From Sphaerodactylus townsendi (lineage: Eukaryota): 64,000 bases of DNA. The stretch covers positions 79,856,001-79,920,000 of the forward strand of contig NC_059426.1 in assembly GCF_021028975.2 (NCBI RefSeq), read 5' to 3'. This document shows, in pieces, positions 1-64,000 of the stretch (position 1 is the first letter of the stretch; each line of letters begins with the position of its first letter). Below the pieces are notes generated by a model. The model saw nothing but the letters and a program-made list of their open reading frames with translations, was not told where the DNA came from and ran no database searches. A program made the translations under genes and the position numbers.

Positions 1-1179
1 AGAAATTTACTAAAATTGTACAAAAATACAGTCATGAGAACGTTAGCAGTGAGGAATAAAATAATAAAACCTAAATCAAAATGGACTACTTACAAAGTAA
101 AAGAGCATTAGTTCAAAAAGCAAGATTCAAAGCAAAAGCAAAAAATGTTACCATTTCCAGCTGTAATCCTTCAGCTTCACAAAGGCCACTCTATCCGGAC
201 CAAGGGACCAGGGGGTCATAGTGTCAGGCTCTAAGAACACGCTTGTCAAAGTTCAAAATGTTGAATCAAAGGACCATAGTGGAAGGTACCAAGATGCACA
301 GTTTGCCACGCTGAATGGCCAAAATTTATGGGCACAAGATTTGAGGTGGTCAGGGCCCAATGACCAATACATCAATGCCTAGTGATCTAAGACAATCATG
401 AAACTCTGTTGCTGAAAAGGTGACCTTAACGGTCTGAGTGAGATAACAAGGTAGGATTTATTCCGCAGCCATAAATCCTCCCTTCTCACGATGACATAGC
501 AATAATTTCATCTGTTTAATTAGTTGGAATGTGGCACCATAATTCTGTGGCCTTGGTGACCCAAGGAATCAAGCTTCAGACCATATTTTATTCCCAACAC
601 CTGGTCTCTTATCAGTTTCTAAAGGTCAGAGCTTTGCTACACTGTGAGCACACAGCACAGTTAAATTCTATTCTATTATTTTAAAGAAGGCCTTTAAGCC
701 TGAACCAATATTTGCTAGAACAAGAAACTGTATAATGGAACTTGGTTTCTTGACAGGTATCTAGGTTTTTTTTTCTAAATCTCATTTTCTACTCTGATTT
801 GCTCAATCACTGGCTACAGATAGTCAATGTGACAGCTGTTCTCTAACATTTTTCTGATATCTTGATTATGGCTAGCTAGCATCTTGTGGATTAGAACTCA
901 TCCCCCAAGCTTTTTTACTGGTCCCAGTAGGCCTACCAAATGTCTTTCAATGTATTATAAAAATTTTTTGCTTGTGATTGCGTTGGTAAGGAAAAGAAAA
1001 GGGTTTTCATGTTATGAGAAATAGACAGATTTATTTCTTTATTCAAGAAACATTTTCTCTTGATGTTCAAGGTTTCCAGATTTGAATTCTATATATATAA
1101 TTAAAATCATAGCAACCTTTCAGACTGAAGTGTAGAAAGGAGTAGAGTCAAAGAACCTGTCCCCAGATAGCTGAATGTT

Positions 1180-2760
1180 CACAGTGTGCTTGAAAGGCAG
1201 AAAGCAATGAGGACTCTAATGGATCCTGCTAGTTTCTAGAATGCTCCACAGAATCTGATGCTCCCTGGTGGTTCACTAAATGATCTGGTGAATGACTGCC
1301 ATAGCTTTCTGTCCAAAGCCATTGATGTGATCACTCCTCGATGTTCTCTTTGCCCCTAGTCCAAACTAGCCCTGTGGTACATCACAAAGTTGTGGAGAAT
1401 GAAATGGGAGCTTAGACAACTAGAGTGGGTTTGGTGGCAAACTCATGACAAAGCATCATATAGGATGTTTATGAAATCCTATGAGATGGCAATGAAATCT
1501 CCTGAAATATATATATTATGCAGCCTCCATTGCATCCACTAGCTCTTGCCCAGAACAATTAATTTGGGTTTTAGAGATTTAGTGATTAGGCTTTTGCAAG
1601 CTTTATTGTAGATAAAATCTTATTAGTCTGTGAGGACCTTCTCATCAGTGCTGATACAATAGGTGAACAGTAGGCTCCTTGGCCATCTTCCAATCCTACT
1701 TTGGACCAGTTCAGTCAACTCTCCCAGACCAATGTGGGCAGGATCTTGGCGACTATGAAGCCTAGCCTCTTATACCCATGCCCATCATGGCCCTTGCGTA
1801 GACATTATCAATTTGATGCACAGTTTTGGGGTGTTCCCAGGGGGTTTGAAAGAGGCAGTAGTAAAACTGCTATTAAAGATCCAGTCATTTACCTCTCAGT
1901 GTCAAATGTTTCATTCCTGGGTAAGGTAATGGAGAGTATGGCAGCAGAACAGCTCTAAGCTCTGCTGGAGGTCCTGGACCCATTTCAGTCTGTCTTCCTG
2001 TCTGACCATAGGATGGAGACTGGTGGCCTTCACAGATGATCTTCCTAAACAGCTGGATCAAGGCAGGTTGGTGCTACTGTGCCATGGAGAGAAACAAATT
2101 TTACTGTGGCATGTCTCTGAAGATGCTAGCTGTAGGTGTGGATGAAATGTTTGGTGCAAAAACTGTCAGATCACAGCCATACTACCAAGAAGACCCCCAA
2201 CACCGAGTTGATTCCTGTCATGAAAACCGTTGACAATACACTGCTGTTATTGCTTGATCTAACAGCAGTGTTTGACATGGTTGACCATGAAGCATTGAAT
2301 CACTTCTCTTGCCAATATTGGCCTATGTGGGACAGCCTTGCATTGGCTAGTCTCATTTCTCCAAGGTTAGGGACAGAGGGTAGTGTAAGGGGAGATGATG
2401 TCATTATGACCCTCTTAAGTGTGTGGAGTCCCTCAGAGGATTATCCTCTCCCAAGCATTATTAACATCTACATGTACCCCCTCACCCAGCTAGCCTGGAG
2501 TTTCAGGCTGAGTTGCCATCAATATGCTGATGACACTTAACTATATCTGTTGATGGGCAGCTGGCCGGACACTTGCCTAGTTTTATTGGCCAGTTGCCTG
2601 GAGGCCATGGTGAAGAGTCAGCTGAAATTGAACTCATCAAAGATTCCGGGCCAGAGGGGACTTGGGTTGGGCCAGAGGGGACTTGGGATCGGGGTATCAG
2701 TGTTACTAACTAGACTGAATCATGGTGGGTTTGGGAAGCCCTGTCTCTACCCATCTTGCC
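1180..2760 (+). mobile_element. Degenerate L2-type LINE, reverse-transcriptase region (stops and frameshifts), interrupted by a Penelope-like fragment
   Basis: ORF 2136-2540 contains LLLLDLTAVFDMVDH and HQYADDT, typical L2/CR1-group RT motifs; boundaries approximate. Confidence 0.85.
2082..2240 (+). mobile_element. Penelope-like element terminal (pLTR) fragment with decayed hammerhead motif
   Basis: CTGAAGA (2117-2123) ... GAAAtgtt (2144); ends in gattcctgtcatgaaaaccgttgacaataca; homologous to 22276-22682 and 54669-54843; splits the L2 RT frame. Confidence 0.75.
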
Positions 2761-3014
2761 AATCCTTGGGGTGCCTAGCAGTTCAGCATCAAAGTGCCAT
2801 TTTCTGCTTTGGCTCAGTGTAATCACAAGGGCAGAAAATCTTGTCTGGACTTGCCCTCGCCTACATCTCCCTGGCAGAATACTGGCCTCACCTCTTCCTA
2901 AAGGGATTAATGCAAGACAATGCGTTCAGCTGGGAAAGCCTGTTCCCACCTTCAGCCCTGGTCCATCTGTCTCCATGAGACAGAGTTCCATGCTGTCACC
3001 CATTTATTATTTTA

Positions 3015-4255
3015 CTAGCAGGGCCCGGCCATGCGTTGCTGTGGCAGTTGTTCTTCTCATCACAGTCCGCAACCCATACAGATGTCCATGCAGGTCCAAT
3101 GATCCCCAGCATAGCCTTTTGGGGTGGTCAAATAGAATCCCTCTTTCCCTTTTCAGTTCACATTGTTATATGGTGCTGTCTTGTTTTTTTTAGTATAAGG
3201 TAACCCTTTCCATTCTACAACAGAACTGTCCAGAGTGCGAATCTCGCTATCCATGAGGCTGGTTGACACGCAGAGTCTTGGCTTGGGTAAGGCAGAACTG
3301 GGGCAAGGAGGCTATCCCAGTCAGGCAGCAGAGGCAGGGTGGTGAGGCGCTCAGATCGAGGCCAGCTCCCTGGGTTCTTAAAGGGCCATGTGCAAAAGAA
3401 GCGGAGCCAGTAGTGTTGGTTCGCCCCCACCCTGTGGATTTTCTTAGAAGAAAAAGGCAAACTCCAGCTCACTTTTAGTAAAAGAGAGCTGTGGCGAATA
3501 TGGGTGAGGAAGTGGGTAAGTGGTGGTTGGATGTGAGGGAGGGCAGAGTGAGGTGTGTGAGGATGAGCTGGATGTGTATGAGCAGAGGTGAGATTCAGGG
3601 GGTTCCGAAGGTTCTGTAGAGCCTGTTGTTAAAATTTAAAATATCACTTTTTTAATACTTAAAATATTTTTATTAAGTATTAATATTTTAATACTTAAAA
3701 TAAAAAGTGATATTAAAATATTTTTAAATACTTTTTAACAGTCATTATTTGAATCCCGCCACCATTGGAACCTGTTGTTAAAATGTTTGAATCCCACCAC
3801 TGTATGTGTGTTGTGTGGTAGTAGTGGGTGAGGCACAGAGAGTGAAATTTACCTGCCTGTGAGGGGGGGAACCTCACCTGACGTCTCACATGGCAAAGTG
3901 TATGTGTTTCACTTCCACTTGTATTACCTAACAGTATTATCTATTTACTGTTTTCAATGCTCATCTCTGGCCATTTGCGCGAACATTGTAAGGGCATATC
4001 AACCCCTCAGGCCACAGACATGCTGCACGAACATTCTAAGGGTGACAGTTAAACATAGCCAGCTTCATGGCTTGGTGTGCCAGGAAAAAAACGTTTTACC
4101 TGGCTCAGATATGGACTTTTGGCGATTTGAAGGTCCGATTACCTGCCCACAACAGGGAGGGATGTCATATGAAAATTTGGGGGCGATCTGTCCAGCCGTT
4201 TTGCCGTTAGGGCATGACTAACAAAGTCACTGTTAGCTTTTTATATATATACATA
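3015..4255 (-). mobile_element. Non-autonomous Helitron
   Basis: Minus-strand 3' end gccacagcaacgcatggccgggccctgCTAG-t (hairpin + CTAG); 5' end tatataaaaagctaacagtg; termini and ~300 bp of 5' sequence match the copy at 35886-36881. Confidence 0.85.
3585..3803. mobile_element. Small hAT-like MITE (cagtggtgggattca family) nested in the Helitron
   Basis: Ends in tttgaatcccaccactg; repeated ctgttgttaaaa units; same family as 33176-33296. Confidence 0.6.
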
Positions 4256-5394
4256 TTTAGAAAGTGTTTGATCCATGCAGTTTGTTTTCGTTTGTCAGAT
4301 ATGAGGCCTTTACCTTGTATCTGCCACTTGTATGTATTCAATGGTAAGCATTCCTCTAAAAAAGATTAAATATTTTGGAATACTGAAATATTCTAGTCTG
4401 GTATTAAATATTATCTGAGAAAGGGTGCAGTGAGGAAAAATTGCCTTTGGAATACTTTCAATTTCGTCGTGAAGAGGGGAGAATACATATAATCCTTCCA
4501 CTTCCTTGTTGGTGCCTTTGGGGAGGTGATTGGCACAACTGCTGGCCTTTCCCCCCATATTTTCCTTTTACCCATGAAAAAAATGTGGACTTTACAGAAG
4601 TTGCTATAAATACTGTGGAGTGTCTGATAAGGGGATTTTTTCATTCGCGCTGAGCTTCTATGATATCATGCATCATTTCCATTATACTGTTTGAAATGCT
4701 TATTGGAATTTTTGCCATTAATGTATCCTATATACATTATCTGTAATGCATAATGGATTGTAGGTCTGAATGAAGGAAAAGCCAGAAAGCCTTGTAAGAT
4801 ACCAGTATCAAGGACTTTAATGTTGTGAGCTCATTATATTAAGATAATATTTGTCTAGTATGCACTGACACTATGGAGTATGGAGTATAAATTATTCCCT
4901 CCTTCCCTTTTTATGTTCATCAGAAATATTTTGTAAACTCGCTATTCCTTTTTTCAAAGTTAATTCCCAGTCTTGCAGGTTTGATAAGGTGGTGGGGAGG
5001 GGAGGCTAGACCAACCGATAAGATTCCTGCATAATGGGTGGGGAGGGATACAAGAAAATCACTTTATTTTGCTGACAGTGGTCTTGGATAGAATTGGAAA
5101 TAAATACACAGTGACTGAAGCCTGACTGTGTCTGTACCTGCTTTCCACCCATAAATGCTGGCGCCAAAAGACATTTGTAAGACCATGGTTGGTGGGGCTG
5201 TCAGGCTGAAAGGAAACCAGTGAGAGCTAAAGGAGGACAGGGAATTGTTCTGTGAGGATGTTACCATCAAATGCATATCTTATGAGCTTAGTCTTCCCTT
5301 CCCCCATATAATCTTTAAAAGATAGGATATGTGGAATAAGTCATATTAAGACTTTGGGAGTCTGGCAGAGAAGCTAAGTGGGTAAACATGGACC

Positions 5395-5610
5395 GCTTGA
5401 GGGCTGAATCCTCAATGTGGTGCTCATGGGTACTATGGCAGCCACTGACATCATTCTTGACACTCACCAAATGTTTTTAGAAATTGGGAGGGGCCTGGTG
5501 AGGTCTTGCCTAGCTGGGCTTCTGATTGGCCATATGATATCCAATTGACTGTAGCTTAAAATAATATTGTTTCAGTGGCAGTTGCCACAACAGTATTGTT
5601 TTTATTCTCT
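5395..5610 (+). mobile_element. Partial hAT MITE, same family as 45208-45540
   Basis: tgtggtgctcatgg...ttctgattgg...cagttgccacaacag aligns by eye with 45208-45380. Confidence 0.5.
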
Positions 5611-5929
5611 AATCCCCCCCCCCCCCCACCGCCTTAGAGGTCTGACAGGCACCAATGCTATACATCTTTCCGCACCTGGTTAAGACCTCTATTTTTGTTT
5701 GGGTATTTGAATAGTTTATGCCATCTTCCTCCAGATGCTGGCTTTTTGGTACTTGCCCTCCACCTGCACCTGGGGGTGGAGTAAGGGAGGGGGTGAGTTT
5801 GAGGGTATTGGGTTTGATTGTTCTTAGGTATGTTTTTAGGAGATACTCTATATGATGATGTTTTTATTGTGATGTTTATGATGATGATGTTTTTATTGTG
5901 ATGTTTAGCTACCATACCAACAGGTTTTA

Positions 5930-7031
5930 AACAATTTTTCTTTCATTAATGCTTTTTACACAACAATAATAAACAAGGATAGAGGTTGCTGGGTGAGAAT
6001 ATTTATTTGCTTCATCTGTATCTCGTATTATCCCTTTGTCTGTCCCTCTTTTTTGGTCTGTCTCTCTCTTTTTCTGCTTCTCTTTCTCCTTCTCCTTCTT
6101 TCTCTTTCTCCCTGTGCAGTGGTGCAAAAACATGCTTGAAAAACATGGATCCTCATGGATCCTCATGATTTTCCCACTTGAGACATGTGGTTAAGGGCTT
6201 GAGCTGTGATGTGATGGTGATTTTGGGGTGTCCAAGTTGAAAAATCATGAGGATCCATGAGGAGTCATGTTTTTCAAGCATGTTTTTGCACCACTCTGGT
6301 GCCATGGAGCGTGGGAGGCGTGATTGTTGTGCTCAGACATGTGGCTAAGATCTTGCGCTGTGACACGATGGTGATTTGGGGGTCACAGTTCAAAAATCAT
6401 GTTTTTTCAAGCAGGTTTTCATGCCACTGCAGTGCCACCAAGTGTGGAATGCATGATTGTTTTGGTGCTGCCTGTAGACTAAGACATGCTCTATAGTTTC
6501 ACGGTGGTTTTGTTTCATTCCAATTAAAAAATCATATGAATTCATGAGGATCCGTTTAGATCTCCCTTATACCTTTTTCCTTTATTTTATAACGTTGGCA
6601 GTGCACTTACTCCAGTGTATGTCCCTCCCTCCCTCCTTTCCTTCCTGGCTCTGTGCTGGGTTTCCAATGCTGGGGGGCAATTGGGGGTGCTGGATTTAAC
6701 ACCATAAAACTTTTTCACAGCAGTAATAACACATTTTGAAAGCATTTAAAGTCATATGACACTTAAAACACTTTAAAGTATTATAATAGTTGTTAAACAT
6801 TTTGAAAGCATTTTGAAAATGTAAAAAAAATATTTTCGCTGTGTGGTGTTGACCATTGCTGGGTTCAGATTTGTGAGTTGAGGCATGTTCTATAATGTGA
6901 TTGTGACTTTGAAATGACCTAGTGCAAAAAACCCACATTGTTTGGTCATGGTGGGGAAGGGCGGCCGTCCACTCGGGGGCAGGGAGACTCAGATTTTGCC
7001 CTGGGCTCCATTGTCCCTAGCTATGCCTCTG
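5930..7031. mobile_element. hAT (Tip100-like) non-autonomous element, one end missing, inserted in an L2-like 3' tail
   Basis: Right end gctatgcctctg matches the TIR type at 63925-63936; internal inverted repeat 6119-6174/6239-6294; LINE-like (taaa)n tail resumes after 7031. Confidence 0.5.
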
Positions 7032-7528
7032 AAAACAGGGGATGGAAATAAAGTAAATAAATAATAAGCAAGGCTGAAATGTGGAGAGCAGGTAAAAGGT
7101 GGGTGAGTAAGGAAGAATTGAAGAAGAAAGAACTGAAGGCTTCATTCACCCATGTAAGAAAGCAGTTGAGGCTGCTAGGAGAAAACTGCTGCCAACCAGA
7201 GGGGGAAGATTGTAAACTAGTGAGTGTTGTTATTCCTGGTGGTACTATTAGCTCATGAAGGAGGGCATTCCAATGTAATGATTTCCATATGAAAAGGACT
7301 TGTTGAGTTTGTCCTATGGGTGAGTTAGAAGCAATGACAACCAACAGTCCTATCCACCAGGCGGCCGCTGTGATGGCTGCTTCACCCTCTGCTCCCAAAA
7401 AGGCCTTCCCAGTGGCATGGGGAGGCTTCACAAGCATTACAGCCTCTCTGCTACCGAGAACCTCCATAGCACACGATAGAGTTACACCACCCAAAAGGGT
7501 TGTGTAAGTCACACCTTGCAGTCACATG

Positions 7529-7777
7529 TGTAATGCACCAAATGGTCAGGAGGAAGCTAACATCGGCTGCTCCCCTGGCTTGCCCCCAGACTGCAGTGGC
7601 GCAGGGACACTTCCACAACATTCTATGTCACATCCCACTGCTGTGGAGGGCAGTAGTGGCTGCACACCACCAGTTTCGCCACTCCACCAGGTTATGTGGA
7701 TTCAGCCTCCCCCTTTGGATGGGACTCTTAGAATAGCAGCCATTGTTTGCCTTCCTGCTATTTTTCTGTGTGTTACA
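7529..7777. mobile_element. Possible short LTR-like remnant
   Basis: TG...CA ends with imperfect inverted termini tgtaatgcac / gtgtgttaca; no TSD seen. Confidence 0.25.
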
Positions 7778-8878
7778 ATAGAAACTTGGAGGGAGGCCCC
7801 TAAGTAGTTCCTAATGGTCACTCAAACCGGGCCCTGGCCCGGGAAAGCATCATGATTCATTTTGGGTAAAAATACCAGCAACCCCCTTTTACTATCTGGA
7901 AGAAGACAGCAACTAGAAACACAAACCAAGTAAAGAATAAATCTTGTTTTTAAAGAAACATGTTTACTGTGTAGTGATTGATCCCTACTCTGTTGCTTAG
8001 GCGAATGCATTTAAAAGCTGTCTGATAATGAAATAAAACTAGTCTCTTGAGTAGAGATAATCATGGTCTTTACACACTTCTTAATGGATAAAACTGTTCT
8101 AATTGAATAAATAAGTGAAGGTCCTATTGAACCCTGCTACTGGCAGAGCACCATGTTAATGACCTTAAACTTAATGGCCTTGTATTTATGAAGCACTTTT
8201 CATGAAGAGAAAAAAAATACCTGAGACTTTTGCCTCTGAATGTTATCAATGGCATGTTTTCACTGCTTGTAGATGTTGGCATCTTCAGAGTCAGTCATGG
8301 GGAAGAGTAACAGATTTTGATAATGCTGAAAATGTCTATAGTAATAGGAATTCTCCTGTGAAAACTCTATTGAACATGAACACCTGTCAAGGAGCTAAGG
8401 GCATTTTCACAAGTTGTTTTAAAATAGGGAAGAATTGTCTGAATCTCAAAGTAGCATAAAAGAATATTGTTAACCTGAATATTCACGGGGAACATTTCCA
8501 AAAGGATTTATGACTGTCACACTCAAAGGGCATTTCTGATTCCTGTAATTCACCTATGGACTGTGCTGATCCCAAACAATGCTGGTCTAGCAGTCTAGTA
8601 TGATCAGAACAGCTGACAAAGCAATGTTAATCAAAACCCAGCATTGATAATATTGCCACATTTTCATGCTAGATAGTACTTCTCCATTTCCATTACTTAT
8701 GTTGGAGAAAGCAATTACTTGGAAACAGTGTCAGTTGTCAAATAATCATATAATCAAGATTCAGAGAAACACCCCCCCCCCCCAATTTAAGACATTCTTC
8801 TATCACTTTGTTACAGCTTATCCTGAATATATTGGCCATGTGTTTATCTGAACTTTGGTAAGAAATGGTTCAGCCAAT

Positions 8879-9348
8879 ACATGGGCCTACATGGTGTGGA
8901 ACAGGAGAGGGACAGCACATCTTACCTCCCTGGCTGTGCAGTGTGCTTGCAGACACCAGCACAGATGCCTTAAAGAGCTGCAATATCCAAATTTGACTAA
9001 ATCTTCTGCAGTTGATTCCCAGTTTTAATCTAGGAAATCAGCTATACATACAGTGGTGCCACTAGTGTTACATTGGTTAAATTTGGATATTGCAGCGTGC
9101 TTTGTGGCCTCTGTGCTGGTGTCTGCAAGCACGCTGCATAGGCAGGGAGGTAAGGTGAACTCTTTACTCTTCTGCCTCCTTGCCATAAAGCAGAGGTCTT
9201 CAAACTATGGCCCTCCAGATGTTCAGGAACTACAATTCCCATCAGCCTCTGCCAGCATGGACAAGTAGCAAGGCTGATGGGAATTGTAGTTCCTGAACAT
9301 CTGGAGGGCCATAGTTTGAAGACCCCTGCCATAAAGTATAGGGCCATG
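8879..9348. mobile_element. Old palindromic MITE hosting a younger hAT MITE
   Basis: cttacctccctggctgtgcagtgtgcttgcagacaccagcacaga (~8922-8966) is inverted at ~9109-9155; acatgggcc/gggccatgt termini. Confidence 0.65.
9191..9328. mobile_element. hAT (Charlie/URR1-like) MITE
   Basis: Near-perfect 138-bp palindrome cagaggtcttcaaact...agtttgaagacccctg; exact 8-bp TSD ccataaag (9183-9190, 9329-9336). Confidence 0.92.
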
Positions 9349-11531
9349 TGTTACCCAAACCAGCCTTAAGATTTTCTTTATCTTCACAGTTTCTCCAACA
9401 ATGATGTTACACAGCAGACACCTTTTTAAAATTACCTTCTTCTGAATGAGGACAATTACATGGGATGATGGAAGATTTTTTTTAAATAGAAGGCCTTAAT
9501 TCCAAATGAAATATGTTTAGGTCATTCTGTATCTTTCTTCAAATGCATGGAATTATTGTGAAAATTTTATAATGAGTATTGTCAGTAGCCTAAAATTTTG
9601 TGTTAAAGATATAGTGTACATACTTCAGGTGAGAGATGGTGTCAGTTGTCCAACTATTAGAACCGTCCTTAGTTCAGCTGGAAAGTTTTTCTTACTGAAA
9701 TTCCAGAGATCTAGTGAAAGGACCTTGTGTTGTGCCCGTGCCTTTTTAGTCTCCTAATTTGCTAGCAGATGAACACAAGTGATTCCTGCATTCACCAGAG
9801 CCAATAAGTATTATTGTTATTAAAAGTATTGTACATTTTTTCTACAGCATCTCCATTAACATGCCTTTCACTATGTGTACAAACATAGATTTTTTCCTTG
9901 ATCCAAAGGAGGACAACAGACCATGTGGCAGGAGAGTGTAGAGGATAAACAAACATTTATAATTAGAATAAAAACTCTTGCAGAGGTAGCTACATTAAAA
10001 AAGAGGACTGTTGCTTCAGAATTGGTCTTATGATATGAGGCTGAAGTGCCTGAAACCTAATTTTGAACAGAATGTGGGCCAAATCATTCTCCTTAGATCA
10101 GTGCTTTGATGGCCCACTGTGTATTAGGATGTCTGCCATGGAGTCTATAAAAGAAAAATGATTCTTCCTCTCCCCTGTTTTCACAAGAAAGAGAGTTATG
10201 TTTGCTGCCAATGCTAGGATTAAACACTGACACCTACGGAATTAAAGAAGATATTTCACATTGCACACACCAAAGATCTATACGACTAGCAGCGTTCTGA
10301 AAAGGGTTGCTCCCTTGACATGGCACAATCCAGAGATTGATTCAGATGTCCTAAAGATTGAATTAAAAGCACCTCTGGCCTTACGAAAGAGTGTGGTGTA
10401 AAAAAAGCTCAACTTGTTAAAAGGACACTGGCACAGCAACTTGAAGGAATGAGTGAAAAGGAATCAGAAAATGGAATCCCTGCAGAATAATAGATATAAT
10501 ATATTGCCTCAATATATTTTACCAGTCTAATTAAAGTACATTTTAAAAAGAATATCCCTTACACAGTAATATTTATAAAAAGCAATCACTATTTTATAAG
10601 ATGATGCTTTCCCCCCTTGTGTCTCCCTTCATGTGTTGAAGCATAGCATAAATATGACTCAGACTTGTCACACAATACCCTGTTCTCTTCAACATGCTGA
10701 AATGCCATTATTTTTCTTGTTCTCATTTTCAGGCTCTTGGATTCAGAAACTGTTAGTTTGGTAGCAGTCCCACTTAATATAAAGAATTCCTTTGATTTGT
10801 AACTACACCACTTGCTCATTTCCACATAAACTGTGTGAATTCCACCCACCAGATGTTGCTACTGCTGCTCTCAGTCACTTCTGCCCAACTGAAAGAGAGA
10901 AAAAATTCCCAGGGTTTGATTACTATAATTTATTGGTACCACAGAATTTCACTTTCCCTGAAGTAGAGAATATGAATAGACCTAACTATCTCATCTTCTA
11001 TCACAAACATTTATGGCTATACTCACATAATATACTGGACTAAATATTTCTGAACTTCTGGATTAAATTGTTCTTGGTTTCGTGTTAGGAAACTGATTTA
11101 TATATACAGGCCACTTATTGCAGAAATGTTCTAAGGGATTTATAGAACAGATACATCACTGCTGGTTTGGTGACCAGTATTGTAACAGAAATTCAGATGT
11201 CCTTGGAAGGAGGTCCCACTGGTTTTTCGGGATGTACCCACAAATAAGTATGCATAGCTTTCTCCTGTTGAGTTATGCATTTCTGTGGTAATTGGAATGC
11301 AAGCCTTGAACAATTTATTCAAGAGTCATAGTGCTACAGTCAAAGCGACCCCAGATTAAACGCTTTGTGTGTCTATCAAAGGATGGTGATTACATTCATG
11401 CTTTAAAATGTCTTGTTAAATTAATCAACAGTTAAAAATATAACACATTTAAATCTTCCTTGAAAGTCTGAGTGAAACTGACTGTAATTCTCCCTCCTAT
11501 TCTGCATCACCAGCATGTAGAGATGAAAATT

Positions 11532-11750
11532 GCTATACTCTGTTCCACTGAAAGATCTCAGGAGATTTGTGAATTAATCTGCCATTTCATAGACTTTGTT
11601 CTAGAATGCTCCTCTTGAGTTCTAGTGCCTTGGGGACAGAACTAGGTAAGCACTAGGACCCAAGCAGAGCATTCTAGAACAAAGACAATCCAGGAAATGG
11701 CTGATTTATTCACAGATCTCCTGAGATCTTTCCGTGGGACAAAGTATAGC
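11532..11750. repeat. Long imperfect inverted repeat (probable ancient MITE)
   Basis: gctatactctgttccactgaaagatctcaggagatttgtgaa pairs with ttcacagatctcctgagatctttccgtgggacaaagtatagc; inner ctttgttctagaatgctc / gagcattctagaacaaag. Confidence 0.8.
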
Positions 11751-12894
11751 TGATTGCTAAATATATCTGTATGTCTCTGCTACATTTCCCCCTAGTACCT
11801 TCTCTCATCTTTTGGTAATTAAAGATAGTGATTATAATATCTGCTATATTGTACTGGAATCTCCCTTTAAGAGTAAGTAGGGTCATATCACAACTGTGCA
11901 ATTGCACTTATATAGTTGAGGTTGCTGACAGTTTCCTAGAAAATGGAGAAGGAACACTTTTTATCTTGGGAATTGTAAAAGATAGAGAGGAACTGAAAAT
12001 GGCATTGTAAAATTTATAGAAAGACTGAATAGGTGGCATTAGTTGTTAGGGGATAGTTTCTAGACTTTTTCAACTTTAGTGTTAAAGAAGGCCTTTATCA
12101 TTTCCTCCTTTTCTCTAATGGCATGAATATTTTTCTCTTAACTTTCCTCAGTCTGTCAAGGGAAAAATCTGCAGTGAATGATTTTGTGGCACAAACATTT
12201 CTTACACAGGAAAAACATCAGTTTCTGTGGGGAAGTAAATAATGACAGGAAACGAGTAGTTTGTACCTTCAAATTGTTTCCTGTATGACAACTAATCTAC
12301 AACAGGAGCCACATTTTAAATTGAGCCATGGTTGATGCCAGCAACAATGTCTCTCATTCACATACAAGATAAAACACAGGCACAGCCCTTCTAAACCCCC
12401 CATTACGCTGGTAGAAAAAGAAACAAATCTTGTTTGTTTTGTTTACACAGCAAAGCTGTGTAAAATGGCACCTGAAGTTTACCTGCCCCCCACAGCTGTA
12501 CCCAACCCCCTCACAACTGTGTCCTGCCCCTGAACTCCATGTGGCATGGCAGGGGCACAGGATGCACGCCTCAGCATGACCAATTTCATAAAGTTATTGT
12601 GAGGCTAAATAGGAGGATGAAGGAGCCATCTATCCAACACTGAACTCCTTGGATGAGTTTTGTTTCAAATTGTTTCCTACTTAGAAATGTGATGAATACT
12701 TGCCCCTTATTTCTGACATTATATGTTCAAGACACTTATTTACAAAAAAAGTATAGTTTTACAAGACCAAATCCCTACAGTTCAGTGCACAATATGAAGG
12801 TGTAAGATGCAGAAGCATTGTTTGAGCAAACTTGTATCTGGGTTGTGTATGGGAATTCTGTTTATGTGTGCTATGGATGAAAGGTGATGTTGGC

Positions 12895-13224
12895 AGTGGT
12901 AGTCTAGGGGGGTTGGGGACTTGGGGGCACTGACAGTAACAGCATGATATCGTTTTTTAAAAAAGTGACTTCAGTCTTCTCTAGCAGTCACCTAGAAGGG
13001 ACATCTAGGAATCCTTTGTAGAAATTGCCAGAAGTGATGTCAGTCCTGTGTAGAAATTATTGTAAACTCTGTGGGAGGACTGATATCACTTCTGGGTTAT
13101 TCTTGAAAATGATGTCATATTGATAGCAATTTTTTCTTTCTATTAACCATTACTGGAATGCCAGCAGGAAATGGCTGCTGGGAGTGGCAGAGGTCCTGCC
13201 CCTAGCAGGCATTTTGGAATCCTA
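12895..13224. mobile_element. Decayed MITE with gaagtgatgtca / tgatatcacttc internal inverted motifs
   Basis: Same motifs recur at 48570-48908, 50060-50250 and 57690-57850. Confidence 0.55.
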
Positions 13225-14404
13225 CTGGTACATCGTGCTCTCAATACATCAGTGCAGACATAACTTTACACAGTATTATGAAGATGTAAATAATTATGCA
13301 CAGGGACAAAGATTTTTTTTGCATCAGAAGTAGAACATTATGAACAGTTACAGCAACTCTACGGTTATATTTACAGTAAACCATCAGCTCATATATGCCA
13401 AGCTGTTCATACTAACAATCCTTTGAATCAGGTGAGTCCCTGATTATCTCATTCAACTGATCAGTTGACCCATAGTTTGCTGCTTTTGGAGGTGATTGGT
13501 CAAGGGATAGAGAGGTGCCTAGCATTCTTCCTTATGAAGGTCCTTTGAGGTAATGGACAAATTCTGTTCCTTAATAAATTGCCACCAGAGCATTTAATGG
13601 AATGTAGGTTGCTGGCATATTAGGTTTGAGGGAATTTTTGGGTTTTGCTGTATTGTAAGCTGCCTTGAGCTGTAGGGGAAGATGAGATATAAATGTTTGA
13701 ATAAAATACTTAAATAATTAACATATTGTTTTTGCCTGTCAGAATTAATAATTTGTCTAAATTGGACTGATCAGTCAACTGTTGAATCGGAGAGAACTTC
13801 TGCAGTCCTAGACTGCTAGTTCTCCTGCAAGTCAGAATGCTGTTTTCACATTTGACTCTTCACAGCATTGCATGAAATAGGATTTTCCATAACCAATCAG
13901 GCCATTTAGTCCATAGTGATATTATTTGTTAGCATTGAATGCTTAAAAAAGAGAGTATCATTGTTCCATCTTACTTCCTCTGTTGCACCTTTTTCAGAGG
14001 TTTCTCGTGGGGATTGTTTTATGTGGCAATTTTCTTCCCTGAGCATGCAAGCCATACTTGTTAGTAGTTGATATATGTAAGCCACATAGTTTATTAGGGT
14101 GGATTGTTCATATGGGGTTCTTATTGATTTTTTTACATTCCAGTCAATGATGAAGTGGAACAATAACAAACCATGTGTGTGCTGGGGTTGTTTTCTTTAC
14201 TTCTGCTGTGATTTGGACACAGTTGTAATTTGTTTTTTAGATCTACAAAGTACAGTAGAGGGAGAATTCTCTGTGTGAGTAAAGATGTAGAGTTATATTT
14301 GCATGCAGATTCAACCTCAGTTGCTACCTTCTGGAACACTTCAAGTTTTGTTTTCTCTTTCCATTGTTAAAGTTTGCAGGATGAGTTCTCAGCTAATAAA
14401 GAGT

Positions 14405-14685
14405 ATGATCCAGCCATTTTAAACCATTTCAGTGGAGGGGTTAAAGAAATTTGTGGAAGATAGGTTTATCACTGGTTGTTAGTCAAGATGACCAAAGAGA
14501 AGATTCATATTCAGAGATAGCATGCCACTGTATGCAGTTGCTGGGAAAGACTGCATCAGCGGAGGGCTATTGACTTCTTAACTAGTGTGTGGTATTTCTA
14601 GGGGACATCTAGTGTGACACTGAGGGAAAAAAGATGTTGCACTAGTTCTGATCGCTTGGCTCTTCTGATCCAGCAGGGCTCTTTT
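14405..14685 (+). mobile_element. Old CR1-type LINE 3' end
   Basis: ggaagataggtttatcactgg...gatgttgcactag...tctgatccagcagggctctt resembles reptile CR1 3' UTR; related fragment at 28065-28195. Confidence 0.6.
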
Positions 14686-15130
14686 GTAATTGAAACATAA
14701 GCTTAACACTTCTGTAGTATATTTTGCCCGACTGGGACTAGGTTATGGCAGTCTTGAAGTTAAAATGTGTCAGATGACAATCACATTTTACATGATCAGA
14801 ATGGAGTCCTTGTCACATGACTGACATGTCAAATGCCACTTTGGTCTGACTTCTAGTCCTGTTAGACGATTGTAGTGGCTGAGGCAATAGGGTGCCAAGT
14901 GGAAATGGCCACCCTCCTCTCCTTGTAGCTGCTGCCTTGTTTTTTACAAAGAGATTGATCCAGCTGTGAGAGCAGGAAAGACCACCTCTTCTTCACCATC
15001 TACTGCTTCCTCATTAAAAGATGGCTGCTGTGCTCGCACCTGAACCACCCTCTGTGTGAGGAAGAAGACAGGTATTTGATCCATGTATGGTGACATCAGT
15101 TGCCTCCAGCTCTCTTGCTCAGCAGACTCA

Positions 15131-15575
15131 GGCCATTTCTGAACAGTGGCAGGAAACGACTCTCCATTGGCATAATTCATTCCGGTGGATGCATGAGGTG
15201 CCTGCGGGTCATCCGGTTCACCTACCTCTCCTCCCTGCTCATCTTTGGACAGCTGGAGGGACATGCCCATGCTGCCCTCTGACCTCTGGGGGTTGGAGGG
15301 CAGCATGGGCATGTCCCTCCAGCCATCCAGAGCTGCACAGGGAGGAGAGGTAGGTGAACAGGAAACCGGAGGGGCCAAAAGCGGTTCCTTCACACCAATG
15401 CACTTTGCACTGCGCCAGCGGAAAGACACCGCTTTTGAAAAACCTTGCTCGGGGACCGAATTTCAAAAGCGGCATCTTCGTGCCACTTTGGGGGGCAAGC
15501 ATGGCGCTGTTGCGATGCAGCAGCGCCAGCTGTTCAAACCGCGCCCCAGGGACGGTGTTTTTACTGTCCCTAGGA
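15131..15575. mobile_element. PIF/Harbinger-type GC-rich MITE, truncated on the right by a hAT insertion
   Basis: Central palindrome 15213-15368; gggacggtgtttttactgtccc shared with 55940-55961. Confidence 0.7.
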
Positions 15576-16013
15576 CAGTGATGGTGAACCTTTTCAAGAC
15601 CGAATGCCCAAACTGCAACTCAAAACCCACTTATTTATCGCCAAGTGCCAACACGGCAATTTAACTTGAATACTGAGGCTTTAGTTTAGAAAAAATGGTT
15701 GGCTCTGAAGCGTGCGTTACTCAGGAGTAAGCTTGGTGGTAGTCGGTGGCTTTGCTTTGAAGCAACTGTGCAACTCTTCCAACAGGTAACTCATGACCCT
15801 AGGAGGGTTTACTCAGACGCAAGCCCCATTGCCAGCAACTGAGCTTACTCCCAGGTAAAGGATCGCACTCTAGTTCTTCACATGAAAATCAGTGGGGTTT
15901 AACAGCGCTTGACAGGGTTACCTACACTGTTTCCCCAAAACTAGGTCTTAGGTTTAATGCTAATAATCGAGCCCAGTGGCCAAGGCCAGCCTAGATGTTG
16001 GGGGGGGGGGGGC
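15576..16013 (+). mobile_element. hAT non-autonomous element, 5' part
   Basis: Starts cagtgatggtgaaccttt (hAT-type TIR); stops at a G-run; interior shared with Helitron cargo at 36524-36700. Confidence 0.65.
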
Positions 16014-16097
16014 ATGTCATGTTAATACTTATGCTTCGTTTCAGATTTCTGCTTGGATTTATATTTCTTCAATTCTAATTCTGTTGCATTGCTTATT

Positions 16098-16403
16098 AGA
16101 AGAAGAAGAAGAAGAGTTTGGATTTATATCCCCCTTTCTCTCCTATAGGAGACTCAAAGGGGCTTACAATCTCCTTGCCCTTCCTCCCTCACAACAAACA
16201 CCCTGTGAGGTGGGTAGGGCTGAGAGAGCTCCGAAAAACTGTGACTAGCCTAAGGTCATCCAGCTGGCATGTGTGGGAGTGCACAGGCTAATCTGAATTC
16301 CCCAGATAAGCCTCCACAGCTCAAGCAGCAGAGCTGGGAATCAAACCCGGTTCCTCCAGATCAGAGTGCACCTGCTCTTGACCTCCTACGCCACTGCTGC
16401 TCC
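16098..16403 (-). mobile_element. tRNA/MIR(Ther1)-core squamate SINE (Squam3-like), inserted in an L2-like 3' tail (16014-16535)
   Basis: (gaa)n tail, MIR core cctcacaacaaacaccctgtgaggt, tRNA-like A/B-box head on minus strand; close match to 28790-29066 and 60645-60947. Confidence 0.9.
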
Positions 16404-17319
16404 CCATCCTGTCGATTGAAGTCCCATCCTGTTGATTGTATTGATTATGCAATATTGATACAGTATAGATTTATATTGTATAATCCACTTGAGTCTCAAT
16501 GACAAAGGCAGACTATAATTAACATAAATAAAATTGAAAATTCAAGATGAAATTCAGTTAAGGCATCTGTATGTGTTGGTTTCTTTCCCTGGAAATACTA
16601 GAGCAGAGATTCATTTCTGCTACAACTTACCTCAAAGCAACAAAGGTGACACAATAGAGGGTCCACTGATCCTAGAATTCTTGTTGCTGGAACTACCACA
16701 GAGCCCTATTATATTGCTTTACACTATTCTCAGTTGCTTCCCAGTAGCCACTGTTCACAGGCAGCGTGAGCCTGTTCTCCTCTTGCCTCTGAAACAGTTC
16801 TCTTTTCTTCTGCTTTTTTGTTGTGGCAGAGTGGGGGTACCTTTGGGGTTGTGATGATATATATTTTTCCAGTAAACAGAGATTGCTTCTCTTCTCTCAG
16901 GCCTTGCTCAGGGTCAATAATGACTTCTGCAAGAACAATTTATTGACTTCTCCACTCTGGCCAGAATTAAAACTGTCACCATTGGGCCTGTAATCCCTAG
17001 ACAGTAACATTGCCTTCTCAGTCAATCTGAGGGAAAGGCTGCTTTGGCTACAGAGCAATTAAGAAGCTTTTTTCATGGTGGATGACTGAGGAGGAATAGG
17101 GGGAAGGAAGGGAAAACAGTCAGTTTCTGAATTGGATTGTTTCTTCCCATGTGCTCAATCCTTGTGTTCCTTTTTCAAATTATCCATATTTATTTGCATT
17201 TTTATTTCATGTAATAATGAACAATAGATATGTCCAAGTTAATATGCACAACTATCCTATGAAAAACAAAAACATGATCAAATCAAAATTACAAGAAAAC
17301 CATACTAGTGAAGATCCAC

Positions 17320-17520
17320 TCTGATGCAGTGGTTGGAGAATTAGACGATATGTGGGACTCCCTTATTCAAATCCCTACAGTCAGGAATGCAGCTGGGTGA
17401 CCCTGCTTACAACACATACACTTAGCTATTCTACTTCAAAGGGTGGTTGTGATGATAAAATAGGGAAGACATTGCATACAATCCTGAGTTTTTTTGGGAG
17501 AAAGGGCAGGAAAAAGATGC
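17320..17520 (+). mobile_element. Old MIR-like SINE
   Basis: gcagtggttgga...ttcaaatccc head and aagggtggttgtgatgataaaa core. Confidence 0.5.
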
Positions 17521-20500
17521 ACTAAACAGAAAAAGGAATCCAAATCCCTTGATTATTAAATATTGAACGTGTCATCAACATACTTTTATTAATACAACTT
17601 ATGTAGTTTGTTTTGGTGGTACAAAATAGTCTATACCTCTGGTCTAAACATAGATTGACCAATTACCATCTGCTGTTCCTGTAATCTGAAAGAAGAAATG
17701 ACAGTCTTTTTTCTAAAATCTGGGCTAATTCAAGTGACAATAATAAAAGGGAGTATCCAAAGATTTGAAGGAGTTTTACCCTATGGGATTTTGGTATGCA
17801 GCTAGATGTGCTTGAGAATCTACCAATTTGGTTTATGTCTATGCATATTCATGCTCTTTGACACATGTGCAAACTGTTCAAACATGTCTGCCCTGGAAAT
17901 GCTACTTTTGCATCTGCTCAAAAATGCATTCTTGTTTTGTTGCTGTTTTTTGTTGGTTCCACTGCTAACAGCCTCATGGAAACTGTAGTTTATTCCTCCA
18001 CCTTAGTTAACAACTGTACCCAACTATGGCTCCAGAGGGAAACTGATTTCCTTACTATACAGGTGCAAAAGTGACAATGTGAAACTTACTTATCAAGAGT
18101 GCCTAGCTTGGTGATTAAGTCTAGTGGCAAACAGGAAGGTGGGACAGATTGTCCCAAGGCTTGATTCACATGTAAAGCACGGTGGTCATCCATGGTATGT
18201 CAGTCTGATAATGTGTTCATTATAAACTTCTTAGTGAACCTGTATACACATGAAAGTTTTCTATAGCACACAGGAAACTTTGTGATTACATCATCATATG
18301 GACCACTCAAATTAGATTCAAACCATGATATTAGAGGGGCCAGGTGACAGGCCAGGGGAAATTGGCCGTAAAAGTCATTGGGAAATTTATGCCCCCCCCC
18401 CACCTCCCCGGACCACTCCAGCACAAAAATATGGGTGAGCTTGAAATGGAAATGCAGAAAAGTATTTGCCCAGTTCAGAGTCACTCTGTGGGACTGGCCA
18501 GTGTGAACTGGCCATGTCATCACCACCACAATGGACACACTTGGCCAGCCTCAGATGTGCCCAACTGGCTCTCACCTCATTTCTGAGCTAGCCAGTCTGG
18601 ATTCACCAGGCACCTTGTCTGGTTTCACCAGGAGAATGGATTTGTGCCAGATCCACACTGGCCTTCCTGCAGAAAAGATCCTATGCCTGCCCTGGCTATG
18701 ATGCAGCTACAGGCCTATGCGAGGTCCAGCCTTGCCTCAGTGAAGAACCTGCAATCAGCCCAGCCCAGCTTCACTGTGGCAAGTGACTTATACCTGTTGG
18801 CTAGGCATGTTCTCCTTGTAGGTAGCTGGCCATGGCCTGCCTCTGTCCTTTGGGGGTAGGCTGTTTCAGGACTGTTTTCCCCTCCTCAATCCACCTCAGT
18901 ACAGCCCAATACGAGCCCTGCTTATATCATATGTTTGCTACATAGAAAGGAGAAATATAGTCGTTCTGATATGGGGCAAATTCATACCACAACATTCCTT
19001 TTAAACAATAAATAAAACATTTCATGCTGCTTGTGATACAGTAGTATCGACAAGACATGTAGAAATGCTCTTTACTTTTTAGTTCATTTGAACTTCTGCC
19101 TACTGGCATATTCACTTGGCAGTTCAGCTTAACAGTGTTGTAAGGGTCAAGTTGCAACATCAGGTATCATTGAGTTTCCATTGGAAACCATCCATTTATT
19201 TTCTATTGATTAGATTACAATAAACCTAATATTAATTGCACAAAGGAGGAGGTTTGGCATAGTAAATTAGAACATGGAGTAAAAACCATTTGTCTCATTG
19301 AAATACCAAATTGTTATTGAATTGAATCGCACTATTGAATTATGCTAATTTAAAAATATTGAGCTTGGATATAAAAGAAAGCTAATAAAAATAAAAATCA
19401 ACTGGTGCAGCCAAAATTGGAAATGAGAGCCCAATTTTCCTGTATTAATCCTGGAAACATACACTTTCTTCTGCTGAGAGATTTTGTAACTTTTAATTTT
19501 GTACAGTAGGAAGTTCATGAAATCTTTTACAAGTTGAAAAGTAAGGGAACAGTAAAATTTGTTAGACTTTTATAGTCTAGTCCTGCAAGCTGTATGTAAG
19601 ATGAATTACATAGGTGAATGCTCTCTGGACAAAATTCTGCCTTAGTAACTAGATATTTAACTATTTTGAGGCTTATTTTGACCCTCTTTTAAATGACCCT
19701 TAAGTCAGTAGCCAAATAATGAGTCTCTCCAATGTGGTAACCAGCAAAATGTCTTTAGAATGATCTTCAGAATTGGTGAACTGTGTCTGTATGTCTTCTG
19801 AATAAGCTATGTCAGCTCTACCACTTAGCTTCAAGATCAAAGGGAGATCATTATAGAAAGGGTCACATGTCTGCTCAAATGAATCAAGCATTAGGATTAG
19901 CAAGTCAGAGTTCCTTAAGAATCTCCTCCTGACATTTTGTGTTTGCATATGTACATGTGTGTATGACCGGACAAATTTGCTGTGAGTTGAATCCAAAGAA
20001 CTGCACAAATTTTACATCCCACATATATTGGCAGTTTCCACATGACATACTATTTGTGAAATAGCAACTTAAAAATGTGTGATATGATACGGTGGTGTCT
20101 GCAGATAAAAGAAATTAGTTGCCAGTTTTCCTAGTCTCAACACCCTGAATGCACCTAAGAATTTTTTTTTAAAGATGTTGGTCTGTTATTTAATATTCCT
20201 ATTTTTATTTGGTACAATGACAATCTTGCATGCTGTGACTATGTACAATTATATATTTAGACCATGGCCTAATAAAAGCAGTGCTTACCCAGAGTCTCTT
20301 TTCTTCACAGTGAGTTTTTCCTGCAGTTTTCAGTTCAAACTGGGGGTTCTTTCACTGCAAAGCTTCCCAAGTTGAGCCAGCTGCCAGTTTCCTTGTACCA
20401 CTGCTTCCTTGTTGCCTGCTGCTTTTTTTCACGGAAAAAACAAAAAAAGGAAACACTTTAGGTCTCTCTGCTGGCCGAGAGTGCGAGGGACTGCTGCTGG

Positions 20501-22275
20501 GTGGGCAAGGAAAGGTAGAAGAGAGGGAAAGGTATGGGAAGGAGGTAAGGGTGATCCAAGCCAGAGCAAGCTGAGCACACACAAAATATTTTCACTTTCT
20601 CAATGAAGAGAAAGGAAAATTGCACTTGAAGAGATTTTGGAAGCCATGTGGCTGCTCTGATCTGAGGTGCAGTGAGTTCGGGAGGGAGGAAAATATGTTT
20701 ACAACCAAGAATCTGACCTGAAGGGAATGTATGCTCATTGTGGGGCAAACCACAAGTGCATAAATGGCCATTATCACAGTAATCCTTACAACAACTCTGC
20801 ATACGAGGCCAGTATTATTATTCTTATAGGCTGAGACAGAGCAGCTTCCCTAGAGCCTTTTAATAAGTTTGTGACTGAAACAAAATTTTAATGATTCCTC
20901 GTGCTGGCCACCCTTGAACAATAATAAAGCAAGATCCCCATGTCCTGGGCTACCTTAAAACTGTGCAATTTTAACCAATACACATGTGGTGTTTTTTTTT
21001 TCTCTTATGTATAATTCCTAACCACTTGCCTAAAACCTGTAAGCAAACCTGTAAGCAAACCTTCCTAAACCTAAGTAATTTCTCCCCCTCATCCTTGTAC
21101 TGATTTTTAAAGTATTCTTTGATTGGATGAAGAAACAGAATATCAGTGGCATTTTTATTTGCCAAGCAGATCAGGGTCTTACCTCTTAAAGAATCCACTG
21201 TTTTTTTTTTCAATTTGGGAATCCATATCTTACCAATAGTAGGTCAGTGGGTGATAAATAAGTCTTGGTTTCCTGAAATGAATTTTGCCTCCTGCTCACA
21301 GATTCTTGGCCTGGAAAGAGGCAGATGGCCACTGCTTCAGGCTTCAAGAGGCTATAACTTCCTATATGGATTCATTTTTGCTCAGATAATCTTAAAACAA
21401 AGCATGTGCATTAGGCCACAATACATATGAAGCTCCCCGCATTTCAGAATACCTTCTTCTGGGGCATAGCATAATTCAGACTTCCAAATCTGGCAAAGAC
21501 TTACTTTAACAATCAACGTACTACTTTAAACTTTCTGTGAGATAGGTTTGGGCATGGTTACAGTCTATTTTGGAGCTTTCTCCCTTTTTATTTGATATAG
21601 TGAATGAAGCTGAGGGTGTAAGTTTGCATTATGTGGAATGAGACAGGAAATGATTTTTGTAAGTTTACTCAATGTAATGTAATATGAAAATGCCATGAAT
21701 ATAGTGAAGCACTGGAAAAAGGTGGTTGTTCAGTTATTGTGCCCATGATTGAACACAGAATTGTGGTTCTGTTCCCTGTAGATCATCATACTTTACTTGA
21801 CAGGACTAGAAAGAGAATGAATGGGTGTGTTGCCTCATTTGCTCGTTTAAAAAAAATAGACTTACCTTTTTTCTGCTCAGTTGGAAACCCACAGTACCTT
21901 TCATCCTCCTTTTGGAACTTTCTGAGGTAGGAATACCACAATTATTGTTCTTTCCATTTTGAACCAGCATTATCTTAAAATGATAAGCAACGAATCTTCA
22001 TTTGGAAGGTGTAATAAACACCACTGCAATTTTCAAAAAAGTTTGAGCTATAACACAATTTTTCAAAAAGGCTTTACATTTGACATTTAAAGTATACCTG
22101 TCAGTTGGCTACATTTGGATTCCTACTGTTGATACTAACAATGACTGAGAGCCAAATCCCTGTGGTTTTGTTTAAACTATCAATGTAAATTGAGTAGTGA
22201 AGCCCATGTGATTATTTTTTTCTGTCTCCTTTTCCATAAGTAAATATTTTTTTCTAATGCAAACATCTTGTTAAA

Positions 22276-22682
22276 ATATTGTTGAAGGCTTTCATTACTG
22301 GAATCAACTGGCTGTTGTGTGTTTTCTGGTCTGTGTGGTCATGGTCTGGCAGTTTTTGCTCCTAACATTTTGCCCACATCTATGGCTGGCATCTTCAGAG
22401 GCATGTCACAGTAAGTTATGTTTCTCTCTGTGGCACTGTGGAGTAATTGTGAGGTTGGGTATGTATTTTGTCCACCTCACAGGTAAGGTGTGAGTGTGAT
22501 TAGCATTTGCATGTGTTTGGATGGACAAAAAATATACACCACACAATCACTCCACATTGTACCACAGAGGGAAACATATCTAACCATGACATGCCTCTGA
22601 AGATGTCAGCAATAGATACAGGAGAAATGTTAGGAACAACAACTACCAGACCACACAACCCAGAAGATCCATAACAGCCAGT
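22276..22682. mobile_element. Penelope-like element remnant: inverted pLTR pair, each arm with a hammerhead motif
   Basis: Left arm tattgttgaaggctttcattactggaatc...gcatcttcagaggcatgtca is inverted in right arm tgacatgcctctgaagatg...gaaatgttagga; flanks tcttgttaaa / tcttgttgaa. Confidence 0.8.
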
Positions 22683-23019
22683 TCTTGTTGAAGCTTCCAC
22701 CAAACCCAGTTGTATGCAGCAATGGCTACCTTTTGCCGCATACAGTTTTCCACTCAACTTGGAATCTCATCTAATCCATAGGTTCTTATGCATGTACTTG
22801 AAATCATATTCCAGTTAAATGAATGAAAATTATTATCCGATCAACATGCACAAATAGCTTCTCTGAATGTCACTGATACATTGGAATCAGGGGTCATTTA
22901 TGAAAAAGTGTAGTGAATGATAAATAGGTAGTTAACCATACAATTGTTTGTCAGTTCCTGCACTTGAAGACAACAGTGGCAATTGTGATGGCAACTGTGC
23001 ATAATCTAAGTACCTTTTT

Positions 23020-23990
23020 ATGTGGCCCATTCTACCTGTTTTGAGCACAAATAAAATGTTTTCAGGAAGGAAAAAAAGCATGTTGGGGTGGAGTTCCCTA
23101 AAGGTTTTCAACTCCAAGATAGTTCAGCAACTTCTCTATGGAGTTCCTTTATGGATAACTGCATGGAACAATTCTGTTGAAATAATACAATCTGGCTTCC
23201 TATATAAAATACTCGGATTACCACACTCTGTACCATATGCTGTACTATGCTTAGAAACTGGTCAGAACCTACTTGAAACAAGAGCATGGCTGAATACATT
23301 CAAGTATTGGATCAAATTATGTTTTAATTCTGATGTGCACAGTTTAACATATACTGCGCGCCCAGACCTATTTGCCTCCGAATGGTATCAACTTCTTAAA
23401 TCAAAAATTTATTCAATGGGTTTATTACTTGAAGATCTCTGTATGCTGTCACCCAGAGAGATTTTCCAAACCTTAAAAAGCCGACTTCTAGAACAGGAAT
23501 ACTACAAATAAATCATGCTCACCCCTCTCTGTCGGAATAATACTGGAACAGGGGCACATAGCCAAATATCTTGAATTATTAACTGAACCCCAATAGAGGT
23601 GGATTATCACAAGGGCCAGATCCAATACTTTCCCATTGGCCATTACAAAGGGTCGTTAGTTATCCATCCCTCTCCAGGATCGGGTTTGTCCACACTGTAA
23701 AAACCAAGTGGAGACTCTTGCTCACATTATTCTTGACTGTCCGAGATATGTGGGCATTAGGAATTTCTCTCCCAGGCTGGCCCTAGACAAATCTGAAAGA
23801 GACTCTGACAGTTCTGTTGTGGAACTTCTGTTAAACAATACAGATGTCATACTCTTGGAAAAAGTAGCAAAATTTCTTTAGCAAGTGACAGAACTTTCTA
23901 AGTAATGTATACTGCTATATACAGTTTTTCTGTCTGCGTTTTGAATGTACTCCTGATTTGTACTTCATAAATGTCTGGTAACGCTCTAGA
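23020..23990 (+). mobile_element. 5'-truncated LINE ORF2 3' end (RTE-X-like clade) with C-terminal CCHC knuckle
   Basis: QLLYGVPLW...ILGLPHSVPYAVLCLETG in ORF 23020-23511; downstream frame RVCPHCKNQVETLAHIILDCPRY; internal stops. Confidence 0.75.
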
Positions 23991-24283
23991 GCCTATTTTA
24001 AATACCTTATAAAGGTTGTTGTTGAGAGGGTGGGGTTCCACACAGTTCTCCCCCCAAATGATCGGAAAATGTTTGATTTGTGCACAAAATGAACTAGCAA
24101 CTTATTTCCTGAAGCCACTTTTAAAATTCTTCCTGTTTGCTGTGCAGAGAGCAGGAAACATTTTATTTTTTCTGCCTGTATGTAAAGCTTTCCCTTTCAC
24201 CATGCAAATTCTCATATTAAATCTTTGAAGCTTCGAAAATCCTTCACCGAAAATGTTTAAAAGGAGAAAGCATGTTACTATAA

Positions 24284-25103
24284 GGCGCGGCCACGGCTTG
24301 ACCTCGGCCCGCCATTGTGGGTCGGCCGAGACCTGGCTTGAGCGGTGTTTGCCCTGCTCAGGGGGAAGGCGCGGCCTCGGAGCACGGCTCGCGCATGTGC
24401 GGTGGCTGGGCTCCGATTGGTTCCGTGTTCCCACGGAGCCAGCAGGCCATGTCAAATGCAGGTGCCAGCATGTGCTTGCATATAAAAGAAAGCGGCCATG
24501 TGGGCGAGCTCAGTCTCGCCCAGGACGCCGAAGCCTGAGGATCGCCGCTGGATCTTTCAGCCCGGGTGGGTTTTGCAGGAAACGGGGGGGGGGACACCAG
24601 GGCACGTTCTCCGGGGTGGCTTGAAGAGCGGCCGCTGGCAGTTCCTCTGACAGCGGGCGGGCGAGCCGGGAGCGAGGTGCTGGGGGATTCCCCGGCGGCC
24701 CTGGATTACAGTGGTGATCCCTGCCCTCCTCAATTCATTTCAGAAGGATTCCCTGGGTGACGGGGCATGAGCGGGGTCCTGGACTCCCCCCCCCCACAGC
24801 TGCGGAAGGTGTCGGGAACCCCCCTCCTTCCCATGCAGAGGAGTTTTACCCGGTAGTTGGTTGGGGGAGAAAAGTGCCGTAGTTTCCCCAAGCAGCCGGG
24901 GGGTCGGGGCAAATGAGGCTGGAGACTGGCAATGGAGCCTGTGGCTGGAAGCACCAGACCTTTGCACATCATGGAGGGGCCCCATGAGGGAGTTTGGCGG
25001 CAGCCTTTGCCTGGGGGGAGGGGATTGGCCAGCGTAGAGCAAGCAGTGGGACCTTGGAGGGGACCATGCAGTAAAAGTGTGCTGCGGCTTACAAGGGGGG
25101 TCT
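24284..25103 (+). mobile_element. Unclassified CpG-rich insertion flanked by a 35-bp direct repeat (LTR- or DIRS/Ngaro-repeat-like)
   Basis: gaaaatgtttaaaaggagaaagcatgttactataa exact at 24249-24283 and 25104-25138; inside ATTGG (24416), TATAAAA (24481), AGTAAA (~25070). Confidence 0.6.
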
Positions 25104-25155
25104 GAAAATGTTTAAAAGGAGAAAGCATGTTACTATAATTAGCAGGCACAACTGA

Positions 25156-25570
25156 GATGAATTCTGCATGAGTCAAAATCACTGGTGTCGGCCTGGTAAA
25201 AACACCATTTGGAGAGGGAACTTCCCATGGCTGCCACCTCCAAATTGAGGCAGCGCTGCTCTTTCCCCCTTCAAATGGTGTTTTGTTGACTCACTAAACT
25301 AGTGAGTCATTTGGAAAATGGCGGCGTCCACCTGGTGCTGAGCAAATGGCACTGGGTGGAAAGCGCCGTTTTCTGGCATGCCACTTTTTAAATTAATTTA
25401 CCTGTTCCTTCCTGCGTAGCTCTGTCGGGACAAGGGGATCAAACAGAAGGGGCAGAAAATGGCAGACAAAAGAACCATTTCCCCTGAAATGCTTTATTTT
25501 TCCATGCTATGTGGACAAAAAAAGTCAAAATGGTTCTTTTAAAAATGCTTCCTAAATGTTTTCAATGGCT
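25156..25570. mobile_element. Old Harbinger-like MITE remnant
   Basis: gaattctgcatgagtcaaaa resembles TIR ggattccgcatgggccaaaa of 35332; nested palindromes aaaacaccattt/aaatggtgtttt. Confidence 0.5.
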
Positions 25571-28500
25571 GAAAGGGTCATGGTCTTGACTGGGATGCGA
25601 GCAATTAATCTGGTGACAGTAACCATGCTGCATTGAGTACATGTAGAGTCTGTGAAAATGCTGGCATTTTTGGGACAGTTTAACTATAAATAAGGCAAGT
25701 AGTTTTGCATTTCAAATCAATTTTTATAGGTGTCCTCTAAGGCATACAATGGAAATAACTACTGATGATGTTGGTGCACTTTGGATAGCATTTTCAATCC
25801 CTGCTTTTCTCATCCAGTGATTTAATATGTGGAAAAGGTAGGAGGGTTTTTAACTTGGTATTGTTAAACTTGTTGGCAGTAGATTGTGTCACGGAGTCTC
25901 AATTACTGACAAGCACCTAATCCCAAGAGAACAAGGTGAACTCCCAGGCAAGGTTAGGATATGTGGCATGTGAGAAATGTAGGAAGTGAGAGGAGATTCT
26001 AAACTGTAAGTGTCATACTTGGTACTCTTTTTAATGAGCTGTGACTGTGAGGACTGTCAGAACTGTCAGGGCACCAAAGGACCCTTCCTGCTATTATCGA
26101 CAGCCAAGGCGAAGGATGGTGGGACCATCATTTTGGAAATGAAGAAAGGAAATAAGAAATTCAGAAAAGGCCCTGCTTCACTCACCCTCTTCATCCCTTC
26201 TAATGAGTGTCTCTTTATGAAAACTGTGGGGACATATTTTTATAGGTAGCCACTGCTGTCTCTTCACTGCTTTTAAGGTTGCAGACAGTATGAATATTCA
26301 TAGGCAGGCGAGAATCTCTCTCTTTCCCTATATATATCTTAACATAGAGGGATTTAAATTTTGTTTAAAAGCAGGTTGAACTATTTTTAACAAAATAATG
26401 TATTCAAAAGAATTTCCAGGGTGTCCTCTAAAATGGCATTATATTACAGCACCCAGTTTTATATATCATTAAATAAACTGTTCAGAACTGCTGTCTCTGT
26501 CCTCAGCCAGGACCTGACTGCTTGGGTCAATTGACTAAGAGAGAATAAATTGAAATGTAATTTTGACAGGAAGTTACTTTGATTGATAATACATCTCCAT
26601 TGGAGGGGTTTTTACACCCCGCCCTGGATAAAGTTCAACTTTCTCTGATGAATTCTGTGAAGTACTTAGCACCCAACTGTTACTGTGGTAGCCAAGAGTG
26701 CTTTTTAGCAACAATATTTGGTCAATAAGCCTTTTCTTTATTTGGAGACTGGCACAATGACCACACTGATCCATGGAACAGTAACCTCCAGGCTCCTCTA
26801 TTGTATTGCCTTATCATGTGAGGATCTTTGAAGATGGAAACTGCAATGAGAGTAAAGCAAGTGCACAACCCACAAGGTATTGCGGGGCATCTTTTTTCTC
26901 CCACCTCCATTTTTTCTCTTTCCCTTTCCAGAAATCACATAGCCTCTTTTCTCTTCCTGCTGCCTTCTTTCCCACTCATTAGCCAACCTACCTTTATCTA
27001 CAATCCAGTCATCAGCTTTCCCTCCTTCCCTCCTCTAGCAGCCTCTTTCTGGGAAAATTGGCTCAGTGCCTGGTGTGGCCTGTTGCCACAAGTCAGTTGT
27101 GTGATATAGTCAATGGGTTGGACCAGTTGCATAGTGGGGAACCTGCAGAGACTTGCAGGGGGCACCTTGCTTTCCCTGTATCTCTTCCCCACATTAGCTT
27201 GTCACTGCTTCCTCCTGCCACCCTTGTAGCCACCTTTTCCTGATCCCTCCTGTCCTTCCTACTTACCAGTGAACCAGCTTTTTATCTGTCCTCCATCTTC
27301 AGATTGTCATCTGAAACTGTAACCACTATTCCACTTTGACTATAGGTGGGTGGTTGCTTTTGAATAATACAAGCAGCCAGGCCTGTTAGTAGATGCTGCT
27401 GGATTTGGTCCTGATGATTCCTCCCTCAAAGGCTAAAAGAAGCCTGCCCCCTACTGTTGTTATCCAGCTTGGGTCCCAGTTTCCCCAGCTGGAACATGTT
27501 ATTCATCCCTGAGGGATGTGCAGAATTTCCCTGAGAAACTGATTTGGAATTTTCTAAGCTATTTTAGACATCAGAAGAGATTCAATGATATATTCAATGA
27601 TATATTCAATGATAGAGCACGTGTTTTGCATGCAAGAAGGTCTAAAGTTCAACCCTGCCAAATCAAAGGTGTTGAGGAATGTCTCTTTTCTGACATCTGA
27701 GGGAGAGATCTCTCCCTCATCCACCCCCCCCCCACACACACACACGTAGACAGTATTTTAGCAGCACCTGTAATTGGCCCCTAGAAGCATGGGAACAGTG
27801 TTGGAGGTTGCCAACAACAAAGTGGGCATTATTTATTAATTGTTGGAGTTGATTTATTGATTATCTAGAGTGCTCTCCTAGTCTATCATTCTAGAAAGCA
27901 GTATGTGCAGAAAGGGTAGGTGGCATGTGGATTTGTAGAACTACAGCTGTAGCCTTTTGAAAAAAAATTTGGAAGTATAATTTGATATTGACATTGAAGA
28001 TTAATATTTTTCCTCTCTAGTGATTAGTTAACTTTCAGTATTGTTGGATTGTTTAAAGCATAGCAGGGGGATTGAGAGTATGATTTGGTATAGAGCCTGT
28101 ATTTGTTAAAATCCAGCACTTCTGTGGATTGCTGCTGTTGGAAACAAGATGCTAGACTAGGTGGACTTTTGGCCTGACCCATACAGGCTAATGTAATGAG
28201 GAGGGGAAAATATTGTTTTTAATCTTGGAAACAGCACTGACAGATGAAAGAAATAAAATGCAGTGTAATTCACAATAATTCTACAGTAGTACGTGTTATG
28301 TACTTAAGCCCTTCATTGGAGGTAAATCCTACACAGCTCTCAGCTACTTTTACTGCTACAGGACCTATACAAGCAGGAATGACCTATGAATGTCTGTGTC
28401 AGCATAACTGTTTAGACTCATTGGGATAAACTCCACTGAAGCACTGTGCTAGAAGGCTGATTTGGTCATTAAATCTCCAGCATCGTGTATGGGTTTCATT

Positions 28501-28789
28501 TCTTGTGTCACTGATGTGGCCTTTCCTTTTATACCCTGAAGCCATAATCATAAACCTCTTGTGAAGGAATCATGGGGGCTGAAGTATTATAGAGATTTGA
28601 CAAGCTTGAACTTGAAAAACAGGCTCTTTAAGCTCCCAAATGGCTGGCAAACCTGCATACTTTTGGCTTTAATCCTTCAGATATGTCCTGTTTAAATCAA
28701 TCTGCAGTTGGCCCCCTTTTCTTGAGACCAGGTGATGTTTGTTCCTTTTTGGTTTGTTAAGGATAATCTGGTTTGTTAAGGATAATCTG

Positions 28790-29066
28790 TAGGCGGTTAA
28801 GAGCTCATGTATCTAATCTGGAGGAACTGGGTTTGATTCCCAGCTCTGCCGCCTGAGTTGTGGAGGCTTATCTCGGGAATCCAGCAGGGTCACGCCAGCT
28901 GGGTGAACTTGGGCTAGTCACAGCTTCGCGGAGCTCTCTCAGCCCCATCTACCTCACAGGGTGTTTGTTGTGAGGGGGGAAGGGCAAGGAGATTGTAAGT
29001 CCCTTTGAGTCTCCTGCAGGAGAGAAAGGGGGGATATAAATCCAAACTCCTCCTCCTCCTCTTTCT
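28790..29066 (+). mobile_element. Squam3-like SINE
   Basis: Reverse complement of the 16098-16403 element; (tcc)n tail; preceded by a 20-bp tandem duplication tggtttgttaaggataatct. Confidence 0.9.
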
Positions 29067-30516
29067 TAGGGGAATATTTGGCATGGTTTTAAGGTGTATA
29101 CTCAACAGAGAATAAATCCATATTAGCAATATTCTTGTACTCACAACTGGTGTCATTAAAGATGGGCTAAAGGCATGTCTTTCCTGCTTTTGCAGCACTT
29201 GAATATAAATTCACTGAATAGAAAGAAAGGGTATAACAATCTTTTTTAAAAATATAAGTGTAGAAAATGAAGAAGCTGGAAGTGATATACATTTATTTAT
29301 GTAAAGCACACAGATCGCTTAAAAAGCTAAAAGCAATGGGAAAATTAGGTAATTGTAAAATTAATCTCTGGTTTTATTAATATTAGATGAACTATTGAGT
29401 AAAGAGTCAATGGAAACCAAATTTGGAAATACTATGTCATGTTGTACTGTGAAAAAATAAACTCCTTAACTATCTTCCTTGGTCTTTTCCTGTAGTTAAA
29501 GTATCTTTCTTCTTTTCAAAATGTGTTATCCATCTATGAATCATATTGTCTTCTCTTCACTGTACATTGTTGTGATATTATTTATTTATTGGCATTGTAT
29601 TTCCCTAGAAAAATGCCCCTCATTTGGAAAGTATTGAAGTAGTATCAGAAGTAATGATAAGAAAATAGCTTCTGTGTTGGTACAATTCTGATTTTAAAAT
29701 TTGCATATCTGGAGAATAAATTTATTGCACCTGCATTTTTTAGTAATCTGAAGAACATTACTGACTTGTTAATCTCTGAAATGGCAGAAATACATTTAGC
29801 ATTTATTTAAACAACTGCTTCCTTCCTTCCTTCCTTCTCTCCATACGTGAAAACTTAAGCATCTAGATATCAGCATATGTTCAGTGAGTTAATTCTCAGT
29901 GACCTGCCTGATGCATTTATAATGTTGCATTTCCAGCACAAATCAAGAGGATCACATATAACTATTAGGACAGGAGAAATGGATGATCACCTGTTTGAAG
30001 ATGGTTTATCTAGAATGATTCTGTGCTCTCTTTTTTTTGGCATTTTGGGCTACATTATTTGGCCAACTGCCCTCCTGAGCAGTCACTTGTGGCATGAACT
30101 GCTGAATATCATCTTCATTCACGGAGGCTCAGAGAGCACAGATAATGGATATGGCTATTGTTCCTTTCCTTTCTGAGAGATAGGAGTACACTGGCAATGA
30201 AGGATTCCCTGCTGCTAGTTCTGTAGCTTAACCAGCCATCTTCTGTTTGCTGAAACAAAAACAGATGCTGGACACCCAGGGTAGTCACATTCCTGCTGCC
30301 AGACATTGATGCAACATGGTGTGAATCATTTGGAACGTTGTTCACTGATCCTCACCTGCTTCCTCCTTCAGTACTACTTATGCACATACAAAAGATCCTT
30401 AAATTAAATATGCTGTATGGATTTGGACTTTGTTAACAATTAGGATTTGCTTCTTTCAGTCATTGTGCTTTATGAAGAATACTCTGGCGTGTATAACTCC
30501 ATCCCTAATTTAAGCT

Positions 30517-30583
30517 ACTGAAAAAAAGATCTTTTTCAGACTGAAAAAAAGATCTTTTACTGAAAAAAAGATCTTTTTCAGAC
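30517..30583. repeat. Tandem triplication of a ~23-bp quasi-palindromic unit
   Basis: actgaaaaaaagatctttt(tcag) x3. Confidence 0.9.
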
Positions 30584-30809
30584 CTGTTTATTTGGCCCAT
30601 TGACAAAACGTATGTCTTTGAGAAAGATATGTGAGCAGAGTGGGGCCACAAGGCTTACTACAGTAAACTGCACACTTACTTGTAGCAGTCACAGTCTTCT
30701 TGGTAGTAGAGTAAAAAAAAACCCAGAATAATCCTTTTCTATTTGCACTGCTGTTTCTGTAAAAGATGAGCAATTGTCGCCTTAAGCTGTACGACTGGAA
30801 ACACAGTAT

Positions 30810-30992
30810 TAGGGTTGCCAACCTCCAGGTGATGCCTGGGGAATTGCCACAATTACGACTGATCTCTGAACTACTGATATCAGTTTCCCTGAACTGGCTT
30901 TGGAAGGTGGACTTTGCAAGGTCCCTCTCCTCCCCAAACCCCTCCTCCCCACGAATCTCCAGGAATTTCCCAAATCGAATTTGGTAATCCTA
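30810..30992 (+). mobile_element. hAT-like MITE with tagggttgcca termini
   Basis: tagggttgccaa...ttggtaatccta; relatives at ~42056-42283, 49035-49245, 50330-50523. Confidence 0.7.
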
Positions 30993-33175
30993 ACTGGTCT
31001 GCTCTTTTGCTTTCTCCATCAGACGTACAGCTTAATATGTGGAGACTCATCCTTTGTTTATCAGTTGTTTTCTAATGTCCCTCAAAAAATATATATATCT
31101 TGGTCTTTCTGCCCTAATGCTAAAAACATCCATTGTAGCAGCAAGAAACTGAAATTTAGCAAACAGCACTCTGGCATTGCATAACTAAATTACTTTTAGA
31201 ATAAGATAGACTTTGCATTTTCCCCTCCCATTCCCCAGACCCACCCACCCCCCGGCAAAAAAAGCCCACTAATGAACCACAGGTTTGTACACAAGCAAGG
31301 AATTCACTACAAAGCCTCAGAGAAATATGCAAAAATATTTGCATGGATATAAATTTACATGTATATGGCAAGCACAATACCACAGGAGTGTTAAGATTCC
31401 TGAATTATATGGTTGTGAAATTTCAGTTTACCCCTAATTTTCCTTGGGTAGTATGTGTGTATAATTGACTTCTCTATTTAAGCTTACCTGGAATTAAATG
31501 TCTATGCCTCCTCAAGTATAAATAAGAAAAGGCAAAATAGATAATGCCTAACTTGTTCTTCCCTACAGCACAGAGATACAAGTATCTAAAAGAATATGGT
31601 TACATGGGTCTAAATAATGTAAGGACAGGGCAGTGGCTGCATTTCACATTTGGGAAAGTGGTGAGGATAAGTAGGCTTTCCATAGTCACAAACAGGATAA
31701 ATCCAAGAAGCGGTTTGCCTCCTGATAACTTTTGATGTCTTGTAGTTTTGGGAAACCATTTACCCTTTGATAATTTTGTTATAAGGCCCAGAAAGGATAT
31801 ACCTTGGTTGCCGTGGTGGAATCCATTTCTTAGCAAAAGTTAAAAGTAACAGATTCTGAGTGGATGTTCCATTTGTGAGTTTTGTTTGAACAGAGAATAT
31901 TTTAGTCTTGCTGTCCCCTAGTTCTTCTGGGGCATTGGAAACTGTGCTCAATAAAGTGGGATGGTTCTGTGGTTGCAATTTATGTTGTTTATTTTGTTAA
32001 AATATTTATATCTCACCTTTCCTCATGGTTCAAAACATTTTCAGTGAAAACTAAATAAAATAGCAAGCCCAAAGTCTCTCTCCCTTCCCTTTTTAAAAGC
32101 CTGCCACGCCACAGCCCTCCCTGCTGGCTCCCATAAGTGGGGGACACGAGGGAGCCAGGGAGTATGTGTGGGGAGCCAGTCATGCCCCCGGGTGCCATTT
32201 AGACCTGGTACGCCACTGCTTGTCTGGATTCAGCATCCATATTCAGGATTGACCATAAAAAAGGACAAGCAGGGACTTCTAACACCTCAGGTACCAGATC
32301 TGCCCTCAACTTTGACTCGAAGTGTGACTGGATGAGAGAGATTTTGTCATCAAAGAACTCTGCGGAAACATCATAGCTGTGGCCAAATTTTCATTGCTGA
32401 ACACAGGTTTATCAAGTCACTAACCTCTTTAATAAATTGAGCTGAATGAAATTCTGCTGACATAATAGTATCAAAGTCTTCTTCGCCGCCATCACCCCCA
32501 CCTCATAGGTCTGCAAAAGGGCTCTATGCTCTGTTTGATTCATTCTGAGTCTTCTGCTCTAATGTGATTCTAGTTATCTTCCAGTCTGTTTCACACTGCT
32601 TCGTAGAGGTTAACGCCTGACGATTTCAATATTTGAAGTGCAAGGAATGTTCCTTTAAAATAAGTCCAGTAATTAATCAATTACTTCCTCCCTCCCTCCC
32701 TTTTCAGCTTGTGGTTCAGGCATATGGAGCTATTTGCTCTGCATGCAGCTTTGTTCACTTTACCTGTTCTCTGTTAGTGGCTTGTCATGGTTCAAGTCGT
32801 GAAGGACGGCTCTTATTATAGGATGCTCTAGCAAGTGGGCAGATGGTCCTGCCTGGAAGCTTTTGCAAGAGTCAGGACCATGACCTAAAATGGCAATACC
32901 TTTTGGGAATTTTCAGGATGTTGTTTTTGCTTGTAGGGAAAATTCAAAATCCTGAAATCTCTGCTGCCAGTAAATGAAGGAAGCAAAGCTGTTCATGCTC
33001 TTTTACTTTCAGAAAAATTATTCTGTACATTAAGTTTTAAACAGTGTTGTCAGTCCTGTAGTATAATGAAAACTGGATATCTGAATTCATCTGGTAAATA
33101 TTATTTAGCATGCCTTTCCTTGCTCTAAACTCTGGAAACAGAGAGCAAAAAGTAACAAGCTATTCAATATCAAAC

Positions 33176-33296
33176 CAGTGGTGGGATTCAGCAGGTTTGC
33201 ACCACTTCGGCAGAACCAGTTGTTAAAATGGTGCTTGTAAAAAACCAGTTGTTAAATTATTTGAATCCCATCACCGGAACCGGTTGTTAAATTTTA
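33176..33296. mobile_element. Small hAT-like MITE (cagtggtgggattca)
   Basis: cagtggtgggattca...tgaatcccatcaccg inverted ends; three aacc(a/g)gttgttaaa units. Confidence 0.7.
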
Positions 33297-33976
33297 AATC
33301 TCTATTGAAAAAGTAGAGTTTTTGTCAAGCTAAACTTATGCAGCCTAGTGAGTGCATTAAAAGCCCTGCTACAAAGAGAAGTATAAGTTATTTGTACTAT
33401 CATATTACTTTCCTTGTGGCTTATATTGCTTTTATCTAAATTGATGCAAATATGGAAGGAGAAGGCAGGGAAAGGAGGAACTCCATGCCTTCATTTTGCA
33501 AAAACATCTGCTGAAAATAGTGTGGCTGCAGAGCTGGAAACAGTTTCCGTAACCAGTCTATCATTCAACTTGTAACATAATTGTCTGGACAAATAATGCT
33601 TTCCTCCTTTCTCTTGTATCTGCTTCACCAGATGAATGGGATAGATAATAGCTACTTGTTTGCTGATCTTTTGAATGATATTTTACCATTGTCTTAAGAC
33701 TTCATTTGAGTAAACTAAGTATACTAGGCTTTGCTGAAAAAAAAGCACCTGTGTTCCCAATCACCCAGTAGACTGTGCTGGGAAATATGAATTTGACAAT
33801 TCTGTAGGCCTTTGAGCTGAAGCGACTGAGCTAAATATTATAACCACGTTGTCACTGCATACAGGCTGCTTGCTTTTAAGTGCTGGACAAGCAGCTCCTT
33901 TCACAGGGACATCAATTTTTGTGCCTAGTCATTTCAGCTGGTTGCATCATACAGGCAGGTTTTGAATGTCTTCTGA

Positions 33977-33990
33977 GTAACCATGGCAAC
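33977..33990. promoter_or_regulatory. RFX X-box motif
   Basis: gtaaccatggcaac matches the X-box consensus in non-repeat DNA; function untested. Confidence 0.45.
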
Positions 33991-34771
33991 TGAGAGCCAT
34001 TTAAATTTGCTGAAGGAGAATAAATTCTTCCCCCTCTAAACTCTAAATGAAATCGGCAGAAAAGGAGATATACCAGCAAACTGCTTTGCTGATGTAAAGA
34101 GCAGTAACTCCATGATTCCAGTAGTGTTAGCTATTTATATCAGTTGAGGATCTCCCTAAATGTGGGGACCAAATTTAGAACTCTCACAAATGAGCATAAT
34201 TTCCTGCGGCTAGGTCAGAATTGCACTTATTTATGCAGAAGTTGTTAGCTTTTGTATACGTTTGTGCTTGATGCACACCTAATCTTGTTTATATGTGGCA
34301 GTGAATATATAGTACAGGGCCTGTGTGAGGATAAAACCACAAGCTGAGAAGGATCTAATTCAACCCCCTGCTCTGGCAGAATAACCAGAGTATCCAATAT
34401 ATCTTTGTCAGTTTATGTCTCAGATGATTCTCCAGCCTGCTCAAAAGCTTATTCCTTCCTCACCATCATCATAAAGTAATATAAAAGTACAGTAGGCAGT
34501 GTACAGTGGAGAAAGGTAAGCCAGGTCCTTCTTTCAGGTTTGCAACTAAAAACACAAAACAAAAGGAGAAAGAACATACACATGAAGGGGAAAGGAAACC
34601 TTTGCCCTTTGGAGACAAAGCTATAGGAAAGGTGGAACACCTCAAAATTCTAAGTGGGAACTAATATTGAAGAATAATATCATGAAGGAAATTCAAGGTA
34701 AACAACAGTAAACACTTTCTTCTCTCTCTTTTTACTTCTGTGATTTGGTGTTCCAGATTCTTTGAAAGATT

Positions 34772-35323
34772 GGCCTTTTCCACATACACCATTTAAAACA
34801 TTTTTCTGGATGGAAGTGAAACATTTTCTCCACAGAGTTCTGCATTATTTCCCCCCCTAAATGTTTCCAAGCAGCTTTTTCTCTGATTTTAAAAAAATCC
34901 CTTTTAAAATTATTCTTTAGACTGAAACATTTCCAAACTGTCTTCTCTCGCTGTGTGGTCATATTGAAAATGTTTTATTATTGCCACTGCCATTTTCCAC
35001 GCCTCTGTGCCATTGCCCAATGTCCCCCTTGGCACCATTTTTTTGTGTCCCTGACTTTACTACTTTCCCTCGCACCTTTATTTTGGGTTTTTGTTGCTGC
35101 TGCTGCTGTTTGATTGAATCTCTAAAGCATCGATTAAACAGAGCTACAGAGAATCAAAGCAAAGAATCAATGAAACCTTGTTTTTATGGATACCCCCTCT
35201 CGACCGACCGCCCCCCACACCAGATATGAAATGTTTGGAGAAGGTAAATGGGGACAGAAATCTTGGTAAAGGGTTTTTTGAAAATATTCTTGAAATGTTT
35301 TAAGCAACTTGCACGGAAAAGAC
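34772..35323. mobile_element. Old Harbinger-like MITE
   Basis: ggccttttccacat ... gcacggaaaagac imperfect TIRs; aaacatttt/aaaatgttt units. Confidence 0.45.
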
Positions 35324-35331
35324 AACTGTTA

Positions 35332-35471
35332 GGCGGATTCCGCATGGGCCAAAAGCAGTGGTGTGAAAATGGTGTGAAAACAGTGTAAAGCCTTTTACAC
35401 CATTTTAAACAATTTCACACCGTTTTCACACCGTTTTCACACTGTTGTTTTTGGCTCATGCAGAATCCGCC
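35332..35471. mobile_element. PIF/Harbinger MITE
   Basis: TIRs ggcggattccgcatg / catgcagaatccgcc; TTA TSD on both sides; palindromic ggtgtgaaaa units. Confidence 0.9.
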
Positions 35472-35885
35472 TTAGAGTCAAATTTGATGACTCTCATCAC
35501 TAGAAATATAAAGTTTTGTTCAGCTTTTCCTATCTACCTGCTAGCTTTTTCTGATGACAACTAATAGTATTTGGCATGTTTTCTCAAGAGTAAATCTTAT
35601 GAAGTTCAGCTTCTTCCCAGTATGCTTGCATAGCACAACTGGGCTTTTAGAGTTTAATCTTCAGAGTCTTCATGCATTGAATATTCTCTGAGCTCTGACA
35701 GTGTAAAATACTCTATAACACCTGATTATTCTACAGTGCCACCAAATAATTATTAAGTTAAGGATGTACAATAGAATGTCATGGCCTGTGGAATTGTCAG
35801 TGACTAAGTAGTTGTGTGGTACAAAGTTAATTGGATGATAAAATTCCCTATATTAATTGATGTTGTTTACTTGGTGCCATTGTTA

Positions 35886-36881
35886 TCTATCTATCTATAT
35901 AAAAAGCTAACAGTGTTTTTGTTGATGATAGTATAACTCAGTAACTGCTGGGCCAATTCCTCTGAAAATTCCCAGCCACTATAGTCAGCCAGGTGAGAGT
36001 GTTTTTAGATGTTCACATACCTGAAAATTCACACTTGGCCCAGGTAAAACGCCTTTTTCCTGGCGCTTCATGGTGAAGGACATGTGTGTAACTGTCACCC
36101 TTAGAATGTTCGTACTGCTTAGAATGTTCACTCAGATGGCCAGATATGAGCAGTGGAAACAGTACATAGGCAGTAACTCGAGTGGAAGTGAAACACATAC
36201 ACACACATACACACGAAGGAGAGGGGAGGGAGGGAGAGGGAGGGATGGCATGCAAGGGAAGAGAGGGAGGGAGAGGAAAGGGATGGAGGGGGAGGCATGC
36301 AAGGGAAGAGAAGTGAGAGAGGGGAGAGAGTGAGGGGTGGCATGCAAGGGAGGGGAGGCAGGGGGCCCAGTATCTTGATATGACCCACCCACCCTAGCAG
36401 AGGGAAAGTGAAGGGAGGGAGGGGGAGGGGTGGCATGCAAGGGAAGAGAAGTGAGGGAGGGAAGAGAGTGAGGGGCGACATGCAGGGGACAGGAGGGAGG
36501 GGCCAGGCACCCTAGATTCCCTCAATACTGTGGTTACAATTAAGAAAACCGGGCACGCATTACTCAGGAGTAAGCTCGGTACAGCAACTGTGACATACTT
36601 TGAATGGCTGTGTTGCGCCCCTCAGAGGGTTTCCTCAGATGTGACACCCAAACTTACTCCCAGGTAAAGGATCATGACCAGCCAGCCTAGATGTGTGTGA
36701 GGGGTGCCTTTCCATTCCCCCCCCCAAGGAATGTGGGCACACACATCACTGACATCTCACAGTATCAGGCTGCGTGTTTGCATGAGCACATACTGCTGGC
36801 CTCTGCAATTGATTTGCTGCTACTGTTCCTTTCCCATTTCACCACAATAAGCCACAGCAACGCATGGCCAGGCCCCGCTAG
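35886..36881 (+). mobile_element. Non-autonomous Helitron
   Basis: A|TC 5' start, subterminal hairpin gccacagcaacgcatggc, CTAG|T 3' end, no TSD; homologous to 3015-4255; purine-rich internal minisatellite 36215-36500. Confidence 0.9.
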
Positions 36882-38358
36882 TATTAATATAAAAGTATCT
36901 AGTGAAGGTTTTTGGGGGGAGGGGACATTGTGTCTTGTTTTTAAAGTATGTTTTGTTTTGAATTTTTGTTAAATGTTGCTTGTATTGGGAGTAACACTTT
37001 TGTCCTTTGGTGGTTTTAGAATGAATGAAAAACATATCCTTCATTCTTACACTGAAAATTGTTGAAATATGCTGGAGATTGTATAATATATTTTTGCTAG
37101 TAAAGGAAGGCTTGCATTGATTTGTGAAGGGGCTTACAAAAGAAATGGTTTGCCAAGGTAGCGTTGGGTAAATCAGTTCATCCTGATGGTCAGCTGTTTT
37201 AGCCTTTTAATTGAAGGGTAGCAGATCATGTTATTTTGCACTAGACTGTTTGGTAAACTTGGGTATTAATTTGTGTTATGTATTTTTTGCCTTTGCCTTT
37301 GTTCTTCTGTAAAGCATCTTAAGAAATTCGGGTGTCCAGAATGTCAGCACTGTTGACATAAACTATTCACCTAATACCCAGCAGGAACCACTTACATTGA
37401 CATAATGGTTTTCTAGCAGACTTGCTTGATCCTTACATTGGACAGCATTATAGTTACATCAGTGCAAGTTACTGGGTGCATCATATTTTGAGAATTGGGG
37501 AGATAAATGTTGTTTAGCAAAATACAGAATGTAATCACAGAGTTTTATTTGTATCTGTCATAGTCAATAGCAAAATGTAATTTGGATGATAACATGAAAT
37601 TTAGATGATAATGCATATTTCCAGGTTACTTCTCTGAGCAGCTCTTTTCAGCTATTGATGTTTTTGTTGGCTACATAGATTTTGGCGCAGGCTAATTTTA
37701 TAGCTCTGATGTTATTCTGGTTGTTTAAACTCTTTTATTATTAAGATTGTTTCATCTGTTAGTTTATTGATTAATTGAATAATTATCTAAATGCATGTTA
37801 ACACTGATTTCAATTAACATTTAACACATGGCTGTAGTGGATCTCAAACCCAACAAATCTTTTTTTTCTTCTCTCCTGATTGTCTTCTATCCAGTGTAGA
37901 TTAGAACAATATACATGTTTTTTTTAATTTCAGTAGTTAAACAGAATATTATTTAATATAAAAACAACTCGCAGGCAAAGAATGAGCATGCCTGTAGAAG
38001 TGCATCGGGGGGGGGGGGAGCCCTGTCCCAAAGGGTTGGTGCAGGGGAGCAGGGGGTGGGGTGATTTTTGCACACACACATCCTGCCACTGAGCCTGGGG
38101 TCATCTGACTCCCCCTGTCATCATACTGAGGCCCAAGTGATATGTTTTAGCACCCCTTTTCAGAAAAGCAAAACCTGTTTCAAGTAAGGCTCATCGACCT
38201 CAGAGAAGTATTGAGATGCATATGTATTTTGAATATTTGACTTAATTTTTGATCCTGTACTCTCCATTAAATATGTCTCCATGAGTCAGTTCACTCTGTG
38301 TGTATGTGTAAATGTTTGTATATTACTCTCTCTCCCCCTATTGTTTCCCTACTTTTAA

Positions 38359-38640
38359 GAGAGCCAGTGAGGTGTAGTGCTTAAAATGTTGGATTAGGAT
38401 CTGAGAAACCCAGGTTCAAATCTCCATTCTGCCATAGAAGCTTGCCGGATGACCTAGGGCCAGTCATACACTCTCAGACTCGATCCAGGTTAGTATCTGG
38501 ATAGGGGACCTCCAAGGAATACCAGGAGTGTGATGTGGAAGCAGGCAATGATAAGTGACCATTTAATATCTCTTGCTTTGAAAACCTTTACAGAGGTTAC
38601 CATAAGTCACATTTGTGCTGTGACTTGACAGTACACACAC
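38359..38640 (+). mobile_element. Composite SINE: tRNA/MIR-type head + partial 5S-derived/Sauria-type SINE
   Basis: ggtgtagtg...ggttcaaatc head; ggttagtatctggataggggacc...ggaataccagg resembles 5S rRNA 3' half; ccataagtca...gtgacttgacag tail. Confidence 0.65.
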
Positions 38641-41600
38641 AAGTACACACATCTCATCATTGCCCTACCACCACCCTGGAGGAGCTTTTTCAAATGCATA
38701 TTTTCCCCAGCCATTTAAGAAGTCAGGGTCTTGCAATCACATCCAACAATGAACTCTTGTAAATGCATCTTATTGGTACTTGGTCGGTGCGTGCTATTAG
38801 TATTTTGGCTGTCATCCAAAGGAGCCATTTATACTCAGGCAAAGGAATAGCATGAGAGTGATTTCAGGTTTTCACTGATGCAGCACGCCCAGTGGATGAT
38901 GCAAGATGCCATTCAGTCTGGGGAGAAAAGCACCCTAGCTCATTGACTGTGGGAGCTGCATTCAAAAATTCAAAACAATGTACAAACTTCTGTAAGAAAT
39001 GACTCATTAAGTGCTTAGGTACTAGCACTTTCTAGATAGCAGTGTTTTGGCTTATTTAGGTTTTGCTTGGATCTTCTGGTGCATGAGCATTAGGACACTG
39101 CTGATGCAATTTTTGGTGTTTGTAGAGAATCCCTACATAGTTGAAAACGGATGCACATTCTTAGAAAACAAAAGTTAAGAAATTGCATTGATGGATTTGT
39201 CTGTAATTTTTCACCTTTGTACGGTTATGAAATACTTTGCAAACATCAATCTCCTCAAAATATAAAAAGTGCCTATCACTGTATCTTAATTTTTTTTTTA
39301 ATTCTGCGTTGATTTTCCCTGTGGTATTGCTGGATTTAAACAGCAGAATGGAACAGATCGGCTATCCTAAACTGAGTCATTGAGACTATGCCACTCTGGG
39401 GCCACCAATTTATTGAGGATTTTTTTTTCTGAAATGCTATCTCACATGTTTGGTATTTTGGGGACAACTTGTCATAGTCTGCAATCAATCATATTCTTAT
39501 CACCATTTACAAATACACTAACTGCTCTTTTAGTGGACTAAAGCCCCCTGAAATGGATAAACATTCAATTGTGATCTTGTCAGTTCTACAGCCAGTGAGC
39601 ATCTTTCTTTATTTCCCTCAGTATGCAAATGTAAGTTCACATTTATACTTTCTGTACCTGATTTTGGCAGTGATGTACAACCCTATTAATGTTTAGCAAT
39701 TCTGAATCAAGGGAATAATAGTTGGACATCTGCATTTGCCCCTTTGAGGCTGTCATAGATGCTCCATCTTCACCCAACCAGATGGCAGTGAACTGTTCAA
39801 TGTGTGTTGTGCTATTTTCCTTACAATGTCATAATGCTCTGCAAACGAACTCACTTGTCAGTCGACACTCCAGAGGGGCTAGGCTTGATTATGGTGAGGT
39901 GCATAACTAAGTGATATTACACTGGGACTGGCTTTCAAAAGCCTTGTCATAACACACTTTTAAACAATATGACAGCAGACACTTAAGTGTACGTAAGGTG
40001 GAGTAGAGATTGCATTATCTTGAGACTGGGAATGGTATATTTAGATCAGAATTCAAGGGAAGCATACGAGCATCAGAGAAAGCCATACAGACAATGATTT
40101 ACTTCTTCACAGTGCTGCATCAATTCCCACATCTGAGCAGACACATTGCTTTTTAACTGGCAAAGTTGCTTATATATTTGACAGTGAAAATAGCTGTGGA
40201 AAAGCTATGAAGTAAACATTTTGGAGGGTGACTTGGCTGTCTTACAGGTGTGTTTGTATTCTTTGGTAGCTGACTGGCCGTTATAATTTCTTTCTGTTGC
40301 ATTCTCTTGAAGGTCAGGAAAGTGTGGTTGTTTGGTCTACATTTTCTTTGTTTGGAGTCAGGTTGTTCCCTCCTTTATAGCTTCTTTCTATCTATAGTCA
40401 GGGCTGGCTGTCATGGAAACTGAGAATAAATTTTGCATTTCCTCCAGTTTTGTGGTCTTTACATAGTTTTGTTTGAGATAAGGAGTGAGCCAGGAAAAAG
40501 GCAAGGAATTGTGATGATGCGAAGGCAGAATTGAGCCATAGGAAGACTTAGAGACTGTGCGGAGCAGGGGTGGGTAGGATACACCACTGAACACTTTAAT
40601 CAAGATTAATTTTTATCTTGCCTTTAGTCAAAGCCATGTTCTTTTTTTCTGCTATACCATCATTTAACCTAGAAGTGTATTTTTTATGTTTAGTGATTGG
40701 GGCAATCACAGCTTCTGTTCACTCCAGCCAACTTCCTTCTTTTTTATCATTGTGAAAGGGGTTACTTCTTTATCTTTGAGTTTGCCCGGGTTCATTTTTT
40801 ATTCCATGCCCCCATCCTTTCTATTCAACTGGTTGCCCATTCTGTGACTGTCCTATTCCTTCCTTATCTCAACTATGTATTGTCATTTGTTCATCCCATC
40901 TCATTTTTTAATCATAGCTACCTGTTGTTGATTGTAAGCATCTAGGCATAATATTTGCCACAAGTTTATCCTATTTAATATCTTGTACATAAATGATGCT
41001 AAATAAATAGGAATATTCTTTGAAAGCTGGCATTCTTACACAGGTAAATTTTAGCTCTCATAGAAACAACACAGCTTCTTCAGTAAAAACTCAGCTTAGA
41101 CAAAACTGCAATAGAATGCAAAAATTAGGAAAGAATTATCATTATGGAGGGGGCAAAATAGACTTGGAATTATGGGCTTTATAGCTACAGTCAAAGCAAC
41201 ATTCATGTAGTCTATCATCTTCAATTATTCATCATGTTTAAAAGATTTACAGTAACTGAAGAAAGATAGGAGCCAAGATGGAGTGCATGGAACAATTGTG
41301 AATTGCACTGTACAGGAATTGAACTCCTTATGGGGACAATTATGATTTCCTGCTTAATGGAGATCTTATCAAACATGCTGTGGCTATAATCTTTGTGTAA
41401 CCCATATACGTCTCTGTACAAATCCGATTTATATGCTATTTATACATGGAGGCCTTTAATATGAGCAATAAGAGAAGAAATATTTCAAGAGGCAGAACTA
41501 GTGGACACTTTGTGGAATCTTTGCATGTGTTACAGTTCAATACTATGCCGAGTTGCAACTTTCGGAGGCCATGACTCTGTTTAGGATTGTAGGCACAGAA

Positions 41601-44073
41601 CTTAAAAAGCTGCACGGGAAAGGAAGAGAGGTTGTTTTGTACAATATATCCAAAAATGAAGATGTGTTACACTGATGCACTTGTTTGACAGGAAGATTGT
41701 TACTCCAGTCTTATTGATTGGCTTTGCACTACCTGTCCTGCTGAAGTGCTATCCAGTGTCCATCAAAATCCTTACCCTTCCTTTACTTCTAATTATGACC
41801 CAAACTTCTCTGCATAGGCATTCACAACTCTCATGAGCTACATGAAAAGAATTACACAGTAAAATGCCAGAGAAGAGGGCAAAAGGAGACCCATGCTGTC
41901 ATGCAAGAGTGGTACAGAGACACTTAGAAAACACACCTGTGTTGCAAAGGCAGTCTGCATGGGCAGAAGTGCCCTATCCCCTAGCACCATCAGTGCTAGA
42001 ATTCTCAACACAACATATTATCATATCAGCCTGTAATATTGTTTTGCCTATCTCAAACTGACAAACTTCCAGCTGGAGGCTGGAGATTTCCTGGAATTAA
42101 CAGACTACATAAATCACTTATTAATTATTTATTTCTGGAAAACATTTGTTCCATTTATCCTGGAGAAAAGGTGGATTGCGTGGCATTATACCTTACAGAG
42201 GTCCCTCCCTTCCCTAAACCCTATTCTCCCAGGCTCCACGCACAGATCTCCAGGTATTTCCAAAGCTAGAGTTGGCAATCCTAACCTATCTGTCTAATTT
42301 TTTTAGTTTCACCTAATCCTTAAGGTTCAAAGCAGATCACAACAGACAAGTTTACCACTTAACAGAAAGGAAGTACATAATGTATTCAGAGATGACATCT
42401 GTAGTAATCTTTTCTGCTTCTAAACTATGCTACCAACCTAGAAAACTGTAAGCAGAATCCAAGGAACAGAAATGTTTTCCCATCAATTTCTATACCTATG
42501 CTGGGAAAGGGCAGGGTACAAATCAAATCAGATTTTAAAAATAATGCCAGATTTCTCTCCATTCTTTCTCTTATGTAAGGGCTGTCTAGTTTAAACTGCT
42601 AATGGGTGATGCTGTCAATATAGTATCACTGAATTACATTAGAACACTCGTTGGTAAAAAAAGCCTTTAACATTTGCCTAATATTCAGACTACCCTTATG
42701 TTACTTGAGTAGATGGAGGGGCAGAGCCCAAAAAATGAGGCTTGTTGTGATACTAAGTACTTTCAACTACATTTTAGTTTGATGGTAGGCAGCTGAGTAG
42801 AGAAACAGCCCTAAGTATCCAAGATCTCAATATTCTGGTTTCTTCCTTGTTTCTGAAGGTTCAGGAATATGTAGCAAAGTTTCTTCTTGTAATTCAGAGA
42901 TGTTTTGGCATCTCCCTTAATCCCCAGTTTGTCACATTGCCAGCCATTCCCTTTAGCAACAGACATTGATGTCACAATCCAGGGATTATTGCCTCTAAAG
43001 AGAAATCTGAAAGAGAGGAAGGACTAGAGGGCAACGTTTCTTTATTACCACATGCATACGTTTTTTAACAGCTTTGTCAACTAAGGCAGAAGATAAATGC
43101 TAGTTAGAGGCAGAACTATTTCAAATGCAACTTTACTACTTAAAACTAGTTTCCCATTATGCCTATTCCTTTTGAATGACCCCTATGTATCCTGGTTGCC
43201 CCTTCAGAATCCACGGGGCTCTAAATAAGCATGCTGTGAACTGAACCAGGATCATACCTGACAGATGAACATACTTTGTTCGGTAGGTAAGCTGATTCGA
43301 TTGTCTTGGTGTTCTCTGATGAACACAGCAATACTGTACTGCAGAACTTTGCACTTTTGTAGTCTCCTCTTGGTTGCTGCAGCTTGCAGCTGCTTTTGCC
43401 CAGTCCAAGAAGTAAATCATCTTATGTTCAGGAGATTGGCAGTAGTCATGGCCAGCCTTGTCATTAAATTAAGTGACTTGCATAAAGCATGGAATTGCTT
43501 GCTTTTCTCCTTTTTTTGCACCTGTGCAGTTCAATGCATCAGTTAAACGGACAGCATCAACTAGGTTACGTTAATTTCATGTTACGCGTATGCAGTTCGT
43601 TGTATCCATCTGAGAATCAACTGCAAAATTAGCAACCCTTCTCTACAAAAATCCACTCCTGATTTCTCCCTTTGCCATCCCCTTTCTATTTGGAAACTTT
43701 CTATTAAGAGGCTTTTTGAAAGCACATGAGGCCCTTTTTTTTTCTCCAGGGTTCTCCATCTTTTTCTCCTCTACTCGTTGTCCTGAAATATGCACTGTTC
43801 TTGTTGAGGCTTTACTGCCATAAAAGCATTACAATATAAGATTGATGATTGGATTCAGTATTTTTAAAAGTTATGGGGATCCAACAGCAAACTTGCAGCC
43901 CATGTTCTCTATCCAGTCCAAGTGACTTTGCACTGGACAGTTCACTCCAGATGCTTTCCTTTTCTTCAGAACACCCAGAGGAGACCTTCATATTGCCTGA
44001 GATCGTCTGATAGCAACAACTTCATTCATGTTTGCATACCTATAACATGGTCGTGTTTTTCAAATTTCTGGTT

Positions 44074-44600
44074 GTCATGAATCAACCTGCAGAGTCCTCC
44101 TCAGACAAAGAGCAAACGGAAGGAGTTTGTTTGAGAAAGAGGAACAGCCACAGGCAGAAATCAGAACAGAGTAGCAGCCACAACCGAAAGATGGCTCAAC
44201 ATATCTGCAGCCTTCCAGGTCAAGAACTTCTCACAACAAGCAACAGTCTCCAGAGGGATTGCCAAAGTTGCTAAACAGAGGTGGAGATGGATTTGACACA
44301 AATTACAACAGAGATGATGGAGTGCCAGGTTGCCAACCCAGCATATAGAGCCCTTCTTGACAGCAGTGATGATGCAGAGCAGGGCTAAGGCACACCAGCT
44401 GGCTTGAAATGTCAGATCAGCCTTATTATCCTTAAAGCTCAGTCCTTATCTGGTGTATGTGTTTTTGAGGGCTTCTGTGTTTGGTTTTTTGAGGGCTTGG
44501 GGAAGCATTTGTCTGTGTGGGAGGTTCTGTTGTTGTTGGCTGTGTGTTTGCCTCATGCGGTTGAGGAGTGGGGATTCTGTTTAATCACTCAACCAATTTA
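44074..44600 (+). mobile_element. Possible Gypsy-like LTR fragment
   Basis: Starts tgtcatg, GA-rich U3-like stretch, then T-rich segment; no right end found. Confidence 0.3.
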
Positions 44601-44609
44601 AATCAACTA

Positions 44610-45100
44610 CCAGTCACTGCCACTTGCTCTTTGACTCGTTCAGAAGCAGTGACAATAACTGCTCTGGGCGCTCCCCTGCCCTCCCTTTTCCCGTGGCCCA
44701 CTTGAGCCGGGAGGGTGGCAGCAGCTGGCAGGCGCCAGGCTTGCCACAGCTTACTGGCTGCTGCCGCCCCCCCTCAACCTCCATTAGCGGTGGCCCTGCT
44801 GTCTCGACTTCGGAGGCAGCAGGGTCACCACCGATGGAGGTTGAGCCAGGGAAGGGGGCAGCAGCAGCTGGTGGGCCTGTGGCTTGCTGTGACCCACTGG
44901 CTGCTGCCACCCCCCCAACCTCCATTGGTGGTGGTCCTGCTGCCTCATCTTCGGCCTTTTACGGGGCTGGACTGAGGAGTGCCTGGTGGGCCCGTGGAAG
45001 GCTTTGGTCTGTGGGGGGCCATTTTGCGCCCCCCCGTGACTAGATAGGTGGCACCTGGGGATATGGGTTACCCCATGTTCCCCTGGCAGGTACACCCCTG
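44610..45100. mobile_element. GC-rich hAT-like element, right part
   Basis: Ends ggtacacccctg; internal ~60-bp unit repeated directly and inverted (44750-44955). Confidence 0.55.
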
Positions 45101-45207
45101 GTTCATGTAAAGAACTGGGAAATCAAACCTGGTTCCCCTGATTAGAGTCTGCTGCTCTTAACCACTATACCACTGCATTGCAGCATATTCTGTGGCATAA
45201 TCTAGGC

Positions 45208-45540
45208 CAGGGATCCCCAGTGTGGTGCCCATGAGAGCCATCGTGCCCCACACCTTTTCTGGCACTGCCAATTGTTTTTATGAAGTGGGTGGCATCAGGC
45301 TTCTAATTGACTACTGGGGATTTGATTGACAGTGCATATTTTTAAAAAGGTTACTTTTGTCAGTAGCTGCCACCATAGCACAAAACTGAAGTTAAGCTGT
45401 TGCAATAGTTTTGCGGCAGCCAATTTGTGGCAGCCATTTTGTGGCAGCCAATTTGTTGTTGCACTCACCATGTCAGAATTTCAAATATCTTGTCATAATT
45501 TGAAATGTTCTTGCAGGCTCAAAAATATTGGGAATCCCTG
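45208..45540. mobile_element. hAT MITE
   Basis: TIRs cagggatcccca / tgggaatccctg; 8-bp TSD atctaggc / atttaggc. Confidence 0.85.
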
Positions 45541-46790
45541 ATTTAGGCACATACTTCAGTTCATGCAGGGCACTGGCCAGGCCTCTTGTATCCCTATTGC
45601 TCCAACAAGCAGAATGTACAACCTAGAATGTATCCATTACTCTCTCATGGCTGCATTTTGCAGAGGGTAGTAGTGGGCAACCTATAGTTTTCCCATCCAG
45701 AGATCCAAATAGGATTCTAACTCCAGAACACCGTTTTAAAAACCACTAACTTATGGAAAGATCAAGAGACTTGCCTTACATTACCTCCTTAATCCTAAAC
45801 GCAACATAAAACACAAGCTATAAATGAAACTGAATATTTGCCTTGAATGAACCCTTTCCCACATTATAATCCTAGCCAGTTTCTTTCTCTTTATTCCCTC
45901 ACCATGCAATTCAAAATGTAAAAAGAACCCAACTTTTAATGTGAATTGAAAACTCCCTGCCAACAAATTACTTTATACATTAGAGTGGAAGCAGGCAGCT
46001 TCAAAGTTTTGAATATAAAATATTTGTGAAATTTAATATGCTTTGTTTGTATGGCTGTTTAGAGCATTCAGTATTCATCACTAACAGATAGTCAACAGAT
46101 AATTTATGACTTTTGATAACAGGTTTAATCCTTTTAGAATGTTCATGGTGCGCTGCTGGTGAACCAGATTTGATCAAGGATCTGTTTGAGAACCTTCTCG
46201 TTCCATAGCATGTCTGCCTCATTTATAAAAACAGCAACATTTATGTGTTTCATTAAATTTGTATGCACTCATGCGAATTAAGCAGAATCTCTGCTTCACT
46301 CAGCCATATCTTTCCTAAAAGCAGCTACAGGGCTGGATCCGCTGTGATTTCTTTCTTTTTGAAGAAATTTACCACTATATCCAGCCCACAGTGTTTAATG
46401 CCTGTCTCTGGTTTGTAAAAAGCTTTGTTGATTTCATGAATTATGCTAAGGTGTTGCTGATTCAACCCTCTAGGCAGAAACTTTTCTCAGCTCTTACAGA
46501 GATCTTGCCAAGTTAATGAATGAGATGGGGTTTTTCCCTATTTCATGAATGTAGACAAAGTTTAGTGTTATATGTGTGTGCATTTTTCTTTACAAGTTTG
46601 CTCCTGTATTTTTGAATTATTTATGACATCTTATCCTTCAAGTGTATGATGTATAGGATTTGGTGGTTCAGACATCATGCATTTATTTGTGAGAATGTGT
46701 GTATGTGTGGCTGATGTCTCCGTTAGTGAATGTTCAAGATTTAATAAATCCAAACTAATCTATTAGAATAGTGGAAGGTAGAATGTATGT

Positions 46791-47040
46791 AGAGCCAGCA
46801 TGGTGTAGTGGTTATGAGTGGTGGAATCTGGAAAAGCGGGTTTGATTTCCCACTTCTCCACATAAAGCCTGCTAGGTGATCTTGGGCCAGTTCATGGTCT
46901 GAACTCTCTCAGCCCATGAGGAGACAGGCAGTGGCAAACTACCTCTGAATGTCTCTTGCCTTGAAAACCCTGTGGGAACACAATAAATCACCTGTGACTT
47001 GATGGCGTGTGCAGGCGCTTGCACTCACACACACACACAG
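46791..47040 (+). mobile_element. tRNA-derived Sauria-type SINE
   Basis: agagccagcatggtgtagtgg head, B-box gggtttgatttccc, ggcaaactacctctgaa...gtgacttgatggc tail, (ac)n end. Confidence 0.75.
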
Positions 47041-50000
47041 AGAATGTATGTGTTTCCCTAGTAACTGATGACACTTTCCTGTTTAAGTATCACAGGCATC
47101 TTTTTCTTATGTTTCCTGCTAGTCACAGCAATTATATTATTTTTAGCTATGATTCACAACAATGTGTGGATAAGTGATGTGTCAGTCTGAAATAGTTTTG
47201 TTTATTTTTGACAGTATTTGCAGAAAATGGTGATTATAGAGCATTCCATCTGTCAATTAATTCTTTTTCTTTTGGGTTGCAGCATGAGAGTTATCACTTT
47301 ACACTGCATGTGTCTGGTTTGTGGCCAAAGCAACCTCTATCACCTCAACTTGACAAAAATGTTGAATTTTTTTCTTGAAGGCTGCATAGCATAAAAACGC
47401 TTTATGTAACAACAGCCTAACCAAATATACATTAGGTTGATGCCAAAAGTTCAAAGGTATGAATCAGTCCTCTGAGCTGAGATCTTAACCACAGTTCAGA
47501 GAAAGATAGCACAACTATGTTGTAGATTCTAAAGAACTTCAGAAAAGATCTGCTATTTATTTTTCAAATATTCTCCTTCTTTAATACATAATCTTTGAAT
47601 GAATTAACAAAAACATTTCTCTTCCATTGAAATCCCTCCTTATCTATGTTTGATCTGGCCTCAGAGAAGAATGAGCTGTTGTATGTGTGGATGGTATTTA
47701 TTTTTTGTTGTCTGTATATGTGTGTGTGTGTGTTTATATATATATGTATGCACAGAGTGAAATCTCCTGTGACAAAAACATAATTAAAAGCATTGTTCTC
47801 TCTCTCTTTCTGTATATGAAAATTACATAGTAAGCACAACTAACCCTCATCCTTCTGCAAATACTGTATAAGTTTTCATTATTTCTGTTAATTATATTCA
47901 CAATTTGAATATTTTGTTCTATGTGTAACCTGCTTTATTATGGCTGAAATCTGGTCATTCTGTTCTATGATATTTTTTTCATATATTAGCATAAGCTTCA
48001 TGTAGTGAAAATGTAGGGAAGACTTTTTAATAAAATTATGTTAACCTGATTCAAGCCTCAGTGTTGAAGTTCTGATTTCTGTACCATTTTAATTTAAACT
48101 GCTCCAATTTAACTTAATGCTTGTCTTAATCAACTGTCTAAGCTAATGCCTATTCAGCTACTAGTAAAAATGAAAAAGGCTGCCAACTGGAAGACTTTGA
48201 CTGGTTTTGCTAACTGGCTTTAATTATACCAGATTGATTAGCAGGCCCAAGTTCTTGTGCATTTCTTATTCTGTGCATGCCACTGGAAAAATTCAATGAG
48301 ATAGATTATTGCCTTTTTTCTGAGCCGGGAGTACAAATCTATGGAAGGTGACACATACCAGTATCTAGCCAGAGATGTTATCTAGAATTAGTATTTATTA
48401 TCTTAGGTCAAATACTTTTTAGGATTTTTAAAAAATAATGTCTTCAGACATGGGGTCACTTTGCTTGCAGGGGTAACTACTTGTAGGTAATACAGTACAG
48501 AATTTGCTGATAATCCCTAATTTTAAAATTCAACTATAACTGCAAATTGTAGATATACATCAGAGCTCAATAGGCTTACCAGCCACCCTCCCCTGGCTGA
48601 AGCAGAGGAACCTGCCCCTGCTTCTCATTCCCTGCCACTGAGAAAAATGTTAAAAAATGGATGTAGATCCACAATGTGATGTTACTTCCAGAAAAAAAAC
48701 AAGAAGTGATGTCAATCCTTTTTAGGAATCACCATAAACTCCTCTATGGTGTCACCTATGGTTTCCCATAAAGTTTCTCACTGCTCCTAGACAGTTATGA
48801 TATCACTTTCAGGTTTCTCCAGAAATGATGTCATGCTGTTGTTGCCCACTGCCTCCCACACCCTGCCCCCTATCTCTCCCTCTAGTTGCCAGATTGAGCC
48901 TGGCAACTGTGGGTTTTAGTGAAAAGGAAATAAACCTTTTTTTGAGGCTTATAGTAAATACATGTTTGGGGTTGGGGGTTGGGTCCTATTCCACAGCACC
49001 TACTGATTGCTTCCCTGCCCCATGACCTATTCTGGCAGGGTTGTCATATTTGCCAGGTAGCGGAGTCTGATTCAGAAAGGAGGGTTCTCACCTGACATTA
49101 ATGGTGCCAGCCTCCAGGTGGGTCCTGGGGATCCCATGGAATTATAGTTCATCTCCAGACTACAGAGTCCAATTCCCTTGGAGAAAATGGATGGTCTGGA
49201 GGGTGGATACTATGGCATACCCCACTAAGGCCCTTATCCTCTCAGGTGTTTTATATATAGTGTTTCATGTAGTCAAGAATTACTATTCTTTTAATGCATC
49301 ATTTTGCACCAGTAAATTGAATGCCAAATATTTCGATGATTCAACAATCGCTTGTAGATTTGGCAGTTGTAAAACTAAAACTGAAGCAATTTTCTACAAT
49401 GTTTTGCCTCTTCATACTTTAGATATAGATGTGGGTGATGTTTCTCAGCTGGTGTGTGAGTCTAGAGCAATTTAGTGAATTCCTAAAAATAGGTCAGTAT
49501 TATTTTGCTATTCCCAGCCCTAGTGCTAATGTTGAATGAATCTTCATGAATGCTCAATGAACAGATGAACAAAACAGGCTGCAAGTACACACAGTACAAT
49601 ATCTACTACTTTTGCAGTACAACTTTGCTGACTTCAACTGCTGTGACTTTCTGTAAAGAATAGCATGCTCTTGAGTTCTGCCTGTGAAAGGAAAACATTT
49701 GTATGTAAACAAGTACCATTAAAGTATTTTAAACCGGTCTTTTGTTGATATTACTGTCAGAGACTAGCATGTACTTAGTATATAAATGGTACCAAGACTG
49801 AAGCATACTGGAGTTTTTGATACCTAATGCTACACTAGTAGAGATATGCTTACCACTTTGTGGTAAAGAATTCACTCAGTACGTGTTTAGGGAATCAGTT
49901 TCCATTGTTACTGTTTCACAAAATCAATGTTCAGTACTTGTTTTTCAAAGTAAGCAACTATTAGTATGATGATTTGTATAATTTTCACAATATCTGCACA

Positions 50001-51338
50001 ATATGCACATTAGGCCACCCAGATTTAGGGAACTAGAATACTGTAACCTTAGGTACGAGCCTTTAAGGGCAGGGCAAGTGAAGGGGGTGGGGGAGCACAG
50101 TTCAAACCTGCAATGTCACTTACAGGTGTAGATTCAGAAGTGACACCACCGTGTCATGCAGCGCTCTAGGAATCCCTAGAGTCACTTGACATATTGACCT
50201 CTTTTCCAGTTCACACTGCCCTGCAGTGCCCCCCATTTCCTTCCCTCTACTACACCAACAGTAGGTAATTCATAAGCCTATGTTCAGGGAATGACATACT
50301 CATGGCACATTATGCAAACTGGAAATAGCCCCACAACCCTTCCTCTGGAGTTACAACTTATTTCCAGACTACAGAGGCCAGTTCCCATAGGGGAAATATT
50401 AGTTTTGGAGGGTGGACTCTATGGCATTGCATCCCTGTACTCTCTCTCTCCTTCCCAAATTCCCCCTTTCTTGGGGTATGTCCCAAATCTCCACAAATTT
50501 TGCAACTCAGAGTTGGTAACCCTGTGCAAATGCCAATTTTCAGGCTCTTTATCCAGGTATTACTCTCATCCTATTTTGGGATGAAGTACAGAATCATATG
50601 AGAAGACCATGGCTGTAGTTAAATCTTCTCCTCCCCACCCAAAATGTCATGCCTAATCAAACTGGAGGGGAGTTCAATTCAATACATTGTGTACTTGTTT
50701 TGCAGACAATTGAAATTCATTGCATAATGTATTTCCCCCCTTTCTTCCCTGTGCATATGAGGCTGAAGTTCTGTGTGCTCAGGATTAGTGGTTTAAACAA
50801 ACACCATTCTCTCTCGAGGTCTGTTATCTTACACAAGCAGCTTGCTGTCTGCTTTGTGTGACTGCATGAAATCCATCCTCTGAAGAAGTGCAATCACATT
50901 TTTTAAAAAGTGGTGTAAAACAGGAGAGAGAATGTGTGAAGCCATTAGTGACACCCAGCAACAGAAACAAACTAGTATAAAAGAGGTGGGTGGGTGGGAG
51001 GGGGGGATCATGTCATCTGTCATCCCCCAGATCTCTAATGATTGCCATCACCTTTGAGCCATTTGGCTATTCCTTTTTATCTGCAGATCTCCAGGGGCAG
51101 TATTGCCACTACTTGCATTGCTACTTTCCAATGGATTAACCAGAGCAGATCTGAGCCTCTAACACTCTGAAAACCATTTTCATTTAAATTATTTCCCAGT
51201 GCTCCACACTACTCAAAATAAACCTGTTTTGACTTCTTCAGTCTGTGAGCACGGAACAGGTTAAAAATGGAAACAAGCTAAAAGCTCTTTTTTCCCCCTT
51301 TGCCTGAAAAATCCACTGATGCAGGGTGAAATTAAAGG

Positions 51339-51348
51339 CTATAAATAG
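51339..51348 (+). promoter_or_regulatory. MEF2 / TATA-overlapping motif
   Basis: ctataaatag = CTA(A/T)4TAG; second match ctaaaaatag at 49483-49492. Confidence 0.35.
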
Positions 51349-54300
51349 CGCCTGTCCCTTCAGCTTCATCGTGCAAGGCTCGGCTATGTGCTCGGATTAG
51401 AAGAAGACAGAATGGATTTCTATGTGGCGTCAACAAGAGCCACGGATTATACCCACTGTGCACATTGTATTGTTCATTTCTCATGGGCCCTTGCAGAGAA
51501 ATTAAATCCTTTCTGATGCCAAAGGTGCAAGTAGTGGAGGCAGCTTGGAGTAGAACAGGTACACTGCAGAGCAATTTTGCACAGTGGCACTTAGCATCAA
51601 ACAGTGGAGCCACGGTATTCAGCCCTAGCTGTACTTTATACAGGCAGACAGCACAACCCATATCACAGTAGCAGGGGGGTTTGGGGCTTTCCTCACTCTG
51701 AGCTATGGCTGGTATCATCAGCAATGTTCATTGCTGCAGAAATGTTTTAAAGTCAATGTGGTGCTGGAGGGGAAACAATGCTATTTCTTTCTCCGTAATT
51801 GTTTTTCTAGTAGCTAGCATGGACACTGGTGTTGAGATGAGTTAACTGCCCCAAGGTGTCAATAGAAGATATACTCTTTGGTGTTTCATTCATAAGGGAA
51901 TGTTCAAGGTTGATATGACCTTACTTGTAACATACTGGTCTGCAGGTGTGAGCATGCATGTGTTTTCCCCCACCACAGCAGCAATTGTATCTGCTTCATT
52001 CTAAAGTGCTTCTCCCAAAGCAATCTGAGGCCCATTATGCATGGAATGCTTCTCTACACAGGACTCTTCTCTATGCAGTGGACTTGTAGCAGGTTCTCCT
52101 CAGGGTTTTCTGTGTACATGTGAGGGGGAACTTCCTCCTGGGTGTGCAGTTTTTCTGCAGAGACCTCTCTGGGCCTGATTCTCATAACTTTGCCCACCAA
52201 CTTATTCTTAAAGGTACATATCTTAAAGGCACTTGTTATTTTTCTTAAAGGCACAGATTTCATTACACTGGATAGTCAAGATTGCTTAGATTTAGTTTTT
52301 AAACTAAATCAATATTTTAAACTTAATCAATATTATTGTTCCAAAAATAATCCCCCCTCCACAAATGAAAGAGCAAAGTAGTTCCCTGGACCACAGGCTG
52401 CTAAAGACTTTGAGCCAATATTTTCTGCCCCCACCCACACTCCCTGCTGTTGCTGCTGCTGCTGCCAGAGAACAGAGGGACTTGTTGTTTCCAAGCACTT
52501 GACTGATTATTATGTTGAGTTATCAATATACCATCACAGAGGATGAGAGCTTCTTTTCTTTCACTTGAAGGAGCCAGAAACATGGAAGGGGGGGTATGCA
52601 AGTGGGAACTTGTGAATGGCAGTGGGAAGGAGTGGAAAGGCTAGCTGTGGGCACAGAGAAGATGTCAAAAGCAAATCTGCCTGCTCTGGTGGCGAAGCAA
52701 AATTAAAATTGTGTTAGGAGTGGCCTTGCTTGCTGCAAAGAGAATGAAAAGTGAAAGCAGAGCTTGAAGAAATACATCAGTACAAGAAATCTTGCTGTGA
52801 TGAACATTTTCCCCTACCACTTAGCAAAAACGTAGATAATTGGCGTGGGAATTAGGATCAGTATATATTTCTTTTTAATTCCTGTCAGTTGAGACAGGGT
52901 CTTTTTGTATGTCTGCTCTAGATAAGAATCTCTCTGGTGTTGTGTGTTCTGTGAAAAACACCCTCAGATTTTGCGATTTAACAAAAAAAACAGTTTTTTT
53001 CTAAAATATTAGGTATTTTAAGTAGAAAGGAATGAGTTCCTTCAGTTCTGTTCCAGGTAGTATTTGTTTCCATAATCCAAGGATTTCATTTTGCTGAATA
53101 TTTTTGAATCCATAGATTGGGTTTTGGTCAGAAGAGCAGCCTGTTGAAGAAGGACCAAGATCTGACTGAATCCAAGATTTCACTGATCATCCTGTGTTCC
53201 AAACCCTGTACTGCTGCAACCCACATCTTTGTTTAGAATAGAAGGGCAGCATAGTAGTAAATTATTCAATCTGCCACCTTATCGGCAAGGGAAATGGTGA
53301 GCCCTGTATGAACAGAACATAAATAGAACTCTGAGTAGTGTAAATACTCATATTTATTGTATATTATGGTAATGAGTATTCTGCAGATTATAGCTTCAGT
53401 TTAACAACAGTGATTTAAAAGGGGAACAGCCATTGCTCTGTAGTAGGCACTAATGCCTTGCTTGAAACATCCTTATAGAGTTGGTCCTTGGCACCCTCTG
53501 CATGCACCCCCGCCCCAATACACAAGTTGCATTGAAATGAATAGGATCCACACAAAAGCAGAGTTGAACAATGGGGGACTTTCATTTCAGTGAGGCTTGT
53601 CAAAAGTAGTTTTTACTGGACTGCTACACCATTTTCTACTTGATATGCAAGATCTGGTTATGGCTATGATTATGCGCCTTAATCATTGGCTGTCATTTTT
53701 TCTCTACTTTCCTCCAGTGTTATTTATTTCCTTATTTATTTCATTTATGTCCTTCCTTTCTCCCCAATGGGGTCCAAGCAGCTTATATTGTCTTCCTTTC
53801 CTCCATTTTATCCTCACAACAACCCTGTTGGGTTGTCAGATACTGGCAAAGCCAAGGCCACCCAGCAAGTTTCTATGCCACTGGCATCAGTTTGGGTACA
53901 GTTCTTCTGCACGTCTGTCCCCCCCACCCCTGTGCATTTTTGCAGTTGTGAAGTCAGTTAATTTTCTTCTTCAAGTGGCTTAAATAATGAGGATTTGCAA
54001 AGGAGGAATGCTGACATCATCAATGTTGTCATTAGTGTCAGAGCAGCCCCGCCCCGCCCCACCCCAACACACACACACGCACACAGACACACTTTTTAAA
54101 AAATGGTCCTAAAATAATGATATAATGCTGTGGTGATACAACAATGTTGTAGGCAGGTTCTTTGAATTCCCAGCTTTCTTTCTTCTTCTTTTTAAAGTAA
54201 GTCTCTACCCTTTCTCTTGCAAAGATTTGCCTTTTCCCTTATAGCTCCAGAAGGGAAACAACTGAAGACTTACTTAAAAAAAAAACCTGTGTGTGGGGTG

Positions 54301-54352
54301 GTGGTGGTGGTGGTGGTGGTGATTTCATGATGTCAGCAGTCCATTCCTTGTG

Positions 54353-54459
54353 TGGTATTGTAACCAAATATGGTATAAGTTTTTGTTACATATCTGTGTA
54401 AATCACCTCTTCTTTTTAACATTCCAATAAATTTTATTAAAAACCAAAAAAAAAAAAAC
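54353..54459 (+). mobile_element. Very short poly(A) retroposed insert (L1-type TPRT)
   Basis: AATAAA + A-tail; exact 16-bp TSD cagtccattccttgtg (54337-54352, 54460-54475). Confidence 0.9.
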
Positions 54460-54668
54460 CAGTCCATTCCTTGTGAGAGGTAGGTGGCAAAAAGAAAATG
54501 GATAGAAACATTTTGTGCTAGGAAAAAGCTGACTCAATGATTCCAGAAAAGCATTGGCGTAAAAGTGGTCTTGAAACAGTTGGGGAAAGTGGGGAGAAGG
54601 AAGTGAAAATTAAAGCCACAAAAATTCATGGGGAAATTAGGGAATAAACTGAAGCAGTGTGGGAATAA

Positions 54669-54843
54669 TGTATTGTCGAAGGCTTTCATGGCCGGAATCA
54701 TTAGGATGTTGTGGGCTGTGTTCCAGTAATATTTTCTCCTGATGTTTCATCTGCATCTGCCAGCCACAGATACAGGCGAAACGTCAGGAGAAAATACTAC
54801 TGGACCATGGCCATACAACCCGGAAAACCCACAACATCCTAGT
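54669..54843. mobile_element. Penelope-like inverted pLTR remnant with the 3' half of a hammerhead
   Basis: tgtattgtcgaaggctttcatggccggaatc end; ttttctcctgatgtttc pairs with gaaacgtcaggagaaaa. Confidence 0.85.
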
Positions 54844-55477
54844 ATGGAAATAAACTGAACCAGAACAAATTTAAAGCCCATTTTTAACCTATCCCAGGAA
54901 ATGAAAAAAAGTTGTTGTTTTCTGATTCCTTTATGTTTCCAGTGAAGTCCTAGAGAGGGCAAGGCATTTCTAAAATATAATCCAGGCAGTATCAGAGAGA
55001 AGAAGAACTCTAACACTATCATAATTGTAGCAGACTGCCGCATTAATTAAGCTGTGGTAATTTCCCTTTTGTGTTCTTTAAAAAACCACCTGCATTTAGA
55101 AGCCATGCGTTCAGTCTGTTGGGTGGCTGATCAGAGACCATGCTGATCAAGCTCCAGATTATGCTACTTTTACTCTAACATTAATTAAAATACTGGCCTT
55201 CTCAGCTACCACAGGGACAGAGTCAGAGAAAATCAGAATGTACCTACCCTCAAAACAACCATCTAGATTTTCATGTGAGGACTTTTAGAGGGGAAAAAAA
55301 CAACTTGGTTGCAAAGCAGATTTAAGAAAGACTGGACAAAAACTGGGGAAACCATGCATAAACTATAATGCTGTGAACCAGTAGGAAGAAAGTCTGTTCC
55401 CTAGTAGCACTGATCCCAGGGTAAATAACATGTATGGAAATAGTCTGACAAGTAGTTTCCTATTGATCATACACTTA

Positions 55478-55995
55478 GGACCCTTCCGCACAGAGGCGGA
55501 AGGGGTTGGGTCGGCGTAACCCGCACCGACCCGATGACACTGGGACCGTCCGCATGAACGGTCCTGGAACCAGCTGGGATGACGGCGCAGAGGTGCGCCA
55601 TCGTCCGGGCGACTTACCAGTCCCGCGGCCCTCCAGCACGTCGCCGAGGCCAGGGGACACGCCCCCCCTGCCCTGCGCAGCCGCTCCAGGGTCGCAGGGC
55701 AAAGGAGGCGTGTCCCCAGGCCCCGGCGACGCACCGGAGGGCCACGGGACTGGTAAGTCGCCCGGTGGTGGTGGTGGGGGGGAAGGCGCTTGGAAGTCGC
55801 TGCCGTTTGCACGGCAGCGGCTCCAAGCCGGCGTTCCCAAAAAACCACGCTGGGGAAGCGTGGTTTCGGAACACCGGCTTTGCGCGGGTCGGGCGGCGCG
55901 ACTGCGCTGCAGCTGCGCCCCCTGTCGAATGGTGGCCTGGGGACGGTGTTTTTGCTGTCCCCAGGCCGCCATATTCCGCCCGTGCGGAAAGGGCC
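55478..55995. mobile_element. Young PIF/Harbinger MITE
   Basis: TIRs ggacccttccgcac / gtgcggaaagggcc; TTA TSD (55475-77, 55996-98); CpGs intact; central ~160-bp palindrome. Confidence 0.93.
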
Positions 55996-56089
55996 TTAGT
56001 GACAAATTTAGGTTTGTCTTGATGTAATGTACGAAAAGGACCTCAAGGTAGTTCCAAAAATAGCTTCTGATATAGCATATGTATATACA

Positions 56090-56265
56090 TAGTGCCATTA
56101 AGTTCCAGCCAATTTATGGTGACCCCAATAAGGGACTTTCAGAGATGCAGCAATGGTTTGCTATTGCCTTCCTCTGTAGAGTCTTCTTTGGAGATCTCCC
56201 ATTGAAGTACTGACCCTGCTTAGCTTTCAAGATCTAATGAGATCGGGCTGTATCATGCTGCCTCC
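56090..56265 (-). mobile_element. 5S rRNA-derived SINE (5S-Sauria-like)
   Basis: Minus strand reads gcccgatctcattagatcttgaaagctaagcagggtcagtacttcaatgggagatc (5S internal region with a deletion), then a Sauria-like tail. Confidence 0.8.
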
Positions 56266-56740
56266 ACTAATATGACACAATGGTCTACTATTCAGCAGAA
56301 AAGTTTTTGTTAGATGAATCCTAGCTATATTATATTATTTCCTTTAATCTTACTATCACGGGTTCGCCTGATCAGTTCTTCCTGTATTTTCTTCTATACT
56401 AAGAGCTACAAAAGCAAGCCTCAAGCAAAGCTTGGCTTATCATTATAGTATTCCCTGCAAGTCAACAAACACAGATTGTGCTAAATCAAATATATCCATC
56501 CTCCAATGAATTATTGTGGGCCATGTTCTATCTGTATTCACTCACATAAAATATATGTATAGTTATCTTCAGTAAACAGAGAAGTAGCAAAATGGATCTT
56601 CAAGAGGTAGGTATAATGTAAGGGTGTTATATTCTGCTCTATAGGAAGGATTCCTGTCAGATGTTTTAGGAACCTTCCTAATAATTAGCTTGATTTTCTT
56701 TGCTGCCACCAAAATATATTTTACTATAGCCCACACAAAC

Positions 56741-57570
56741 TGATGAAACGGTCACCACTCTTTTTGGGAACACAGACACAGACAAAAATAGAGACTGGAA
56801 CGGATTTAACTGGACAAAAACTTAAAACGTTTATTTCTGGCTTAAAAGAGGCTTCTCAGGTAACTTGAGAGGATTTACGCTTGTTGGTTTCAGAATTTAA
56901 TGATTTCAGAGCTTAGCGGTTGCAGAGATGTTAATGGCACTTCACTTAAGTTTTAAAACGTTACTAGACACTCGCAGGTGTCTCTTTAGTAAGATTTTTC
57001 TTCAGAAAAAGATGTTTCAGAAAAGATGTTTCTTTAGAGGTTTTACACTCTCTGTTGACAGACTCTAGTCCACTGTACCTAACCACTAAACAAAACACTC
57101 AGTCTACGCCCGGTGGGATTCTGGCATAACAGCCTCCCTCTCCCACAATCCCAAATTTGGCCTCTCTGCCACAGGACTGGGCCTCCCAAGACTGGTGTTA
57201 ACTGTGGAGGACAGACTTTTAGACTTGTCAGAGGTTTTCCCTCAAAACACCTGAGTGGCAGTCACTCTCCTCCAGACTCAGGGTTTCAGATGTCTTAATA
57301 GCTTCCTCAGCTATTAACAAACAACAGCAGTGAGAGATCTTGGTGGAATCTCCTCACTCTGCCACAAAACATACCCGAAGGCACAAAAGCTCACAGACAG
57401 AGCCAAAAAGCCAAAAAGACCAAAAGAACCAAAGAACCCCTCAGCACTCTCACTGACTCTATTTATAGTACCTGCATTTTTTTCTCTGGCCAATCAGGGC
57501 TGGCCAGGGCTTAACTCTTTCAGGGCAGACTCCACCCTGTAAACTGAATGCAGGATAAGTGCATTCATCA
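56741..57570 (-). mobile_element. Solo LTR
   Basis: tgatgaa...ttcatca 7-bp inverted ends; on minus strand ATTGG (~57490), TATAAATA (~57467), AATAAA (~56835) in U3-R-U5 order; TSD not evident. Confidence 0.75.
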
Positions 57571-58104
57571 CAGCAGGCAAGGTAATAGGACAGAGTGAGT
57601 CTATTCACTTTTTCACTATTGCTTATAATGCAGGCTAATCCACAAGCCAGTTGAACCAAATTATTCAGTTTTAACTCGATAAAAAATATTTTTTATGCCT
57701 CTGAGGTAAACCATAGAGTTTCTGGTCATTCCTAGAGGGTTATCCCTGGAAGTGATGTAAAACTGTTGTGCTGATGACACACTAATACACACAACGTTGC
57801 CCCCCCCCCACCATTTTTTGCCAGTTGCTAGCTGCTGGCTGGAAACCCTATGTTCCAACCTATGTCAGAGCTGACATTCCTAAGTTTGTCCTAGTTTAGT
57901 TCCTGATCTCTCACATCACATTGGAATACATCAAGTTTAGTTCCAGTAAATATGCTCAAAATTCATTCATACTAATTTCAATAAAGCCAAACCTGTGGTA
58001 GTTATTTGCTGTTAATCCAAATAACCTTTTTCTTTTTCTGAATTTTTGGAGTATGTTTTGGCCTGTTGCATATCTTTCATTTAAAATTTTGAAGTGTCTC
58101 TAAG

Positions 58105-58450
58105 GTTTACCAAGCTAATGTAACTGACCAACTGTAGACCTGGGAGCTTTCATGGCAGACAGGGAATTTGAAGCTCGGTTTTCTAGATCCTAGTCTGAAA
58201 CTTTTAACAATACTGCACTGGCTTGCATGTGGTAGTTGCTGTTGAATAGTATTATTCATATATACACTGTCTTTCTTCCCTAATTGGGACATAAAGTGGC
58301 TTACATCATTTTCCTTTTCTCCATTTTATCTTCACAACAACTATGTAAGGTAGGTTAGACTGAGAGACTACGACTGGTGCAAGGTTCCCCAGTGCGTTTC
58401 CATAGCACAACTGGGGAGTATGACACTCCTAAGACTATATCACACTGGTC
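58105..58450 (-). mobile_element. Two decayed MIR-core SINE fragments
   Basis: ccattttatcttcacaacaactatgtaaggtagg core; tRNA-like head on minus strand; similar fragment at 53735-53880. Confidence 0.55.
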
Positions 58451-58610
58451 TTTGTGAAAGTTGCATAGTAACAGATCACCTGCTGGTTACTGCTGGCCCT
58501 GGTCCCAAGAATCTTGTCTGAAAGTGAAAAGGATTCTGAAAAGGATTCTGGCCCCTCTCCCATCTTTTACTTACATAAACCAAGGTTGAAAGGCCAGAAA
58601 TACTATTGTG

Positions 58611-58632
58611 GTTGCCTAGCAACAGCCAATAA
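58611..58632 (+). promoter_or_regulatory. RFX X-box followed by CCAAT box
   Basis: gttgcctagcaac-ag-ccaat. Confidence 0.45.
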
Positions 58633-59159
58633 GGGCAATAATTTCTTGAAGCTACAGATGCTGCTTCTGTTGGAAAGAGGTAAACTCCTCCAATTTTATG
58701 TTTTTTACATCTCACATTTTTCTACAAACCTGTTGGTTCATGGCTTTAGTCTCCAGATTTGAGTATCTACAGTTACGGCCACATTGAGAATTTGATATAT
58801 CAATGATTGGGTTACATAGATTGGCTACCTGATATAAATCTGTGGTCCAGAAAAAAAAGTACTGAACATTTGCAGCAAACTAATATTTTCCTATAACGAG
58901 ATTACTGAGTCATAGCAACTCTTTAAAGTCTGAGGGACTGGCAGTCCTTCAGATCTCTTTTATCAGAGATCTTTTTACTAGCAATATCAGGGAGTGAATA
59001 TGAGACCTTCTGGTTGTCACTGTAATAGTGCCACTCTCTTTAAAGTAGCTCATCCTGTCAAACTTGGCTGCTTGCAGTAAGTAATGAAATCATAACTCTT
59101 TGTGCTTGAGAAGTCTCACATCTTTGTCTTGGAATCCTATGCCAGCTTTTTCTTCCACA

Positions 59160-59645
59160 TAAGTTATTTTATTTATTTATAGCCCACCTTGCTGAGACAC
59201 AAAGTAGATTACAAAATATTTTTTTAAAAAAAATTGATCACACAGCATGAGACATCCAATAAACAATGCAGTAAGATTAGAGTTATACAGGTGGAAAATA
59301 AGGCAAAAGCAAGCTGATGTGTACAAGCGATCTCCTGCCCTGCCTTGTTCCACTCTCCTTTGCTTCTGAACCCATTATAAAAATCCCCTCCTGAACATAT
59401 CTGGTTTGCACATTCTGTGAAATGATAGAATTGAAGGGGCTTTCCTGGCCTTCTCAGGCAGGGATTCCACAAGGTGGGATCCACCTCAGAGAATGTGCGT
59501 AAATGTGTAATTGCCAATTTGATTTGTAGGCTGGCACCTTTAGAAGACTTTGTTCAAGTGAGCAAAGCTATTGGGTAGAGCATAGCAGCAGAGGAGGTCC
59601 TGCAAGTATGTGGTCTAAGGGCATTAAGAACTTTATTGCAGCCTT
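59160..59645 (-). mobile_element. Old L2-type LINE 3' end
   Basis: (ttta)n tail, tagcccacctt...tagattaca, caggcagggattccacaaggtggg. Confidence 0.6.
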
Positions 59646-60207
59646 GAAAATAAGGCCATGGAAGTTACTGTCCTACTTTTATTTCCTTAAACACCCATCT
59701 TACGTATTTGTGGCGTAAGGGAGAGACCAAACTTCTGCACAATTTCCATGCCAGATGATTTGGAGGTGTCCTGAACTTATTATGGCTGACAGGACAAGAA
59801 GCTATATATAATTCTGGCTGATTGAGCAGCACCTTTCCCATAAAGTACTTCAGTCCCTGTTTTTCTATAAAGGAATGTATTTAATGAATAGAAAGGTTAT
59901 CTCATTAAAACAACTAATTTACATTATTTTACATTACATTGTTTATGTGCCAGTATTTTCTGAATACATGGAAAGAAAATATCCAAGCAAGGTCCTCAAA
60001 TGGTTGCCCAGAAATTCTTCTGCTGCCTTTCACCTGCCTGTCATCTGCTACCCATTGAACTAAATTCTGCAAAACATCCCCATGGATAACTGGTACAAGA
60101 ACCTGACTGGCTTATTGTGCAATTCTAAATATTTACACCCTTCTAAGCCCAATGACTTCAATGTATTTAGGGGGTGTAACTTTGTTTAGAATTGGTGTGT
60201 TTAGTGG

Positions 60208-60644
60208 TTATTGCCCAATCAGGTCCTTCCACTCCTCGGAGGAGAACCTCCTGGTTATCCCAGGCCTGAAAAATATCTGGCTAGCCTCGACAGGGACAGG
60301 GCCTATTCTGTCCTGGCCTCTACCTGGTGGAATATGCTCCTGAGTGAGATCAGGGCCCTGCAGGACTTGAGTTGTTTCCGCAGGGCCTGCAAGATGGAAC
60401 TATTCCACTGGGCTTTTTCTGGAGGCTAGCCGAGCTAAAACTTACTTTTACTGGCCTCTCGGGGACTTTTAGGGTTTTTAAGTCACCATCTTGGTTATTT
60501 TAAGCTGTTTATATTATACTGGTTGTTTTATGGTATTTTAGGATATTTATTGTTGTTTTTATTAAGTGTTGTTTTATGATGTTGTATTGCCGCCCTGAGC
60601 CCCTCAAGGATGGACGGTGTAAAAATTCAAAAATAAATAAATAA
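60208..60644 (+). mobile_element. L2-type LINE 3' end
   Basis: RAYSVLASTWWNML...FRRACKMELF (L2 ORF2 C-terminus), gccgccctgagccc, (aaat)n tail. Confidence 0.85.
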
Positions 60645-60947
60645 AGAAGGAAGAGAAGAAGAGTTGGATTTATATTCCCCCCTCTTTCCTGTAAGGAGAC
60701 TCAAAGGGTCTTACAATCTCATTTCCCTTCCCCCACCCCACAACAAACAGCCTGTGAGGTGGGTGGGGCTGAGAGAGCTTGGAAGAACTGTGACTAGCCC
60801 AAAGTCACCCACCTGGCATGTGTTGGAGTGCACAGGCTAATCTAATTTTCTGGATAAGCCTCCACAGCTCAAGTGGCACAGCAGGGAATCAAACCCGGTT
60901 CTCCATATTAGAGTGCACCTGCTCTTAGCCACAACACCACCACTGCT
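60645..60947 (-). mobile_element. Squam3-like SINE
   Basis: Same family as 16098-16403; tail-to-tail with the L2. Confidence 0.9.
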
Positions 60948-62451
60948 TTTAAAAATAAAAAAGCATGAAGCATGGGCTAGTTGGCCACTGCTTAAATGTA
61001 AATACAATCATGAATTCACTTGGTATTAGACCAAACTGCTGCTCTTCTATCTAATTTTCAATATAGGAATAAACTATACACAGTGCCTTTACATGTTTGT
61101 TGTAAAGATTATTGAACTAATTATGTTAGTGGTATATAAATACTATGATGATTATTAGATGGGATCTGCTGAAATATCTGATGTTCATAGAAAGAGCTGC
61201 TACTGTTCCTAGGCATACAGTCAGTCAAACAGATGGAAGAGTACAAACAGTTCTCAGAGAGCAGGAAATATGGACTTATGCCTACAATTTGATTCAAGTG
61301 CCAGATAAATGGTGAGAAATAAGCCATAAAGGGAAACCTAGTGTGACAGATTTTTAGATTATCTATGGACCAAAAATACACTGGATTTCCATACTTATTT
61401 GTTTCAGACCAAGACAGCAAGTCTGTTCTGATATGCATAGACCTACTGTGGCTGTTCCATGCTGAAATTGCAGAATTAATAAATAATGTTGAAAGGAATT
61501 AGACCAGTTTCTTCTCACAGGAAAACCTGCTCCTCGTTTGAATCCTCCTTGTACATCACTAGGATCAAGAATCAGATCCTTCAAGGGAAAAACAAATCTT
61601 ACTGATAAAAAATAAGATGACAGTCATTTCCAAATTAATGTGGAATAGTTGTTTATTTCCAAGTAAACTTCCACAGGCTTTGAGCTGTAGATATGGTAAC
61701 TATGCTTAGACTTGAATCTGAGCTCATAAAAGATATATGAGCAATCCTATGCAGGGCTACTCAGAAACAAGTCCCATTTTTTTCAAGAGGGCTTACTCAT
61801 AGGAAAGCTATAGTTACAGGGCAAAAAAACCCCAATTGGAGAATTGTCAAAAACAGGCCGAGTACATTTCTTTCTTCTTGTTAACTCCCGCTCTTTTGGA
61901 CTCACTATACAGGTGATTTCATTAGTTGGTTTGTTGTTGCTAACTCTGTTCTAAGCAATGGTCCTTGGAATCCATAGAAGCTGTGTAAAATTCCCACTGA
62001 TTTCAAATGGCTTTGGGAAAGAGAGTTCCTAATTTAATTGTCTTTATTGCTTCTCAGGCACTACCATAGACTGCATGTTCCTTTTCTTTCTTTTTTCCTT
62101 TCAGAATACTGGACTAGCAAGCCATCACCATTAATCATGTTGTTTCATCATCTGGATACTACTTTATTTCTAGAGATTTGCATAGCCAATAAGCCTACTG
62201 ATCTTTAGCTGAAAATTCTTTACAAGATTTCATGTGGGGTTTTTATTTTTTTGGTTGGGATGTTTTTAAAGACCTCGCTTTCCAGCCAACTTACTTGCTT
62301 CCATAGTTTACATTCAAACTGGATGCTTAATTTGGGGTCAAGAAGGCAACAGATCTGTAAAGGATTTAAAAATAGATACTAAAGGCATCATATAGAAAAA
62401 TGAAGAATAGTGTGTGCAAAATGTGTATGGCATGCTCACACAGACACTAAA

Positions 62452-62695
62452 TCTTTTTTTTGTTTTTAACATAAATATTATTGCAAAGCTTGCATACATG
62501 TGTATCATTCAATTTTACATCAGCTTAAACACCAACAATAGTTTTTAAGGTTCAAGAAATTAAAATACAGGCTCAATCATTTATTCTTATCCATATAGTT
62601 TTTATACACTCTAATTATAAAGCATTAGTTTATATGACTGTCCAGGACCTCAGTTAGTATAATCTAAATAAATCTTTCCATCTTCTTTCATACTC
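62452..62695 (-). mobile_element. Possible L1-type 3' end
   Basis: T-run on plus strand (A-tail on minus), AT-rich UTR-like body. Confidence 0.35.
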
Positions 62696-63607
62696 TGTGG
62701 GGGGGATACTGTGTACCAAGGATGTTAGCTTTGCAACACTAAATCCTTAGGCACAATCCATCCGTGCAGTTGTGTGAAGCTGTAGATTTATGTTGCTTTG
62801 TTAGTATCGCCACACACACTAATGGTGTCTGTGTTTCTGTGATGTGTAACCTAAATTCAGGAAGCATAGGGAAGAAGCAGCTGTGATAGCATGTTGCTAT
62901 TGAATTTTCTAATAGAACACAAAGATTTCTATCTCTCCGCATACACATATGGGGAAAGTGGTGCAGACAGGACTGTGGGATTGCTTACAATCTAGAGAAA
63001 TCACAAAGCAGATGGATATTGAGCAGATAAGCGTTAATCTGCCCTGGGAGAGGATTAATCAGGTGAAAGATGGATGTGTGTGTGTGCAGTATGTTGGATG
63101 GGGGATGGAGATGGTGGGCAGCTGGTTTTCTTGTCATCTCTTCAGGTCCTAATTTTATAGTCATTGCTCTGCATTGTGATGTGTGAAGGTCTACCAACTG
63201 TTTAGTCTTCTAATCTCCATTGACTATCAAATGCCCACAAAAAGGCAATGTATGGACTCTTTTGCTCGTATTGTTTATCTGTTTGCAAACTGTATAAGGA
63301 AACTCTGTATTCTGTGAAGCAAACACACAATTTATGTTTTTTCCCTTTGCCTGTAGACAGTTATTCTTTGGTTTGCAGCTCTGCTGTTTTGACTGCCAAC
63401 CAAATATAGCTGTTGCTCAGTCATGTTACTCAGCACATCTAAACAACTTTTTATCTGAGCCTCAACATTTGATGATATTAGCTAAGTAATTAATCCTTTC
63501 ATCATCCTCAAAATTCTGCTCAGTGAAATAGAAGTCTGCTTTCTAAACAGAAAGTCCAATCCGGAGCAAGTTAGGTTCATCCGAGTGTTACTGTCCTTAG
63601 TGGGGTT

Positions 63608-64000
63608 TAGAATAATAGAATCATAAAGTTGGAAGAGACCACAAGGGTCATTGAGTCCAATGCCATGCCATGCAGGAATACACAATCAAAGCACTCCTGA
63701 CAGATGGTCATCCAGACTCTGTTTGAAAACCTCCATAGAAGGAGACTCTACCACACTCTGAGGCAGTGGCGAAGCCACAAGTGGGCGGGGGGATGCGTCG
63801 TACACCGGGTAAGAAGGTAAATGTGGGTAGGGGGCGCTGCGGGGGTCAGGGGGATGCCACGGGGGGCACGGGGGGGCATGGGGTGCAGAAAATGTGGAAT
63901 ATGCACTGGGCACAGTTTGGCCCAGCTACGCCTCTGCTCTGAGGCAGTGTATTCTACTGTTGAACAGCCCTTACTGTCAGGAAGTTCTTCCTAATGTTTA
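63608..64000 (-). mobile_element. CR1 LINE 3' end
   Basis: tagaatcata tail; minus-strand VVESPSMEVFKQSLDDHLSGVL typical of CR1 ORF2 end. Confidence 0.9.
63764..63936. mobile_element. hAT (Tip100-like) MITE inserted in CR1
   Basis: TIRs cagtggcgaagc / gctacgcctctg; exact 8-bp TSD ctctgagg (63756-63763, 63937-63944). Confidence 0.92.

Follow-up and report, generated by a model that had tools for sequence, protein, structure and literature searches.

LTR elements normally end in TG..CA and are flanked by duplications of 4-6 bp (PMC12440569), and tyrosine-recombinase (YR) retroelements regenerate just a short core at each end (PMC7192593, PMC13465315), YR sites having arms of 11-13 bp and a spacer of 6-8 bp (PMC3212892). 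Whole families can be characterised by long duplications, as in R9 (126 bp) and Dualen, or by duplications of variable length, as in Replitrons (PMC9977147). When retroviral DNA is joined by integrase at one end, host repair joins the other end, often duplicating host DNA, and these one-ended aberrant duplications usually measure hundreds to thousands of base pairs, that is, more than 35 bp (PMC5041404). In mouse cells, breaks with 3' overhangs of 43-50 nt lead to tandem duplications (PMC8355091), Tf1 without integrase inserts via short homologies at the ends of its cDNA (PMC11042837), and HIV circle junctions can hold remnants of the PPT or the PBS (PMC5618025).

The window, the whole stretch of 64,000 nucleotides that was analysed, contains a GC-rich block lying between two copies of an exact 35-bp repeat (features of the block and of both copies are given on the plus strand). 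In its oversized host duplication, its junction homology and its extra bases, this locus is similar to one-ended or integrase-independent insertions of HIV, ASLV and Tf1 (PMC5618025, PMC11042837); unlike those cases, which are laboratory somatic or yeast events with duplications that are usually much longer, it is probably a germline relic of one terminal repeat. With R9 of rotifers, Dualen of Chlamydomonas and the Replitrons it shares a duplication well beyond 4-8 bp, but the block lacks an RT, an endonuclease, a Rep gene and a 3' tail, and it represents one locus as opposed to many insertions. It is a real, tidy and probably one-off non-canonical insertion of a terminal-repeat module.

Structure of the block

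The 35-mers at 24249..24283 and 25104..25138 are identical at 35 of 35 positions, which bounds their divergence at less than about 8%; the repeat reported in the first-pass annotation is real. Even with as many as 3 mismatches allowed, the 35-mer occurs in the window at these two places only, and 100 shuffles gave none. The flank to the left of the block ends in TTAC and that to the right begins with AGGG. The 820-bp core has a GC content of 0.645 and a CpG observed/expected ratio of 0.59 in a window of about 40% GC, in agreement with the annotated GC- and CpG-rich block in AT-rich surroundings. Self-BLAST revealed no second copy of the insert or of the repeat that hosts it in the window. The block had also been said to hold no credible ORF, and none of the 12 stop-to-stop frames of 60 or more aa that overlap it (proteins 45-55 and flank frame 44) matched Pfam. 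Likewise, neither Rfam (gathering thresholds and E<=1) nor ARAGORN returned an RNA family or tRNA match, and a 3' poly(A) or simple-repeat tail, the criterion for LINE/SINE insertion by TPRT, is absent from the sequence, as had been stated for the poly(A) tail.

The inverted ends of the block and its relatives begin at one base, 24279. The left arm TATAAGGCGCGGC (24279..24291), which begins with TA where TG is canonical, pairs in inverted orientation with the right arm GCTGCGGCTTACA (25081..25093), which finishes in CA, at 10 of 13 positions. Among all combinations of starts 24268-24295 with ends 25075-25111 this pair scored best, the last 5 bases of the left repeat being counted as element and the start at 24279 being set by the relatives; equally good arms were obtained in 25 of 1468 core windows and in 11 of 3000 end shuffles. 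In view of these imperfect arms, the claim that the block has no TIRs and no TG..CA ends is not confirmed; the left end has TA (24279-24280) and the right end has CA (25092-25093). The TA start coincides with the overlap with the target, TATAA (24279-24283), which forms the last 5 bases of the left repeat and may represent junction microhomology or the element's own first bases. Beyond the CA lie 10 extra bases, AGGGGGGTCT (25094..25103), which may be filler, a polypurine-tract-like remnant or a recombinase-type circle-junction spacer. They consist of G6, two bases and TG, like a 2-LTR junction, and 5 of the 45 G6 starts in the window precede NN-TG, so that the PPT reading is suggestive only. 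A self-priming PBS was rejected, as the 10 bases show no complementarity to the start predicted for the transcript.

A candidate Pol II core promoter geometry extends over 24416..24516 and comprises an inverted CCAAT (ATTGG, 24416-24420) about 95 nt upstream of the initiator A, TATAAAA (24481-24487) at -31 from the initiator-like A, and the initiator-like TCAGTCT with its A at 24512. The inverted CCAAT and the TATAAAA were thus placed at the promoter-like spacing that had been annotated. Of 10 TATA+Inr matches across the window just this one is preceded by a CCAAT, the complete set appeared in 0 of 5000 Markov simulations of the insert, and judged by its motifs the putative promoter geometry is far above chance. 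Gapped matches to the promoter motif (7 metagenome, 1 viral) were discarded as chance, none of them being BLAST-similar to the insert. The annotated poly(A)-signal-like AGTAAA, a variant signal, was located at 25070-25075, 18 nt before the CA end. The annotated 5' hairpin is present as a CTCGGCC...GGCCGAG stem, but folding was only weakly better than in shuffles, with z -1.8 (12 of 200 shuffles) for the 5' 292 nt and -0.8 for the 3' part, and a structured RNA was dropped on these values. Two stems of 8-9 bp were found at 24418-24441 and 24501-24522, and 7 of 200 simulations reached two stems. As far as it can be read from sequence, this anatomy is the layout of a terminal repeat that needs its duplication to replicate, either an LTR or a solo Ngaro A+B repeat.

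The flanking repeat and its host

Five runs contain the region, and four of these, public runs that all consist of assembled contigs, were aligned on 23700-25700 at 80% likeness. The four come from two studies and carry three organism labels (X1, organism A; X2 and X4, organism B; X5, organism C), and one of them is possibly the source of the window itself. Both junctions between insert and 35-mer are present in contigs of X2, X4 and X5, and the right junction is present in X1, where the contig crosses it without differences. The insert contigs of X2 and X4 start at 24254 and stop at 25133, limits that are expected from a 31-mer graph with the 35-mer on both sides, and in X5 a single contig covers 24254-25138 with 22 substitutions and 27 gap letters. 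Since the junctions recur in contigs of four runs, a misassembly of the block and its repeats is unlikely, and their presence in contigs of organisms B and C indicates that the structure is real and predates the B/C split. The 15 of 44 joints that were listed include none from an orthologous empty allele, a negative that carries no weight.

High contig depth and joints identify an older high-copy repeat as the host of the insertion, with its left part at 24102..24248 and its right part at 25139..25575 (as flanks of the insertion, 24102-24235 and 25107-25575 belong to it); the right 35-bp copy runs on into it. Among the joints listed, paralogues of the host repeat connect the left flank (24168-24254) to the right flank. 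In the joint from 24254 to 25135 (X2, X4), 28 intervening letters resemble the interior of one 35-mer, with 15 identities over 25 and 53 of 2000 shuffles scoring as well. This single paralogous joint, which has 22 letters on one side, provides modest but direct support for the 35-mer as target sequence. The listed relatives of the block lack the first 30 bp of the 35-mer, and the older host repeat extends across the site, so that the 35-mer most likely represents target that was duplicated; the left copy, by its identity to the right copy and by the start points of the relatives (24279-24290), is likely target DNA. The earlier suggestion of a locus-specific duplication, rather than the element's own terminus, is supported.

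Nested inverted repeats lie inside the host repeat, with 22-bp arms at 25199-25220 and 25263-25284 and a palindrome at 25287-25309, and this structure (25199-25309), just right of the insertion, could favour breaks. On the left side, organism C has 19 additional bases at 24089 relative to the window. Further upstream, 23005-23900 is the 3' part of an old, very-high-copy LINE on the plus strand, which we take to be RTE-X-like, with a 168-aa frame at 23005-23511, a weak zf-RVT match at 23660-23878 (E 0.003) and very high contig depth. The Pfam search of 120 of the 295 stop-to-stop frames (60 or more aa) gave weak matches at 23660-23878 alone and identified no host gene.

Relatives and age of the block

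The first approximately 290 bp of the block have about 10-20 dispersed relatives (an estimate, contig depth not being equal to copy number), and the listed pieces are 13-18% diverged. In X2 the summed depth over 24303-24570 exceeds that of single contigs roughly 10- to 25-fold, and as many as 18 contigs cover one site. The maximum lies at 24437-24570, and at about 24570 the depth falls sharply. Relatives and contig depth thus define a family-shared 5' module, U3-like or Ngaro A-like (24279..24570), and a 3' module rich in G-runs, R-U5-like or Ngaro B-like (24571..25093). Within the latter, a few relatives match near 24630-24690, and at the 80% level only one copy was seen of the sequence between 24705 and about 25100. 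Depth equals one contig from 24705 to about 25040 (X2, X4, X5) with no rise at 25040-25106, and no sibling of at least 80% over 24705-25040 was found in the four runs. The listed relatives with unmatched upstream letters start at 24279 (two pieces, X1 record 4 and X4 record 20, perhaps one locus), 24287 and 24290, and three further ones begin at 24301, at a contig end; stop points among the listed pieces vary between 24424 and 24533, and none of the relatives listed covers the first 30 bp of the 35-bp repeat. Together with the promoter geometry, the relatives of the 5' approximately 290 bp support the earlier view of the block as a promoter-bearing module that resembles a terminal repeat and whose family is dispersed.

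The insertion had been described as recent, which is at variance with its presence in organism C at 2.6% divergence and with an origin before the B/C split. Substitutions in organism C amount to 22/858 (2.6%) in the insert versus 8/632 (1.3%) in three flank pieces, a difference that is not significant (p 0.09). Eight of the 15 listed organism-C substitutions (24575-25103; 22 in total) are CpG-type, giving p 1e-5 with 9% of sites in CpG and p 0.009 with 22% when deaminated forms are included, the listed rows not being a random choice and one of them (24734) varying within B too. Moreover, 4 of the 11 listed differences between the family and the window are CpG losses in the window copy. In organism C, an 18-bp deletion (25061-25078) removes AGTAAA and a 7-bp deletion lies at 24328, beside the first hairpin. 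Neither the functional CpG island nor the portable CpG-island promoter that had been proposed is upheld by these data, with organism-C changes being CpG-biased, CpGs being lost and the AGTAAA region being deleted. From its sequence changes we infer that the copy has become a relic that is methylated and decays neutrally.

Several other repeats were noted in the window, which is vertebrate-like DNA and whose SINEs and MITEs presumably are squamate, judging by their appearance. An element at 55478-55995, with a GC content of 0.70, a CpG observed/expected ratio of about 0.9, inverted ends and TTA on both sides, is a PIF/Harbinger-like MITE, probably a young one, and a 72-bp relative of it lies at 15503-15574. 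A SINE-like repeat of about 290 bp is present in three copies that are 77-86% alike (16098-16389, 28789-29067 and 60644-60940). A long inverted repeat at 22306-22683, with 95-bp arms that are 83% alike and related pieces at 2076-2238 and 54750-54839, is probably an old MITE. Perfect or near-perfect tandem duplications of 10-29 bp, none of them a microsatellite and in number well beyond shuffled sequence, were located at 2648, 5852, 6144, 21033, 27580, 28750, 35359, 35413 and 58525. At 30516-30583 a unit of 19-26 bp that is palindromic in part has been duplicated exactly, in a complex arrangement like the outcome of repeated template switching at a break.

Origin of the insertion

The explanation that we prefer, tentatively and at slightly under an even chance, is that the block is a solo LTR-type terminal repeat of a low-copy family which was inserted once at a staggered break with the help of host repair. 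Among the alternatives raised in the first-pass annotation, the best reading is the one in which a DIRS/Ngaro- or LTR-type repeat was captured during break repair. Element cDNA would have encountered a break whose overhang measured about 35 nt, or just one end would have been joined by integrase. The left cDNA end would have annealed via the TATAA common to the target, fill-in at the staggered break would have duplicated 30-37 bp of target, and 8-10 extra bases would have come in where the right end was joined; had a full element been inserted, recombination between its terminal repeats would later have left one.

Similar to solo LTRs (Gypsy/Metaviridae, BEL, endogenous retroviruses), the block is about 815 bp long, belongs to a dispersed family, displays CpG decay, carries CCAAT, TATA and initiator near its 5' third and a poly(A)-like signal near its CA end, and has short imperfect inverted termini. 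Unlike solo LTRs, it starts with TA, is accompanied by a 30-37 bp duplication, has 10 bases past the CA and belongs to no internal region that we could find. Two of its features speak against the LTR reading, namely the 5' end, which is TA and not TG, and the 3' half, which has no relatives at the 80% level. U5 ends are usually conserved. We found no full-length element, PBS, integrase or RT, and the label LTR is based on anatomy. There is no 4-6 bp duplication at the inverted ends, where instead 30-37 bp are duplicated, and this length agrees with the earlier exclusion of the normal integrase, hAT and Harbinger routes. A normal solo LTR insertion was not accepted, because the 4-6 bp duplication is absent and only half of TG..CA is present, and a normal insertion into an earlier tandem duplication was likewise rejected, since the inverted ends show no duplication of 4-6 bp. 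Troyka, with CG ends and 3 bp, is a misfit. Perfect tandem duplications of 10-19 bp other than microsatellites number 8 in the window, whereas ten local shuffles gave no perfect ones, and there are also near-perfect duplications of 21 bp and 29 bp, an excess which suggests that short duplications of the break-repair type are common here.

We consider it unlikely that the block is a solo A+B repeat of a Ngaro/PAT-type YR retroelement, with the approximately 290-bp module as A and the rest as B. The corresponding route is likewise doubtful; a circle would attack a TATAA-like target with one strand exchange, and the other end would be repaired or replicated 30 bp upstream. Joining 25103 to 24279 yields 14-bp imperfect arms (11/14) around an 8-bp spacer (null, 25/1362 and 11/3000), an arm-spacer-arm geometry like that of YR sites (PMC3212892), which does not discriminate, since identical arm geometry is expected from LTR ends. 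The target is unlike the G-rich spacer. The solo AB of Ngaro is similarly a GC-rich two-module repeat on its own (PMC8547959), the first module is near the Xenopus A in size (A 236 bp, B 152 bp; PMC9210276), the abrupt change in depth at about 24570 points to two modules, and the TA start is no anomaly for such an element. On the other hand, B would measure 530 bp versus 152 bp in Xenopus and is not as abundant as A, which it would be expected to match, and no YR element was found. Moreover, a long duplication is foreign to YR integration; of the exact 35-bp repeat only TATAA could qualify as a regenerated core, and the 30 extra bp beyond a short YR core mean that an aberrant step would still be needed.

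It is improbable that the block stands for an element family not yet described, whose integration would normally yield a locus-specific duplication that ends in TATAA and measures about 30-35 bp. The repeat is clean and exact, the inverted ends are defined and one relative begins at the same TATAA, as such a family would predict, and the family-wide duplications of R9, Dualen and Replitrons (PMC9977147) keep the idea from being absurd, but there is no sibling of at least 80% over the 3' half in the four runs, repair duplications are common in the window and one locus was inspected. For want of a close sibling, a rare event whose source is gone is favoured over an active family with long duplications. 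To the same improbable degree, an undescribed vertebrate family might possess a loxP-like circle junction (14-bp arms, 8-bp G-rich spacer) that undergoes a single exchange at TATAA. It is no less improbable that replication or repair would then resolve the exchange and that every insertion would have its own 30-35 bp duplication.

A retroposon inserted by TPRT in minus-strand orientation, driven by a LINE or Penelope, appears quite improbable. Its 3' end would lie at 24279-24284, TTATA would have primed it, its duplication would be long and variable, and its relatives would be 5'-truncated. The varied end points of the listed relatives (24424-24533) are compatible with this, variable duplications are typical of TPRT (PMC9977147), and the anole Poseidon cuts AT-rich ATT sites (PMC11167929). 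However, depth peaks at 24437-24570 and then drops instead of falling steadily from the end, there is no poly(A) or microsatellite tail, the Penelope duplications described in PMC3846280 measure 8-10 bp, the plus strand carries both the promoter and the poly(A)-like signal, and the inverted ends would be left unexplained. Rfam gave no match to a hammerhead ribozyme in the block; Naiads likewise have none (PMC8557442). We give little credence to break-repair capture of a templated copy of an arbitrary genomic stretch, in which the long duplication, the junction microhomology and the filler would be repair signatures, but for which the two ends coincide with a family boundary and with inverted arms, and the flat single-contig cover over 24705-25040 (X2, X4, X5) reveals no donor that is nearly identical. 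Finally, the idea that the 35-mer is the element's own terminal repeat, a Penelope 'tail' or an assembly artefact is hardly credible and largely refuted: Penelope-like elements have tails of 30-40 bp (PMC8557442) and the block resembles their pLTR in its TATA and initiator, its hairpins and its 35-bp scale, but the Penelope tail is single-ended and element sequence (PMC11167929), whereas here the repeat is at both ends and likely target, the relatives lack its first 30 bp, the host repeat spans the site and the junctions recur in four runs from two studies.

Implications

In the accessible parts of a largely open-access literature we found no vertebrate LTR or Ngaro family with duplications of about 35 bp; the comparison covered published papers, and the family of the block may already have been named. 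If the improbable loxP-like family were true, its integration mode would be new for LTR and tyrosine-recombinase retroelements in the accessible literature covered, and the recombinase step of Ngaro/PAT elements would be readable from about 10-20 genomic copies. If instead the preferred reading of a repair-assisted solo terminal repeat is true, the block, although a single locus of junk DNA, would be a clean germline fossil of repair-assisted retroelement integration, which is otherwise known mostly from drug-treated or mutant laboratory systems, and it would caution that in genomes of this kind break repair can give rise to flanking repeats that are long and exact.
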